NCBI GenBank assembly: GCA_963736855.1 | Contig: CAVTQK010000009.1 | Coordinates: 192,001 to 256,000 of the forward strand | Reading direction: 5' to 3' | Origin: an uncultured delta proteobacterium | GTDB lineage: Bacteria > Desulfobacterota > Desulfobacteria > Desulfobacterales > UBA2156 | DNA: 64,000 nucleotides | Part shown: positions 1-64,000 of the stretch, piece after piece | How the letters are laid out: the number at the start of each line of letters is the position of its first letter | How positions within the stretch are numbered: the first letter of the stretch is position 1 | The notes under the pieces: generated by a model | Databases searched by the model: none | Told to the model about the DNA's origin: nothing | Seen by the model: only the letters and a program-made list of their open reading frames with translations | Made by a program: the position numbers and the translations under genes

Positions 1-618
1 TGGGAAGAGCGAAACGTTTGGTTTTCCGACATTTGGACGGATCTAAAAGGGGCATCACAAGATCTTTTTGATAAAAATACCCGGAAACGCAGTGGGGCTT
101 TTCCTTTTGAGCTGCCCTACCGGCTGATCTCCATGTTCTCCGTCAAGGGAGATACGGTCCTGGATCCTTTCCTCGGTATCGGCACGACCCTTATGGCTGC
201 TATGGCTGCGGCTCGAAACAGCATCGGATACGAGTTCGACCACCATTTTCAAAAGGCAATCCGCTCCGGAATCGCAGGAATTGAAGACCTTGCAAACCGC
301 CGGATTCTGGAACGTCTTCGAAATCACATTCGATTTGTTGAAAACCGTTTAGAAGAAGGAAAATCCTTAAAGCACCAAAACGTGTATTACAGCTTTCCTG
401 TCATGACGCGGCAGGAAACCGAGCTGATCCTAAACGAGGTGGTCTTTGTAGAAAAATCGACCGGGAACCGCTTTGAAGTAGAGTATACAGATAAACCCAT
501 AGGTGATAACGAGGATGCGGCGGCATGGGAAAAACCCGGTATGGAGGGGAAAACTCTTAGCCTGTCAAGATCGAAATCAAATCGGTCCCGAACGCCGAAA
601 CAAAGATCTCTTTTTTAA
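1..618 (+). CDS. Site-specific DNA methyltransferase (N4/N6, beta-class), C-terminal part; 5' end is outside the window
   Basis: Frame is open from base 1 (WEERNVWFSDIW...AFPFELPYRLISMFS). SAM-binding motif I VLDPFLGIGTT followed by RNSIGYE. Confidence 0.85.
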   Translation, partial: WEERNVWFSDIWTDLKGASQDLFDKNTRKRSGAFPFELPYRLISMFSVKGDTVLDPFLGIGTTLMAAMAAARNSIGYEFDHHFQKAIRSGIAGIEDLANRRILERLRNHIRFVENRLEEGKSLKHQNVYYSFPVMTRQETELILNEVVFVEKSTGNRFEVEYTDKPIGDNEDAAAWEKPGMEGKTLSLSRSKSNRSRTPKQRSLF

Positions 619-845
619 TGCGGGGAAACGCCGGGGGGCTGCTTGGGGAGCATCATTTCCTCATGTATCTTTTTGGCACACGAGTAGCAGACCCAGTAAT
701 CGACATAACGGTTGCGACCGCTTGCTCCTTCTATAAAAGGTTGCCGGAGGATGTCCCCGACACTGATATGTTTTCCACAGGAGGGGCAAGAACCGGGCCA
801 GAAGGCGATTTTTCGAAGCATCTTATCATAAACGTTCTTTTTCAT
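615..845 (-). CDS. Small putative zinc-ribbon protein (76 aa)
   Basis: GGAGG RBS before ATG 845; CPSC and CYSC motif pair; stop overlaps the MTase stop. Confidence 0.6.
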   Translation of the reverse strand: MKKNVYDKMLRKIAFWPGSCPSCGKHISVGDILRQPFIEGASGRNRYVDYWVCYSCAKKIHEEMMLPKQPPGVSPH

Positions 846-1042
846 TTGAACCTCCGTCAAAACGGAGCATTGGTTTATCGGCCGTTCTTGCCTTGAGCAT
901 CTTTCTGAAATACTTTTACGGATATAAATACCGTATTATGGATCGGTAGTCAAATCCCTTTTTCAACCCTCTGGTTTTAAGAAATGAGCATGGAACCATA
1001 GTGCATAAGCCGTTCAAGAAAAATGACCTTTCCTTCACCCCC

Positions 1043-1070
1043 TTGACGTTTTAGGCGCCCTGCTGATAAA
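1043..1070 (+). promoter_or_regulatory. Putative sigma70 promoter of tauE
   Basis: TTGACG-N16-GATAAA, the same geometry as three other promoters in the window. Confidence 0.45.
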
Positions 1071-1130
1071 GGGTTCGAAGTAATTTTCACGATCTCTGCC
1101 GTCAAAATCTGATCTCTGGAAAGAACCGGG

Positions 1131-2093
1131 ATGCTTTTTCACACCTCCGGGGTTGAAGTCTCCGTTTGGGTGCCCCCTGTAATCGCGTTTGTGATTTCAT
1201 TTTTCACTTCCATGGGAGGTGTTTCCGGTGCCTTTCTCCTGTTGCCGTTTCAAATTTCGGTTTTAGGATATACCCATCCTTCAGTGAGCGCTACCAATCA
1301 GTTGTTCAACGTCGTGGCCATCCCCAGCGGCGTCTATCGGTATTGGAAAGAAGGGCGAATGGTCTGGCCGCTGGCCTGTGTGGTGGTGGCCGGAACCCTC
1401 CCCGGAGTTTTCATCGGCGCAGTCATCCGGGTGGCTTATTTTCCGGACCCGAAAAACTTCAAGATGTTTGCTGCAGGGGTCCTGCTCTATATCGGCCTTA
1501 AAATGGTATATGACCTGCTTCGAAAAAAGGGGGAAAGATCCGTCCAGGCTGTTCTTGAGGACCGCTTTCAAAAACAGGTTCGAAGCTTACGGAAAACAAC
1601 CGACACATCAGCGGAAACTCAAGAGGACTTTCGATCGGCTGTCCAGGTCACCCATTTCAACCTGAAGAGGCTCGAATATCTTTTTTATGGCCGGTCTTTC
1701 AATGTCTCTTTCTGGGGCATTTTTTTGCTCAGCCTTGTCGTCGGCATCGTCGGCGGCATTTACGGCATAGGCGGAGGAGCCATCATCGCCCCATTTTTCG
1801 TCACCTTTTTCGGCCTTCCGATCTACACCGTTGCAGGTGCCGCCCTGATGGGGACATTCGTAACCTCGGTTGCAGGTGTTGTATTCTACCAAGCCATAGC
1901 TCCGCTGTATCCGAACCTGTCGGTGGCCCCGGACTGGCCCCTAGGGGTCCTTTTCGGAATCGGAGGCATGGCCGGCATGTACCTGGGAGCCCGCTGCCAG
2001 AAATTCATTCCCGCCAAGGTCATCAAATGGATGCTGGCCGGCATCCTCCTGTTCACAGCGGCAAAGTATGTGGGGGGCTTTTTCGGAATTTAG
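1131..2093 (+). CDS. Sulfite exporter TauE/SafE family protein
   Basis: Multi-TM protein with SMGGVSGAFLLLP and GIYGIGGGAIIAP glycine-rich repeats. Confidence 0.9.
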   Translation: MLFHTSGVEVSVWVPPVIAFVISFFTSMGGVSGAFLLLPFQISVLGYTHPSVSATNQLFNVVAIPSGVYRYWKEGRMVWPLACVVVAGTLPGVFIGAVIRVAYFPDPKNFKMFAAGVLLYIGLKMVYDLLRKKGERSVQAVLEDRFQKQVRSLRKTTDTSAETQEDFRSAVQVTHFNLKRLEYLFYGRSFNVSFWGIFLLSLVVGIVGGIYGIGGGAIIAPFFVTFFGLPIYTVAGAALMGTFVTSVAGVVFYQAIAPLYPNLSVAPDWPLGVLFGIGGMAGMYLGARCQKFIPAKVIKWMLAGILLFTAAKYVGGFFGI

Positions 2094-2253
2094 AGGGCTT
2101 CCTTGCAGTCTTTTTAACCCCACCTCCGATGTTCGCCGCTTTTTCATATCTAGAGACCACGGTAGGGGAAATTCTGGAGCAAATCATCCGGATGGTGCCG
2201 CCTGCAGCAGGGGCCATTTTTTTACCCGGAGGGAAAGCCGAAGAAGTTTTGGG

Positions 2254-3789
2254 CTATCGGATCATGGCCTTTTCTATGCGGACCCACCATTGCCGCATTT
2301 CTTTTTTATCGGATACCTTTATCGCAGTGGCCACTCTATAGTAACCATTGGGGGCGATCTCTTGCTGGACCTGCATACGAACCTTGTCTTTTTCTTTCCA
2401 TCCTTTTGATAAAACGACGGTAAGATTGGATACGGCCACCGTGGTCGGGTTGTTGATGAAGACATGGATCCGACCATCCTTTTCTTCGAGATAAGACGTC
2501 AGGTAGCGATCCGGGTTTTTCGGAAGATCGAGTCTATGCAGCATCCCTTTCGCCTCCTGCCCAGCGGCAGATCGGGAACCTGCGGCTTTTTCGAAATTGT
2601 CGATGGCTTTTTGCACATCCCCTTCGGCAGCAAACATGCGTCCGAGGGATAAATGAGCATCGGCTGTGGGAAACAACTCGAGACTCTGTTGCAGGTCTTT
2701 TCGGGCAAAGATCTCATTTTTCATTGCCTCGTAAAGCTGACCCCGCTTGAGGTAATACCGGAAATAATTCGGGTCTTTTTCGACGGCGCTGTTGTAAGCA
2801 TTCAACGCACCGCCCTGATCTCCTTGAAGGAACAGCGACTCCCCGAAAAGACAATAAAACAGAGCTTCCCGCGGTTCCATTCGGATTGCCTCTTTCGCCG
2901 ATGAAAACGCTTCCGCAGGCCTTGATTGATGGATCGCCTTTACCCCTTTTTCGTACAGCGCATAGGCCGGCCGGACTTTCAACAGGAAAGCGGTTTTTTC
3001 TCGATAGCGCTCTGAACCGGTTTCACCATCCCCGAAAGATAGGTTGATAAGTCTTTCCCTGTTTTTGTCCACCCGTTCTTCCGAGGGCGGATGACTGGCA
3101 AAAAGGCCATCGAGCCAGTTGGATTTCTTCTCTTTGGACAGCTTCACGAATTTCTCCTGAAGATCCACGGCCGCCTTGGGGTCGTATCCGGCCCGGACCA
3201 TGTACAACATGGAGTAATGATCGGCTTCAAGTTCATCCTCGCGTGAGTATGTTTGTTTGATCAGGCTTGCGCCGACGACGGCGGACCCGACAGCCAACGC
3301 AGAAAAGTCACTGCTTCCGGCAGCGATAGCTACGATGGCCACAAGTCCTTGCAGGATCAGATGTCGCTCCGCACTTTTCGCACCGTGTCTGGCGGCCGCA
3401 TGTACGATCTCATGGGCAAGCACTGCCGCCAGCTCCGCCTCATTTTGCAGCTCCACCAGTAATCCCCTATTGATAGCGATCTTCCCCCCGGGAAGTGCCC
3501 AGGCATTTGGGGTTCCGTTATTGAGAATCGCGAATTCATAGGGGAGCTTACGATCGCTCACGGCCACGATCCTGTTGCCGACTTCGCTGACATACCGGTT
3601 GAGTTCGGGATCCAAAATATAGTCGCCACCCTGCATCTGCCGGGAAGGGGCGTACTGTTTTTGCCCGATGCCCATTTCCATCGATTCGGAAACCAGCACC
3701 AGTTCTCTGTTTTGCGTCACCGGATTGATGGCGCATCCGTTCGGAAAGAAAAGAATGAGGGCAAGAATCATCAGGCGGAATATTTTCAT
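2254..3789 (-). CDS. M48 family zinc metalloprotease with TPR repeats (BepA-like lipoprotein)
   Basis: NAWALPGG, HEIVH (HExxH), YSREDELEAD and SHP motifs; lipobox-like FPNG-C; AGGAG RBS before ATG 3789. Confidence 0.9.
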   Translation of the reverse strand: MKIFRLMILALILFFPNGCAINPVTQNRELVLVSESMEMGIGQKQYAPSRQMQGGDYILDPELNRYVSEVGNRIVAVSDRKLPYEFAILNNGTPNAWALPGGKIAINRGLLVELQNEAELAAVLAHEIVHAAARHGAKSAERHLILQGLVAIVAIAAGSSDFSALAVGSAVVGASLIKQTYSREDELEADHYSMLYMVRAGYDPKAAVDLQEKFVKLSKEKKSNWLDGLFASHPPSEERVDKNRERLINLSFGDGETGSERYREKTAFLLKVRPAYALYEKGVKAIHQSRPAEAFSSAKEAIRMEPREALFYCLFGESLFLQGDQGGALNAYNSAVEKDPNYFRYYLKRGQLYEAMKNEIFARKDLQQSLELFPTADAHLSLGRMFAAEGDVQKAIDNFEKAAGSRSAAGQEAKGMLHRLDLPKNPDRYLTSYLEEKDGRIHVFINNPTTVAVSNLTVVLSKGWKEKDKVRMQVQQEIAPNGYYRVATAIKVSDKKEMRQWWVRIEKAMIR

Positions 3790-4277
3790 GGTACTCCTGA
3801 CTATAACATCCCTTAATGGTTTGACTTTTCCCAAGAGGATGATTCTCGATGGCCATCCTTAACCATGCCTCACCCCTTGGGAGCGGAATTGCCTCAAGAG
3901 GACTGACTTTAATCCCTTACGATAGACATGACAATAAAAACAACCGTAAACCATGTGTTGTCATCAAACATTATATTATCAAATATAAATAATATAAATA
4001 GTAATGATACGTTCATTGACACTGATTCGTATGTGATTATTTTTCGCTCAAAAAGACAGGGAATTGCCCGATGCAAACGAATAGCCAAAGAAAGGTTTTA
4101 AAGAATTGATCAAGAAGGCGTATAATGGCCATTACCTATAAGGATTATTATAAAACACTGGGGATTTCCCAAAACGCTTCTCAGGAGGAAATCCAGCGCG
4201 CCTATCGGAAATTGGCCCGAAAATACCATCCGGACATCAACAAGGCCCGGCGAGCTTGATCATTGGAGGAGATTACA

Positions 4278-6905
4278 ATGGACATGAACAAACTGACCGT
4301 AAAATGTCAGGAAGCACTTCAAGCGGCTCACACAAAAGCGGTCCGCTTCAACCACCATGAAGTGGACGGCGAGCATCTGCTCCTTGCGCTGTTGGAACAA
4401 ACGGACGGATTGGTCCCCCGTCTTCTGAAACGCATGGAAATTCCGGAGACGGATGTTCGACGGCGGCTTGAGCAGGAACTGGACAAAAAACCCAGGATCA
4501 GCGGACCCGGAATCGAACCGGGGAAGGTATATATCACCCAGAGACTGAGCCGACTGCTGGTGCAAGCCCAAAACGAAGCCGACAGCCTGAAAGATGAATA
4601 CGTCTCTGTTGAGCATATCCTTTTGGCCTTCATAGAAGAAGGGAAAAAGACAGCCTCCGGTAAGATCCTTACTGAATTCGGCATCACGCGGGAATTGTTG
4701 CTTAAAACGTTGACCGCTATCCGAGGCCACCAGCGCGTGACAAGCGCTGATCCTGAAGGGACTTACGAGGCGCTGCAGAAATATGGACGGGACCTGGTCG
4801 AAGAGGCCCGATCCGCCAAGCTGGATCCGGTGATCGGGAGGGACGGCGAGATTCGGCGCGTGATCAGAATCCTTTCCCGAAAAACCAAGAATAATCCGGT
4901 TCTGATCGGTGAGCCGGGTGTCGGGAAAACCGCCATCGTCGAAGGACTGGCCCATCGGATCGTTCGCCAGGACGTCCCGGAAGGCTTAAAAAACAAGACC
5001 ATCTTCGCCCTGGACATGGGGGCCCTGGTGGCCGGCGCCAAGTTCCGCGGCGAATTCGAGGAGCGTCTGAAGGCGGTCTTAAAGGACATCAAGGAATCCG
5101 AGGGAAGGATTCTGCTTTTCATCGATGAGCTGCACACCATTGTAGGGGCCGGCAAAGCCGAAGGCGCCATCGATGCCGGCAACATGCTCAAACCCATGCT
5201 GGCGAGAGGCGAACTCCATTGTATCGGAGCCACGACTCTGGATGAGTATCGGAAATACATCGAAAAAGACAAAGCTTTGGAACGACGGTTTCAGCCGATC
5301 GTGGTGGATGAGCCCTCGGTGGAAGATACCATCTCCATCCTGCGCGGGCTGAAAGAACGTTACGAAGTGCACCACGGAGTGAAAATTCAGGATAGCGCCT
5401 TGGTCACTGCTGCGGTCTTGTCCAATCGGTACATCAGCGACCGCTTCCTTCCGGATAAAGCCATTGATCTGGTGGATGAAGCCTGCGCCATGATCCGAAC
5501 CGAAATCGACTCCATGCCCACGGAACTGGACGAGGTGTCCCGAAGAATCATGCAACTGGAAATCGAAGAAGCCGCCCTTAAAAAAGAGACGGATCGTTCC
5601 AGCCACGAGCGTTTGAAGGCTCTCCAAAAAGAACTGGCCGACCTCAGGGAAAAAGCCCATGGGATGCGTGCACAGTGGGACATTGAAAAAGAAGCCATTA
5701 AAAAGATCCAGGTCATCCGGGAGGAAATCGAAAAGATGCGCCATGACCTCGAGATGGCTGAACGCAGCTACGACTTGAACCGCGCCGCGGAATTGCGGCA
5801 CGGCAAGCTTCCGGAGTTGGAGCGTAACCTGAAGGCAGAAGAAGAAAAACTGGCCGAAAAGGAGACCGGAGAGCGGTTGCTTCGGGAGGAAGTGACCGAA
5901 GAAGAGATTGCGGAAATCATTTCGCGCTGGACCGGCATCCCGGTTGCCCGCCTCATGGAAGGCGAGCGCCAGAAGATCCTCCGCCTCGATGAGGTGTTGC
6001 ACGAGCGTGTCATCGGACAGGATGAGGCGGTCCAACTGGTGGCAGATGCGGTGATCCGTGCTCGTTCCGGTGTCAAGGATCCCCGAAGACCCATCGGAAC
6101 CTTCATCTTCCTGGGTCCTACGGGCGTCGGAAAGACGGAACTGGCTAAAACACTGGCCGAAGCCTTGTTTGATACCGAAGAGAACATGATTCGGATTGAC
6201 ATGAGTGAATACATGGAAAAGCATACCGTTGCCCGGCTGATCGGCGCACCCCCGGGGTATGTGGGGTTCGAGGAAGGCGGACAGTTGACCGAGGCCGTGC
6301 GAAGAAAACCTTATTCCGTGATTCTCTTTGACGAAATCGAAAAGGCGCACCAAGATGTCTTCAATGTGCTGCTCCAGATTTTTGACGATGGCCGGCTCAC
6401 GGACGGTCAAGGCCGCACGGTCGATTTCAAAAACGCCGTCATCATCATGACCAGCAATATCGGGTCGCATCATCTCCTGGAAGGGATTACCGAAAGCGGA
6501 ACCATCAAAAAGGGGGTGGAAAGCCGGGTGATGAGCGAACTCCGCCATCATTTCCGTCCGGAATTCCTCAACCGCGTCGATGACATCGTGATGTTCAAAC
6601 CGCTGACTCTCGAAGAAGTGCAACGGATCGTAACCTTGCTGACCCGGGATCTTTCCAAGCGGCTCAAAGATCGAAATGTGGCCGTTGAAATTACGGATAC
6701 CGCCCGGGAATTCATCGCAAAAACCGGCTACGATCCGGTTTACGGTGCGCGACCCTTGCGACGATACATTCAACGGGAGCTGGAGACGCGCATTGGCCGG
6801 GCTCTCATTGCCGGAGACATCCCCGAAGGAGCCGTCATCAGGGTGGACATGAAAAACGACGCGCTGACTGTCAGCCACGCAGTCAAGCCTCCGGAGCAAT
6901 CGTGA
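4278..6905 (+). CDS. clpB: ATP-dependent chaperone ClpB
   Basis: Two Walker A motifs ([16 protein letters not shown]) and a coiled-coil middle domain; GGAGGAG RBS before ATG 4278. Confidence 0.97.
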
Positions 6906-6949
6906 CTTCAAGACCAGGCTTTACCGTCCGATAGATCGAGGATCCCGAC

Positions 6950-8632
6950 ATGACTGCATCACACCGTGATCCGAAAAAGAGAATATTTCCTGGAAATTTT
7001 TGGCGCTGGCTGACTCAGGATTTTTTCGGCATTTTCCGGGAAATGCGGACAAGCTATATTCCACCGCTTATGGTGTACCTGGCCGCCGGAGTCTCGGGCT
7101 TCACGGGAATCATCGAGAGTTTCTACGTCAAAGAGGAATTGGGGCTTTCCGCCGCCTTCTTAGCCGGACTGGGGTTCTGGGCCGGTCTTCCCTGGGCTCT
7201 GAAAATGCCGCTGGGCCACCTGGTCGATCTGTTTTGGCATCGAAAAGCCCTTTTTGTTTATCTGGGCGCCCTGCTCATGGCCATAAGCCTTATTATCATG
7301 CTGGGTTTGACCGGGTACAAGACGTGGATGGAAGCGATGCTGCCGGCCGGGACATGGTACGTCCTCGCGGTGCTCTTGTCTCCTGTCGGATACGTATTGC
7401 AGGACGTCGTCGCCGATGCAATGACCGTGGAAGCCGTTCCTCGGTTCCAATCGGACGGCACGGCATTTCCGGATTCCGAGCTGCAACGGATGCATATCAC
7501 CGTGCAGACGCTGGGACGGATCGCGATCCTCGGAGGAAGCGCAGCGGTAGCCGGTCTGGGAGGATGGCTGGCCAAAACTCTTTCTTACTCAGCCATGTAT
7601 CGGATTTCCCTGATCATCCCGGTGATCTCCGTGGTGGGTGTGCTATTCGGAGGCCTGATGGTGAACATGCAGCGCAGAGCATTTCAACGCAAAGGGTTTT
7701 CCGAAACGGACATCTTTAAGATGATGCGGCCGGAAAAGACCGACTTAAAACCGAGCATTTCCATATTGGGGGGAAGCGGCATTTTTATTCTCATGACTTT
7801 ATCCATCGGGCTTTCCGGACTCCCTCTGAAAGAAGAAATCATCTTCTTCGGTTCTCTGCTGATCATCGGATACCTTATCCACCAGCTGCTCCAGCCCCTT
7901 GAAACCGAAAAGCGCCGGGAGATCATCGGTATCGCAGTGATCGTCTTTGTCTTTCGGGCCATGCCCACCCTCGGGGCCGGTGCGTCCTGGTGGGAGATCG
8001 ACGCGCTGGGATTCGACGAAGCATTTTTCGGTACCCTGCGCCAGGTCTCGTCGCTGTTGGCCATCATGGGAATGTTTGCCCTGCGGGCCTGGATGAGCAG
8101 GCGGCCGATACCTTATCTGGTCGTGTTCCTGTCCATATACAGTACCGTCATGTTTCTCCCTTATGTGGGAATGTTTTACGGCATGCATGAGTGGACCGAG
8201 GCGCATCTTGGATTCGGCGCGCAAACCATCGCCATCGTGGATACCATGGCCGACTCCCCCCTGGGGCAGGTCGCCATGATCCCCATGCTGGCCTGGATCG
8301 CCAAGGAAGCTCCTGAAAATCAAAAAGCCACGTACTTTGCCATCATGGCGGCGTTCACAAACCTGGCTCTTTCCGGCAGTCAACTGTTCACTCAGGCGCT
8401 GAATACCGTGTTCGTAATCGAACGCGGCCGGTATGCTGAATTGGGCACGCTGATGTTAATCGTCCTCGCCATCGGACTGATCGTCCCCATCGTCACGGTG
8501 TTCTTTTTCAATCCCAGCTCTAAGAAACTCTCAACTGCTCAATGCATGAAACCATGGACATCCCTTATTACGATTCTTACGACCGGCGATAAAATATCTC
8601 AACGCATTGACATCGCTAAACAATCGGAATAA
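6950..8632 (+). CDS. MFS-like membrane transporter, folate-biopterin transporter (BT1)-like
   Basis: About 12 TM segments; PWALKMPLGHLVD and QDVVADAMTVE motifs typical of BT1/FBT. Confidence 0.7.
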   Translation: MTASHRDPKKRIFPGNFWRWLTQDFFGIFREMRTSYIPPLMVYLAAGVSGFTGIIESFYVKEELGLSAAFLAGLGFWAGLPWALKMPLGHLVDLFWHRKALFVYLGALLMAISLIIMLGLTGYKTWMEAMLPAGTWYVLAVLLSPVGYVLQDVVADAMTVEAVPRFQSDGTAFPDSELQRMHITVQTLGRIAILGGSAAVAGLGGWLAKTLSYSAMYRISLIIPVISVVGVLFGGLMVNMQRRAFQRKGFSETDIFKMMRPEKTDLKPSISILGGSGIFILMTLSIGLSGLPLKEEIIFFGSLLIIGYLIHQLLQPLETEKRREIIGIAVIVFVFRAMPTLGAGASWWEIDALGFDEAFFGTLRQVSSLLAIMGMFALRAWMSRRPIPYLVVFLSIYSTVMFLPYVGMFYGMHEWTEAHLGFGAQTIAIVDTMADSPLGQVAMIPMLAWIAKEAPENQKATYFAIMAAFTNLALSGSQLFTQALNTVFVIERGRYAELGTLMLIVLAIGLIVPIVTVFFFNPSSKKLSTAQCMKPWTSLITILTTGDKISQRIDIAKQSE

Positions 8633-8780
8633 TATCAATTCAAAATCAATCTCAAACAGATCTGCGTAGCAGCTCTTTTTCTTCCAGCTACATTCAAAAA
8701 GGCACCAAACGCCTTCCTGAAGCTCTCCGGATTTCCACTGCTATTTGGTGTGTGTTTTTCAAAACTGAAAGGAGGGTTAT

Positions 8781-9728
8781 ATGAAGATAAGAGTGACGCC
8801 ATTGTTCATTTTAAGCCTGCTTTTTTCGATGATCCCCGGCATCGAATCGGCATTTGGGCGGGGGTTTGTTTCCAATCAGACAGGAAACTACCTTTCGGTT
8901 TTTGAAACACCCGGGAATACGATTGTCGCTCAAATCCCGATAGGGAGCGGTCCGAACTTTTTGGACATCACCCCGTCTCATTCAAAGGTATTTATCGCCA
9001 ACCGGGATTCAGGAAATATCTCGATCGTTGAGACAACCGGCTATTCCGTCATCGGAACCGTCTCCGTGGGCTTATATCCTTACAGTGTGGCGATATCGAC
9101 GGATGGATCATGGCTTTACGCGAGCTGCTGGATGGGCGGGTTATATGGCATTCATACCGCAGACCACGGCGTCTATTTCAATATCGACGGCGGTTATGGC
9201 TACTCGGATTTGGAGGTCTCTCCAACCGGAAACCCGCTTTATATTGCCGATGCGGGAAGCAATGCCGTCGTCGTTTTCGACACGGCCGCACGATCCGTTT
9301 CAGGACGAATCCCAGCCGGGCAGGGTACAATGGGAATCGCCATCAACCCGACCGGAACCCGCGTATATGCCATCAATAATGGGGATTCTTCCGTAACCGT
9401 CATCGACACCGCCTCGAATTCCGCCATCGCCACAGTCGGAGTCGGCAAATGCCCGATTGACGGAGTAGTCCATCCGTCTGGGAGTCCCGTCTATGTGACC
9501 AACGGAGACAGCGGCACCATATCGGTTATTGACGCCATCAACAATACCGCAACCTCCGAAATTCCTGTTGGAGTCGCACCAAAAGGACTCGATATCACCC
9601 GGGACGGAACGCTGCTTTATGTCGCTGTCGCAGGCGATGGTGTAGCCGTCATCGACACGGCCACGCTCCAGGTGCTTCGCAATATTCCCGTCGGGAGCGG
9701 CTCGGTAGGGGTTGTGCTTGAAAAATGA
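8781..9728 (+). CDS. Secreted YVTN/YncE-type beta-propeller protein
   Basis: Signal peptide; repeated YVTN-like ...ISVID...IPVG.P.G..I units; AAGGAGG RBS. Confidence 0.9.
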   Translation: MKIRVTPLFILSLLFSMIPGIESAFGRGFVSNQTGNYLSVFETPGNTIVAQIPIGSGPNFLDITPSHSKVFIANRDSGNISIVETTGYSVIGTVSVGLYPYSVAISTDGSWLYASCWMGGLYGIHTADHGVYFNIDGGYGYSDLEVSPTGNPLYIADAGSNAVVVFDTAARSVSGRIPAGQGTMGIAINPTGTRVYAINNGDSSVTVIDTASNSAIATVGVGKCPIDGVVHPSGSPVYVTNGDSGTISVIDAINNTATSEIPVGVAPKGLDITRDGTLLYVAVAGDGVAVIDTATLQVLRNIPVGSGSVGVVLEK

Positions 9729-9951
9729 TGTAAACCTAAATTGAACGTTTTCAATTTAGCAAAAAAGAATTGTGTTTGAATATCCTTTTCTTGGAACGGA
9801 GTTGAGCATTCGAGTAGCCCACTCGTCGGGTGTACTATAAAAGGCATGCAGTGGAATGATTTGCCAAATTGAAAACCCTTTGGGATTGCGGAATGAAATG
9901 GTGTTCTGAGGAAACGGGTTTTCGACGCATACGAATCGCTTTGTACAGGTG

Positions 9952-10452
9952 CTATTGATCTGATGTCATGAGTACGCGACCCCGAGAGGTGAAAGAAACG
10001 CCTTGCTGAGATTGGGTTCCGATCATGATGCATTCAACGATAGGTGGATTTACTTTCTTTTCGGACTTCCACTCAACCATAAAATTTGCACCGGATCCCC
10101 CGGCCTTATCTCTTTCCGCTATGACATAACGTATCGATCCAAGTGGATCTAAAGAAACCGGGTTTTCGAGATATTTTTTTAAGAGCTTCCCCTGCGTATC
10201 ATAGTAATCGACCAAGGTGATATGGATAGATCCTTTTGGATCAATATTTCGAATGCTAAGTGTTACCGCCAATAAAAAAGGTATTTCACGATCGCCGCTG
10301 TAGATATGGGAATAAGCTGGAACATAAATCTTCTGTCCGTCGGATAACCCTTTTACCTCATTAGCGTCTAAAGACATGGGATAAAAAAACAAAGGGCGAA
10401 CAAAAAAAGCCGGCAAGCAAAAGGATAAGGCTTTTTCATACTTTTTCTCCAT
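9952..10452 (-). CDS. DUF3124 family protein
   Basis: YVPAYSHIY, TLSIRN, YYDTQG and GGSGANF motifs. Confidence 0.85.
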   Translation of the reverse strand: MEKKYEKALSFCLPAFFVRPLFFYPMSLDANEVKGLSDGQKIYVPAYSHIYSGDREIPFLLAVTLSIRNIDPKGSIHITLVDYYDTQGKLLKKYLENPVSLDPLGSIRYVIAERDKAGGSGANFMVEWKSEKKVNPPIVECIMIGTQSQQGVSFTSRGRVLMTSDQ

Positions 10453-10647
10453 TTTTACTTATTATATCTCTCGATAAACGAGGATGCGGATTCGCGGAGG
10501 TCATATTTACCAAGTGCTGCATTGTTCTAAATTTATAAAGGAAAGTTTTTTCGATGTCAAAATTTTTATATTTTGAAAGGGATGAAGGGATTTGGAAAAT
10601 CCCGATTTGAAAGAAGCTACTGTGGTTCGATCAAAGCGAAGCTCGCT

Positions 10648-11271
10648 TTATGTTTTCAGTTGCCCAATCCGTCTCATCAGCTCTTCGACAAGAGCGAGAT
10701 CCTTTTGTCCCGGACGCTTTTCGACACCGCTGTTGACATCAACGGCATAGGGTCTGACCATCCGAACGGCTTGTTGAATGTTTTCAGGGGTCAGCCCGCC
10801 TGATAGAATGATCGGGATACCATGTTTCCGGGCTTTAACGGCGAGCTTCCAGTCGAAGGTTTCCCCGGTACCCCCCATTTTTACACTGTGGTAGGTGTCC
10901 AATACAGCTCCTTTGACAACCCCGCGGTAAGAATTTATCGCTGAAAGGCTTGAGGGGTTCTGTATCCGAAATGCCTTGATTGCCGAAAAAGGCAGATTGC
11001 GACAATAATCGGGGGTTTCTTCTCCATGAAGCTGAACCAGATCCAGACCACAGAATGTCGCAATATCGAGAAGCGTCCTGGGCCGCTCATCCACAAAGAC
11101 TCCTACAGACCGGACAAACGGCGGGAGGTTATCGATGATCGCCTTCGCTTTTTCCGGAGACACCCGCCGGGGGCTTTCGGCGAATATGAATCCCAGTGCG
11201 TCGACTCCGCAGCGCACGGCCCATAACGCATCCCGGATGCGGGTGATCCCGCAGATTTTGACTCTGACCAT
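10648..11271 (-). CDS. trpF: Phosphoribosylanthranilate isomerase
   Basis: VKICGIT, VQLHGEE, GGTGETFDW and DVNSGVE motifs. Confidence 0.97.
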   Translation of the reverse strand: MVRVKICGITRIRDALWAVRCGVDALGFIFAESPRRVSPEKAKAIIDNLPPFVRSVGVFVDERPRTLLDIATFCGLDLVQLHGEETPDYCRNLPFSAIKAFRIQNPSSLSAINSYRGVVKGAVLDTYHSVKMGGTGETFDWKLAVKARKHGIPIILSGGLTPENIQQAVRMVRPYAVDVNSGVEKRPGQKDLALVEELMRRIGQLKT

Positions 11272-11274
11272 ACC

Positions 11275-12057
11275 CTACATTTTTCCTGCATGGACAAGGG
11301 AACGAGTTTTCGAAACGATATCCTTGCTGTCCATGAGTGAAGTCCCGACCAAAACAGCCTGAATCCCCAACGGCTTCAACTTCTCGATATCCTCCGCACT
11401 CCGGATTCCGCTTTCACTGACGATAACGCAACCCTTAGGGATCAGGGGAGCAATCCGGATCGAGACGCCGATATCGACCTGGAAGGTATCCAAATTGCGA
11501 TTGTTGATCCCGACAACGAAGGCGTTGCATGCCATGGACTTTTCAAGATCTTTTTCATCGTGAATCTCAACCAAAGCCGCCATCCCGAAGTTTTTGCAGA
11601 TGCCGAGCATTTCCTCCAATTGCTCCTTGGATAAGATCCGGGCGATTAAAAGAACTGCATCTGCGCCGTTTATAAAAGATTGAGCAATTTGCACCTCATC
11701 GATAATGAAATCCTTCCGCAAGACCGGAAGGCAAACCGCTTTCTTCAGGACAGAAATATCCCGGATATCCCCTTCGAAAAATCGCTTATCCGTCACTAGG
11801 GATATCGCGGCCGCCCCGGCGGTTTCATAGGCTTTTCCGATCCGGGAGCTGTCCCGCTTTATAAAAAAACGACCCGAAGAAGGAGAGGCGTATTTGACTT
11901 CCGCGATCAGATTGATCTGTCCGGTCCTGCATACGGCCTCCTTGAAATCGCGGACGGGAAGCAAATCGGCGTTCCGGTTTTCTCCGACGCCTTTCGCTCT
12001 GAGCATTTTGACTTCTTCGACTTTTTCATCCATGATCTTTTTCAGAATGGGGTTCAT
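11275..12057 (-). CDS. trpC: Indole-3-glycerol phosphate synthase
   Basis: IAEVKYASPS, LRKDFII, GINNRNL and SESGI motifs. Confidence 0.97.
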   Translation of the reverse strand: MNPILKKIMDEKVEEVKMLRAKGVGENRNADLLPVRDFKEAVCRTGQINLIAEVKYASPSSGRFFIKRDSSRIGKAYETAGAAAISLVTDKRFFEGDIRDISVLKKAVCLPVLRKDFIIDEVQIAQSFINGADAVLLIARILSKEQLEEMLGICKNFGMAALVEIHDEKDLEKSMACNAFVVGINNRNLDTFQVDIGVSIRIAPLIPKGCVIVSESGIRSAEDIEKLKPLGIQAVLVGTSLMDSKDIVSKTRSLVHAGKM

Positions 12058-12064
12058 AACTCTT

Positions 12065-13147
12065 TTATGCTCTTTTTCTTAAAAATGGGTTGCATTGTTT
12101 TGTAAAGGCGATGAGTTGGTCAAGCTTTTGCTTCGCACATCCGGAATCGATGGATTCTTTGGCCCTCTCAATGCCGCCCGGAAAATCATCTTCCAGGCCT
12201 GCTGCCATGAAAGCCGCAGCAGCGTTGAGAAGGACCATATCCCTCTTCGGCCCCTTTTCGCCGTTTAAGATCTCCCGGATGATTCGGGCATTCTCTGTCG
12301 CATCGCCTCCCTTGATGGTTTCCGGTAAAGCCCTCGTCATCCCCACGTCTTCAGGTATCATAAAAGAGGTGGTCACGCGGCCTTCTTCCAATCTGGAGAT
12401 TTTGGTGGAGCCGCAGATACTGATTTCGTCGAAGGTCCCTTCTCCGCAAACCACAAACCCGGCCTTGGTTCCCAACCTCTGCAGGACATGCGCGATCTTT
12501 TCCGTTAAATCCATGTCATAAACACCGACTACCTGGGCGTTGGCGCCTGCCGGATTGCACAGCGGTCCCAGGAGGTTGAAAATGCTCCTCAGGCCGATTT
12601 CCTGTCTCGGCCCTGCAACAAATTTCATGGCGCCATGAAACAAGGGCGCATACAAGAAACCGATTCCCACCGTATTGATGCAGCTTTCCACATCGGAGGT
12701 ATTGAGATCCAGGTTGAGGCCCAGACCGGCCAGGACATCGGCGCTGCCGCATCGGCTGGAAACCGCTCGATTGCCATGCTTGGCGACTTTAACGCCGGCC
12801 CCGGCTACGACTAAGGCTGTGACAGTGGAAACATTGAAGGTATTTGTCCCGTCCCCTCCGGTTCCGCAGGTGTCAAGAACGGTCTCCTCCTCGATGTTGA
12901 TTTCATCGCGGTCGATACTCACGCTCTTGCAATGGTTTCGGGCATTGACCGGGGTCGCGTGGGCCCGCATCATCCTGGCTGCCCCGGCGATCTCCTCGAC
13001 GGTCTCCCCCTTCATCCTCATGGCGGTCATGAATGCACCGATTTGCGCCGGCGTCGCTTGTCCCGTCATGATGATTTCCATGACGCGCCCCATCTCCTGT
13101 TCCGTCAGATTCTCGTGCTTGACGAGCTTGGCAATGGCTGTTTTCAT
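12065..13147 (-). CDS. trpD: Anthranilate phosphoribosyltransferase
   Basis: DTCGTGGDG..TFNVST and KHGNRAVSS motifs; AAGGAGG RBS before ATG 13147. Confidence 0.97.
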   Translation of the reverse strand: MKTAIAKLVKHENLTEQEMGRVMEIIMTGQATPAQIGAFMTAMRMKGETVEEIAGAARMMRAHATPVNARNHCKSVSIDRDEINIEEETVLDTCGTGGDGTNTFNVSTVTALVVAGAGVKVAKHGNRAVSSRCGSADVLAGLGLNLDLNTSDVESCINTVGIGFLYAPLFHGAMKFVAGPRQEIGLRSIFNLLGPLCNPAGANAQVVGVYDMDLTEKIAHVLQRLGTKAGFVVCGEGTFDEISICGSTKISRLEEGRVTTSFMIPEDVGMTRALPETIKGGDATENARIIREILNGEKGPKRDMVLLNAAAAFMAAGLEDDFPGGIERAKESIDSGCAKQKLDQLIAFTKQCNPFLRKRA

Positions 13148-13730
13148 TGTTTTTTTCCTCCTTGTTGATGAGTTGAACAAAGTTTTGAATGATTTGAAAG
13201 CCTCCGTCGGTTAGGATCGACTCCGGATGAAATTGAACACCTTCAACTCGGTAGCGTTGATGCCGAAGGCCCATGATTTCATCATCTGAAGTCCATGCAC
13301 TCACCGTGAGACATGCCGGCAGGCTTTTATGATCCACGATCAGGGAATGATAGCGCGTGGCTTCAAAAGGGTTGGGCAGAGTCCGATACAGCAAACTCCC
13401 GTCATGATGAATCCGTGATGTTTTTCCATGCACGAGACGTGCTGCAGAGACTACCTTGCCGCCGAAAGCCTGGGCGATGGCCTGATGCCCCAGACAAACA
13501 CCCAGAATCGGAACCTTTCCGGAAAATTGATGAATGACCGCCATGGAGATTCCGGCTGTATCCGGACAGCCGGGACCCGGCGATATGACGATTGCAGACG
13601 GCTTCATGTCGGCAAGGGTATCGACGTCGATGGCGTCGTTTCGAAATACCCGTACATCCGAAATCAATTGCCTGAAATATTGAACCAGGTTGTAAGTGAA
13701 TGAATCATAGTTATCGATAATCGCGATCAT
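12903..13730 (-). CDS. trpG: Anthranilate synthase component II (glutamine amidotransferase); the domain ends near 13150 but the frame runs on about 245 nt into trpD
   Basis: IDNYDSFTYN, SPGPG, GVCLGHQ and QFHPES motifs; the expected stop near 13145 is out of frame by one base. Confidence 0.9.
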   Translation of the reverse strand: MIAIIDNYDSFTYNLVQYFRQLISDVRVFRNDAIDVDTLADMKPSAIVISPGPGCPDTAGISMAVIHQFSGKVPILGVCLGHQAIAQAFGGKVVSAARLVHGKTSRIHHDGSLLYRTLPNPFEATRYHSLIVDHKSLPACLTVSAWTSDDEIMGLRHQRYRVEGVQFHPESILTDGGFQIIQNFVQLINKEEKNNENSHCQARQARESDGTGDGARHGNHHDGTSDAGANRCIHDRHEDEGGDRRGDRRGSQDDAGPRDPGQCPKPLQEREYRPR

Positions 13731-13758
13731 GTTTTCCTTCCCCATCTGCAGATTTTAA

Positions 13759-15231
13759 TTACCGAATCAGCTTAAGGGCCTGATTCATGGCCTCGGCCTT
13801 GTTGACCGTTTCCGTCCACTCTTTTTCGGGATCCGAATCCGCTACGATTCCGGCGCCGGATTGAAGAACCAATCTTCCCTTTTCGATCTGTGCGGTCCTT
13901 ATGGTAATGGCCAGATCCATGTTGCCTGAAAAAGAAATATAGCCTACGGCGCCCCCATAGGGCCCTCGAGATGACTGCTCCATCTCATTGATGATTTCCA
14001 TGGCGCGAACCTTAGGCGCGCCTGTCAAAGTTCCTGCCGGGAAAACAGACCTCAATAAATCCCAAGCATCGGTTCCCGGAGATAAATTGCAGCAGATATC
14101 GGATACCAGGTGCATGACATGGCTGTATCGCTCCACGTGCAGCAGTTGGGTCACGTGAACGCTTCCGGTCTCCGCCACACGGCCCAAATCGTTGCGACCA
14201 AGGTCCACCAGCATGATGTGCTCTGCTCTTTCCTTTTCGTCTTTGAGGAGATCTTTGGCCATGGCTATGTCTTCTTCCTCGTCGATTCCCCGCTGCCGGG
14301 TGCCGGCGATGGGACGAAGAAAGGCTTTTCCGTGTTCCAGTCTCACCATGGTTTCAGGAGAAGAACCGATCAGCATCGTTTCTCCCATGTCTAAATAAAA
14401 AAGGTACGGAGAAGGGTTCACGTAACGAAGGGCCCGATAAAGCTTTAAAGGATCCGGCGGATTTTCACATATAAAAGGATGGGAGATTACTGTCTGGATG
14501 ACATCTCCGGCACGGATGTAGGATTTGACTCTCCGGACTTTTTCAAGAAAGACTTCTCTTTTAAGGGTCGGCATGAGCGTATGACCCGTATCCGATCTAT
14601 TCGCTTCGATTTCAGGAGACGGATTTAATGCTGTTTCACACAGATCACTCAGTCGCTTCCTGAGTAGACGGTAATCGGCGGAGGCATGTCGGCCCGGTGT
14701 TACAAAGTATAGGATCAAAATGGAGATTGTCTTCCGGACATTGTCGAAAATGATCAGAGCATCCGGTACGATGAACTGGGACAATTCCACTTCCGGATCC
14801 ATTCGATTCGGAATCTTTTCAAAAAAAGAGACCATCTCGTAATTCAGGTAACCGACCATTCCGCACCAGAACCGAGTGGACTCAAAGACCGGCGCCGGCT
14901 TGAACTGTCTTGTGAACGCCTTCAGATAGCCCAAAGGATCCCCCTGGTGATTGTATTTATGGATCCGGCCGTTTTCTTCTACCTGGATCCGATCTGAAAA
15001 AATCCGGATCCGACTCCTGTTCGAAATCCCCATGAAACTGTATCTTCCCCATTTTTCCCCTCCGGTAACGCTTTCAAAAAGAAAAATCGGGGTCTTCAGG
15101 CGGCAGAATTTGCTCAACAGGGTAATTGGAGTCTCGGTATCACATAAAATTTCCATACAAAGTGGAATCACATTATATTGTGATGCCATCCTATTAAATG
15201 TGGTTTCATCCGGAAATTCTTTCAGGTACAT
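13759..15231 (-). CDS. trpE: Anthranilate synthase component I
   Basis: LFESV, NPSPY, PIAGT, AEHIMLVDLGRND and FPAGTLTGAPKVRA motifs. Confidence 0.97.
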   Translation of the reverse strand: MYLKEFPDETTFNRMASQYNVIPLCMEILCDTETPITLLSKFCRLKTPIFLFESVTGGEKWGRYSFMGISNRSRIRIFSDRIQVEENGRIHKYNHQGDPLGYLKAFTRQFKPAPVFESTRFWCGMVGYLNYEMVSFFEKIPNRMDPEVELSQFIVPDALIIFDNVRKTISILILYFVTPGRHASADYRLLRKRLSDLCETALNPSPEIEANRSDTGHTLMPTLKREVFLEKVRRVKSYIRAGDVIQTVISHPFICENPPDPLKLYRALRYVNPSPYLFYLDMGETMLIGSSPETMVRLEHGKAFLRPIAGTRQRGIDEEEDIAMAKDLLKDEKERAEHIMLVDLGRNDLGRVAETGSVHVTQLLHVERYSHVMHLVSDICCNLSPGTDAWDLLRSVFPAGTLTGAPKVRAMEIINEMEQSSRGPYGGAVGYISFSGNMDLAITIRTAQIEKGRLVLQSGAGIVADSDPEKEWTETVNKAEAMNQALKLIR

Positions 15232-15267
15232 CGCCGAATTCCTTCCTTGTATCGGTTATGCTCAAAT

Positions 15268-15300
15268 AGAAAGGGCCGCGATTTTCTCACGGCCCTTTCT
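15268..15300 (-). terminator. trp leader hairpin B (terminator-like)
   Basis: mRNA AGAAAGGGCCGUGA-GAAAA-UCGCGGCCCUUUCU, 14 bp with one G-U, followed by AUUU. Confidence 0.7.
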
Positions 15301-15301
15301 T

Positions 15302-15345
15302 GAAAAAAATAAAACCGTGAGCGTCTTCCCTGCCTACGGTTTTTA
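15302..15345 (-). terminator. trp leader hairpin A with U-tract
   Basis: mRNA AAAACCGU...ACGGUUUU followed by AUUUUUUU. Confidence 0.65.
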
Positions 15346-15384
15346 TCTGTTTTATTTTTTTGCTTCTTTACTTTAGATCAAAAA

Positions 15385-15480
15385 TTACCTCCCGCCGACA
15401 AGGCTCCAATTTTCGCCTTGCCATCGCCAGAATCCATCTCCATTCAGCGAGGATGGATTTATGAATATCCTTTTCTTCAA
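15385..15480 (-). CDS. trpL: Putative trp leader peptide (31 aa, TTG start): (M)KKRIFINPSSLNGDGFWRWQGENWSLVGGR
   Basis: Three Trp codons including WRW, directly upstream of terminator hairpins and trpE. The start codon and RBS are weak. Confidence 0.65.
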   Translation of the reverse strand: MKKRIFINPSSLNGDGFWRWQGENWSLVGGR

Positions 15481-15541
15481 AGCTTTATATCTCTTTATAT
15501 CTTTCGTAAAATATAACCCTCATGGGTGTCAAGTAAAAAAA

Positions 15542-16003
15542 TCATTTGTTTTCGGAAATCATATCGCCCATGGCCCGAAGCGCCATCCGATAGCCCTCTG
15601 TTCCGAACCCCGAAAGAGTTGCTGTGGCAATATCGGAAATCATGGAGCGATGTCGAAAAGGCTCTCGTTTATAAATATTGGATATGTGCACCTCCACAAT
15701 GGGGATATCCAGACAAAGCAACGCGTCTCGAATCGCGATGCTGGTGTGGCTGAAAGCAGCAGGATTGATAATGACCCCGGCATAGCCCTCTCTGGCTTCC
15801 TGGATTCTGTCGATGATAGCGCCTTCATGGTTGGACTGAAACATCTCAACCTCAATCCCCAGCCGCCTGCTGTCATTTTCCAATTCTTTCCGGATGGTCT
15901 CCAGTGTCTTTTTTCCATAGAGGCGGGGTTCTCTTTTGCCTAAAAGATTCAGGTTGGGACCGTGAATCACCAATACCTTGGCTTTTTGTTTCTTCACTTT
16001 CAT
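15542..16003 (-). CDS. aroQ: Type II 3-dehydroquinate dehydratase
   Basis: HGPNLNLLGKREP, INPAAFSHTS and EVHISN motifs; GGAG RBS before ATG 16003. Confidence 0.96.
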   Translation of the reverse strand: MKVKKQKAKVLVIHGPNLNLLGKREPRLYGKKTLETIRKELENDSRRLGIEVEMFQSNHEGAIIDRIQEAREGYAGVIINPAAFSHTSIAIRDALLCLDIPIVEVHISNIYKREPFRHRSMISDIATATLSGFGTEGYRMALRAMGDMISENK

Positions 16004-16016
16004 CAATTCTCCAATT

Positions 16017-16874
16017 TTAAAGCACCTTCCTCTGATTTTTTTCCTGCCTGGCATCACCGACTGCCTTGGTGTAGCTCCCTAAAATTTTCACAAACAAAGC
16101 ATGGGATGAAAGCTCCTGAACGGCACCGGCGACAGCAGATGAATCCCCCCCGGCTTCAACATCCGCGTAAAAAACGTACTCCCAGGGATTATCCGGTATG
16201 GGCCGGGATTCCAGCTTGGTCAGGTTCAATTGATTTTCCTGAAAGATTTTAAGGCAATCCACAAGCGCCCCAGGCCGATGCCGGGTTTTAAAGGCCAATG
16301 AAGTCTTTTCCTGAAAATCACTGATTTCCCCCTTTTGATTTTTTGCGATGACAAGAAAACGCGTCGTGTTGGTCTGAGTGGATTGAATATTCTTTTTCAG
16401 GATATCCAGGCCGTAGATCTCCGCGCATAGTATGGAAGAAATGGCCGCCCACTTTTTTGAAGAGCGCTTCGCGACCTCCTTTGCCGCACCGGCCGTATCA
16501 TAGGCCGGGACCGCTTTGAGGCCATGCTGTCTGAGAAACGCCTTGCATTGATTAAGCGCATGGGGATGGGAAAGCACGCGGGAAATATCGACGAACCGCG
16601 CTCCTTTTTTGGCTAAAAGCATGTGGGCAATAGCCATATAGACCTCCGCCCGGACCACGACATCATGACTCAGCAAAAGATCGTAGTTTTCTACTACCGT
16701 CCCCGCAATGGTGTTCTCGGCAGGAACGAATCCGAATTCCACCTTTGCTTCCATGACGGCCTTAAATACTTCTTCAAAGCTCGCACAACTCACCGGTTGC
16801 GCCTCTGATTTGAAATGCCTTTTCAGCGCCATTTCACTGTAGGCTCCGCGGATTCCCTGAAAGGCGACTCTCAT
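16017..16874 (-). CDS. pheA: Monofunctional prephenate dehydratase with ACT domain (no chorismate mutase domain)
   Basis: VAFQG..GAYSE, NTTRF and LTKLESRP motifs. Confidence 0.93.
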   Translation of the reverse strand: MRVAFQGIRGAYSEMALKRHFKSEAQPVSCASFEEVFKAVMEAKVEFGFVPAENTIAGTVVENYDLLLSHDVVVRAEVYMAIAHMLLAKKGARFVDISRVLSHPHALNQCKAFLRQHGLKAVPAYDTAGAAKEVAKRSSKKWAAISSILCAEIYGLDILKKNIQSTQTNTTRFLVIAKNQKGEISDFQEKTSLAFKTRHRPGALVDCLKIFQENQLNLTKLESRPIPDNPWEYVFYADVEAGGDSSAVAGAVQELSSHALFVKILGSYTKAVGDARQEKNQRKVL

Positions 16875-17629
16875 GCTTCCAGCTCTTTTGCAATCTCCTG
16901 CATGGCATTCACGAATGCCATGCGGATTTTCCCGGCAAAGGGGTTATATCGGTGCATGTCGTAAAAAAGCTCCCAAGTATCGTTTTGAACTACATTCAGG
17001 ATATGCAGCAGGCGTTTGTACCCCTCGGTGTCCATCTGCAAGGGTTTTGCTCCGCAGGCAGAGAGACTGCGTCCGATGAAGTGCGTTAAAGAAAGGCTGA
17101 AAGCAACCTCACGGTCGTGGGCTTCTGGAGTGGATTCGATGAGGACCAGCCCCTTCGCTTCCAAGTATGCTTTGATTTTCCGGTAATCCGGAGTCTTGAG
17201 CCGAACCGGACAAAGGAATATTTTATGCCCGACCAAGGAATCCGCAGCGCTGTCCGGACCGAACATGGGATGACACGCCAGTATGGACGTAAAATGGGGC
17301 AGGATCCTTTCCATCCATTGAACCGGATAAGTCTTGACGGAGCACACATCGATTACCAATGCATCCTCCTTCAAGTGCGGTGCCATTTGTTCGAGTAAAA
17401 GCTTCATCTTGGAAATGGGAACGGCCAGTATCACCACATCCTGTTTGCAGACCTCGGGAAGGTCGACAGGAATCGCGCCGAGGGAGCGAATAGAATCCGC
17501 CGAATCGATTTCATCATAAATATAAATTTTAAAATCTTCCATCAGATGTCTGGCCATGAAGCGACCGAACCGGCCGAAACCGATGATGCCGATCATTATC
17601 GCCTTTCGATTCTTTCCGATTCCTTCCAA
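16871..17629 (-). CDS. tyrA: Prephenate/arogenate dehydrogenase
   Basis: GIIGFGRFG, DVCSVK, HPMFGP and HD motifs. Start is TTG 17629 (GGAGG RBS) or ATG 17596. Confidence 0.9.
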   Translation of the reverse strand: MEGIGKNRKAIMIGIIGFGRFGRFMARHLMEDFKIYIYDEIDSADSIRSLGAIPVDLPEVCKQDVVILAVPISKMKLLLEQMAPHLKEDALVIDVCSVKTYPVQWMERILPHFTSILACHPMFGPDSAADSLVGHKIFLCPVRLKTPDYRKIKAYLEAKGLVLIESTPEAHDREVAFSLSLTHFIGRSLSACGAKPLQMDTEGYKRLLHILNVVQNDTWELFYDMHRYNPFAGKIRMAFVNAMQEIAKELEA

Positions 17630-17648
17630 TTCAGAACCTCCAGCCAAG

Positions 17649-18725
17649 TCACCGGATCTTTTGCCTTGCGGCCAAATCCGCAAGGACCAAAGCCGCCATG
17701 CCTTCAACGATCGGCACGGCCCTCGGGAGGACACAAGGATCATGCCGGCCGGCCCCTTTCAGCACCACAGGATTGCCGTCGTAATCCACAGTTTCCTGGG
17801 GCTTGGCGATGGTCGAAGTAGGTTTGAAGGCCGTTCGAAAATAAATGGCTTCTCCGTTGGTGATTCCTCCCTGGACTCCTCCGCTGAAGTTGGTTTTTGT
17901 TCCCAGACGACCGTTGCGCTTGACAAACAAGTCGTTGTGTTTCGAGCCCGGCATTCGGGTTCCCTCAAATCCCGAACCGATGTCGAACCCCTTGCATGCC
18001 GGTATCGAGAGCATGGCTTGGGCCAGCATGGCCTCGGTCTTATCAAAGACGGGTTCTCCGAGGCCTGCGGGAACACTGCGGCACACACACATGATGATGC
18101 CGCCCAGAGACTCGCCGGCATCACGGGCTTCACGGATGGCCCGGGCCATTTTTTCGGCGCAGGGCCCTTCCGGGCACCGCACCGGGTGGCGATCCGCATC
18201 AGCCCGTGTGACGATCTCAGGATCCACGGTTTCGCACGAAATGGATCCGACAGCCATAACCCATGCCACGATCTGTGTTCCATAGCTCTCAAAAAGGATT
18301 TTTTCGGCTACGGCGCCGGCGGCGACCCTGGCTGCGGTCTCTCTTGCGCTGGCCCTTCCCCCACCACTTTTTGACTGGATGCCGTACTTTAAGCGATAAG
18401 TGTAGTCGGCATGCGATGGACGGGGAATGTTCGCTAATTCCCCGTAGTCGGACGGGCGGCTATCCTTATTATCGATATAAAGGGCCACAGGCGTTCCCAG
18501 CGTCTTTCCGTCCTCTACACCGGAAAGAATCCTTACCCGATCCGCCTCTTTTCTGGGGGATGTAAGCGTGCTTTGTCCGGGGCGACGCCGATCGAGTTGG
18601 GGCTGGATATCTTTTTCCGAAAGGTCGATCCGGGGAGGACACCCCTCGATGACCACTCCGATGCCCGGCCCATGAGATTCACCGAAGGTCGTGATTCGGA
18701 ACAATGTGCCGAAGGAACTGGACAT
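17649..18725 (-). CDS. aroC: Chorismate synthase
   Basis: [21 protein letters not shown] and GRHDPC motifs; GAGGA RBS. Confidence 0.97.
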
Positions 18726-18750
18726 GATATTATTCCTCAAGAACCGTTAC

Positions 18751-18832
18751 TGATGGCTTCGTAAAAAGTCCATCTCTCGCTTGCAAAAGCTTTTTACGAA
18801 GCCATCAATTTTGAGTTTTTACGATTTCATCA
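18751..18832. mobile_element. MITE copy 1 (82 bp), TSD TTAC
   Basis: Ends TGATGGCTTCGTAAAAAG ... TTTTTACGATTTCATCA, flanked by TTAC at 18747-18750 and 18833-18836. Confidence 0.8.
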
Positions 18833-19398
18833 TTACTGACGTCGCAAAGGTTTTTTGGTTTAACCGGATGGATCGACTCCCGATTTCGGATCAGACAAGC
18901 CAGAATTTCTCCGGCCGTTGCCGCCGCAGAGCGTACGTCGGTGGAAATTGAAATATCCGCAGCCCATGCGTACAGCGGCGTTCGTCCGGCCAGCTCCAGA
19001 TCGATTTCTTCTGCAGCCCCTTGTGAAGTTAAGGCCGGACGGAAAGCATCTGTTGCCGGATCCGCCATCATTCGGGATCGGATGGTTTCGGATCTGGCTG
19101 TCAGCCAGATGATTTTTCCGTTTTTTTTCATGAGAGTGATGTTTCGGTTCTCCAGGACAATCCCTCCGCCGGTGGCCACGACCTGCCGATTTTTCTGAAT
19201 GATGTCTATCAAAGCCCTTTGTTCCCAGTACCTGAAAACCGGCCATCCTGAGATTGTGACGATCTCTTTGATGCTGCATCCGGAAGCCGCTGTCACCCAA
19301 TCGTCGGTATCGACAAAAGACCATTCCATTCGGTCGGCCAGGACTTTTCCGATGCTCGTTTTTCCCGAACAACGGTATCCGATAAGAAAAAGGTTCAT
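18805..19398 (-). CDS. aroK: Shikimate kinase
   Basis: GYRCSGKT P-loop, FVDTD, VATGGG and RPAL motifs. The stop codon lies inside the MITE. Confidence 0.93.
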   Translation of the reverse strand: MNLFLIGYRCSGKTSIGKVLADRMEWSFVDTDDWVTAASGCSIKEIVTISGWPVFRYWEQRALIDIIQKNRQVVATGGGIVLENRNITLMKKNGKIIWLTARSETIRSRMMADPATDAFRPALTSQGAAEEIDLELAGRTPLYAWAADISISTDVRSAAATAGEILACLIRNRESIHPVKPKNLCDVSNDEIVKTQN

Positions 19399-19399
19399 C

Positions 19400-20659
19400 T
19401 CAATGCAGCCCTTCCCAAATTTTCCAGAAATCCGGAAACGATTTTCCTACGCAGGCATCGTTATCGATATAAACACCTGGTGTCTTTAGGCCGGCTGCGG
19501 CAAAGCTCATGGCGATCCGGTGGTCATCCTGCGTAGCAATAACCGCCCCATGCGGAATACCCCCTTGAATGCTTAACCCGTCCTCATGGGCCGTAGCCTC
19601 AATGCCCATCTTCCGAAGCCCGGTAACCACCGTATCGATACGGTCGCTCTCTTTTCCCTTCAAGTGGCCCACGCCTTTAATGACGGTCCGGCCCTTTGCA
19701 TAGGCCGCAACCACCGCAATCGTCGGCACTGCGTCCGGGAGATCCGACATATCGGCCTCGATGGCATGCAAGGATCCACCGATCACGCATATCCCATCGG
19801 GTTCTCTCACAACCGTGCAGCCCATCTCCTCCAGCAAACTTACAATCCGCAAATCCCCTTGCCGGGTATCCGGATCGATACCGGTTGCGGTGATAGTTCC
19901 GCCGCTGATGGCCGCAGCCCCCCAGAAGTATCCGGCCTGGGAGCAATCTCCTTCCACCCAAAACCTTCGTGAGCGGTAATGCTGGCTTCCCGGGACGATG
20001 AAACGATCGTACCCGATCCGCTGAGAATGCACTCCGAAGGCTTCCATGACTTCTAGTGTGAGGTCTACATAGGGTTTGGATACCGGTCCGTGTGTGACCT
20101 CTATCTCGAGTCCTGCGGGTATACAAGGTGCCATGAACAAAAGACCGGAAAGGAACTGGCTGCTTCTTCTGCAATCGAGTCGAACCCTGGAGGCCAAATG
20201 GGAGCCGGCGACGATTTCAACCGGCGGGCATCCGTTTTCAGCCAGAGAGCGGGCCGGAACCCCCAGCTGATTCAAGCCGTCGATGAGCTCTTGGATGGGT
20301 CGCTGTTTCATGCGGTTGTTTCCCGTGAGCCGATAAATTCCCTCTCCAAGTACCACAAGGGCTGTCAAGAGCCGGATGGACGTTCCTGAATTCCCGAGAT
20401 CCAGAGTTTCCCTGCAGGATCGAAAGCGGCCATCGCATCCGACAACTTGAAGCCGATTTTCGTCTGTTTGTGTAATAGAGACACCGAGACGATCCAAAGC
20501 CTGAATCGTCAGGTTTGTATCTTGGCAGGATAAGGCATTGTCGATAATGGAAACGCCATGGGCCAGTCCCGCCGCCAACAAGGCCCGATGCGTCAGGCTC
20601 TTGGATCCCGGCACCGTGATTCGGTTTTCCGTTATGGGGCGAGGCTCTATGGGCTTCAT
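19400..20659 (-). CDS. aroA: 3-phosphoshikimate 1-carboxyvinyltransferase (EPSP synthase)
   Basis: PGSKS, GNSGT, SSQFLS, KESDR and DHRIAM motifs. Confidence 0.97.
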   Translation of the reverse strand: MKPIEPRPITENRITVPGSKSLTHRALLAAGLAHGVSIIDNALSCQDTNLTIQALDRLGVSITQTDENRLQVVGCDGRFRSCRETLDLGNSGTSIRLLTALVVLGEGIYRLTGNNRMKQRPIQELIDGLNQLGVPARSLAENGCPPVEIVAGSHLASRVRLDCRRSSQFLSGLLFMAPCIPAGLEIEVTHGPVSKPYVDLTLEVMEAFGVHSQRIGYDRFIVPGSQHYRSRRFWVEGDCSQAGYFWGAAAISGGTITATGIDPDTRQGDLRIVSLLEEMGCTVVREPDGICVIGGSLHAIEADMSDLPDAVPTIAVVAAYAKGRTVIKGVGHLKGKESDRIDTVVTGLRKMGIEATAHEDGLSIQGGIPHGAVIATQDDHRIAMSFAAAGLKTPGVYIDNDACVGKSFPDFWKIWEGLH

Positions 20660-21837
20660 GTATTTTTCCCCGCAACGCACAGATGCTCCAATACGACCTT
20701 GCGCATCTCAGCCACAGGAGCCTTTTGACCGGTCCATAATTCGAATTGCCGGGCGCCCTGATGGACGAACATAGAGACACCGTCGATGGGGATCGCCCCG
20801 TGTTTTTCCGCCGCCTGGAGCAGCCTTGTCCGGACCGGATTGTAAACGATATCCATGACCACGCTGCCCGGCCGTATCGCCTTTTCCGGAATCGGCATCT
20901 CTGCTTCATGGGGCCACATCCCCACCGGAGTGGCATGGATCAGAATATCCGGGTCCTTGCCGTCGAATTCCGACAGCAAGCGGAAGTCGGCCCCTAGGTT
21001 GCGGGCCAGCGCTTCTCCCTTGGTCCTGGAACGGTTGTAAAGAATCAGCTGCGCCCCGAAGCGGACGAGTTCCAAGCCGATAGCCCGGGCTGCGCCCCCG
21101 GCTCCGATGATCGCCACGATCTTCCCTTTGACCGGCGTCTTTTCGAGCAAAGCCCTTATCGAGGCCTCGCCGTCCGTATTATATCCGATCAGGCGTCCCC
21201 CATGATTCAAAATCGTGTTTACAGCTCCGGCCGATTCGGCCGATTCATGGAGTTCGTCCAGATACTCCATGACGGCGATTTTAAAAGGAAGTGTCACACT
21301 GATCCCTTTCGCATAGAGGCTTCTTAATCCTTGGATAGCCGTAGCAATTTCCTTTACCTGAAACGCCAGGTAGACGCCGTTATATCCCGTCACTTGCATA
21401 GCTCGGTTGTGCATGACAGGGCTCAGGCTGTGGAATACCGGGTTCCCGATGACGCCAAAAAGCTCTGTCCGGGCATCTGCCGGATGCAGATTGCAGGATA
21501 TGGGTCTTTCGCTTTTCTCCGGCCTCGGATCACGACAGTTCGATCCGTTTTCTTCCTGGACCGCGCGGGAAGCGTCTATGAGGATGCGCATGATTCGTTC
21601 CAGGTGGTCCTCTTTCAAAGGTCCCCGGTTTTTAGACGCCAGGCACCTGACAATCTCTTCTTCCCGTTTGGGATCGATAACGACATCTCCACATTGCTTC
21701 TTGAGCTTCCCGATCCTTCCGGCGATCCGGAGTCGACGATTGGCCAGTTCCAGAATCTTTTCGTCGATGGCGTCGATGGATTTACGCAGATCCGACAGAC
21801 TGCCAAGCCCGTCCAGATGGTCTTTAGGATTTTCCAT
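20656..21837 (-). CDS. aroE: Chorismate mutase (type II, AroQ-class) fused to shikimate dehydrogenase
   Basis: N-terminal LRKSIDAID..RR..IGKLK..DPKREEE..ASRAVQ; C-terminal HSLSPVMHN, SVTLPFK, GAVNT, NTD and GAGGAA. Confidence 0.92.
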   Translation of the reverse strand: MENPKDHLDGLGSLSDLRKSIDAIDEKILELANRRLRIAGRIGKLKKQCGDVVIDPKREEEIVRCLASKNRGPLKEDHLERIMRILIDASRAVQEENGSNCRDPRPEKSERPISCNLHPADARTELFGVIGNPVFHSLSPVMHNRAMQVTGYNGVYLAFQVKEIATAIQGLRSLYAKGISVTLPFKIAVMEYLDELHESAESAGAVNTILNHGGRLIGYNTDGEASIRALLEKTPVKGKIVAIIGAGGAARAIGLELVRFGAQLILYNRSRTKGEALARNLGADFRLLSEFDGKDPDILIHATPVGMWPHEAEMPIPEKAIRPGSVVMDIVYNPVRTRLLQAAEKHGAIPIDGVSMFVHQGARQFELWTGQKAPVAEMRKVVLEHLCVAGKNT

Positions 21838-22861
21838 GGATATCCGACATCAACCGTTTCAGTTTTTCCATTGAAATGCGTTCAACCCGGGCCTCTCCGA
21901 GTCGGTTTAAAAACACGAAGTGAATCCCATCTCCTTCGCGTTTCTTGTCCTTTCCGAGCACTGGAAATAAGCGATCACTCTCCAAATCGATGGCTACAGG
22001 CAGGTCCAAACGTTGCAAGAGTCGGATCAGCCGCTGGACCTCGGTTTTACTTAAAGATCCTTCTTGAACCGAAACCCCGGCAGCCATGACCATGCCGATG
22101 CTCACCGCATGGCCGTGAGGCAAGCCCGTGATTGTCTCAATGGCATGGCCGAACGTGTGGCCGAAATTCAGCTTTCGGCGTTCTCCGGCTTCCCTTTCAT
22201 CGGCCTCGACGATCGATGCCTTGATCTGAACGGATTCATAAATCAGTTTCTCAAGAATCGGGGGCTCCAAGGCCAAAATTTCATGCGCGTGGTTTTCCAT
22301 GAAGCTCAACAAGGGTTCATGAGCAATGGCCGCGTGTTTGACGATCTCGGCCAACCCACAAGACACTTCCTTTTCAGGCAATGTTTTTAACACTAAAGGA
22401 TCACACAGGACGAATTCCGGCTGACGGATGGTCCCCACCATATTCTTGTAGCCTTCGAAATTCACCCCGTTTTTTCCTCCGATGGCGGCGTCCACCTGGG
22501 CCAAAAGGGTCGTTGCAACAAGACCGAACCGGACGCCCCGCAGGAAAGTCGAGGCTGTAAATCCCGCCACATCACAAACGATCCCTCCGCCGATACCCAC
22601 CATAAAACTGGAGCGGTCCGCCTGCAGCCGGATGAGTCGGTCATAAAGATCGTAAACGGTCTTTAAAGTTTTAGCGGATTCTCCGATGCCGATCGGAATT
22701 ACCTGTCCCTTTGGAAACCGATTTCCATAATACTTTTGCACCGTGGAATCCGTGATGAGGATGGGATTTTCGACGGGGATATGCCGGGCCAGATCAACGA
22801 GCCCTTCGCCGATCAAAAGACGTGAGGAATTCGGATATCCTTTTAATTGAATTGTCGGCAT
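21824..22861 (-). CDS. aroB: 3-dehydroquinate synthase
   Basis: GGGIVCD, TTLLAQVDAAIGGK and LNFGHTFGHA motifs. Confidence 0.96.
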   Translation of the reverse strand: MPTIQLKGYPNSSRLLIGEGLVDLARHIPVENPILITDSTVQKYYGNRFPKGQVIPIGIGESAKTLKTVYDLYDRLIRLQADRSSFMVGIGGGIVCDVAGFTASTFLRGVRFGLVATTLLAQVDAAIGGKNGVNFEGYKNMVGTIRQPEFVLCDPLVLKTLPEKEVSCGLAEIVKHAAIAHEPLLSFMENHAHEILALEPPILEKLIYESVQIKASIVEADEREAGERRKLNFGHTFGHAIETITGLPHGHAVSIGMVMAAGVSVQEGSLSKTEVQRLIRLLQRLDLPVAIDLESDRLFPVLGKDKKREGDGIHFVFLNRLGEARVERISMEKLKRLMSDIHGKS

Positions 22862-22866
22862 TGCTT

Positions 22867-23925
22867 TTAGGCTCTTGATGAGGTCTGCATCAAACGATCG
22901 TGCGTGTTCGTAATGAGTGCTTCCGTCGTTTCCCATGAGATGCATTCATCGGTAATCGATACGCCGTACCGGAGGGTGCTCCAGTCGCCGTTGAACGTCT
23001 GGTTTCCTTCATGCAAATTGCTTTCGAGCATGAGCCCGATGACGGCCTCGCTTCCGGCAAGGCACTGGGCGATGACGTTTTTCCATACTACGGGTTGTCC
23101 CTGATATTTTTTCATGCAGTTGCCATGGGAACAATCCACTATGACGGCCTCAGGCAGCCCTTTTTCGATCAGTTTCAACCGGGCCTCTTCAATGGTGATG
23201 GGGTCGTAGTTTGGCCGCTTTCCCCCTCTCAAGACGATGTGGCCCCAGGGATTGCCGGCCGTTTTCACGACACACGTAGTGCCTTCCTGATCGATTCCCA
23301 GAAAACTTTGGGGGGCCTTCGCCGCAAGCATCGCATTAATGGCCGAGGTCGTATTCCCGTCGGTACCGTTCTTGAAGCCTACCGGCATGGACAGGCCGCT
23401 GGCCATTTCCCGGTGGGTTTGAGATTCAATGGTGCGTGCTCCCACCGCGGCCCAACAGATTAAATCGGCTACGTATTGAGGGGTGATGGGGTCTAAAAAT
23501 TCGGTGGCGGTGGGAAGTCCCATTTCGGTGACCCGAAGCAACAGCCACCGGGCCATGCGCAATCCCTCCGACATATTGCAGGTTCCGTCCAGAGAAGGAT
23601 CGTTGATGAAGCCTTTCCAGCCGATCGTAGTACGCGGTTTTTCAAAATAGACCCTCATCACCAGAAAGAGGGTCTTTTCAACCTTCTCCTTTAAAACAGA
23701 TAGTCTCTGGGCATATTCCAGGGCGGTCTTTTCATCATGGATGGAGCACGGGCCAACAATCACCAAAAGCCGCTTATCTCTTTTGGAAAGTATACCCTCG
23801 ATGGATTCTCGCCCCCGGTGCACGCAATCGACCGCCCGATCGCTGAGCGGCATCTGTTTCTTTAAGACACTTGGAATCATCAACGGATGGTACCCTTTCA
23901 CCCTCAGGTCTTCTGTTGATTTCAT
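22867..23925 (-). CDS. DAHP synthase, class I-alpha (AroF/G/H type)
   Basis: VGPCSIHD, RVYFEKPRT, VGART.ESQ.HR, DCSHGN and GVSITD.C motifs; paralog identity cannot be assigned. Confidence 0.95.
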   Translation of the reverse strand: MKSTEDLRVKGYHPLMIPSVLKKQMPLSDRAVDCVHRGRESIEGILSKRDKRLLVIVGPCSIHDEKTALEYAQRLSVLKEKVEKTLFLVMRVYFEKPRTTIGWKGFINDPSLDGTCNMSEGLRMARWLLLRVTEMGLPTATEFLDPITPQYVADLICWAAVGARTIESQTHREMASGLSMPVGFKNGTDGNTTSAINAMLAAKAPQSFLGIDQEGTTCVVKTAGNPWGHIVLRGGKRPNYDPITIEEARLKLIEKGLPEAVIVDCSHGNCMKKYQGQPVVWKNVIAQCLAGSEAVIGLMLESNLHEGNQTFNGDWSTLRYGVSITDECISWETTEALITNTHDRLMQTSSRA

Positions 23926-23993
23926 AATACACACCCTTTGCCGCTTGTTTTTTCGTTGAAAAATCGGATCACGCATGATCCCCATGAAGCCCT

Positions 23994-24043
23994 AAAAAGC
24001 AAAAAAGCCGTGGGGGCTTTTTTCATCCACCCACGGCTTTTTT
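23994..24043 (-). terminator. Attenuator terminator of the aro operon
   Basis: mRNA AAAAAAGCCGUGGG-(15 nt)-CCCACGGCUUUUUU then GCUUUUU; perfect 14-bp inverted repeat at 24001-24014 and 24030-24043. Confidence 0.9.
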
Positions 24044-24060
24044 CTTAAAAGGCTATGCCA

Positions 24061-24132
24061 TCAATCCATGGGCAGATGTCTCCTGCTAAAATAAAACCAA
24101 TAAAAATTCTGCCAGGATCGATAAATATACAT
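24061..24132 (-). CDS. Aromatic-rich leader peptide MYIYRSWQNFYWFYFSRRHLPMD (23 aa)
   Basis: AAAGGA RBS before ATG 24132; 9 of codons 2-15 are Tyr/Phe/Trp; overlaps the antiterminator arm at 24066-24078. Confidence 0.9.
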   Translation of the reverse strand: MYIYRSWQNFYWFYFSRRHLPMD

Positions 24133-24161
24133 TATAAGATTCCTTTAACTGATGATGGACC

Positions 24162-24189
24162 TTTATATGAGCGTCGATCCCCCTGTCAA
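24162..24189 (-). promoter_or_regulatory. sigma70-type promoter of the aro leader
   Basis: TTGACA-N16-TATAAA about 30 nt upstream of the leader ATG. Confidence 0.7.
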
Positions 24190-24375
24190 GAGAAAAATGT
24201 ACTTTGTAAAAAATTCTCTGAAAATTCCGAACCGTTTCATACGGATTTAAGATGAACAGGACTTGCAGGTCTTAGGAAGTGGAAACATACCATTCGCATG
24301 CTGTTGTCGATAGGGAGCGGGGTTGGCTTGGTGTCAATAGGTCGAGGACCAGCGACTTTTTCTGGGAGAGGAGAA

Positions 24376-24407
24376 AGCCCCAAGAAGGGATTTTCCTTCT
24401 TGGGGCT
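24376..24407 (-). terminator. Hairpin after the lipoprotein gene (probable terminator)
   Basis: Perfect 13-bp stem AGCCCCAAGAAGG/CCTTCTTGGGGCT just after the stop at 24425. Confidence 0.7.
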
Positions 24408-24424
24408 GGAAAGTTAAAAGCAGT

Positions 24425-25057
24425 TTATTTTTTCTTTTGGGGTAGTTTGGTGGCGGCAGCCTTTATCAATTCTTCAGCCTTGACCTTGGCGTCGGCGATT
24501 CCCTGCTCCAACTGTCCGAGCTGATCTTTGATCGCGGTGGCTTTACCCTTGACTTCATTAAATTTTCCTTCGGAAATCATCCCGCTTAACTCGCCGATCT
24601 CCGTTTCTGCCGCAACCAGTTGATCTTTAATGGGTTGCAGCAAGTCAGCGGGTATCTTTGCAGCCTCCGCCTCCGTAATGAGACCTTTCGCTTTTTCAAC
24701 TCCCTGGTTGATTTCATTCACAAGGGCATCGGAGGTTTCCTTGGCTTTTGCCTTCCCCGCCTCGATGGCCGCTTTTGCTTTATCAGCGGCGTCTTTTACC
24801 TGAATTGCAGTTTGCTTTGCCGCTTTATAATCCTTCTTTTCAATCTGCGAATCCAGTTTGACCATCAAATCCTGTGCCGCTTTCAACGCATCGGGAGCGA
24901 ACTGTTCCGCTCCACCGGATATGGCCGCCTGGAGGGCTGCCTTGGATGCATCAATTTCTTGTTTCGGCGGTTGGCCTCCGCAAGCTGAAATGAAGGCGAT
25001 CGTCAGTATACAGCAGAAAAATACGCTTAATTTCCGGATGAAACTTTCCCTTTTCAT
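24425..25057 (-). CDS. Alanine/lysine-rich coiled-coil lipoprotein (DUF4398-like N-terminus)
   Basis: Lipobox ISA-C; PP.QEI..A..AL..A...GA..FAP pattern. Confidence 0.75.
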   Translation of the reverse strand: MKRESFIRKLSVFFCCILTIAFISACGGQPPKQEIDASKAALQAAISGGAEQFAPDALKAAQDLMVKLDSQIEKKDYKAAKQTAIQVKDAADKAKAAIEAGKAKAKETSDALVNEINQGVEKAKGLITEAEAAKIPADLLQPIKDQLVAAETEIGELSGMISEGKFNEVKGKATAIKDQLGQLEQGIADAKVKAEELIKAAATKLPQKKK

Positions 25058-25375
25058 TGTGATCTTCCTTTCGCAATTTATAATGGTTACAGTTACATAA
25101 AACGACCGGGATCTGGATTTAAAAAAATAGATTCGGAGGGGGCCTTTCCTGCATGACCTTGGAATTTCGAATGAATAAAAGCATGAGAAGTATCCATGAA
25201 AAGCAGGTTGTTGAAGCTTCCATCTTTATCCGTTTCAATCAGTTGCTCAGGCTAAATACACCTATCAAGAATTAAGAGTCAAGTTTATTAAGATTCAATA
25301 GCGGCAGACGGCTTGAGTCCTTAGCCGAATTGGTTCAGCCGTCCGGTTTTCATGCACACTGAAAAAGCTTCTTCC

Positions 25376-25753
25376 CTATTTTCCACAGATCGCTGAAATC
25401 TCAACCCGTGCATCCTTGGGAAGCCGGGAGACTTCTACGGTTTCCCTGGCTGGAGGATTGTCCCCGAAATGCCTGTCATAGACGGCGTTAAATCGGGCAA
25501 AATCGTTCATATCAGCCAAAAAACAGCTGCATTTCAACACATTCTGCAGAGTCAAATCCGCCGCCTCGATGATGGCCTTGAGGTTTTTTAGAACCTGTTC
25601 GGTCTGCTTTTCAATATCTCCCTGGATGAGATTTCCGGTTCCGGGATCGATGGCAATCTGACCCGAGACGAAAAGGAGTCCTCCGCAAACGACAGCCTGG
25701 GAATATGGACCGATGGCTGCCGGCGCCTTATCCGTGGCAATGATCTTTTTCAT
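25376..25753 (-). CDS. ridA: RidA/YjgF enamine-imine deaminase
   Basis: APAAIGPYSQA, SGQI, PAR and VEI motifs; GGAG RBS. Confidence 0.93.
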   Translation of the reverse strand: MKKIIATDKAPAAIGPYSQAVVCGGLLFVSGQIAIDPGTGNLIQGDIEKQTEQVLKNLKAIIEAADLTLQNVLKCSCFLADMNDFARFNAVYDRHFGDNPPARETVEVSRLPKDARVEISAICGK

Positions 25754-25887
25754 ACTCTCCACCCTTTGCCTCTGGATGTGATACCTATGCACCAATATTC
25801 CCTTCAACCATAAGAACATCTATTTTTCAAGACCTATTGCAAGATTTTTCCCCTCACTTGTTTGCTGATCGGTTGCAAGGTTAAAAT

Positions 25888-26042
25888 TGATGGCTTCGTA
25901 AAAAGTCCATCTGCCGCGTTTCACTGCATCCTTCGTCATTGCGGCGTACCCATATGTACACCTCATTCCTCAGGATTTGCGCGCCTTGCATCTGAAGCTT
26001 TTTACTTTGCCATCCTAATTTTGAGTTTTTACGATTTCATCA
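25888..26042. mobile_element. MITE copy 2 (155 bp), TSD AAAT
   Basis: Same termini as copy 1; AAAT at 25884-25887 and 26043-26046. Confidence 0.8.
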
Positions 26043-26123
26043 AAATTGCCGTGCTGAAAAAAACTCAGACAGATTCTTCCGGGTCGTTGTAGGGTTCAGA
26101 AATGACACCCCGGACAAAGCGGG

Positions 26124-27743
26124 CTAATCGTACAAACGGGTCAGTTCATCCCGTTCAAAACAGGGCCAGGCCACACGGGTCCCGCCGGATACCGCTTCCA
26201 CGCCCAAGCCCGTCTCCAGAACCTCACCGATACAAGCAACCGGAACCCCGGCCTCCTCTATCCCTTTTATTAGTTTTTCAAAATCCACCGGGCTGCAGGC
26301 GATGAGCAGGCTCCCCGAACCGATGAGTCCCAAGGGGTCTAGTCCCAGGACCCGACAGATTTTTTCGGTTTCCGGAAAGACGGGAATTTTATCCACCTCG
26401 ATGCGGAGGCGGTGCCCACCGGCTGCACTCAGCTCGGCTGCCGCCGTTGCCGCACCCCCCTCGGTGATGTCGTGCATGGCATGAACCCCTTTGAAACCGG
26501 ATGCGATAGCAGCCTCCTTCAGGATGCTGATCCCTGAAATCAGATTCCGACATTTTTGGATCTCTTCTTGCGTCATTCCGGATTCTGCCAGTCGATCCGG
26601 AAATTCGCGGGCAATGATGGCCGTTCCTTCTAAAGCCACCGACTTGGTGAATAACAGCAGATCACCGGTTTTCATATTTTTCTTGTCGATGAACCGAGCA
26701 CTGGAAACGGTCCCTACCACCATCCCCGTCACCACGGGCCGAGTCACGGCATCGGTGATCTCCGTGTGACCTCCGACCAGGGCGATTCCGCACTCCCGGG
26801 CGACCCCGGCCAGTTCCGTCATCACTCCCCGGATCTCCCAGGGAGTCACATGAAGGGGAAACAGCAGCGTTGTCAATAACCAGCGGGGGGTTGCTCCGCA
26901 GGTGGCGATGTCATTGGCATTAGCTGCAACCGCGTAGCGACCCATGGATTCGGTGACAAAGGTGATGGGATCTGATTTGAGAACGATCAAATCCATCGCG
27001 GACCCGTCAACCACCGCCACATCTTCGCCCACTCCGGGAAAAAGTACCACCGAGGGATCGTCACGGGGCAGGATTTTGAGAAAGGTGTCCAGAATGTCGT
27101 TGGGGAGTTTGCCGGCTGTCAGAGGGAGTCCCAGGCGCACGATTCCGGCAAGTTCCGCAAGGCTGGAGATGGTGAAATCACTTTGGAGATCATCGGGGAT
27201 TTGCTTATCTTTGCTTTTCAACAAAGCCGTCCAGGCCCCTGCACGATTTCCGGCCTCTACGTCAAAAATATAATCTCCTACCATGAGAGTCTGCCAAACT
27301 TCGGCATTCAACCTTTGGGCGGCGAGGAACACCGAGTCCGGACTCGGTTTAGGTGCCACCGATTCTTCCCTTGAAAGGATAACGTCGAAATCCGAAGCGC
27401 TTAGATTTTCAAAGTTTTCAAGGCTGCGCAGGATGGAGCGCCTGCTGTTGCGGCTGATGATACTGATTTTCAGACCAATGGCCTTGAGGGTCCGGATCAA
27501 GTCCTCGGCTCCTTCATTCGGAACGGCTCGGATCGCTGCTTGCGCTTCGAATTCGTCCAGCATCCGATGAGCCCTTTCTCTTTCGAAGGCCGTGGGAAGA
27601 GATGCAATAAACTCCAACAACGGCTGGTCTAAAGGACATCCGATAGCCTTTTTAATGCCGGGAAAATCGAGGGCACCCGGCCTGGTGAGGGTACCGTCGA
27701 AGTCAAAAAGAACCGCTTTAAGTCTGAAGGACTTGGGCTTCAT
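26124..27743 (-). CDS. HAD-family hydrolase fused to an AIR synthase-like (PurM/HypE/ThiL fold) domain
   Basis: N-terminal DFDGTL, KP.P and VGD..FD; C-terminal GKLP..PGVGED, DPITF, NANDIA, GGHTE and MHDITEGG. Confidence 0.85.
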   Translation of the reverse strand: MKPKSFRLKAVLFDFDGTLTRPGALDFPGIKKAIGCPLDQPLLEFIASLPTAFERERAHRMLDEFEAQAAIRAVPNEGAEDLIRTLKAIGLKISIISRNSRRSILRSLENFENLSASDFDVILSREESVAPKPSPDSVFLAAQRLNAEVWQTLMVGDYIFDVEAGNRAGAWTALLKSKDKQIPDDLQSDFTISSLAELAGIVRLGLPLTAGKLPNDILDTFLKILPRDDPSVVLFPGVGEDVAVVDGSAMDLIVLKSDPITFVTESMGRYAVAANANDIATCGATPRWLLTTLLFPLHVTPWEIRGVMTELAGVARECGIALVGGHTEITDAVTRPVVTGMVVGTVSSARFIDKKNMKTGDLLLFTKSVALEGTAIIAREFPDRLAESGMTQEEIQKCRNLISGISILKEAAIASGFKGVHAMHDITEGGAATAAAELSAAGGHRLRIEVDKIPVFPETEKICRVLGLDPLGLIGSGSLLIACSPVDFEKLIKGIEEAGVPVACIGEVLETGLGVEAVSGGTRVAWPCFERDELTRLYD

Positions 27744-27794
27744 TGGTATAATTTCGCAGAAAACGTTTTCCCTATCCGGCCGACAGAAGTTTTC

Positions 27795-28571
27795 TTAATT
27801 CAGGATCTGGCTTAAAAAAAGTCGGGTCCGCTCATGGCGGGGATTCTTGAAAAATTCATCGGGGGTATTTCCTTCTACGATCTGTCCGTAATCCATGAAA
27901 AGTACCCGGTGCGCCACGCTTTTCGCAAACCCCATTTCATGGGTGACCACGATCATGGTCATCCCTTCCCGGGCCAGCTCGATCATGACATCGAGAACCT
28001 CCTTGATCATTTCAGGGTCCAAAGCTGAGGTCGGTTCGTCGAAAAGCATCACCTTAGGGCTCATGCACAAACTCCGAGCGATGGCCACACGCTGCTGTTG
28101 CCCGCCGGAAAGCTGCCCTGGATATTTTTGCGCCTGGTCTGCAATATGGACCTTTTCCAGGACATGCATGGCCAGATCCTCGGCATCTTTTTTCGGTGTC
28201 TTGCGCACCCAGATAGGGCCCAGCGTGAGGTTGTCCAGGATGGTCAGGTGTGGAAACAGGTTGAAGTGCTGAAATACCATTCCCACTTCCTGCCGAATGC
28301 GTTCGATATTCTTCAGGTTATTGATCAATTCGATGCCGTCCACAACGATTTTACCGCGCTGATGTTCCTCCAGACGATTGATGCACCGGATCAGAGTGGA
28401 TTTCCCCGATCCGGATGGACCGCAGATCACAATTCGTTCCTGCTTTTCAACGGTCAGATCGATCCCCTTAAGCACATGAAATTCGCCGAACCATTTGTGC
28501 ATTCCGACGATCTCGATCATAACCTCTTTTCCAGAGGGCTGACTCTCGGGTGTGCCTGGCAGTCGATTCAT
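27795..28571 (-). CDS. Polar amino acid ABC transporter, ATP-binding subunit (AapP/BztD type)
   Basis: [16 protein letters not shown] and [11 protein letters not shown] motifs. Confidence 0.93.
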
Positions 28572-28591
28572 GCTCTTCCTTTTGAAAGCGG

Positions 28592-29686
28592 TTATCGTCC
28601 GGTGGAAAGTTCCTTTTCCAGTTTTCGACTGTAATTAGCCATGGAAAAACAGCCCAGGAAATACAAGATGGCGATAAATATATAAGCCTCCTTGCTGAAT
28701 CCCATCCACTCAGGGTTGGACAGCACCGATTGGGTCGTCTTCAGCAGATCGAAGAGTGCGATGATCACCACCAGGGATGTATCTTTGAATGCGGAGATCA
28801 GGATGCTTACCGTCGGCGGAATCACGATCTTGAGTGCCTGAGGCAGGATAACCAGCCGCATGGTCAAATAGTAATTCAATCCGATGGAATCCGCCGCCTC
28901 ATATTGGCCTCGGGACATCCCCTGCAACCCGCCCCGAACGACTTCGGCGATATAGGCCGCTGTAAAAAGGATGATGGCAACCTGAGCCCTCAGGATCTTG
29001 TCGATGGTGATCCCTTCCGGTAAAAAAAGCGGGAAGATGATGGAACCCATGAAGAGAAGGCTGATGAGGGGAACGCCCCGGATCAGTTCGATATAGACCA
29101 CGCAAAGGGATTTGATCATGGGCATCTTAGACCGTCGACCCAGCGCCAGGAGAATCCCCAGCGGATATGCAGCCGTAAGCCCGAAAACCGACAAAAGGAG
29201 CGTCAAAGGCAATCCACCCCATTTGGCACTCTCCACCTCGGAAAGTCCGAAAAACCCACCTTTCATGAGGAATCCCATGGCCAAAAGTCCGAAAAGCCAG
29301 GCATATCCTAAACGCTTGCTCCAGCGGCTTCTATCGTGGCTATAGAAAAGTAGTCCAAAGAGGATCAGCATCGCTGCGAGGGGCCGCCATTGCTGGTTGT
29401 AAGGGTAAAATCCGAACAGGATAAACCGTAAATTAGACGTAATAATAGACCAGCAGGCGCCGGTGACCTGACGGCATTCCTGGGATGAACCGACCCATAC
29501 ACTGTCAATGAACATCCATCGAAAAAGCGGGGGGATGACCCGGTACAGGAAATACATGATCAGCAGGGTCAGAAGGGTGTTCAACCACCCATCGAAGAGA
29601 TTCTGCCTGATCCAGCCGATCATACCTACGCTGGTCACCGGCGGTTTGATTTCGCTATCCCGGCTTCGCGGCGTTTCAGGTTGCAT
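28592..29686 (-). CDS. Amino acid ABC transporter permease (AapM/BztC type)
   Basis: [20 protein letters not shown] and FKDTSL motifs. Confidence 0.92.
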
Positions 29687-29689
29687 TTT

Positions 29690-30874
29690 TCAGCGCTCTA
29701 CCAGCGCCACCCGCCGGTTGTACCAGTTCATGAGAGCCGAAGTGGCCAGACTGAAAAAAAGGTAAACGACCATGATCAATGCAACCCCTTCGATGGATTG
29801 GCCTGTCTGGTTGATAGTGGTATTGGCTACGGAGACAAAGTCCGGAAAGCCGATAGCCACAGCCAACGAACTGTTTTTGGTCAGGTTAAGCATCTGGCTG
29901 GTCAAAGGCGGCAAGATGACTCTTAAAGCCTGGGGCAGGATCACCAGAGTCAATAACTGTCCGGATTTTAACCCGATGGACATGGCGGCTTCCCTCTGGC
30001 CTTTCCCTACTGATTGGATTCCGGCCCTCACCACCTCCGCCACGAACGCCGCCGTATAAAGAGTCAGCCCCATGAGCAACGCCATGAATTCCGGGCTCAA
30101 GGTCCATCCGCCTTCAAAATTGAAACCTGAGAGTCTAGGAATATTCATCTTCATGGGTGCGCCGAATGCCGACCAGACGATCAGCGGAAGGCCGATGATC
30201 ATCAGTACGGAGGATTTGAATACCGGAAAGAGCTTTCCTGTCATCTCCTGCCGCTTCCTGGCCCAGTGCCTCAGACAGAAAGATAGGAAGACGCCCAGAA
30301 TAAAAGCCGACAGCATATATAAATAGGCCGCGTGGAATTCAGGGACCGCGAACATGACGCCGCGATTGCACATAAATACACCGCGCATGGGATTCAGGGC
30401 TTGCCGCGGCGGAGGGAGGGATTCGTAAAAGATGGCATACCAGAAAAAGAGCTGGAGGAGGACAGGAATGTCCTGCATGACTTCGATGAAAGATCCGGCG
30501 AGCCTGGAAACCAGCCAGTTTTTCGACAGACGGGCAATCCCGATCAATGTCCCGAGAAAAATCGTCAGCACGATCCCGACGAAGGCCACCTTGACCGTGT
30601 TCAAGACTCCCGCCAACAAAGCCTTTGCGTAAGTGTCGGCGGCGGAATAGGAAATCAGGGATTCCCCGATTTCAAATGCCGACTCCTTTTTTAAAAAACC
30701 GAAACCGGTGGCGATATTCTGTTTTTCAAGATTGTTGAGAACATTGGAAATGAGGTACCAGGAAAGCAGTCCCACCAGGCATAACGTGCCGATCTGGGCC
30801 GCAACCGACCGCTTTTTCGGATCGAACCAGAAGGGAACGCTTTCAGGAGACATTCTATTTGTCATCCTGGCCAT
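29690..30874 (-). CDS. Amino acid ABC transporter permease (AapQ/BztB type)
   Basis: GIARLSKNWL, PEF.AL, GQREAA and KNSSLA motifs. Confidence 0.92.
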   Translation of the reverse strand: MARMTNRMSPESVPFWFDPKKRSVAAQIGTLCLVGLLSWYLISNVLNNLEKQNIATGFGFLKKESAFEIGESLISYSAADTYAKALLAGVLNTVKVAFVGIVLTIFLGTLIGIARLSKNWLVSRLAGSFIEVMQDIPVLLQLFFWYAIFYESLPPPRQALNPMRGVFMCNRGVMFAVPEFHAAYLYMLSAFILGVFLSFCLRHWARKRQEMTGKLFPVFKSSVLMIIGLPLIVWSAFGAPMKMNIPRLSGFNFEGGWTLSPEFMALLMGLTLYTAAFVAEVVRAGIQSVGKGQREAAMSIGLKSGQLLTLVILPQALRVILPPLTSQMLNLTKNSSLAVAIGFPDFVSVANTTINQTGQSIEGVALIMVVYLFFSLATSALMNWYNRRVALVER

Positions 30875-30908
30875 TTCTTAAAATCGGGTGATCAAACAAG
30901 AAGGATTT

Positions 30909-30941
30909 AGCCTGCCTCCATCCTTCTGATGGAAGCAGGCT
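30909..30941 (-). promoter_or_regulatory. Intercistronic hairpin after the binding-protein gene
   Basis: mRNA AGCCUGCUUCCAUC-AGAAG-GAUGGAGGCAGGCU, 14 bp; a typical stabiliser or partial terminator in ABC operons. Confidence 0.6.
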
Positions 30942-30992
30942 TTTGATCCAATCAACTCAGAAGATGCCCGGAAGGCACCCCCGGCTCATCGA

Positions 30993-32012
30993 TTATCTTA
31001 AGGGCGCGGCATACATTAGGCCGCCTGCCGTCCAGATGGCATTGAGTCCGCGCTCCAGTTTCAGCGGCGTATTGACACCCACGTTTCGCTCAAAGATCTC
31101 CCCATAGTTACCCACCTGCTTGATGATATTGTATGCCCAGTGCTCATCCAGCCCCAGGGCCTTGCCCAGGCCGGGCGTTACACCGAGAAAACGCTGGATT
31201 TCAGGATCATTGCTCTTGAGCATTTCATCGATGTTCTTGGAGGTGATGCCGAACTCTTCGGCCTGAATTAGCGCCATCACCGTCCAGTTGACGATGTCGA
31301 ACCACTGATCATCTCCATGACGAACCACAGGAGCAAGGGGTTCCTTTGAAATGATTTCCGGAAGCAATACATAATCATTCGGATTGGGAGCCACCGATCG
31401 CTGGGCAGCAAGCTGGGAGGCGTCGGAAGTGAGACAATCGCACCGGCCGGCAAAAAACGCCTTATTCAGTTCCGCGTTCTGCTCGATGACAACCGGTTTC
31501 CACTCCATCTTATTCTTTCGGAAAAAATCTGCTGCATTCAATTCGGTGGTTGTGCCCGGCAGAACGCAAACAGTGGCCCCCTTGAGTTCTTTGGCACTTT
31601 TTACACCCAGCTTTTTCGGGACTAAAAATCCTTGGCCGTCGTAATAAGTGACATGCACAAAGTTCAGTCCGTTAATGGTTTCCCGGGTAAGGGTCTGGGT
31701 GGTATTCCGGCACAGCACATCGATTTCCTTGGATTGAAGGGCAGGCAGACGCTGCACAGCGGTCATTGCCGCATACTTTACTTTCCCGGAATCTCCGAAA
31801 ACAGCAGCAGCAATGGCCTTGGCCGTGTCTACATCGAGTCCCTTCCAGACCCCCTTTTCATCGGGCATGCTGAAACCGAACACTCCGCCATTAACCCCGA
31901 CGATGAGATGCCCCCTGGCCTTGACCTCCTCCAGGGTACCCGAGTATGCCTGACCAGCGGTAAAAATCATTACCGCCAATCCCAAAACGAAAAAGAACGC
32001 CGATTTTCTCAT
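30993..32012 (-). CDS. General L-amino acid ABC transporter substrate-binding protein (AapJ/BztA type)
   Basis: Signal peptide; RNTT.T..R, YYDGQGF, SKEPL.P and GNYGE.F.RN motifs. Confidence 0.94.
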   Translation of the reverse strand: MRKSAFFFVLGLAVMIFTAGQAYSGTLEEVKARGHLIVGVNGGVFGFSMPDEKGVWKGLDVDTAKAIAAAVFGDSGKVKYAAMTAVQRLPALQSKEIDVLCRNTTQTLTRETINGLNFVHVTYYDGQGFLVPKKLGVKSAKELKGATVCVLPGTTTELNAADFFRKNKMEWKPVVIEQNAELNKAFFAGRCDCLTSDASQLAAQRSVAPNPNDYVLLPEIISKEPLAPVVRHGDDQWFDIVNWTVMALIQAEEFGITSKNIDEMLKSNDPEIQRFLGVTPGLGKALGLDEHWAYNIIKQVGNYGEIFERNVGVNTPLKLERGLNAIWTAGGLMYAAPLR

Positions 32013-32304
32013 GCTCCCTCCTCTTTTTTTGGGTTTTCATCCTGTTCCGCCCTCCTGCCTTTTCCTAACGGTCGATCTGTGAATTCTAATTCAGGCAACA
32101 TCTTTAAAAGATTCAGCCTGCGGTAAAGGAGTACGCAAGAGGGTGCTGTATATGCCTTCTATCAAAACCGATGGGAATTGACAATGTGAAATCCGGGTTC
32201 CGGTCGAATGCTTCACCACCGGAACGATTTAATCAAAGGAACTTCAAAGGATTCAGGTCGAGATACATGCCATGAGTGGAATTGAAAGGCTTTTCCGTCC
32301 GAGT

Positions 32305-33483
32305 TTAAATATAGCGATCCACCAGTTCGGTAATGAAGGCCTCCACTCCGACATCCCCTCCCTTGGTACGAAGATCGGCGACGAGATTTTGCAGCTTCCG
32401 ATAGGTATCCGGATCCCCCTTTAAATCGTCCATGGACTGGTAGGCGCCGCCCCTCCTTCCGATACGGTAGATCAAACGGTCTTCGCTCGGGAGGTCCTGG
32501 TACTTGGCGATGACCTCCAGCATCTTAGCTTTATCCTCCGGAAGCTTTCCGGAAACCTCTTCCAGCAGGTTCATGATGTGATCGCTGGTAACCGTGGAAG
32601 TGATGCCCTCCAATGCCTCGATGAAGCGTTTGATCTCTTCGGCCAACCCGTCGTCGGTCTGCATGGCAAATGTGCCGTCGGCCACTTTCTCATAAAGAGG
32701 CACATGACGAGGAATCCTGAGACTCCGCAGTCGGATAAAATGAGGGTTGATCCGGTTGAGGACATCAGCCGTGGCATCCGCGTGCTCCCGCCACATCTGT
32801 TGCCCGCCAAGCCCGGGCATCATATATTCCGAAAGCTCCATTCCGGCTTCGATCAGCTTCCTTCCCGCTTCCACATGTTGATCCGCATTTACCCCTTTTT
32901 TGATCAACTTCAATAAAGGGTCATATCCTGTCTCAAGACCGATATGTACCCGGTCCAGGCCGGCTTCCCGAATTTTTATCAAAGCCTCCACCGATTTTCG
33001 GATCACGGTTCGGGAACGGGAATAGGTGGTCACCCGGGTGATCTGGGGAAATCGATCCCGAAGAAATTCAAGGATATGGACCAGGTCGTCCGTTTTCATG
33101 ATCAGGTTGTCGGCATCCTGCAAGAAGCACGCGCCGGTGTTGTAGTACAGCCAGATGCCCACACTGCGGTAGCTGCTGCTGTATCCGCCGTTATTGAGAA
33201 TGGCGCTGACGACGGCGTCATTGACCTCCCCGCTGCATCCCATCCGCCAGGAAAGGGCACGGATGTCGTCGGCGATATCTTTTGCGATTTGGATATCCGC
33301 CCGGATCTCCTCCACGCTCCTTAAGGAAAACTTACGCCCTTTGTACACCGGACAAAAGAGGCACTGGTTCCACGGACAGTTGCGGGTCACCCGCAACAGC
33401 AGGCTCCTGGCTTCATTGGGAGGCCGGATGGGTCCCTGTTCGAATCTCAATTCCCTTCGATTTTTTTCCATGTCGTTTTCCAT
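32305..33483 (-). CDS. Radical SAM protein of unknown function
   Basis: PIRPPNEA..CPWNQCLFC (CxxxCxxC), GLETG and SDH..N motifs. Confidence 0.88.
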   Translation of the reverse strand: MENDMEKNRRELRFEQGPIRPPNEARSLLLRVTRNCPWNQCLFCPVYKGRKFSLRSVEEIRADIQIAKDIADDIRALSWRMGCSGEVNDAVVSAILNNGGYSSSYRSVGIWLYYNTGACFLQDADNLIMKTDDLVHILEFLRDRFPQITRVTTYSRSRTVIRKSVEALIKIREAGLDRVHIGLETGYDPLLKLIKKGVNADQHVEAGRKLIEAGMELSEYMMPGLGGQQMWREHADATADVLNRINPHFIRLRSLRIPRHVPLYEKVADGTFAMQTDDGLAEEIKRFIEALEGITSTVTSDHIMNLLEEVSGKLPEDKAKMLEVIAKYQDLPSEDRLIYRIGRRGGAYQSMDDLKGDPDTYRKLQNLVADLRTKGGDVGVEAFITELVDRYI

Positions 33484-33584
33484 ACCATTCTTATACCTCC
33501 TATACCTGATCGAAAAAATTGGTATGTGAGTAAAATCGAGATGCTTAACATTCCTTATATTAAAAATTGTTCCGGCAAGACCGA

Positions 33585-34790
33585 TCAGCAAATGAAGATT
33601 TCGATTGGCACCTTGCTGATAAGCCGGGATCCGTTTTTGGTAACCTGAAAAACACTCTCCACACCGGCTGCATAAGCATCCTGGAAAACGATTTTAGGCT
33701 CCAGGGCGAAGGTCATCCCCGGTTCCAGGACATCAGCCTTATCCTTGGCGATGATGGGAGGCTCAATGAGTTCAAGACCTATGCCGTGCCCGATGAAACG
33801 GACTTGATACCGCTGGGGTCCCAGATATTGATCTGCGAATCCCATCTTTTTCGCCAGATCCACCGAATGCTGAAAAAGCTCACCGGTGGTTACCCCCGGA
33901 TTTGCCCTTTCTAAAACTGCGTCATGAATCTCGATGACGGCGCGGCAAGCTTTTTCTGCTGATTTGGGCATTGAACCGATGGCGAACATACGCGTCTCAT
34001 CCATGTGATAACCGTTCAAAATCGAACCCAGATCCACCATAATCGGCTCTCCCGGAGACAAAAGCTTGCTTCCCGCCCCGGATGGAAAAGCGGCCGAAGT
34101 CCCCTCTCCGCTGGTGGAAGCGTCCAGGACTCCCGGCATGCCGCCGTTTTTTCCGCTGAGCACATGCCACGGATAGGCACCGCCGCTTTGGAATTTTCGA
34201 TCCCGCAGCATACCGCCGTGGCCAAGCTTGCGGGCAAACGTTTCATACATGCCGGCAAACTCCATCTCGGAAATCCCCGGCCGTATGACGGAACGCATGT
34301 ATTCAAAGGTCCGCCGGCTCATTTCGGCCGTATTTTCCATCTGCTCGATCTCCCACGGAGATTTGATGTTTCTGACCCTCAGGATCAAGGGCGATGCATC
34401 CATAATCCGTTTTGCCGGTAGCAGACCCTGATAAAATTCAAAATCCCTTACCGGAAGCACGTCCAGCTCGAGACCCATTACTGCAGGGAGATGGCCGAAG
34501 GCATCCCGGATCAGTTCAGGCACCGATCTTACGGAAGGAATCTCAAAAATATGGTGTATGGAAGATTCTTTTTTTGCCCGGGGAAAATAACGCTTGATCA
34601 TCAAAAGAGGCTCCCCTGTCTGAGGAATGTAAAGGAATCCGTTTTGCGCGGTACCCGAAAAGTAGAAAAGATCGACCCGCTGGATGATTAATATCCCCTC
34701 GATTTCGGATAAAGCCATCTCTTTTTGGATGGTCTTGATCCGGTTTTCGACTTCGCTGTCCGGTACCCGAAATGTCTCCGTTTGGGTCAC
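33585..34790 (-). CDS. M24 family Xaa-Pro peptidase
   Basis: Creatinase-like N-domain; VD.G....GYH.D.TR, GHGIGLE and EPK motifs. Confidence 0.9.
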   Translation of the reverse strand: MTQTETFRVPDSEVENRIKTIQKEMALSEIEGILIIQRVDLFYFSGTAQNGFLYIPQTGEPLLMIKRYFPRAKKESSIHHIFEIPSVRSVPELIRDAFGHLPAVMGLELDVLPVRDFEFYQGLLPAKRIMDASPLILRVRNIKSPWEIEQMENTAEMSRRTFEYMRSVIRPGISEMEFAGMYETFARKLGHGGMLRDRKFQSGGAYPWHVLSGKNGGMPGVLDASTSGEGTSAAFPSGAGSKLLSPGEPIMVDLGSILNGYHMDETRMFAIGSMPKSAEKACRAVIEIHDAVLERANPGVTTGELFQHSVDLAKKMGFADQYLGPQRYQVRFIGHGIGLELIEPPIIAKDKADVLEPGMTFALEPKIVFQDAYAAGVESVFQVTKNGSRLISKVPIEIFIC

Positions 34791-34994
34791 GGTCGATCAA
34801 TCCCCTTAACGATTTTTACCGCAGGACTTTACCCCCATCTGCGAGCCATTATTTGCCAAGTACAAAAAACGATTCTCTTTTGCTCGGGGTATCCGCTTCG
34901 GGGATGCCTTATGGAAACTCTGCCGAGGCAATCTGTCCTTTTTGCACGGCTCCAACCCCGGGATTTTTTAAACGGGATCGCTCCCGGGAAACGG

Positions 34995-35417
34995 TTACAA
35001 AAAAGGAATCGGCTTCCCGGTTCGATACAGCAAGGCCTGGCAGGTCGCAACAAGGGCCTTGGTCGAATCCGTCACGTTGATTTGATAAATGGCGGTCTTC
35101 TTTGTCCGGCCGACTTCGCGTGCCTCTGCCCTCAACCGAGTTCCGGAAGGAGGGCTGGAGATGTATGTCACATTGACATTGAGGGCCACACCGATGGTCC
35201 CATCCCATTGACCCACGGTCTGAAACGCCTCATCGATGAGGGCAAAAATGGCGCCGCCGTGCATACGATCGTATATATTGTTCATCTTTTCCGGATCAAA
35301 GACCATTTCGACCGCGGAAAACCCTTCCTCCAATTCAACCAATCGGATATTCAGGGTTCTGGCAAAAGGTTCCGATGACACCCTTTGGAAAATAGCCTTT
35401 TTGACTGTCGGATCCAT
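34995..35417 (-). CDS. PaaI/hotdog-fold thioesterase
   Basis: N....HGGAIFALID motif. Confidence 0.9.
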   Translation of the reverse strand: MDPTVKKAIFQRVSSEPFARTLNIRLVELEEGFSAVEMVFDPEKMNNIYDRMHGGAIFALIDEAFQTVGQWDGTIGVALNVNVTYISSPPSGTRLRAEAREVGRTKKTAIYQINVTDSTKALVATCQALLYRTGKPIPFL

Positions 35418-35434
35418 TGACGGTCCTCGTTTCT

Positions 35435-35674
35435 TTATCCGGTTTTCCCGAAGACTCCCCCGCTCTCCACCTCGGCGATACAGGCCATGAAATCCTCAGC
35501 AAAGGCGTCCTGGATCTGTTCTTCTCTCCCAAATTCCGAGACTTCGGTGGCCACGTTTTTCCCGATTCCGTATGTTACATTCCATCCCTTCTTGCGGAGC
35601 AATTCAATGACTTTTTCGGTCTGCTCTCGAGTGGCATCGCCCCCTATATTTTGCGGTGCAATGAAAAATTTCAC
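35435..35674 (-). CDS. Hypothetical protein (79 aa)
   Basis: AAAGGA RBS and GTG start; co-oriented with the paaI run; globular composition. Confidence 0.6.
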   Translation of the reverse strand: MKFFIAPQNIGGDATREQTEKVIELLRKKGWNVTYGIGKNVATEVSEFGREEQIQDAFAEDFMACIAEVESGGVFGKTG

Positions 35675-35728
35675 CTTAGATTCCTTTCTGTGTATGTGGC
35701 TTTTAACTGATAATTTTGATACAACGAC

Positions 35729-36025
35729 TCAGGCCACATCCGGCGGAGAGTCGTTTCGTTCTTTAGGCTTGCAAGCTTTTTCTTCGGTGTCACTTTTCAG
35801 ATAATCGTACCAGCTGCCGGTATAGCTGCATTGGATGATCTCCCTGATTTTTTTGATGAGGTAGGCGTTGGTTTCTGCTTCACCATCCTGCCGCAACCGG
35901 AAGGCAATGAGTCTCTGGAGGTTTTTATCCTCCCGCTGTCTGTCCGGTACCATTCTCATGGTCCTTTGAAGAATGGCTTGAAACGGCCCGTCCTGCTCCT
36001 CAATGGCGATGATTTTAGCTACCAT
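35729..36025 (-). CDS. Hypothetical protein (98 aa)
   Basis: G-rich RBS before ATG; first gene of the minus-strand run. Confidence 0.65.
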   Translation of the reverse strand: MVAKIIAIEEQDGPFQAILQRTMRMVPDRQREDKNLQRLIAFRLRQDGEAETNAYLIKKIREIIQCSYTGSWYDYLKSDTEEKACKPKERNDSPPDVA

Positions 36026-36337
36026 GGCCCCCCCTTTCCAAGATGCATTCAGTGATAAATAATAATGCGTCTCTTTCCTTCTGGCAAATAAAAATGCCTC
36101 ACCCCGGGATCCCTACGGATTTTAAATAGGATTTGTAATCCTGAAACCCGTAAATCCGATCATTAAATTTAAGCATGATCCTGGCTTCCTGACGGATTGA
36201 ATATCTCTTTTTCCTGTGTTAAAAACCGGTGCAAAGGTGGTTGCCGCTGGGATTAAAGTGATCGATAAGATCCGACCCGCTTGGTGGATCTTGACAACCG
36301 CCTTTATTTTTGGATCTCAACGAATGGGAATGACCCC

Positions 36338-37582
36338 GTGACTCTCAGAACCTCAAACATCCATTCAATCGATAACCCGACAAAGGCCTCGGACCAGAAC
36401 TCCCGTCTGAAGTTACAGATCGGTGTCGCCACCCTGTGCAGGCTGACGCTGAACACGGCGCGCCGTTTTGCCTATCCTTTCGCGCCTTCAATCAGTCAGG
36501 GTTTGGGGGTTCCCTTATTCGCCGTCACTTCCCTCATCGCCATCAATCAGGGAACCGGACTCCTGGGGCTTTTCTTTGGTCCTTTTGGAGATCGTTTAGG
36601 ATATCGCCGTATGATGCTCGCAGGCCTGGCAGCCCTTTCCATAGGGATGCTCGCCGGAGGCTTCATCCCGATCTACACGGTTGCCATCGCATCCTTCTTC
36701 CTGGCCGGACTCGGGAAAAGCGTTTATGACCCGGCTATTCAAGCTCTGGTGGGCCTCCGGGTTCCTTACTCCCGGAGGGGATGGGCTATCGGGATCATTG
36801 AGATGAGTTGGGCAGGGAGTTCTCTCTTGGGAATCCCCGCCATCGGCTTTCTGCTCAACCATGCCGGCTGGAGGGCTCCATTTTTTGTTCTGGGCGCTTT
36901 GGGTATCATGGGTTTTCTCGCCCTTATCGCCTTGCTTCCGGCAGATAGAAAACCGGATGGTTATTTTCATGGACCATCCGGGTTTTTTCGTTCGTGGGTC
37001 GTGTTGCTGCGGAAAAGACGTGCACTGGGAGCCGTGACCTACTCATTTCTATTGAGTGTGGCCTACGACAATTTCTTCGTGGCCTATGGATTGTGGTTGG
37101 AAGGCGCCTTTGATTTAGGGGTTGCCGCCATCGGGTCGGCTACCATCACCATCGGCATTGCCGAGTTTCTCGGAGAAGGACTCACGGCCACACTCGCGGA
37201 TCGATTGGGTCTTTTCCGATCCGTCTTTTCGGGCATTATCGTGTCGAGTCTGTGCTTTCTGTCATTCCCCTTTGTCGGCAAAAACCTGGTTTTCGGACTG
37301 GTCCTCCTCTTCTTTCTCTTTCTGTCGCTGGAGTTTGCCATTGTCTCTTCCATGTCTCTTTTCACCGAGTTTTTCCCGGAAAGCCGGGTTTCCATGATGT
37401 CCGCCTTCTTTGCGGCGGCCAGTCTGGGACGGGTTCTAGGAGCAATGATCGGTATTCCGGTCTGGGTTTTTTCGGGTGTTTCCGGAACAACCGGGGTGTC
37501 GGCCTTATTCCTTTTGGGATCCATGGGAATTTTAGGGTGGGGTGTTCGGGGATGGAAACCCGGAGCAGGACAACGGGCTTAG
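36338..37582 (+). CDS. MFS transporter
   Basis: About 12 TM segments; motif A copies GPFGDRLGYRR and LADRLG. Start uncertain (36281-36338). Confidence 0.88.
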   Translation: MTLRTSNIHSIDNPTKASDQNSRLKLQIGVATLCRLTLNTARRFAYPFAPSISQGLGVPLFAVTSLIAINQGTGLLGLFFGPFGDRLGYRRMMLAGLAALSIGMLAGGFIPIYTVAIASFFLAGLGKSVYDPAIQALVGLRVPYSRRGWAIGIIEMSWAGSSLLGIPAIGFLLNHAGWRAPFFVLGALGIMGFLALIALLPADRKPDGYFHGPSGFFRSWVVLLRKRRALGAVTYSFLLSVAYDNFFVAYGLWLEGAFDLGVAAIGSATITIGIAEFLGEGLTATLADRLGLFRSVFSGIIVSSLCFLSFPFVGKNLVFGLVLLFFLFLSLEFAIVSSMSLFTEFFPESRVSMMSAFFAAASLGRVLGAMIGIPVWVFSGVSGTTGVSALFLLGSMGILGWGVRGWKPGAGQRA

Positions 37583-37661
37583 TGGTTCAAGATCCGGACC
37601 GGACCTAATTCCCGGCGCTTCAGCAAATCGAAAAAACCGACAGAGAGAAACTCCGGCGGGC

Positions 37662-38861
37662 TCACCCCTTCAACACCGAAGCGATGCGCTTTAAAGCCCA
37701 GTCGATTTCCGACCGGGTGATGACAAGGGGCGGCGTCAAACGGATCACGTCCTGGTGGGTTTCTTTGCAAAGAAGCCCTTTTTGCATCAGGGCCTCGCAG
37801 AAACGACGAGCCCCGCCTGCTGTTTTATGCAGCTCCACCCCGATCATGAGTCCTCTTCCCCGTACTTCTCTGACAAACGGGCTGTGAATCGCCTTAAGCC
37901 CTGCCATGAAATATTTGCCCATCTCTTGCGCGTTTTCGATCATCTTTTCTTTCATCAGCACCCGGACGGCGGTGCGGGCCACGGCGCAGGCCAGGGGGTT
38001 TCCTCCGAAGGTACTTCCGTGATCCCCCGGCAAAAAGACGCCCAGAACTTCCATGTTGGATAACACCGCAGAGATCGGATAGAAGCCTCCCGAAAGGGCC
38101 TTCCCCACCAGGGTGACGTCCGCTTCGATCCCTTCGTGTTCCTCAGCCAGAAGCTTTCCGGTGCGCCCCAAACCGGTTTGAATCTCATCCAGGATCATGA
38201 CCACGTTGTGCGCGCTGCAGATCTGCCGCACCTTTTTCAGGTAGCCGTCGGGCGGCACAATCACGCCTCCTTCTCCCTGGATCGGTTCCGCCATGAAAGC
38301 CACCGTATGGGGGGTGATGGCCTTCTCGAGGGCAGCGGCATCCCCGAAAGGGATGACCTGAAAACCGGGAGTAAAGGGACCGAATCCTTCCCGGTACTGG
38401 GGCTCGGTGCTGAAGGAAACGATGCCGATGGTTCGGCCGTGAAAATTATTTTTACAGACGATGATCCGGGACTTGTTCTTTGGAACGCCTTTGACTTGGT
38501 ATCCCCATTTGCGCACCGCCTTGATGACGGTCTCCACCGCCTCGGCGCCGCTGTTCATGGGAAGCGCCTTGTGAGAACGGGTCAGCTCGCAGATTTCCTT
38601 GAAAAACGGGCCCAACTGATCGTTTCGAAAGGCCCGGGAAGTCAACGTCAGTTTCTGCATCTGCGCTTTTGCCGCAGCCAGGATCTCCGGATGGCAATGC
38701 CCCTGGTTGACCGCCGAATAGGAAGCCAAGCAATCCAGGTAGCGTTTTTTATTAACGTCCCACACCCAGATCCCCTTTCCTCTTTGCAAAACCACATCCA
38801 GGGGCTTGTAGTTGTGGGCGCCATATCGATTTTCCAGCGCAATATATTCTTCGGGTCTCAT
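37662..38861 (-). CDS. rocD: Ornithine-oxo-acid aminotransferase
   Basis: [39 protein letters not shown] and [10 protein letters not shown] motifs. Confidence 0.93.
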
Positions 38862-39065
38862 GGACTCAATCTCCTTGTCTATCCTTCGGCACGAATTTTC
38901 CCGGCTTTAGGAAATCGGGTTTCCGGGTTTTCGATATGTCTTTTTTGAAAATATCCCCTTTGATGAAAGACTGTTGTTTCCGGATGATGGCTTTTCTCTT
39001 TAAATCTCCGTATTTTCCAAATCGACCGCCCATAGCAATTCCGTCATCGATTCTCCGGACAAGCC

Positions 39066-39566
39066 TTATCCCGCATGAGTCCCGCAAAAGGGTGACCGTT
39101 TCTCCAGAGTGAGGCGTTTTTCATCGGTCAAAGCCGAATCCGGTATGTAGGGCACCTTTGTGTGGCTATCCCTTTTTTTGATCATCAACCAGTTCTTGGG
39201 GTCTTTTCCTTTCATCCGCACCAGGGAAAATCCACCCTTGAGACGCTTTCCCTCCAGCGAGATGACGAGCTTGCCGTTTTCCAGGGCATGGAGGAGATCT
39301 CGGTCTTCCATGAGGGTGTAGGTACCGAAGTCCCAAACTACTACGATACCGGCGCCGTATTCACCCTCCGGAATAATCCCTTCGAAATCGATATACTCGA
39401 GCGGGTGATCCTCCACCTGGACGGCCAACCGTTTATCCGCCGGATTTAAGGAAGGTCCCTTGGGAACCGCCCAGGACTTGAGAACTCCCCCCATCTCCAG
39501 GCGAAAATCCCAATGGAGTTGCCTTGCATGATGCTCATGTACGACAAAACGACGATTATTTTTCAC
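39066..39566 (-). CDS. Stand-alone LigD-type 3'-phosphoesterase (PE) domain protein
   Basis: [40 protein letters not shown]...YGAG motifs. Confidence 0.9.
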
Positions 39567-39676
39567 ATCGATTCCTTCGCGTCAGACAGTCTTTTTGTCT
39601 TTAATTTCACGATCACCCATGAGATACTCTTACCACAAAAAGGTCGGTTTTTCCATCTCATAACGGAGGTTCCTGT

Positions 39677-40663
39677 ATGAACATTTTCTTCCAAACACCC
39701 CTGAGTTCCAGGTGGATCGAAGCAATGGAAACAATCCGAAAGGAATTTCCGGAAGTGTCCCTTGCGGTTGACGACGCAGAAGGAAGGATGAATCTGAAGC
39801 ATGCCGATGCATGGGTTGCCGGACAGCTTTCGGTCTCCACGGATGATCTTCAGGCCGCCAACAATCTTAAGATTATCTTTGCCCCTTATGCCGGTGTGGA
39901 TATTTTGCCTGTTGCCGAAATCCAAAAACGTCGGATCCGTATTGCCAATGTCCATGTCAATGCGCCTTTTGTAGCGGAACGCGCCATCGCCATGGCTCTG
40001 GCTTTTTATGGAAAGATCATCGATTATCATAATGATCTAAAGCGTTCTATATGGCACGGATACTGGGCCGGCTCCGGTATCAAAGACACCTGGAATTCCA
40101 TCCGAGGAAGAAGCTGTGCCGTCATCGGCGCCGGAGAGATCGGAAAAGCGATTGCACGGCACCTGAAGCTCTTCGGTTGCCCGGTCTTCGGATTTAAAAA
40201 ACATGCTAAAAACGAATCGTTGGAAAACTTTGACGCCATTACCATGGATCTTTGGGAGGCTCTTCGAAAAAGCGAGCTGGTCTTTGTTTGCCTCCCGTTG
40301 ACTCGCGAAACCCGTGGGATCATCGGGGAATCGATCCTTAAGAAAATGTCCGGGAAATTTATCGTCAACGTGGGCCGGGGAGATCTGATCGAAGAAAAGG
40401 CTTTTTTTGAATCTTTAAAGGATGGCATTCTAAAAGGAGCGGCCATCGACGCATGGTATGCCTACCCACAGCCTGGAAATCCGAAGATGCCCCCTTCAAG
40501 ATACCCTTTCCACGAGCTTCCCAACGCGGTCCTTTCTCCCCACATTGCCGGATTCACACCGGAGTCTGCGGCACTGAATATCAAGGCGACCATCGAAAAT
40601 ATCCGCGCTTATCTCACAACCGGCCACCCCCGAACTGAAGTGGACCTGGACGCTATGTACTGA
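39677..40663 (+). CDS. D-isomer specific 2-hydroxyacid dehydrogenase
   Basis: GAGEIG, LPLT..T, NVGRG and SPHIAG motifs. Confidence 0.9.
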   Translation: MNIFFQTPLSSRWIEAMETIRKEFPEVSLAVDDAEGRMNLKHADAWVAGQLSVSTDDLQAANNLKIIFAPYAGVDILPVAEIQKRRIRIANVHVNAPFVAERAIAMALAFYGKIIDYHNDLKRSIWHGYWAGSGIKDTWNSIRGRSCAVIGAGEIGKAIARHLKLFGCPVFGFKKHAKNESLENFDAITMDLWEALRKSELVFVCLPLTRETRGIIGESILKKMSGKFIVNVGRGDLIEEKAFFESLKDGILKGAAIDAWYAYPQPGNPKMPPSRYPFHELPNAVLSPHIAGFTPESAALNIKATIENIRAYLTTGHPRTEVDLDAMY

Positions 40664-40703
40664 TTCGGCATTCCGGGTATGCCTTGCAATTGTCAGAGGA
40701 ACC

Positions 40704-42299
40704 GTGATGAAAAAAGAAGATGCCCACTTAAAACTCTATCGGGAAATGGCCTCGCCTTCGTTTTATCCTCATCCGGTCTCAAAGGTCGCTCGCAAGGAGA
40801 CCCACATCTCCGTGGTGTTTCTAACAGGGGATTTTGTCTATAAACTCAAAAAGCCTCTGGATCTGGGTTTTTTAAATTTTCGATCCCTTTCCGACCGGCA
40901 TCATTTCTGTGAGCAAGAGATTATTCTCAACCGGCGCCTGAGTTCCGGGATCTACCTCGATGTTGTTCCGATTTTCCGGAAACCCAACGGCTCGTTTTCC
41001 CTGGAAGGTCCCGGAGCGATCATGGAGTACGCGGTCAAGATGCGGCAGCTTCCCGATGCCGCCGCCTTCAGAAACCGTCTCCAGGCCCGTAAAATGAGGC
41101 GGGGACTGATCAACGCCTTGGGGAAAAAGCTTTCCGCCTTTTATGAAAAAAGCGCCAGCAGCCCTATGATCGATCGTTTCGGCCATCGCGATATCATATC
41201 GGCCAATATGGAGGAAAACTTTACCCAGTTGTCACCTTTTATGGGAACCGTCATCGATCCGGAAAAGTGGGAATTCATCTGTCAGGTCAGCCGGACCTTC
41301 CTAAATCTGCGGAGCGATCTCTTTGAAATCCGGATCGCCTCAGGCCTGATCCGGGACGGCCATGGCGACCTGCGAACGGATCATGTCTATTTCTACCGAG
41401 GCATCCAAATTATCGACTGTATCGAGTTCAACGATCGGTTTCGTTATGGGGATGTGATTTCTGACATTGCCTTTCTGCACATGGACATGGACCATTACGG
41501 CCTGCCTACCTGGAGTTTGGCTTTCCTGAAGGCTTACGTCGAATTCTCGAAGGACTGGCAAGCTTACGCCCTGGTGGATTTCTACGCCGTCTACAGGGCC
41601 GTTGTGAGACTGAAGGTCTCCTGTCTGAGCCTGTCTTCCGCTAAACCGAAAAAACGAAACGAATTGATTGCGGATGCCCGCCTCTATATGGACCAGGCCT
41701 ATCGGTACGCCGTGCAGTTCGGTATGCCGACAATCTGGATGACCTGCGGGCTCCCGGCTTCCGGGAAATCCGCCTTAGCCCAAAGCATCGCTGAGGCCCT
41801 GGCTTTGCACAGAATCCAATCGGATGCCGTCCGAAAGGAGCTATTCGACAAAGCCGATGAACAGATCGTTCCCTATGACGATGGAATCTATCGATCCGGG
41901 ATGAGGGATCGGGTCTACGCTCAGATGCTGGCAGCAGCGCAGGACAAACTTCATGCCGGAGAATCAATCATGCTGGACGCTACCTTTTCCCGCCGGAAAT
42001 GGAGGGAAGCCGCACGCCTTTTGGCCCATGATCTGGACGCCAATCTGATCTGCGTGGAATGTATCTGCCGACGGGAAACCCTCCGAAAACGGCTTAAAGC
42101 GAGGAAAAAAGGATCCGGTTTGTCTGATGCCCGCCTTATGCATCTGCCAAAAATGACGGCCGAATTCGAGCCGGTGGATGAAATGCCCTCGGATATGCAC
42201 CTGAAAGTCAATACGGATCAGGACTTTGAAAAAAGCCTGAATATCGCCTTGTGCGAAGGGTATGACCTGAAATGCCGCCAGATAAAACAACGGATCTAG
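40704..42299 (+). CDS. Aminoglycoside-phosphotransferase-like kinase fused to an AAA_33 P-loop domain
   Basis: ETHIS, GHGDLR and DCIEF..RFR motifs; GLPASGKS Walker A. Confidence 0.88.
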   Translation: MMKKEDAHLKLYREMASPSFYPHPVSKVARKETHISVVFLTGDFVYKLKKPLDLGFLNFRSLSDRHHFCEQEIILNRRLSSGIYLDVVPIFRKPNGSFSLEGPGAIMEYAVKMRQLPDAAAFRNRLQARKMRRGLINALGKKLSAFYEKSASSPMIDRFGHRDIISANMEENFTQLSPFMGTVIDPEKWEFICQVSRTFLNLRSDLFEIRIASGLIRDGHGDLRTDHVYFYRGIQIIDCIEFNDRFRYGDVISDIAFLHMDMDHYGLPTWSLAFLKAYVEFSKDWQAYALVDFYAVYRAVVRLKVSCLSLSSAKPKKRNELIADARLYMDQAYRYAVQFGMPTIWMTCGLPASGKSALAQSIAEALALHRIQSDAVRKELFDKADEQIVPYDDGIYRSGMRDRVYAQMLAAAQDKLHAGESIMLDATFSRRKWREAARLLAHDLDANLICVECICRRETLRKRLKARKKGSGLSDARLMHLPKMTAEFEPVDEMPSDMHLKVNTDQDFEKSLNIALCEGYDLKCRQIKQRI

Positions 42300-42492
42300 G
42301 GTGCTCCGATGAATGGTCAATGATCGCCTACAATTTTAAAGCTCTCGAAACCCAGAAAAGCTTTCCATTTATTTGTTCTTTCTGATAGGGGTAAGCGCCG
42401 GAAAATAAAACCCTATCTCGCTAATATGACAAGATTCTTTAGGGAGGATGAGTGCCATGAAGCTGGAAAAAGGAAGATTCGGAGGACGTGTG

Positions 42493-43506
42493 ATGAAGAT
42501 GGGAAAAGCCGAATGGCTGGTTGCGGTTTTCTTCTTATGCTTGCCATGCATCAAGGTTTCGGCGTCTGACCTGCCAGGGGCCAAGGACCATCCGCTGCTC
42601 AAGCGCTTCGGAGGTTCCGAGATCGTGGGATATGAAGTAAAGCGGTTCGAAGAGTATGAGCTCCAAACGTCCGCCTTCAAGCGCTACAATCTGGAAACCA
42701 AACGGCGTGAATTTGCAAACCCGCCACTTAAGCTGGAGGGTGGTTTGACGAGGATCTGGTACGAAGCAGCGGGGGACACAAGTGCTACGGAGCTCATCCG
42801 TAACTATCAGAATGATCTCAAGGCACAGGGATTCCAGATTCTCTACGATTCTACTCAGGACCCGGCTTCTAAAACTTGGGTCAATTTCCTGGCTCCTTTC
42901 AGCAGTTCGGACATCAAGACTACTCGCAGCTATTATGTCTTCTTTGCTGCAGAACAAAAGGGCATTCGTGTAACCAGCGCGAAGCTGGAAAGACCCGAAG
43001 GCGATGTATATGTCTATCTCACAGCCATTGAATGGGGAAAGGATGATGCCACTTACAAAGCAAAGCGCGGTGCTTATATGGCGGTCGATGTCATTGAAGT
43101 GCGAGGTATGACACAAAACATGGTAGTTGTTAGTGCCGACGATATGTCCAAGTCAATTAGCTCAGCCGGGCGCATCGCCCTATATGGCATTTTATTCGAC
43201 ACCAACAAGGCGGACATCAGACCCGAGTCGAAGCTTACACTGGAAGAGATCGCCAAGATGCTTAAGAAGGAACCGGACCTGAAGCTGCACGTGGTTGGTC
43301 ACACAGATAATGTTGGTGGGTATGAGTTCAACCTGGGCCTGTCCAAGCGACGAGCTGATGCAGTAGTTGCTTCGCTCACTAAGGAGCACGGTATTGCGGT
43401 CAATCGGCTAATTCCGAATGGCGTGGCCTATCTGGCACCGGTCGCAGTTAATACGACCGAAGAAGGAAGGGCGAAGAACCGGCGTGTAGAGCTGGTACCG
43501 CAGTAA
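42493..43506 (+). CDS. OmpA-family periplasmic protein (DUF4892-like N-terminus)
   Basis: Signal peptide; DHPLLKRF; C-terminal GHTD, LS..RA and NRRVE; GGAGGA RBS. Confidence 0.88.
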   Translation: MKMGKAEWLVAVFFLCLPCIKVSASDLPGAKDHPLLKRFGGSEIVGYEVKRFEEYELQTSAFKRYNLETKRREFANPPLKLEGGLTRIWYEAAGDTSATELIRNYQNDLKAQGFQILYDSTQDPASKTWVNFLAPFSSSDIKTTRSYYVFFAAEQKGIRVTSAKLERPEGDVYVYLTAIEWGKDDATYKAKRGAYMAVDVIEVRGMTQNMVVVSADDMSKSISSAGRIALYGILFDTNKADIRPESKLTLEEIAKMLKKEPDLKLHVVGHTDNVGGYEFNLGLSKRRADAVVASLTKEHGIAVNRLIPNGVAYLAPVAVNTTEEGRAKNRRVELVPQ

Positions 43507-43596
43507 GAGTAGTCTATCTATCACGCCGCGGGGCGCCTTCTGCCGCAAAGGTCAAGGCCATTTTCGAAGCGAAATGGAGCACGGCGTGTTGTTTAA

Positions 43597-43767
43597 GATG
43601 GGCAGAACCGTTATTTTATTCTTCTCAGAGGAATTGAGAAAGTCAAAGGCGAGTTCAAATTGGTTTCCGCCGCCCATAACCTCAGAAAAATTTGGCTGTA
43701 CCTTAAAAACCAGATGAAAAGCCTGTCCGAAATACGGGTTCAAGTCGGCTTTTCAGAAACGGTTTAG
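43597..43767 (+). pseudogene. IS1182-like transposase C-terminal remnant
   Basis: Startless frame reading RYFILLRGIEKVKGEFKLVSAAHNLRKIW. Confidence 0.7.
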
Positions 43768-43802
43768 AGCCATAGTGATTTTACAAGGATACATTTTTGC
43801 AG

Positions 43803-46007
43803 TCATGATTTCATCAAGAAAATCCCTGCCAGAGACATCCCGATGAGGGCTGCGGCGGCAGGGAGCATTCCTAAAAACGGAATCAGCCAGAGGCTACCTA
43901 CGACCGCCCCGACACATCCTCCCGCCAAATCGGCGGCGTAGATTTCCGAGGTAGCCCGCTGCTGTTCGGCCGTGCCGCTCCTGCCGGTGACCACAAAGAT
44001 GCCGGCCACGGCGGCTCCGCTCGCAAACAAGAGAATCGATGCCGTTAAGAGGCCGGCATGCATGTGAGCCAAAAGCATTCCGGAAAACAACGCTGCAACG
44101 ATGCCGATAATTGAAAAGAGTACAGCGCCGGTTGGCGCCGTACGCATCCGAGATACAGACAGACGGGAAATTCCGTAGGCGCCGGCCCAGAGGCCGACCA
44201 TGAAAGCCATGATCAGACATCCCATGTTTTGATAGAGAACCCCCCGGCTGGCTTGGTAATAAAGCAGAATCAGGGTTTCCAGAACCATTCCCGCAAATCC
44301 GGCCGCACCCATCCAAAAAATGTCACGAAAGCGAGACGTTCGTCTCAGGAGCCATCCTGCTGCCACAAAAATCGAGAGAAGAAGGATTAGGGGTATGATC
44401 GAATCTGCCGGATCGGCTGGGTGGACATGGATCATGGATGGAATGAATTTGGAAAGCCAGATCAGCACCGAATAATGGTAGCTGATGGGATGGACGTCGC
44501 TGTTGGGGATCGCCATGGAAGCGTTCAAAAGGCGTTCCATCTCGAAGAATCGGTCATTGGTAAAAAGATATCGGATATAAGGCGGCGAAACCAAACGGGT
44601 CTGGATACGTTGTTCTTCCAACCTGCCGATGAGCACTTCAGGATCCGTTGGAACCGGAGCCTGGGAAGCGCGCATAATAATAGAGACTCCAGGCAGAGCT
44701 GAGGCATGGGAAAATTCGCGTTTTAACGCCTGCCAGACCGAGGCGTTTTTTAGGGTCATCATGGAAGACCAGAGATTTTCCGAGGAGCGCAACCGAAAAG
44801 CCAGGATTCCATTCGGTTGAAGATGTCGGCGGCAAAGCCGGAAAAATTCGCGGGTGTAGAACCGATTGGCGACGCCGGAATCGGGCTGAGGCATACCGAT
44901 CAGGATCAGATCGTAACGGTCGGCGGTTTCAAGAAACCTCCGGGGATCGTCCTGAACGATGCGAACCGATGGTCGGTGAAGTACGGTGGTCCAGTCTTTC
45001 GGAAGATGCTGTGAAAGCAAATCGATCAGCACAGGATTTATTTCCACATAGTCGATGGTCCTGGGATGATGCTGGATCAGTTCATGCAGCAAGCCTTCCA
45101 TCCCTCCGCCGAGCACCGCAACGGCGTCCATACGCTCAAGGCTCAATGCCGCCAGATGAACAAAGGATTCGGCATCGACGCTTTCGGTTTCAAAACTGAG
45201 CACGTCGTTTTCGAAAAGCACGAATTGATCCGCTCGTCGGGTAAGAGTCAGTCGACCGTAAGGCGAATCCTTCGAGGCAATAAGGTCCGGATGATTCCAA
45301 CGAGTGGTTGTAGGATCCAGCCAAGGAAGAAAGAAAAAGCCGGCAGCGAACAGAGATATCGCCATCCCACCCGTTGCCCAGCGGTGAAGGTCTTTACAAC
45401 AAAGCAGGAGCCAGGTCATCGCGGCAAAACCGACGCAGACCCATGCGGCCGTGAGATTTTGAATGCCGGCAAAAAAGAGCAGTGTGGCACCGCCGCCCCC
45501 CACAACACCTCCGATGCTTTCGATGGCATAGGCACGGGCCAGACGGCCGCCTTGAGCCACTGAGATTTTTGCCGACCACTGGAATAGCAGGCCCATCAAA
45601 AGACCTGCCGGGAAAAGAGCGATTCCGATGGCGGCGATCTGGACAGGAAAAGAAAGAAAGGTTCCTGGAAAGGCTCCGGCAAGGGTGCGGAAATATCGGA
45701 TGAATAAGAGATCGGCAAAGAAAACCAGGGAAAATGCGGCAAAGGTCCAACCCACCGCCTCTTTTTGAGAAACCCGGAATCGGGGTCCCATTAAAGCGCC
45801 CGCGGCGGACCAGAAGAGCCAGACAGCCATGGCCAGAATGTAAATCAACTCCACACCGTACAGGGAGACGGCCAGCTCCCGAAGGAGAACGACCTGCCCC
45901 AGAATCGAAGTAAAGCCGACGGCAAACAGGGCTAGTGTCACGGTCGAGGCGAACTTTCGCTGAAAACCTGGGCCTGAAAGATATAAAGGGAGGCGCCTTC
46001 CTTCCAT
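43803..46007 (-). CDS. Membrane-bound spermidine-synthase-like protein (TM - SAM-binding fold - TM)
   Basis: GQVVLLRE, SPYG.L, LGGG, VEINP, N.FYT.EFF and YAADLAG motifs. Confidence 0.8.
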   Translation of the reverse strand: MEGRRLPLYLSGPGFQRKFASTVTLALFAVGFTSILGQVVLLRELAVSLYGVELIYILAMAVWLFWSAAGALMGPRFRVSQKEAVGWTFAAFSLVFFADLLFIRYFRTLAGAFPGTFLSFPVQIAAIGIALFPAGLLMGLLFQWSAKISVAQGGRLARAYAIESIGGVVGGGGATLLFFAGIQNLTAAWVCVGFAAMTWLLLCCKDLHRWATGGMAISLFAAGFFFLPWLDPTTTRWNHPDLIASKDSPYGRLTLTRRADQFVLFENDVLSFETESVDAESFVHLAALSLERMDAVAVLGGGMEGLLHELIQHHPRTIDYVEINPVLIDLLSQHLPKDWTTVLHRPSVRIVQDDPRRFLETADRYDLILIGMPQPDSGVANRFYTREFFRLCRRHLQPNGILAFRLRSSENLWSSMMTLKNASVWQALKREFSHASALPGVSIIMRASQAPVPTDPEVLIGRLEEQRIQTRLVSPPYIRYLFTNDRFFEMERLLNASMAIPNSDVHPISYHYSVLIWLSKFIPSMIHVHPADPADSIIPLILLLSIFVAAGWLLRRTSRFRDIFWMGAAGFAGMVLETLILLYYQASRGVLYQNMGCLIMAFMVGLWAGAYGISRLSVSRMRTAPTGAVLFSIIGIVAALFSGMLLAHMHAGLLTASILLFASGAAVAGIFVVTGRSGTAEQQRATSEIYAADLAGGCVGAVVGSLWLIPFLGMLPAAAALIGMSLAGIFLMKS

Positions 46008-47551
46008 GCACTTGGGGAAAGCCCCGCTTTCCGGCTCAGTTGCGCCAGCATTTCATCGCGTCCCCATCCCTGCTCCGGCGCTACCTGGGGCAGAAACACC
46101 GCCGACCGTCCGGCTTTTTGAAGCATCACCCCATCCCGGCCGACGACGATGCGGCCAGGGGCGTCTATCCGTTGAAAGGGTGTCAGGACCGACACTTCGA
46201 TTTCAACCGCATCCAGTTCCGCGAATTTCAGGGGAGAAAACCTTCTGTCGTTGAAGGCAGCCTGAAGAGTCATATGGCCCACGACCTGGCCAAGGGGAAG
46301 ATCGTTCTCCATGTGACCGATGCAGCCCCTCAGTTCGCCGTGCCGTTTCAGGGTGACGAAAGCGCCTTGGCGAGCATACAACAATGGATCTGGAAATCGT
46401 GGTAAGGGTATGGTCTCGGTCTTCAAATACTGGATCAGGGTTTTCCGGGCAAACTGGAGAAGAACCTGCTGTTGACTCGTCAAAAGGGGCTTAGGGTTCA
46501 TATCGGCAGGCGGTTCCGGAAAGGGATTGCCGCTGCTTTTTGTTGGATGACGATAAAACGCCACGGCTCCATATCCCACCACTTGATCCCGTTTTCCCCC
46601 AAGGGATTCACCCGAGTTGGCATAGCTGACGATACGGCCGCTTGAAGCACCCAGATGCTTCGCGGCAGCCATGGCCGCCGCCACCGGTCTATCTCCGCAG
46701 GCACAGGTCGACAGGCCGGAAAGACTCAAAGATTCCTGGTTCCGGACAACCTGTTGAAACCGACGGATATCGAGGCTTGCCATGGCCTGAAGGGTGCTGC
46801 GGTCTACCCGGCAGGCATCGCCATATTTCGGATAATGGGATAGATCCGAACTGGCTACGATGAGGGGGTTTTTATGCACGAGGCTTTGGGCCAGAGACTC
46901 TCCGAAACGGGTACAGGCCTTGTCGTCTCGTAGGCTGACAATAACCGGCAGAATCGGAGTGTCCGGAAACAGCACCTGGACAAAAGGTACAAGGACTTCG
47001 ATGGAATGCTCGTTTTGATGAACCGGTTTATCAATAACCGCCTCGCGAAATCGCTCCATGAGCCGCCGTGCGGCTTCCGAATCGATTGCGGCGATACCCA
47101 GGGGGGTTTGGAACCCGCCGGTCGCAAAAACCGAAACGCCGTCGAAGCCCGGGCGGGAATGATTGACACCTAAGATAACAATCAGGTCGTAAGCATGGCC
47201 TTTTGCCTGGGCAAATGCATCTGCCATGATCTGGCCGGAGAAAATATATCCGGCATGGGGGGAGACAACGGTGATGGGAGGCTCGGATGCAGGCGGCACG
47301 GAATCCGATAAAAACATCTGGATGGCGGTTCTCAGTTTATCCGGGTTTTCCGGATAGAAGCGTCCTGCAACCGCCGGTGAGCGGATGTCGTCCTGGATCG
47401 CAATAGCATCAGCAAAATGCCCGAAGAGGGTTAAAAAACAAACGGCGGACATTGTGACGATACAAATCCAGGTCACTTTTGGCGGCAAACCGTTATTGAT
47501 AAAACAGACCCGGCTGGGAGGGGTTGCAGAAGGCATCGGTTGCTGATCCAC
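45938..47551 (-). CDS. AmmeMemoRadiSam protein B (Memo-like) fused to protein A (AMMECR1-like), with hydrophobic N-terminus
   Basis: R.PAVAG.FYP, PHAGY.FSG, EHS.E and SSDLSHY motifs; GAFVTL....LRGCIG and FLPQVA motifs. Confidence 0.92.
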   Translation of the reverse strand: MDQQPMPSATPPSRVCFINNGLPPKVTWICIVTMSAVCFLTLFGHFADAIAIQDDIRSPAVAGRFYPENPDKLRTAIQMFLSDSVPPASEPPITVVSPHAGYIFSGQIMADAFAQAKGHAYDLIVILGVNHSRPGFDGVSVFATGGFQTPLGIAAIDSEAARRLMERFREAVIDKPVHQNEHSIEVLVPFVQVLFPDTPILPVIVSLRDDKACTRFGESLAQSLVHKNPLIVASSDLSHYPKYGDACRVDRSTLQAMASLDIRRFQQVVRNQESLSLSGLSTCACGDRPVAAAMAAAKHLGASSGRIVSYANSGESLGGKRDQVVGYGAVAFYRHPTKSSGNPFPEPPADMNPKPLLTSQQQVLLQFARKTLIQYLKTETIPLPRFPDPLLYARQGAFVTLKRHGELRGCIGHMENDLPLGQVVGHMTLQAAFNDRRFSPLKFAELDAVEIEVSVLTPFQRIDAPGRIVVGRDGVMLQKAGRSAVFLPQVAPEQGWGRDEMLAQLSRKAGLSPSAWKEGASLYIFQAQVFSESSPRP

Positions 47552-47578
47552 GGGAATCTCCTTGAAAAACGAGGGTTC

Positions 47579-48841
47579 TCAGGTCCAGATACCGGCGATG
47601 GGCGTTCGGCAATACCGGCAGAGGCCTTTTTCAATCTGCATTTCGGTCATGAAAAACCCGGTCCGACGAATCACCGCCTTTCCACACGCCGGGCAGTAGG
47701 TGTGATTACCGGGATGACCCGGTACATTCCCCACGAAGGGATAACGAATTCCGGCGGCCTTAGCCAGATCATAGGCTTTCTCGAGCGTCCCGACCGGTGT
47801 GGGCGGAAGGTTTAACATCTTGTAATCCGGATGAAACCGGGTGAAATGGATGGGCACATCGGGCCCCACCTCATCCAGCATCCAACGAATGAGACCTTTC
47901 AGCATGTTGTCGGAATCATTCAGGGTCGGCACCACGAGATTGACGATCTCCAGATGCACCCCCCGTTTCGCGACGGTTCGGATGCTTTTCAGCACCGGGT
48001 CCAGTTCGGCCTTACAGACGTTGCGGTAAAAGGCGCGGTCAAATCCCTTGAGGTCGATTTTGATGGCATCCAGCGCCTGGCACATATCGTTGAGGGGTTC
48101 CGGATTCATGAACCCGCAACTGATCAGGACACTGCGGATCCCTTTGGGTTTGGCTGCAGCAGCGATGTCCAGCAGGTATTCCGCGAAGACCGTGGGTTCG
48201 TTGTAGGTAAAGGCGATAACGGAAGCCTGTCGCTGTTTTGATGCCGCCACGATCTCCTCCGGTGCTACGAAAGGGACCGTGAAGTCCTCGGGCTTTGCCT
48301 GGGAAATTTCCCAATTCTGACAGAACTGGCAACTTAAGGGACAACCTGCTGTTGCCAGGGAAAAAGCGGCGGAACCTGGCAGAAAGTGATATAATGGTTT
48401 TTTTTCGATAGGATCCACATGCATGGAGACAGGACGGCCGTATACCAGGCTTTTCAACACACCATGGTTGTTGATGCGGGCCCGGCATCGGCCGCGATCA
48501 CCGGGAGCCAGGAGGCATTTTTGAGCGCATAGCAAGCACCGGACATAGCCCTTCTCATGTTGAAAAAAAGTCCCCTGGACTTTTTCCTGCGGTAGATGGC
48601 AGGCCAGACAGTCCACGCCTTGGGCATTTGACGAAACCCAGTATCGGGCCGGTGGCATATCTCTCTCTCCCTGGGGCAGGCCGGATCGAACGGATGCTTG
48701 GATATGGCCTTTTGGAGCTCCGTTTAAGAGAATCCATGCACACGGGGTGCAAACCCCTAAACGAACGGAAGCCCGGATGGTTCGTTGAAGAAACTGCCTT
48801 CGGGATAGATTGATGAAATCACGGCGATAGGGGGGCGGCAT
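47579..48841 (-). CDS. amrS: AmmeMemoRadiSam radical SAM enzyme with Tat-like N-terminus
   Basis: DPIEKKPLYHF.PG, CPLSCQFC, TYNEP and T.CP.CG motifs; SRRQFL; GAGGA RBS before ATG 48841. Confidence 0.93.
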   Translation of the reverse strand: MPPPYRRDFINLSRRQFLQRTIRASVRLGVCTPCAWILLNGAPKGHIQASVRSGLPQGERDMPPARYWVSSNAQGVDCLACHLPQEKVQGTFFQHEKGYVRCLLCAQKCLLAPGDRGRCRARINNHGVLKSLVYGRPVSMHVDPIEKKPLYHFLPGSAAFSLATAGCPLSCQFCQNWEISQAKPEDFTVPFVAPEEIVAASKQRQASVIAFTYNEPTVFAEYLLDIAAAAKPKGIRSVLISCGFMNPEPLNDMCQALDAIKIDLKGFDRAFYRNVCKAELDPVLKSIRTVAKRGVHLEIVNLVVPTLNDSDNMLKGLIRWMLDEVGPDVPIHFTRFHPDYKMLNLPPTPVGTLEKAYDLAKAAGIRYPFVGNVPGHPGNHTYCPACGKAVIRRTGFFMTEMQIEKGLCRYCRTPIAGIWT

Positions 48842-48976
48842 GGGGAGTGATCCTCGTAAAAAATTGCACCTGAACATCACTATAGCCAAAATGCCGATTC
48901 TGTCAAGGATCACCAATGTCGGACACAACGCTTCGATCCGGAATGGGATGCCGGAAGTTTTTCAGGCCGTGAGGGC

Positions 48977-49840
48977 ATGAGCTGGTTTTTCCTGGCCCTG
49001 ATCGCAGCGTTGGGAACGGCCACCGCCGACTTTTTGCTCAAGCGCTGGTTCAGTGATCGGCCCGCAGGCGAAATGGCCATGGCCCGCATCTTCAGCGTTG
49101 TCCCTTTGGGTGTGATCCTGTTGATATTCACCCCCTGGCCGGAGCTTAGGCCCGGTTTCTGGCAGGCCATGGGCCTGGCCCTGCCCGCCGAGGTGGCGGC
49201 CACCCTGCTCTACCATCGCGCCATCAGGCTTTCCCCCCTTGCTCTGACCCAGCCCTTTCTCTCTTTCACCCCGTTTTTTTCGGTACTCACCGGGCTGTTC
49301 TTTTTGGGAGAGTTTCCTTCAGCCTGGGGGATCATCGGTGTGGCGCTGTTGACGGGCGGGGTCTACGGCCTGTACTTTGAACAAGTTCGATCGAGCTGGC
49401 ACCAACCCTTCGTGACGGCGTTTCGAGAGCCGGGTTCCTGGATGATGCTCGCCGTCAGCGCGCTCTATGCCTATACGGCTGTTTTGGGTCGCAAGGCGGT
49501 GTTGGCTTCCACACCCCTGTTTGCACTGGCAATCTATTCGATCTTGCACGCCCTGGCATTGGGCGCGGTGATGAGCTGGAGTCGGCGGCTGAGTTGGGGC
49601 TGGTTGAAGCGTCCCCGGCCTCTTCTATGCCTGGCTTTGGCCATGAGCGGAATGGTATTGTGCCACTATTGGGCTCTGGAATTGGTACAGACCGCATATA
49701 TGATCTCCGTCAAGCGGCTCAGTATCTTGTTTGCCATGCTCTACGGCGGGATTTTTTTAGGGGAAAAGCGGCTCATCCAGCACCTGGGCGCGGGTTTGGT
49801 CATGGTGGCAGGCGCTGCCCTGTTGCTGGTTTTGGGATGA
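48977..49840 (+). CDS. DMT/EamA family transporter
   Basis: About 10 TM segments in two EamA-like repeats. Confidence 0.85.
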   Translation: MSWFFLALIAALGTATADFLLKRWFSDRPAGEMAMARIFSVVPLGVILLIFTPWPELRPGFWQAMGLALPAEVAATLLYHRAIRLSPLALTQPFLSFTPFFSVLTGLFFLGEFPSAWGIIGVALLTGGVYGLYFEQVRSSWHQPFVTAFREPGSWMMLAVSALYAYTAVLGRKAVLASTPLFALAIYSILHALALGAVMSWSRRLSWGWLKRPRPLLCLALAMSGMVLCHYWALELVQTAYMISVKRLSILFAMLYGGIFLGEKRLIQHLGAGLVMVAGAALLLVLG

Positions 49841-49880
49841 GTATCGGAGATTACGGCAAGGGAAAAATTCTGCCGGGGGG

Positions 49881-50840
49881 TTATTCCGACAGGGTGCAGG
49901 CATCGGAGGCCTTTTTCATCTCTACGTAGTGCGCCCCGGCCAAGGCGGCGGTACAGCCATCCCCTGCGGCGGTCACAATCTGGCGGGCGTATTTCTGTCT
50001 CAGATCGCCTATCACGAAGAGACCCGGGATCCGGGTTTCGCACTTCTCGTCGGTGATGACATATCCCTGGGCATTCATATCCACACCGCTGGGAACCAGC
50101 TTGTTATTGGGCACGAAACCGATGAAGACGAAAACGCCGTCTGTAGACAGATGTCGTTTTTCACTCGTTTTGGTATCCTGCAAGGTGACGGCGTTTACCC
50201 CTTTATCATCAGCCTTGATTTCCGTGACCACAGTGTTCCACAAAACCTCGATCTTGCATTCGGCCATAACGCGCTGCTGAAGGATGCGGCTGGCCCTGAA
50301 GGCATCACGGCGATGGGTCAGGTATACCTTTTTAGTGATCTTGGCCAGATATAACGCTTCCTCCATGGCGGTGTCGCCGCCGCCGACCACAACCACCGTC
50401 TTACCCCGGTAAAAAAACCCGTCACAGGTGGCGCAATACGAGACCCCCTTTCCGTAGAACTTATCTTCGCCGGGAACGGCGAGTTTGCGGGGTGTGCCGC
50501 CGGAGGCCAGAATGACCGAACGGGCATTCAGGGTTTGGCCGTCATCGAGTCGAACCGAGTGGAAATCGATACCGGGTTCGATGACAATCACCTCTTTTTG
50601 ATGTATTTCAATCCCATAAGACTTAACATGATCGGATAATTTCTGGCAAAGCTCGAAACCTGTAATGGTTTCGAATCCTGGGTAATTTTCCACGCTGTCC
50701 GTATTGGCGATCTGTCCGCCATGGACACCCTTTTCAATCAGAACCGTATCCAGAGCCGCCCGCATGGCGTAAATGGCGGCGGTCAATCCTGCCGGTCCGC
50801 CTCCGACAATGATGAGATCGTAAAGTTTGCTGTCTGACAA
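49881..50840 (-). CDS. trxB: Thioredoxin-disulfide reductase
   Basis: GGGPAG, GVSYCATCDG and GGGDTA motifs; TTG start with AAGGAGG RBS. Confidence 0.95.
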   Translation of the reverse strand: MSDSKLYDLIIVGGGPAGLTAAIYAMRAALDTVLIEKGVHGGQIANTDSVENYPGFETITGFELCQKLSDHVKSYGIEIHQKEVIVIEPGIDFHSVRLDDGQTLNARSVILASGGTPRKLAVPGEDKFYGKGVSYCATCDGFFYRGKTVVVVGGGDTAMEEALYLAKITKKVYLTHRRDAFRASRILQQRVMAECKIEVLWNTVVTEIKADDKGVNAVTLQDTKTSEKRHLSTDGVFVFIGFVPNNKLVPSGVDMNAQGYVITDEKCETRIPGLFVIGDLRQKYARQIVTAAGDGCTAALAGAHYVEMKKASDACTLSE

Positions 50841-51041
50841 GTCAAAACCCTCCTTTAGGCAACAGTAAGTACTTCATATGATCCCGAAAAAGCTGAAGGA
50901 TATGAAAGGGGGATCTTTTTAGGCTAATCTTAAACACAAGCCGTTTTTTGTCAACAGCAGCTTTCCGGTTAAAGACGGCGATGGGCCTTTCAGAAGCCGG
51001 TCGTTACGGGTTCTTTTAACACAGGTCCTAAAATGACAGGA

Positions 51042-52217
51042 TCAGGCACCCTTGGAAGAAGGGAACTTTTCGGGGAGATGATAGACGAAAAAGAGACTGA
51101 CGATGGGGATGACCGGCAGCCAGTAAAGGACGGCCTTGAGAGTATAGAGATCCGCGAATTTTCCGACCAGTGGACTCATCACGCCTCCCACACCGAGGGC
51201 CAGTCCCATCATGAGGCTTGCCACCATGGATTTTCCCTTTGGAGCGATTTCTTGTCCTAGAGCCACGCCTAGCGGAAGCGTGGCCAATGAAAAAAACCCG
51301 GTTAGAAATGCCAAGGGAAAGACCCAGTTACCGCCCAGGTGAATCGAAAGAAGCAGCAACGGGGCTGTGAAAAGACTGCTGGCGTAGAAAATGGGTTTGT
51401 AACCGAGTCGATCCGCAAGATGACCGGCAAGGAGTCCGCTGAGGGTCCCGGCGAGGGTAAATAGGGAAACAATGAACCCCACCGAAATCAACGAATGACC
51501 TCCTCTGGCGAATAGAACCGGTGTAAAGGTGAGCCAGGTCTGGCTTACAAACGCCCTTAAAACCATCACGATCCAGATCACCACAATCCCTTTCCAGGCA
51601 CTTCCCAACGACTCCTTCAAGGAGTCGAAGAAACCGTGGCTGGTCAACCCCTCCCCTTCCGGCTTCGGAACTGTTTTGAAGAGAACGACCATGAGAGGAA
51701 GTCCGATCAGCATCGAATAGACAGCTCCTTTAAGACCCAGGTAGCGTACGATTGTCGTGATCATTATGGGTCCCACCGCAAAGGCAAAGGTACCGCCTAC
51801 ATTGAAGATGGACATGGAGAAGCCGAAATGGCGGCCCGAATAACCGGAGATCATTCCTGCCACGGGAGGGTGAAACAGGGCCTGGCCGATGGATCCGATG
51901 GCAATAAACGCCATAAGAAATAAAAAACTCGGGGCATACCCCACGATAGGGATGAAAACCATGGTCAACAGGGGGCCGCCCAGTACAAAAAGGCGGCTTC
52001 GGTAATGATCAGCGAAGTATCCGGCCAACGGTTGGACCACGAACATGAATAACCTGTTGACGCCGGCGAGCAGCCCCACCTGGGTCATGGACAAGGAAAA
52101 GGAGTCGGCAAAGACAGGGAGAAGGGGGTTGATGAATGAGGCGTAAAGGTCGCCAGTAAAGTGGACCAGAGTCAAGGCGGCAATCACCCCGACGTTAGCT
52201 TTTTGATTCGCTGTCAT
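51042..52217 (-). CDS. MFS transporter (Fsr-like)
   Basis: HF..D.Y..F..PLLP, QP..G..AD and FHP motifs; about 12 TM segments. Confidence 0.88.
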   Translation of the reverse strand: MTANQKANVGVIAALTLVHFTGDLYASFINPLLPVFADSFSLSMTQVGLLAGVNRLFMFVVQPLAGYFADHYRSRLFVLGGPLLTMVFIPIVGYAPSFLFLMAFIAIGSIGQALFHPPVAGMISGYSGRHFGFSMSIFNVGGTFAFAVGPIMITTIVRYLGLKGAVYSMLIGLPLMVVLFKTVPKPEGEGLTSHGFFDSLKESLGSAWKGIVVIWIVMVLRAFVSQTWLTFTPVLFARGGHSLISVGFIVSLFTLAGTLSGLLAGHLADRLGYKPIFYASSLFTAPLLLLSIHLGGNWVFPLAFLTGFFSLATLPLGVALGQEIAPKGKSMVASLMMGLALGVGGVMSPLVGKFADLYTLKAVLYWLPVIPIVSLFFVYHLPEKFPSSKGA

Positions 52218-52413
52218 TTAAAATACGATTACTTGTTCGAATTGGAAAAGCGTGAGGAGTAAATTCCCTCGGTTTCATAAAGTCAAGGAGTTTGTAACTT
52301 AAGATCAGCGATAGCCAAGCATTTTCTTGAGAAATAAATTGAAATACCTTGTCGATTCATGTAGATAGGTATTGCTCAAACACCACACGACCCGAACCAA
52401 CGAAGTGAAAGCG

Positions 52414-52494
52414 ATGATAAAACAAACGTTGCTGCCATTCAAGCGGGAAGATTCCAAGGATCTGACCACGGCATACGCGGGCTTTTTATATTGA
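52414..52494 (+). pseudogene. Possible IS1380-like transposase N-terminal remnant
   Basis: MIKQTLLPFKREDSKDLTTAYAG resembles recalled IS1380 N-termini; the frame stops at the first codon of MITE copy 3. Confidence 0.4.
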
Positions 52495-52682
52495 TGAAAT
52501 CGTAAAAAGCCCGATTTTTCTCGCGCCGCAAGTCTTTTCGGAAGATCCAAAGGGTTTCGCTAAATCTCAAGAACTCGGCACAAGTGCCTCAAACAGCTTG
52601 AGATTTTTAACGCTCAACCCTTTTCCTCTCTTTTCCGAAAAGACTTGAATGGCGCTCATAAAACCTTTTTACGAAGCTATCA
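52492..52682. mobile_element. MITE copy 3 (about 191 bp), TSD ATAT
   Basis: TGATGAAATCGTAAAAAG ... CTTTTTACGAAGCTATCA, flanked by ATAT on both sides. Confidence 0.82.
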
Positions 52683-52914
52683 ATATTATTTTTCGCATAA
52701 TCAATCGCGGATTTTAGGTGGCGCCAACTGGTTGCATCGGTTCATTAGAAAATGATATGGGGAATTGGGCTGTCGCTTCCGAAAAACGTACTGATACCAG
52801 ACTCCGACATCCAGAATATACCCTGCAGTTGCATAAAAAAACATGACATGGTATAGAAAAAAGAATGATAACAGAGCGTTTGAATACGTTTAGGTATGGT
52901 TCGCGAATAAACTT

Positions 52915-53103
52915 TGATGGCTTGTAAAAAGGTTTTGTGAGCGCCATTCAAGTCTTTTCGGAAAAAAGAGGCAAAGGGATGAGCGTTAAAAATCTCAAGC
53001 TGTTTAAGGCACTTGTACCGAGTTCTTGAGATTTAGCGAAACCCTTTGGATCTTCCGAAAAGACTTGCGGCGCGAGAAAAATCAGCCTTTTACGATTTCA
53101 TCT
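52915..53103. mobile_element. MITE copy 4 (about 189 bp), inverted relative to copy 3, TSD ACTT
   Basis: Near-identical reverse complement of copy 3; ACTT at 52911-52914 and 53104-53107. Confidence 0.82.
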
Positions 53104-53115
53104 ACTTTTCCCAAA

Positions 53116-53229
53116 ATGGATCAGGCCCAGGAGATCGAAAAAGACTTCACCCAGGAGATGGCAATTCAGGAAGCCCGGCGGTGCCTCCAGTGCGGTTTGA
53201 TTTGTTATCAAGATGTCCAGCCTGATTAA
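53116..53229 (+). pseudogene. C-terminal fragment of a GltD/NfnB-like Fe-S flavoprotein
   Basis: EIEKDFTQEMAIQEARRCLQCGLICY matches the E-A-x-R-C-L-x-C tail; no N-terminal domains present. Confidence 0.6.
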
Positions 53230-53300
53230 AACGACATTTCAGTTGCGGCATCCTGAGGACACGCCATACCGGTTCAGGGCTTGAAGAGAGGGGGTTGTGC

Positions 53301-53738
53301 TTGACCACGGAAGAAGGGATCGTTATTGACGTTAAAGGGGAAATCGCACGCATCAAGACTCAAAAGACCGGTGCCTGTGAATCATGCTCGGTCAAAAGCT
53401 CCTGTCATACCTTCGGCGGCGGAAAGGACATGGAAGTGGATGCTATTAATGTCGCAGGCGCCCGGATCGGCGACCGAGTCGTAATGGGATTCGAGACAGG
53501 TTCACTGGTTAAAGCTTCCTTTCTCTTGTACTTATTACCTATCCTGTCGATGATGGTGGGAGGTTTCCTGGGCCAGGAGGTTGCGCCTGTGTTGGGTTTT
53601 AAGCCTGCCGGCCTCTCAGTCGGAGCCGCATTTTTATTCCTGGGGCTTTCCTTTATTTTTGTCAGGGCCAAGGGTCATCGCATGGGCCTGAAAGAATCCT
53701 ATCAACCTAAAATCATTCGTATTTTAGAAAGAGCATGA
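53301..53738 (+). CDS. RseC/MucC family protein
   Basis: TEEG.V, ACESC....SC, GA..GD.V and Y.LP motifs; two TM segments. Confidence 0.9.
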   Translation: MTTEEGIVIDVKGEIARIKTQKTGACESCSVKSSCHTFGGGKDMEVDAINVAGARIGDRVVMGFETGSLVKASFLLYLLPILSMMVGGFLGQEVAPVLGFKPAGLSVGAAFLFLGLSFIFVRAKGHRMGLKESYQPKIIRILERA

Positions 53739-53906
53739 TGGCGGGGAAGGTGCATTGGGCCGATTTTGAACGGCTATCTTAGAGGGCGGAATCAAGCATT
53801 TTTTTAGATCGATCATTTCTGATAAAAAATAGGAATTCACAGGTCTTTGTCCGTTTTTTCATCAGCCTCGTTTTGAGAACCCCAATCGTTTGTTTTTCTG
53901 CTTTTT

Positions 53907-54833
53907 CTAGAGTGCTCCTCCCATTACACAATTTCTTCCCTCTTTCTTAGCTTCATATAAATAGTGATCTGCCATGGAAATCATCTTTTCAGGTGAGATT
54001 TTATCATCAGGAGAATCCGCAGTGAAACCGGTAATTCCAAAGCTGATTGTCACCCCTACGCTTGTTTGGTTCAGATCGATGGCTCTATCTGCGACTGTTT
54101 GTCGGAGCCTTTCGGCGGCTTGCAAGGCAAAGCGGAACTCGGTTTCAGGAAGAACCAGGAGGAACTCCTCGCCGCCGAATCGAACCACCCAATCTATTCC
54201 CTTTCGAACAGATTCATTAAGACAATTGGCAACGTTTTTAAGGACTATGTCCCCGGCTGCATGTCCGTGGGTGTCGTTGACGCTTTTGAAATAATCGATG
54301 TCACATAGGACAATGGAAAGGGAACGTCCGTATCTTCTGGATCTCGTGATTTCCTGGGGAAGACGTTCGTTGAGGTATCTTCGGTTATAACATCCGGTCA
54401 TGGGGTCGGTCATGGAAAGAGCCTTGATCTTCTCGGCGGCGGCTTTGAGGGATTTTTCCAGCTCAAGAATACGGATGCCTGTGCGGATGCGCGCCGTCAG
54501 CTCGGCGTGGAGAACGGGCTTGGTGAGATAATCGTCGGCTCCGGCTTCAAGCCCCTCGATGATGTCCGCCTTGGAATCCTTTGCGGTGAGAAGAACGAAA
54601 AAGATGTATCCGGGCAGCGACATTTTGCGGATGGCCCTGCACAACTCAACGCCGTCCATTCCGGGCATGAGCCAATCGCTGAGAATAATAGGGAAAAACC
54701 GATCCCGGAATACCTTCAGGGCTTCATGGCCGTTTTCGGTGGCAACGACATCATATCCGGCATTGGCTAAAATTTTATAAAGAATGTTACGGGAGACCGG
54801 ATTGTCTTCCACGATGAGTATGGGAAATGGCAT
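53907..54833 (-). CDS. Response-regulator diguanylate cyclase (REC-GGDEF)
   Basis: VED, DWLMP and TKP receiver motifs; DIDYFK.VND..GH..GD and RFGGEEF motifs. Confidence 0.93.
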   Translation of the reverse strand: MPFPILIVEDNPVSRNILYKILANAGYDVVATENGHEALKVFRDRFFPIILSDWLMPGMDGVELCRAIRKMSLPGYIFFVLLTAKDSKADIIEGLEAGADDYLTKPVLHAELTARIRTGIRILELEKSLKAAAEKIKALSMTDPMTGCYNRRYLNERLPQEITRSRRYGRSLSIVLCDIDYFKSVNDTHGHAAGDIVLKNVANCLNESVRKGIDWVVRFGGEEFLLVLPETEFRFALQAAERLRQTVADRAIDLNQTSVGVTISFGITGFTADSPDDKISPEKMISMADHYLYEAKKEGRNCVMGGAL

Positions 54834-54921
54834 AGATGACTTCTTTTCTATAATCGGAACCCTTCTGGCATTCTCATTAGATCATACGGCACGAGCACAC
54901 ATTTCTGATTCGGGTTCCGGT

Positions 54922-55239
54922 TCACGGATGAAGCATTGCCGCGATATCCCGTATCTGATCTTTGAGTCGATGAATCGGTATCAAGATCTCCTCCCACCGG
55001 TTGTCCCGTGCGTCGGCTTCAAGCTTTCTGGCCGCTTCGTATATTTCCATGAAGCCCAAATTTCCGGAAGCGCCCTTGATGGAATGAATAGCCCTTGCCG
55101 CCGTTTCCGTATCTTTCGCATCTACGGCCGAAAGGGCCTTGTCCAGATCAGCCGTGGATGTATCGACGAAAAGCTCCAGTAGTTCTTTGAACTCATCCAA
55201 ATTCAATCCCAAGTCATCCGCCAGTTTATGAAAGTCCAT
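54922..55239 (-). CDS. Stand-alone Hpt domain protein
   Basis: HSIKGASGNLG motif; GAGGAGG RBS. Confidence 0.9.
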   Translation of the reverse strand: MDFHKLADDLGLNLDEFKELLELFVDTSTADLDKALSAVDAKDTETAARAIHSIKGASGNLGFMEIYEAARKLEADARDNRWEEILIPIHRLKDQIRDIAAMLHP

Positions 55240-55459
55240 ATCCCCTCCTCAACCGGGTGCAGTACCGCCTGCCATCGATTCGTCAAGGCAGAGTGCAAAC
55301 ATGGATTTGAATAGATGTCCATGAAGCGACAACCACCCAAAACACCTTTTTTGTCTATTTTTTTTAACCTGATAGCGCATGGTCACGGGAATTTCAATAT
55401 GAAAGAGCGGTCATGCCAAAGACTTAAAACACCCCTGTGTAAACTGACGACATCACTTT

Positions 55460-55882
55460 TTATGATCCATAAGGGCGGCTAAAACGTGCCAAGACCGCCG
55501 CCTGCACGCCACATCCATCAAGCAGCATCAGTATCCAATTGCGAAAGGTTCTTGAAAGAATCCCTTCCCTTTCCCACCGCCTTGCGGAAGTGAATGCCCG
55601 GGCATTTAGGATGACGATCTTTCCACCCATCTTTCGGATTCGGTGTATGAACGTTATATCTTCCATGATGGGAATTTCCGGATATCCGCCGATTCGGTCG
55701 AAAAAGCGTATCGAGATAAATATAGTATAGTCGCCGTAAAGGAGCTGTGCCCAGCAACTCCGGAGGCGCAAGCCGTATTCGATGATTCGAAAGATCCGCC
55801 TGCGGGATTATATGGCCTGATGAAAGGCACCGGCCGTGATATTTTTTCGACCGAATGCCAGCACGACTTTTTCAAGAGTACC
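55460..55882 (-). pseudogene. Degraded GT2 glycosyltransferase (TIGR04283-like), C-terminal half
   Basis: AGAF...*..IFRIIE..LRS, YGD, GGYPEIPIMED and TSARRW motifs; in-frame TAA at 55808-55810; N-terminus missing. Confidence 0.75.
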
Positions 55883-56177
55883 GGTTCGTAAAAGATACTT
55901 TTTCAAGAGTACTTTTCAGCGAAATTTATATGGATCATGAGGCGGACTAGATCGTCTCATCTCATGTTGATTTTTCGCTTGACCTTTGAAAATGGTTTGC
56001 ATAGTGTCGCTGGCGGTGGAGCGGCCCGATGGCAGGCTTGGGAAGGATTTTCAAAGCCGGCGGGGCTGGGCGGTCCGGTACGATGAGGTCGATTTCGCTT
56101 GAAGGAACGGTTCCTTTGCCGGCGTAACGACCAAACGTCTGGTTCAACTTTGCAACGCTTGAAAGGAGGTCAGAGCT

Positions 56178-56378
56178 TTGGCAGTAGGAACGGTTAAATG
56201 GTTTAATGACAGAAAAGGGTACGGCTTCATTAACCAGGAAAACGGTCAGGATGTATTCGTGCATTACTCCTCCATCGATACCCCAGGCTTTAAAACCCTC
56301 GCGGAAGGAGACCGGGTAAGCTTTGAAGTGGAGAAGAGTGAAAGAGGCCCCGAGGCCAAGAACGTAAAAAAGCTATAG
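56178..56378 (+). CDS. Cold-shock protein
   Basis: GTVKWFN, KGYGFI and VFVHYS motifs; TTG start with AAGGAGG RBS. Confidence 0.96.
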
Positions 56379-56394
56379 CCTGTCCCGACATATC

Positions 56395-56433
56395 AAAGGC
56401 ATCTGTGTTTGAACCCGGATGCCTTTTTTATTT
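56395..56433 (+). terminator. Intrinsic terminator after csp
   Basis: AAAGGCATC...GATGCCTTTTTT. Confidence 0.8.
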
Positions 56434-56594
56434 GAAAACAATATCCATCCTGTGTGCGCTATTCTCAGACAACTGAACGTTGATTCATTTTCTAGCCTGA
56501 TCCATCAGGTAATCGACCATTCGATATTTCCCCCCGGCGTGTGCTATCTTAATATGAAACCGGTTTGAATAATTAGATACAGTTCATTTTCCCC

Positions 56595-56640
56595 TTGACA
56601 GGATGATTGAGGGGCTGATAAATGAATGAACATTCATTCA
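56595..56640 (+). promoter_or_regulatory. Promoter plus TetR operator 1
   Basis: TTGACA-N16-GATAAA followed directly by the palindrome TGAATGAACATTCATTCA (56623-56640). Confidence 0.8.
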
Positions 56641-56646
56641 TAATCC

Positions 56647-57276
56647 TTGCCGTTTAAAGAGGAGTGTACCATTTACAGTCAGGAGAAAAGAAACGATAAA
56701 TATCACCGCATCCTCGAAGCGGCAATCAAGGTGTTTGCCGAACAGGGTTTTTATCAATCCTCCGTCTCCCAAATTGCCAGAGAGGCCGGTGTTGCCGACG
56801 GAACGATCTATTTATATTTCAAAAACAAAGACGATATCCTGATCCAATTTTTCCAGCACAAAACCAAGCAGGTCTTCGAACGTTTCAAGGAGGCGGTGAA
56901 TAAAGGGGATAGTGCCATAGAAAAATTGCGGAACCTGATCCGGTTACACCTCAAGGCTTTTCAGGATGACCGGAACATGGCTGTTGTTTACCAGACGGAA
57001 ACGCACCAGATCAACCGATCGGCGGAAGAACAGATCAAGGCAATGTCCAAGATGTATTTGGATCTGCTTTCCGAGATCATCGACCAGGGTCAGGAAGAGG
57101 GAAGTGTTCGAAAAGATTTATATCTTGGCCTGGTGAAAAGGTTTATGGTGGGTGCCATCGACGAAGTGATCAATACGTGGCTGCATTCTAAAACCGGATA
57201 CGATCTGGTTTCCATGGCGGATCCGTTGGTGGAATTGCTGATCAACGGGGTCGGTACCTCCCGGGACAGCCAATAA
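56647..57276 (+). CDS. TetR-family regulator, Bacillus FadR(YsiA)-like
   Basis: IAREAGVADGTIYLYFKNKDDIL HTH; fatty-acid catabolic context. Start uncertain. Confidence 0.9.
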   Translation: MPFKEECTIYSQEKRNDKYHRILEAAIKVFAEQGFYQSSVSQIAREAGVADGTIYLYFKNKDDILIQFFQHKTKQVFERFKEAVNKGDSAIEKLRNLIRLHLKAFQDDRNMAVVYQTETHQINRSAEEQIKAMSKMYLDLLSEIIDQGQEEGSVRKDLYLGLVKRFMVGAIDEVINTWLHSKTGYDLVSMADPLVELLINGVGTSRDSQ

Positions 57277-57294
57277 AGTTTTAGGGGAAAATCG

Positions 57295-59106
57295 ATGAAA
57301 GGGATATCTGAGATGGAAAAGAGAAAAGTGTTTGCAGGCGGAGAATTCCTCATTGCGGACATCAAGCCGGAGGATATCTTTGTGCCTGAAGAGATGTCCA
57401 AAGAACACCAGATGATCTATCAGGCGGCCGTGGATTTCGTTAAAAAAGAGATCCAGCCGAACATGGATCGTATCGAGGAAAAGGATGTATCGTATATCCG
57501 CTCCCTCTTTAAAATGGCGGGGGAGTTAGGCCTCAACGGCACCGATATTCCGGAAGAGTATGGCGGCGAGGGAATGGACAAGATCAGCACATGTCTGGTA
57601 ACTGAAGCCATTGCCAGCTCCACCGGAGCGTCTTTTGCGGTGGCACACGGAGCCCATACCGGCATCGGCACTCTTCCCATTGTTTATTTTGGCAACGAAG
57701 ACCAAAAAAAACGGTATCTTGGAAAACTGGCCACCGGCGAGTGGATTGCCGCCTATTGCCTGACTGAGCCCAATGCAGGTTCCGATGCGTTGAATGCTCA
57801 GACAACGGCGGTGCTCTCCGAAGAGGGGACGCACTATCTGATCAACGGCGAGAAGATTTACATCACCAACGGCCAATGGGCCGATCTGTTCATCGTGTAT
57901 GCCAAGGTAGACGGTGAAAAGTTCACCGGCTTCATCGTCGAGCGGAACTTTCCAGGGGTTTCCCACGGACCGGAAGAAAAGAAACTGGGGATAAAAGGAT
58001 CCTCCACTACCCCGATTGTGTTTAAGGACTGCCGAGTCCCGGTGGAAAACGTTTTATTCGAGGTGGGCAAAGGGCACAAAATCGCTTTCAATGTCTTAAA
58101 CATCGGCCGATACAAGCTAGGGGCGAGCGTGGTGGGTGGTTGCAAGATCGGAGTTGCTGAAGCGGCCAAGTACGCCACCATGAGGGAACAGTTCGGGAAA
58201 AAAATCTGCTCTTTCGGCATGATCAAGAATAAGTTGGCCGATATGAGCATTAAAACCTACATCGCAGAATCGATGGTGTATCGCGTGTCTGCAGCCTTAG
58301 AAGATATCTTGAGCGCCAGGACTCCCGAAGAGCGAAAAAATCCCGATGTCAACGCCCGTACCATTGAGGAGTATGCCATCGAGTGCTCCATTGCCAAGGT
58401 CTTCGGCAGCGAAACCCTTGATTTTTGCGTCGACGAGCTGTTGCAGATTCATGGAGGAAACGGATATACGGCCGAGTATCCGGCGGAGCGGATGTACCGG
58501 GATGCCCGGATCAACCGCATCTTCGAAGGGACAAATGAGATCAATCGACTGTTAATAGGCGCTACACTCTTCAGGCGGGCCATGAAAGGGAGGCTCGCTG
58601 TTTTAGAGGCTATTCAAAAGGTCCAGGAGATGTTGACAAAGGGATCCCCGGAATCCGCCGGAACAACGGACCCTTCACCCCTTGCCTTGCAGAAGCGTTA
58701 TATGCTGTCGAGCAAGAAGATCTTCCTTCTAGCAGCAGGAATTGCAGCCAACCAGCTCATGATCAGGCTGGAGAAGGAGCAGGAGGTCGTCGCACTGTTG
58801 GCGGAGATAGTGATGGAAATCTATGCCATGGAAAGCAGCCTGCTGCGGGCACAAAAAGTTCAGCAAAAAAAGGGCGCTGCCGCAAGTGACTATCATGGCG
58901 CAGCGGTGAAGGTCTATATCAACGACGCCATGGCCGGCATCGTATTCCGGGCCAAACAGGTGGTTGCCTTCGCGGAGAAAAAGGATCGACTGCCCCGATT
59001 GTTTGCCACCATCGATGCTCTGGCCGACTACCAGCCCATCGACACCATACCGTTGAGGCGATTCATCGCCGATAAAGTGATCAAGGGGAAAAAATACCCC
59101 TTTTAA
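57295..59106 (+). CDS. Acyl-CoA dehydrogenase (long form)
   Basis: AYCLTEP.AGSD, KLGIKGSST, QIHGG.GY and RIFEGTNEI motifs. Confidence 0.95.
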   Translation: MKGISEMEKRKVFAGGEFLIADIKPEDIFVPEEMSKEHQMIYQAAVDFVKKEIQPNMDRIEEKDVSYIRSLFKMAGELGLNGTDIPEEYGGEGMDKISTCLVTEAIASSTGASFAVAHGAHTGIGTLPIVYFGNEDQKKRYLGKLATGEWIAAYCLTEPNAGSDALNAQTTAVLSEEGTHYLINGEKIYITNGQWADLFIVYAKVDGEKFTGFIVERNFPGVSHGPEEKKLGIKGSSTTPIVFKDCRVPVENVLFEVGKGHKIAFNVLNIGRYKLGASVVGGCKIGVAEAAKYATMREQFGKKICSFGMIKNKLADMSIKTYIAESMVYRVSAALEDILSARTPEERKNPDVNARTIEEYAIECSIAKVFGSETLDFCVDELLQIHGGNGYTAEYPAERMYRDARINRIFEGTNEINRLLIGATLFRRAMKGRLAVLEAIQKVQEMLTKGSPESAGTTDPSPLALQKRYMLSSKKIFLLAAGIAANQLMIRLEKEQEVVALLAEIVMEIYAMESSLLRAQKVQQKKGAAASDYHGAAVKVYINDAMAGIVFRAKQVVAFAEKKDRLPRLFATIDALADYQPIDTIPLRRFIADKVIKGKKYPF

Positions 59107-59212
59107 TGTTTTTGCAAGACAAACGCACGGCGGCGATGCTTTCATGCACCCCCGGATGTTTGTTTTTCCATTCCAATCGTTTTGCCGTTTTCGGTGCGGT
59201 ATCGTCGATTGT

Positions 59213-60913
59213 CTAAGAAGCCTTACGCCTTTTGATCTCTTCGCCTCTTAATTCTTTTCTCAATACTTTTCCTACCGTGGATTTGGGGAGCTCTTTTCGA
59301 AACTCGATTTCGGTGGGAAGCTTGTATTTGGCCAGGCGGGTTTGACAATGGGCCATCAATTCCTCGGCGGTCGCATCCTCCCCTTCTTTGAGCACCACGA
59401 AAACCTTGATCGCCTCTCCCCGGGTCGGGTGAGGGATCCCGATGGAGCAAACCTCCAGGACTTTGGGATGGTCATAAAACACTTCGTCGATTTCTCTCGG
59501 ATAGACGTTGTACCCGCCGGAGATAACCATATCTTTTTTCCGATCGACGATATAAAAGTACCCCTCTTCGTCCATTTTGGCGATGTCGCCGGTGTGCAGC
59601 CAACCATCTGTCAAAACAACCTTTGTTTCTTCGGGCTTGTTCCAGTAGCCCTTCATGACCTGTGGACCTTTGATGAGCAGTTCCCCTGATTCTTGCACCG
59701 GCATTTCCTTCTGCCAGTCTTCGAGAGCCGAAATGCGGCATTCCGTGTCGGAAATGGGCAAGCCCACACTTCCTACCTTACGCTGGCCCCCGCTGAAGGG
59801 GTTGATATGGGTGACCGGCGTAGTCTCGGTGAGGCCGAACCCCTCAACAATCACCGCTCCGGTTTTGGCTTCGAAATCGTGGATGACTTCCACAGGCAAC
59901 GGCGCACTTCCGGAAAAGCACCCCTTGATGCAAGTGAGATCGGTCTTGTGAATGTCCGGGTGGTTGAGCATACCGATGTACATGGTGGGAACCAGGGGAG
60001 CAAAGGTGGGTTTGAATTTCCGGATGGCTTCCAGCAGAGGCTCCGGCTGGGGTTTTGGGATCAGGATTTGCCCCCATCCCATGTAGACGGCAAAATTCAT
60101 GGAGGCCGACAGCCCGAAAACATGAAAGTAAGGTAACGCCCCCAGCATGATCTCCTTGCCTTTTTTAAACTGGGGAAACCATGCACAAGTTTGCTGGACC
60201 TGCTTGCTCAAGTTTTCGTGGGTCAGCATGACTCCTTTGGAGACGCCGGTGGTTCCTCCGGTGTATTGCAGCATGGCAATCTCGTCAAAGGAAAGCATTA
60301 CCCGGGGCGGATCCGGGGAATGGGTTTCCAATACCTTTTTCCAGCGGTAAAGCCTTTCGGCAGGCTTGACGGTTGCCGAAAGCTTCTTCTTTTTGGCCAC
60401 CAGCGGAAACAGGAGATTTTTCGGAAAAGGAAGGTAGTCGCCGATGGAAGTGTAAATGATTGTTTCAATATGAGTTTTGGGTCGAAGATCGATCATGCGG
60501 TTAGCCAAAAGATCCAGAGTGATCAAGATCTTGGCTTGGGAATCATTGAACTGATGCTCCAGTTCCCAATCCGAATAGAGGGGGTTGTTCATCACCACGA
60601 CACCGCCGATCTTCAGTGCCGCATAGTAACTGATGACGCAGGGGATCAGGTTCGGCAGGAGAATAGCGACCCTGTCGCCCTTTCGGATACCGAAGTCGTT
60701 CAACGCCCGGGCAAACCGGTCGACCATCTCGTTCATTTCCCGGAAAGAGATGGAATAACCCTGAAACAGGAGTGCCATATGGTCCGGGAAATTCCGGGTC
60801 GAGTCTTCTAAAAAACCAGGCATGCACTTGGTTTCATAATCGATGTGTTCCGGAACGCCCGGCTCATAATGGGAAAGCCACGGTTTGTCTTCGTATCTGA
60901 CTTTCTGGGTCAT
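59213..60913 (-). CDS. fadD: Long-chain fatty acid-CoA ligase
   Basis: QYTGGTTGVSKG, GFGLTE, GWLHTGD and PKS.VGK motifs. Confidence 0.93.
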   Translation of the reverse strand: MTQKVRYEDKPWLSHYEPGVPEHIDYETKCMPGFLEDSTRNFPDHMALLFQGYSISFREMNEMVDRFARALNDFGIRKGDRVAILLPNLIPCVISYYAALKIGGVVVMNNPLYSDWELEHQFNDSQAKILITLDLLANRMIDLRPKTHIETIIYTSIGDYLPFPKNLLFPLVAKKKKLSATVKPAERLYRWKKVLETHSPDPPRVMLSFDEIAMLQYTGGTTGVSKGVMLTHENLSKQVQQTCAWFPQFKKGKEIMLGALPYFHVFGLSASMNFAVYMGWGQILIPKPQPEPLLEAIRKFKPTFAPLVPTMYIGMLNHPDIHKTDLTCIKGCFSGSAPLPVEVIHDFEAKTGAVIVEGFGLTETTPVTHINPFSGGQRKVGSVGLPISDTECRISALEDWQKEMPVQESGELLIKGPQVMKGYWNKPEETKVVLTDGWLHTGDIAKMDEEGYFYIVDRKKDMVISGGYNVYPREIDEVFYDHPKVLEVCSIGIPHPTRGEAIKVFVVLKEGEDATAEELMAHCQTRLAKYKLPTEIEFRKELPKSTVGKVLRKELRGEEIKRRKAS

Positions 60914-61065
60914 GTTTCCTCCTTCCGCTCCTGTTGATGAGTGTTTCTCTGTCCGCCAGGGTGTCCCCTGAAATTCCGTAGAAATCTTTACTAGCCAGAT
61001 TCGAAAGATTTGTCAACGCGATGGCGCATATTGATTGATGCGCTTTTCCCGGCCGCATTTTTTTC

Positions 61066-61111
61066 TTGACAGGATCACCCGGCATTGCATAAATGAATGA
61101 GTATTCATTCA
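61066..61111 (+). promoter_or_regulatory. Promoter plus TetR operator 2
   Basis: TTGACA-N16-CATAAA followed directly by TGAATGAGTATTCATTCA (61094-61111). Confidence 0.82.
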
Positions 61112-61152
61112 TTGCCTTCTAATTTGAAAGACATCAACAGGAAAAGATACGA

Positions 61153-63267
61153 ATGAAAGTCGAGTTCATTTCCCCGGCAAAGGCCTCTTTTTTAGGTATT
61201 CCCGCGATTATTTTATGGTGGATCATTCCATTGGCGGGGATCGGTATCTTTTCTTATATCCTCTACAGGCGGACGCGCCCATTGCTTGTGGCATCTTCAG
61301 ATCCCCGCATCAACCGGTTGGCAGAGCGTATCGGGGCAACAATCCGGTATGCTTTGGCCCAGTATCGGCAGCCTCGATATCCCTTAGCCGGAATTTTGCA
61401 TATCTTTTTATTTGTCGGCTTTGTTATTCTTTCCTTGCGTTCCATTACGCTGGTTTTTTTGGGGATCATCGACGGCTTCACGCTTCCGATTTTGAAGGGA
61501 ACTCCAGGAAATATTTACATGGTAGTTAAGGATATTGCTGCCACTATAGTCTTGATCACGTGCCTGATCGCGATGATTCGGCGGGGTGTGTTCAAGCCGA
61601 AGCGATACGATGTCCCGGCTCAGTACGGAAAAGATCACACAGCCGAAGCGGTTTTCGTTTTGCTTCTGATCAGCGGCCTTATGGTTTCCGATGCGCTGTT
61701 TGAAGGCAGCCTCGTCGCTTATCAGTTCCAGTCCCATCTAGAAACGGAAATGGTTCTTCCCATGACTCTGAAGGGGATGGCCGCAGTGGTTTTAGCACCA
61801 AATGCGACGTCGACCCTGCAGGCCGTTCATCTGGCCGCTTACTTGTCGCACGAACTGATCTTTTTTTTCTTTTTATGCTTTCTGCCGTTGGGAAAGCATT
61901 TTCATGTTATCACCTCATTTTTCAATGTCTTTTTCATGAAGCTGGATAAGGGGAATGTAAAACCGGTGAAATGGGACGTTCCTGAAGAGCAACTGGACGG
62001 CCTGGAATCCTTTGGTGTTAAAAAATTGGAGGATTTCACCTGGAAGCATATGCTCGACTTTTATTCATGTGCGGACTGCGGCCGGTGTTCCGACAACTGC
62101 CCGGCCAATGCGGTGGGACGTCCCCTTTCACCCCGTTTCATTTCCATCAAATGCCGTGATGCCCTGTTCGAAAGGTACCCGCTCTGGTCGGGGGCGGAAA
62201 ACAAAAAGACCCTGATGAACGGCGTTTTAGAAGACGATGAAATCTGGTCTTGTACAACTTGCGGCGCTTGCGAGGAAGAGTGCCCTCTGGTCATCGAATA
62301 TATCGACAAGATAGTGGACCTTCGACGAGGACTCGTCGACGAGGGCCGGGTTCCCCAGTCCCTTCAAAAGCCCTTTTCGGCCTTGGAAAAGCGAGGCAAC
62401 CCTTACGGAAAAATGGAAAAAAAGCGATCCGAATGGGCTAAGGATCTGGGGTATGTCAAGGTGTTGGGGAAAAAGGCGTCCGCTCAGACTCTCTATTTTG
62501 TGGACAGCATCACCTCTTTTGACGACCGGATTCAGGAGATTGCCCGTGCAACGGCCCGAGTGCTTCGGGGCGCCGGTGTCGATTTCGGAATCTTGGGTTC
62601 CGCTGAAATGGACAGCGGCCATGAGGTTCGGCGCTTCGGGGAGGAGATGCTTTTTTTAGAACTGAGAAACCGGAATACAGAGGCCATCCTTGAAAGCGGC
62701 GTGAAAAAAATTGTAACGGCGGATCCCCATGCATATAATGCGCTCAGGCATGATTACAAGGGTATTCCGGAGGTCGAACACATATGCCAAGTCCTCGAAC
62801 GAATACTTGTTTCAGGGAGGTTTCGATTGAAAAAGATCGAAGATCCCCATGCGGTATACACCTATCACGATCCATGCTATCTTGGACGGCATAACGGCAT
62901 TTATGAAACACCCCGACGTGTATTGGATGCGATTCCAGGGATCCGCCGGGTGGAAATGGAACGGTCCAAAGACCGAAGTTTCTGTTGCGGTGGCGGCGGA
63001 CTGATGCTTTTTTATGAACCGATAGAAGAAACCCGGATGGGGAAATTGAGGGTGGAGATGGCCCAGAACGCCGGGGCCACCGTAGTCGTCACGACCTGCC
63101 CCTTTTGTATGGTCAATATCGAAGATGCCATCAAAACCAGCGGTCTGGAAGGAAAAATGAAAGCCATGGACCTGGTGGAACTGGTACATCAGCAAATGGA
63201 CTGGGATGCCTTACCAATTTCGAACCCGACTGCGGAAACGCGTTCGGAATCGAAAAACGGACATTGA
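61153..63267 (+). CDS. Membrane Fe-S oxidoreductase, FadF/EMO (ETF:menaquinone oxidoreductase)-like
   Basis: N-terminal TM region with His residues, two CxxCxxCxxxCP motifs, CCG domains (HDPCYLGR, CCGGGG, CPFC). Confidence 0.9.
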   Translation: MKVEFISPAKASFLGIPAIILWWIIPLAGIGIFSYILYRRTRPLLVASSDPRINRLAERIGATIRYALAQYRQPRYPLAGILHIFLFVGFVILSLRSITLVFLGIIDGFTLPILKGTPGNIYMVVKDIAATIVLITCLIAMIRRGVFKPKRYDVPAQYGKDHTAEAVFVLLLISGLMVSDALFEGSLVAYQFQSHLETEMVLPMTLKGMAAVVLAPNATSTLQAVHLAAYLSHELIFFFFLCFLPLGKHFHVITSFFNVFFMKLDKGNVKPVKWDVPEEQLDGLESFGVKKLEDFTWKHMLDFYSCADCGRCSDNCPANAVGRPLSPRFISIKCRDALFERYPLWSGAENKKTLMNGVLEDDEIWSCTTCGACEEECPLVIEYIDKIVDLRRGLVDEGRVPQSLQKPFSALEKRGNPYGKMEKKRSEWAKDLGYVKVLGKKASAQTLYFVDSITSFDDRIQEIARATARVLRGAGVDFGILGSAEMDSGHEVRRFGEEMLFLELRNRNTEAILESGVKKIVTADPHAYNALRHDYKGIPEVEHICQVLERILVSGRFRLKKIEDPHAVYTYHDPCYLGRHNGIYETPRRVLDAIPGIRRVEMERSKDRSFCCGGGGLMLFYEPIEETRMGKLRVEMAQNAGATVVVTTCPFCMVNIEDAIKTSGLEGKMKAMDLVELVHQQMDWDALPISNPTAETRSESKNGH

Positions 63268-63285
63268 CGGTTTGGGAGGAGATTC

Positions 63286-64000
63286 ATGGAGATTTTAGTG
63301 TGTATCAAACGGGTTCCGGATACATCTGAAAATGAAATCACGGTGAACAAGGAGGGTACCGATATTGAGCGGGAGGATCTCGTCTATTCAGTGAACGAAT
63401 GGGACAATTACGCCGTTGAAGAAGCCATTCGCATCCGTGACAAAGTGGGCGGCACCGTTACCGTGGTTTCCCTCGGATCTGAGGAGACTGAGGAAGTGAT
63501 CCGGCGTGAAATGGCCATGGGTGCGGATAAGGGCATCCATCTCATGGATCCGGCTTTGGAAGGTTGCGATGGCCGGGGGGTCGCCGTCGCCTTGAAGGCC
63601 GAAGTGAAAAAGGGGGGATTCGATCTGGTTCTCACTGGGGCCCAGGCCGACGATGGTGCGGGACAGGTCGGCGGGATGCTCGCCGCCATGCTTCAATGGC
63701 CCTTTGCCGCTCTGGTCAACCACATTGAGGTTACCGGCGCTGACACCCTCATAATCGGACGTGAGATCGCCGGTGGAAACCAGGAGTTCAGTGAGATCCG
63801 GCTTCCCTGCGTCCTTTCCATTCAGACCGGGATCAACGAACCCAGATATGTCGGTATCCGTGGGATCCGCAAGGTGGCTTCCGTGGAAATCCCCATCCAC
63901 GGAATCTCGGATATTGCTGTTGCACCGGAGACTGTTGGAAAGACAGGTGCCCGGGTCAAGCGGATCGATTACTTCACCCCCCAGCTCGGAAAAGGCGCCG
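63286..64000 (+). CDS. etfB: Electron transfer flavoprotein beta subunit (runs off the window end)
   Basis: GGAGGAG RBS; MEILVCIKRVPD, N.WD.YAVEEA, AMGAD and NEPRY motifs. Not in the ORF track because no stop codon is in the window. Confidence 0.93.
   Translation, partial: MEILVCIKRVPDTSENEITVNKEGTDIEREDLVYSVNEWDNYAVEEAIRIRDKVGGTVTVVSLGSEETEEVIRREMAMGADKGIHLMDPALEGCDGRGVAVALKAEVKKGGFDLVLTGAQADDGAGQVGGMLAAMLQWPFAALVNHIEVTGADTLIIGREIAGGNQEFSEIRLPCVLSIQTGINEPRYVGIRGIRKVASVEIPIHGISDIAVAPETVGKTGARVKRIDYFTPQLGKGA

Follow-up and report, generated by a model that had tools for sequence, protein, structure and literature searches.

In E. coli, leader peptides that mix codons of several end products precede amino acid biosynthetic operons, namely ilvL (ilvGMEDA; Ile, Leu and Val) and thrL (Thr and Ile). 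Shortage of any one of these end products relieves termination, as is predicted for the mixed aromatic leader described here. They differ from it in pathway and in amino acids, and no sequence relationship connects them to it. The E. coli systems pheL-pheA and trpL-trpEDCBA share with the present leader a four-segment logic, in which an upstream open reading frame (uORF) carrying cognate codons is combined with three helices (1:2, the 2:3 antiterminator and the 3:4 terminator). In contrast to what is predicted for the present leader, pheL and trpL each read one amino acid and control a terminal branch, and the leader in the window (i.e., the whole 64,000-nucleotide stretch of DNA that was analyzed) had no Rfam match.

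According to the available portions of the sources, the C. glutamicum aroR leader peptide (Phe-Tyr-Phe) precedes aroF and responds to Phe limitation and not to Tyr limitation (Neshat et al., 2014; PMC11802643, PMC4046766). The preliminary description of the locus in the window knew of no characterized tri-aromatic leader; that no mixed aromatic leader at all is known is not correct, given aroR (PMC11802643, PMC4046766). As those portions present it, aroR is a leader-peptide transcription attenuator with mixed aromatic codons ahead of a DAHP synthase gene, as is the leader in the window. Compared by description, aroR has three regulatory codons and no Trp, whereas the leader in the window has six aromatic codons in its run (nine in the peptide), Trp included. 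The latter would also control nine genes, including tyrA and pheA, and its family belongs to a different phylum and occurs before ADH synthase as well.

The uORFC-13-1 motif upstream of aroF in Acholeplasma, with a predicted uORF and terminator, was proposed as an aromatic amino acid sensor (Brewer et al., 2021, PMC8632094). In the available part of that report, its U run codes for at least one Phe and its 24 representatives come from one genus and environmental sequences; that part reports neither a Tyr/Trp mixture nor an antiterminator analysis for uORFC-13-1, in contrast to the leader in the window. The accessible sections of a survey of Actinobacteria record no conserved RNA structures for Phe/Tyr operons (PMC1262725), and those of PMC4833913 contain nothing relevant to an aromatic leader family. 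A full-text term search of Rodionov et al. (2004), on delta-proteobacterial regulons, returned no occurrence of "aromatic," "leader peptide," or "tryptophan." No description of a mixed aromatic leader family from the Desulfobacterota was found in the open full-text literature.

An Rfam scan of positions 23700-24500 (E <= 10) gave matches at chance level, with no family at its gathering score and no T-box or riboswitch. The best leader-family match, on the opposite (+) strand, was to Phe_leader (RF01859); its score of 16.7 bits is far from the gathering score of 55. The mechanism is likely an already known one (i.e., textbook attenuation following trpL/pheL logic), housed in a leader family that was itself not found described.

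Leader and Operon Organization

The leader lies on the minus strand of the window, ahead of a nine-gene aro operon (Table 1). The genes of this operon are, in order: DAHP synthase (AroFGH type), aroB, a chorismate mutase-aroE fusion, aroA, aroK, aroC, tyrA, pheA (PDT-ACT), and aroQ. Their spacing points to one transcription unit. Because of its nine-gene content the operon makes chorismate, Phe, and Tyr; tyrA and pheA are present and no trp gene is. The trp-branch genes trpEGDCF follow behind a Trp-codon leader of their own, which within the window lies ahead of trpE at 15480-15385, reads …FWRWQGENW…, starts with TTG and is followed by two terminators. Orthologs of the DAHP synthase align from residue 1 at ATG 23925, the start of the gene; a longer ORF beginning at ATG 23985 is unsupported by this alignment. 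Upstream of the leader is a same-strand gene at 24425-25057, and the TTGACA hexamer sits between that gene and the uORF.

Table 1. Coordinates of the leader features and the operon, numbered by position in the window.
Feature	Position	Strand	Basis
-35-like hexamer TTGACA	24184..24189	(-)	Sequence
-10-like hexamer TATAAA, 16-nt spacer from the -35	24162..24167	(-)	Sequence; function inferred
Shine-Dalgarno-like AAAGGA, 8 nt ahead of the ATG	24141..24146	(-)	Sequence
Leader uORF MYIYRSWQNFYWFYFSRRHLPMD, 23 codons + TGA	24061..24132	(-)	Sequence and orthologous uORFs
Control run, codons 10-15, UUU UAU UGG UUU UAU UUU (F Y W F Y F)	24088..24105	(-)	Sequence
Segment 1 (UAUCGAUCC-U-GGCAGA), pairs with segment 2 as anti-antiterminator	24108..24123	(-)	MFE fold
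Segment 2 CAUCUGCCCAUGG, antiterminator 5' strand	24066..24078	(-)	Folding and alignment helix counts
Segment 3 CCGUGGGUGGAUG, antiterminator 3' strand	24024..24036	(-)	Folding and alignment helix counts
Intrinsic terminator	23994..24041	(-)	Terminator scan, fold and alignment
Nine-gene aro operon, genes tightly packed or overlapping	15543..23925	(-)	Pfam and NCBIfam

The promoter (TTGACA-N16-TATAAA), ribosome binding site (AAAGGA), uORF (24132-24061) and residue counts of the preliminary description were all present on the minus strand, letter for letter. TTGACA occurred at the equivalent place in all 14 orthologous upstream regions inspected. A consensus promoter scan returned 0 promoters, as TATAAA is without the T at position 6 that the scan rule demands; because the rule rejects TATAAA, the promoter call rests on the conservation of TTGACA.

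The uORF begins with the ATG at 24132, ends with the TGA at 24063-24061 and encodes four Tyr, three Phe, and two Trp. Its Trp codon 7 falls inside segment 1, and segment 2 overlaps its last codons, just ahead of the stop. Among 798 small ORFs of the window (12-45 aa) it was the sole ORF with six aromatics in seven residues, and the aromatic-rich uORF is not a chance occurrence.

The terminator stem, in which AAAAAAGCCGUGGG pairs with CCCACGGCUUUUUU, has an 8-bp G+C core and reaches the 14 bp originally claimed when A-U pairs are counted. Its 5' arm occupies 24041-24030 and its 3' arm 24014-24003; the U-tract at 24006-24001 is followed by GCUUUUU, giving a tail of the pattern U6-GC-U5. A consensus terminator scan gave the same terminator in a shorter register. 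Positions 24036-24030 are common to segment 3 and the terminator 5' arm and, because these positions belong to both helices, antiterminator and terminator are mutually exclusive, as had been proposed from the sequence.

Conservation of the Leader

In total, 41 genomes of the same order were examined and an orthologous DAHP synthase was found in 17 of these (18 loci). Fifteen of the 18 loci had an aromatic-rich uORF upstream, with covarying stems, which was the outcome of a check suggested by the preliminary description. Two of the three loci without such a uORF (L016 and L018) were internal to operons, and the third (L017) was divergent. The closest relatives of the DAHP synthase, at 59-70% identity, came from Desulfobacteraceae, Desulfobacter, and Desulfatibacillum MAGs. 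Because these are the nearest named relatives of the enzyme, the order in which the leader is conserved is likely Desulfobacterales. A homology search with the DAHP synthase returned matches mostly from distant phyla.

With a covariance model (R1) built from the alignment of 15 leaders, matches at E <= 0.001 were obtained in 137 of the 151 genomes sampled from the order, including 105 of the 113 high-quality genomes. At the same threshold, 67 of 151 genomes in a phylum-wide sample were matched. The source genome contained exactly one strong R1 copy. A match at E 0.02 in this genome corresponded to the terminator of the trpE-upstream leader. A weak match on contig 15 (E 0.86) was spurious: it had no aromatic run and its nearest gene, a polysaccharide deacetylase, was 448 nt off.

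The leader peptide and the next gene were derived for best R1 matches from 72 distinct genomes of the order, all of them full-length; 40 of the 72 were added in order of rank to a first set of 30 and a further two, and the sample is biased toward high scores. A homologous uORF was found in 71 of these 72 best matches. One match (G103) is cut by a contig end and was dropped, leaving 71 usable leaders. According to tblastn against references typed by NCBIfam, the next gene in these 71 was an ADH synthase (44 leaders), an AroFGH-type DAHP synthase (22), a shikimate kinase (aroK; 2), or matched no class (3). Type I-beta DAHP synthase was a further gene found behind the leader outside the order, as was shikimate kinase. 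By these gene assignments, one RNA device travels with unrelated, non-homologous enzymes that have nothing in common but their role of opening aromatic synthesis: DAHP synthase of type I-alpha, DAHP synthase of type I-beta, and ADH synthase.

The uORF frame and its aromatic run were kept across 71 genomes despite nucleotide changes. The peptide tail …TGLPxVR (…HLPMD in the source genome) was also conserved and coincides with segment 2 (GGUCUGCC…). Conservation of the tail is most simply read as a constraint on the RNA and not as a sign of peptide function.

Covariation and Folding

Helix counts were made on two alignments, one of 15 and one of 79 sequences. The terminator helix was 96.1% paired in the 15 sequences, with double changes at six pairs, and 95.9% paired in the 79 sequences, with double changes at eight pairs (slid controls 36-63%). 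The antiterminator helix was 86.2% paired with double changes at five pairs in the smaller alignment and 87.1% paired with double changes at seven pairs in the larger (slid controls 26-49%). For the 1:2 helix of the majority type, pairing across the 79 sequences was 77.6% (slid controls 32-47%), a value that takes in 11 rows of the source genome's leader type, which align elsewhere. For all five helix counts, 0 of 500 shuffles reached the observed covariation score. Alignment A2 was fitted to the terminator alone, and the antiterminator and 1:2 helices were thus unfavored by the fit.

The minimum free energy (MFE) fold of 24150-23990 consisted of the 1:2 hairpin (24123-24108 with about 24076-24056) and the terminator; its energy was -53.6 kcal/mol, with a z of -4.7, and 0 of 200 shuffled sequences equaled it. 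The 1:2 hairpin anticipated in the preliminary description was recovered in the fold, and its majority-type equivalent in the alignment. Removal of the terminator 3' arm let the 13 consecutive 2:3 pairs form, three of them G-U, in agreement with the pairing of 24078-24066 with 24036-24024 predicted earlier.

Ribosome-footprint geometry was modeled on the 15 leaders, each folded up to segment 3 with a 28-nt footprint held unpaired; folding with the footprint masked had been another suggested check. With the footprint at the stop codon, 0 antiterminator pairs formed in 15/15 leaders. When the footprint was moved onto the aromatic codons of the run, 10 or more of the 13 pairs formed at three or more codons, again in 15/15 leaders. 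In the window's leader, a modeled ribosome with codons 10-14 in its A site left all 13 antiterminator pairs free.

When the RNA up to segment 3 was folded with no ribosome, the antiterminator also formed in seven of the 15 leaders, the window's leader included. For these seven, the equilibrium model draws no distinction between "no ribosome" and "stalled," and the folding order is assumed. The state with no translation depends on that folding order, because the antiterminator wins without a ribosome in 7/15 leaders. In one leader (L005) the full-length fold preferred the antiterminator over the first terminator; a second terminator is present there.

Aromatic Codons of the Leader Peptide

All 71 usable leaders contained both Phe and Tyr codons in the run, with means of 3.2 Phe and 4.2 Tyr. 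A Trp codon was contained in the run of 44 leaders: exactly one in 43 of them, and two only in the source genome's leader, where the rule that delimits the core takes in codon 7. Of the 27 runs that lack Trp, 22 include an Arg or Gly. In the alignment of 79 sequences, the central codon was UGG 30 times, CGG 11 times, GGG five times, and AGG three times. This codon lies inside an internal hairpin that was 81.7% paired (slid controls 31-50%), which suggests that structure partly accounts for NGG at this position. UGG was the commonest form although its U-G pair is the weaker one, which hints at selection for a Trp codon. The source genome's leader type is without the internal GGUAC hairpin, yet UGG12 was kept in both members of the closest pair.

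The preliminary description had Tyr, Phe, and Trp sensed together. From the codon counts, Phe and Tyr are the conserved inputs and sensing of both is very likely, and this part of the claim stood. The Trp part was weakened, with a Trp codon in 44/71 runs, an NGG codon in a moderately conserved hairpin and a WWW leader ahead of trpE; Trp is plausibly a third, probably weaker input in the source genome.

Sister Leaders

Weaker or second R1 matches had the terminator module in common and differed in their peptides. Phe-only runs (e.g., …RFFFYFLGGFFF…) were found ahead of PaaK-like phenylacetate-CoA ligases (three loci) and a Liv-like ABC transporter (one locus). Tyr-only runs (…YYYYY…) were found ahead of an ADP-forming acyl-CoA ligase (tandem pair) and aroA-aroC. 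A WWW run preceded trpE, and mixed runs preceded entry enzymes. In total, a uORF with adjacent or alternating Trp codons was found upstream of trpE at 18 of 22 related loci, and the source genome also has one. Among the other four trpE loci, one had four scattered Trp codons and three had none; for two of these three, less than 310 nt of upstream sequence was available.

Across these loci the codon content of the leader appears to follow the controlled pathway, and because it does so it provides the best indirect argument that the mixed leader may be a multi-input sensor. The WWW-type leader before trpE likewise implies that Trp would have a dedicated sensor of its own. A wider reading is that the Desulfobacterota possess a modular, codon-swappable superfamily of attenuators on one chassis (GCCGYGGGCAG...CCCRCGGC-U6), with Phe-only, Tyr-only, Trp-only, and mixed peptides matched to pathway, in which the window's mixed version would be a true Phe+Tyr+Trp OR gate governing entry into aromatic synthesis irrespective of which unrelated enzyme is used (DAHP synthase I-alpha, DAHP synthase I-beta, or ADH synthase of the archaeal type). 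This reading is put forward tentatively, as a possibility somewhat short of even odds.

Proposed Mechanism and Alternative Explanations

The locus contains the parts of an attenuator of the trpL/pheL/hisL type: a uORF with a ribosome binding site and start codon; a cluster of cognate codons; an intrinsic terminator before the first structural gene; an antiterminator exclusive with that terminator, together with a competing 1:2 helix; and, in the model, a matching footprint geometry. The comparative data give high confidence that the predicted attenuator is real. With a probability of roughly 0.7, the leader is a classical ribosome-mediated (leader-peptide) attenuator, predicted to switch on the nine-gene operon upon a shortage of charged tRNA-Phe or tRNA-Tyr and, as is likely, of charged tRNA-Trp as well. 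Placement of a ribosome-stalling attenuator of the trpL/pheL type before the nine-gene aro operon, the central proposal of the preliminary description, is strongly supported by conservation, covariation of three helices and footprint modeling. We infer translation of the uORF, a stop of RNA polymerase at the U-tract, and read-through on a stall at hungry Phe, Tyr, or Trp codons.

When aromatic aminoacyl-tRNAs are ample, the ribosome would proceed as far as the UGA (24063-24061), where it would cover segment 2. Pairing of segments 3 and 4 would follow, and transcription would end in the U-tract, at about 24006-23994. If instead the run presents a hungry codon for Phe, Tyr, or Trp, the ribosome would stall over segment 1 and the run, leaving segment 2 free to pair with the emerging segment 3; no terminator would form, and transcription would proceed into the DAHP synthase gene and the eight further genes. 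Because any codon of the run can stall the ribosome, the leader may behave as an OR-like multi-input sensor, with Phe and Tyr as conserved inputs and Trp (one UGG in the run) as a weaker input confined to certain lineages.

An unlikely, though not negligible, alternative is an attenuator of Phe and Tyr only, with both Trp codons incidental (UGG7 as part of segment 1 and UGG12 as a remnant of a structural NGG) and Trp sensed only by the trpE leader. It would account for the absence of Trp from 27/71 runs, mostly replaced by Arg or Gly, for the pairing of the NGG codon in the internal hairpin (81.7% against 31-50% in slid controls), for the dedicated WWW-type leaders ahead of trpE (18/22 loci, and in the source genome) and for an operon with tyrA and pheA and no trp gene. 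Retention of a Trp codon in 44/71 runs of about nine codons, however, greatly exceeds the frequency at which this rare residue usually occurs, and at the aligned position UGG (30) is favored even though CGG (11) pairs more strongly. UGG12 is also kept in both members of the closest pair, whose leader type has no GGUAC hairpin, and the chorismate made by the operon is a precursor of Trp as well. Narrower still would be an attenuator that answers effectively to one amino acid, with the kinetics of tRNA charging making one codon type limiting. Codon presence is no guarantee of response, because aroR is reported to respond to Phe and not to Tyr: in the available part of the source, transcription of the C. 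glutamicum aroF operon from behind aroR (Phe-Tyr-Phe) was up under Phe limitation and unaffected by Tyr availability (PMC11802643). The codon counts argue the other way, with four Tyr and three Phe codons in the window's leader, family means of 4.2 Tyr and 3.2 Phe, and both residues in 71/71 leaders, as do the Tyr-only sister leaders, whose existence suggests that Tyr codons serve as sensors in these organisms; a single-input device is accordingly judged improbable.

The explanation given least credence, and one that we consider barely tenable, dispenses with the ribosome: either the hairpin would simply serve to terminate the gene lying upstream (24425-25057), or the leader would be a metabolite- or protein-binding RNA, and the uORF would be fortuitous. 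The terminator does lie downstream of a same-strand gene, and translation of the uORF is a prediction. Yet a conserved TTGACA separates the upstream gene from the uORF in 14/14 regions, and reading frame and aromatic run are kept in 71 genomes while nucleotides vary. In footprint folding, the position of the stop codon lets a ribosome that terminates there mask segment 2 in 15/15 leaders; Rfam gave no riboswitch or T-box match at E <= 10; and aromatic entry enzymes of unrelated folds are encoded behind the element.

Implications for Aromatic Amino Acid Synthesis in Desulfobacterota

For the annotation of the source genome, the analysis assigns the start of the DAHP synthase to 23925 and designates a small ORF as a leader peptide. 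It adds an unannotated family of cis-regulatory RNA for which there is no Rfam model, with matches in 137 of the 151 genomes sampled from the order. The ribosome-mediated reading extends to species that use the ADH synthase route, the regulation of which was not found in the literature searched, and offers a testable account of how sulfate reducers and related anaerobes may regulate entry into aromatic amino acid synthesis. The Phe-only, Tyr-only, Trp-only, and mixed sister leaders amount to a natural experiment on the way in which leader-peptide codons would set the input of an attenuator.

Gene order and leaders in the window

In the window, trpEGDCF lay directly 3' of the aro operon. Bacillus subtilis has a similar layout in its nested aromatic supraoperon, but in the window the leader is predicted to be read by the ribosome. 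The trp cluster comprised trpE, G, D, C, and F, then a DUF3124 gene; trpB and trpA were not adjacent to trpEGDCF within the window. Gene 3 of the aro operon encoded a shikimate dehydrogenase fused to a type II chorismate mutase domain.

A second attenuator was predicted ahead of trpE. Its first terminator was similar to the aro-leader module (partial match to R1, a covariance model from an alignment of 15 aro-type leaders; E 0.02), and uORFs with Trp runs (WW to WWWW, WRW, WCW) were found upstream of trpE in 18 of 22 related loci. The aro leader of the window was itself accompanied by a weak additional hairpin, and clear tandem terminators stood 3' of the leader in several relatives (loci L005, L006, L010, and L014).

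Features of the window and of the gene-3 fusion protein
Feature	Position	Strand	Remarks
Region of trp cluster and DUF3124 gene	9952-11271	minus	
Second attenuator (predicted)	15262-15480	minus	between aroQ and trpE
trpE-leader uORF	15480-15385	minus	TTG start; …FWRWQGENW…; three Trp codons
Two trpE-leader terminator hairpins	about 15369-15307 and 15301-15262	minus	3' of uORF
Operon gene 3 (fusion)	20656-21837	minus	
Type II chorismate mutase domain of fusion	residues 17-95		
Shikimate dehydrogenase part of fusion	residues 129-383		
Second, weak terminator-like hairpin	23966-23981	minus	GGAUCAUGCGUGAUCC + U-rich tail; between main terminator and DAHP synthase start

Sister and tandem leaders in related genomes

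Phe-only leaders, found at four loci (L170, L173, L177, and L180), shared a conserved tail (…FFFKKS(T/I)HG…) and had a terminator of the same kind as the aro leader. Those at L170, L173, and L177 were upstream of PaaK-like (phenylacetate-CoA-ligase-like) genes and a 143-aa gene, while that at L180 was upstream of a Liv-like ABC transporter. Phe-only leaders may provide Phe-responsive control of phenylacetate use or of uptake.

Tyr-only leaders occurred in two settings: L178, where a single leader (…DSYYYYAWPE…) preceded aroA-aroC; and L181, where a tandem pair (…AYYYYYNKG… and …SYYYYYYWRGPP) preceded a 692-aa ADP-forming acyl-CoA ligase. Putative tandem attenuators, seen as two serial R1 matches spaced 120-250 nt apart ahead of a single gene, were present at three loci of the phylum sample: L181, L182, and L183. 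At L182 both leaders were of the mixed-codon type, the second with WW, and were located upstream of ADH synthase, then trpE.

Entry enzymes across the order

An AroFGH-type DAHP synthase, the first gene of the aro operon in the window, was encoded in only 17 of 41 genomes of the order. Most of the leaders examined in the order (44 of 71) were followed by the gene for ADH synthase, which catalyses the opening step of the archaeal-type route to dehydroquinate. Therefore, unrelated entry enzymes of aromatic synthesis interchange within one order, while the leader is retained.
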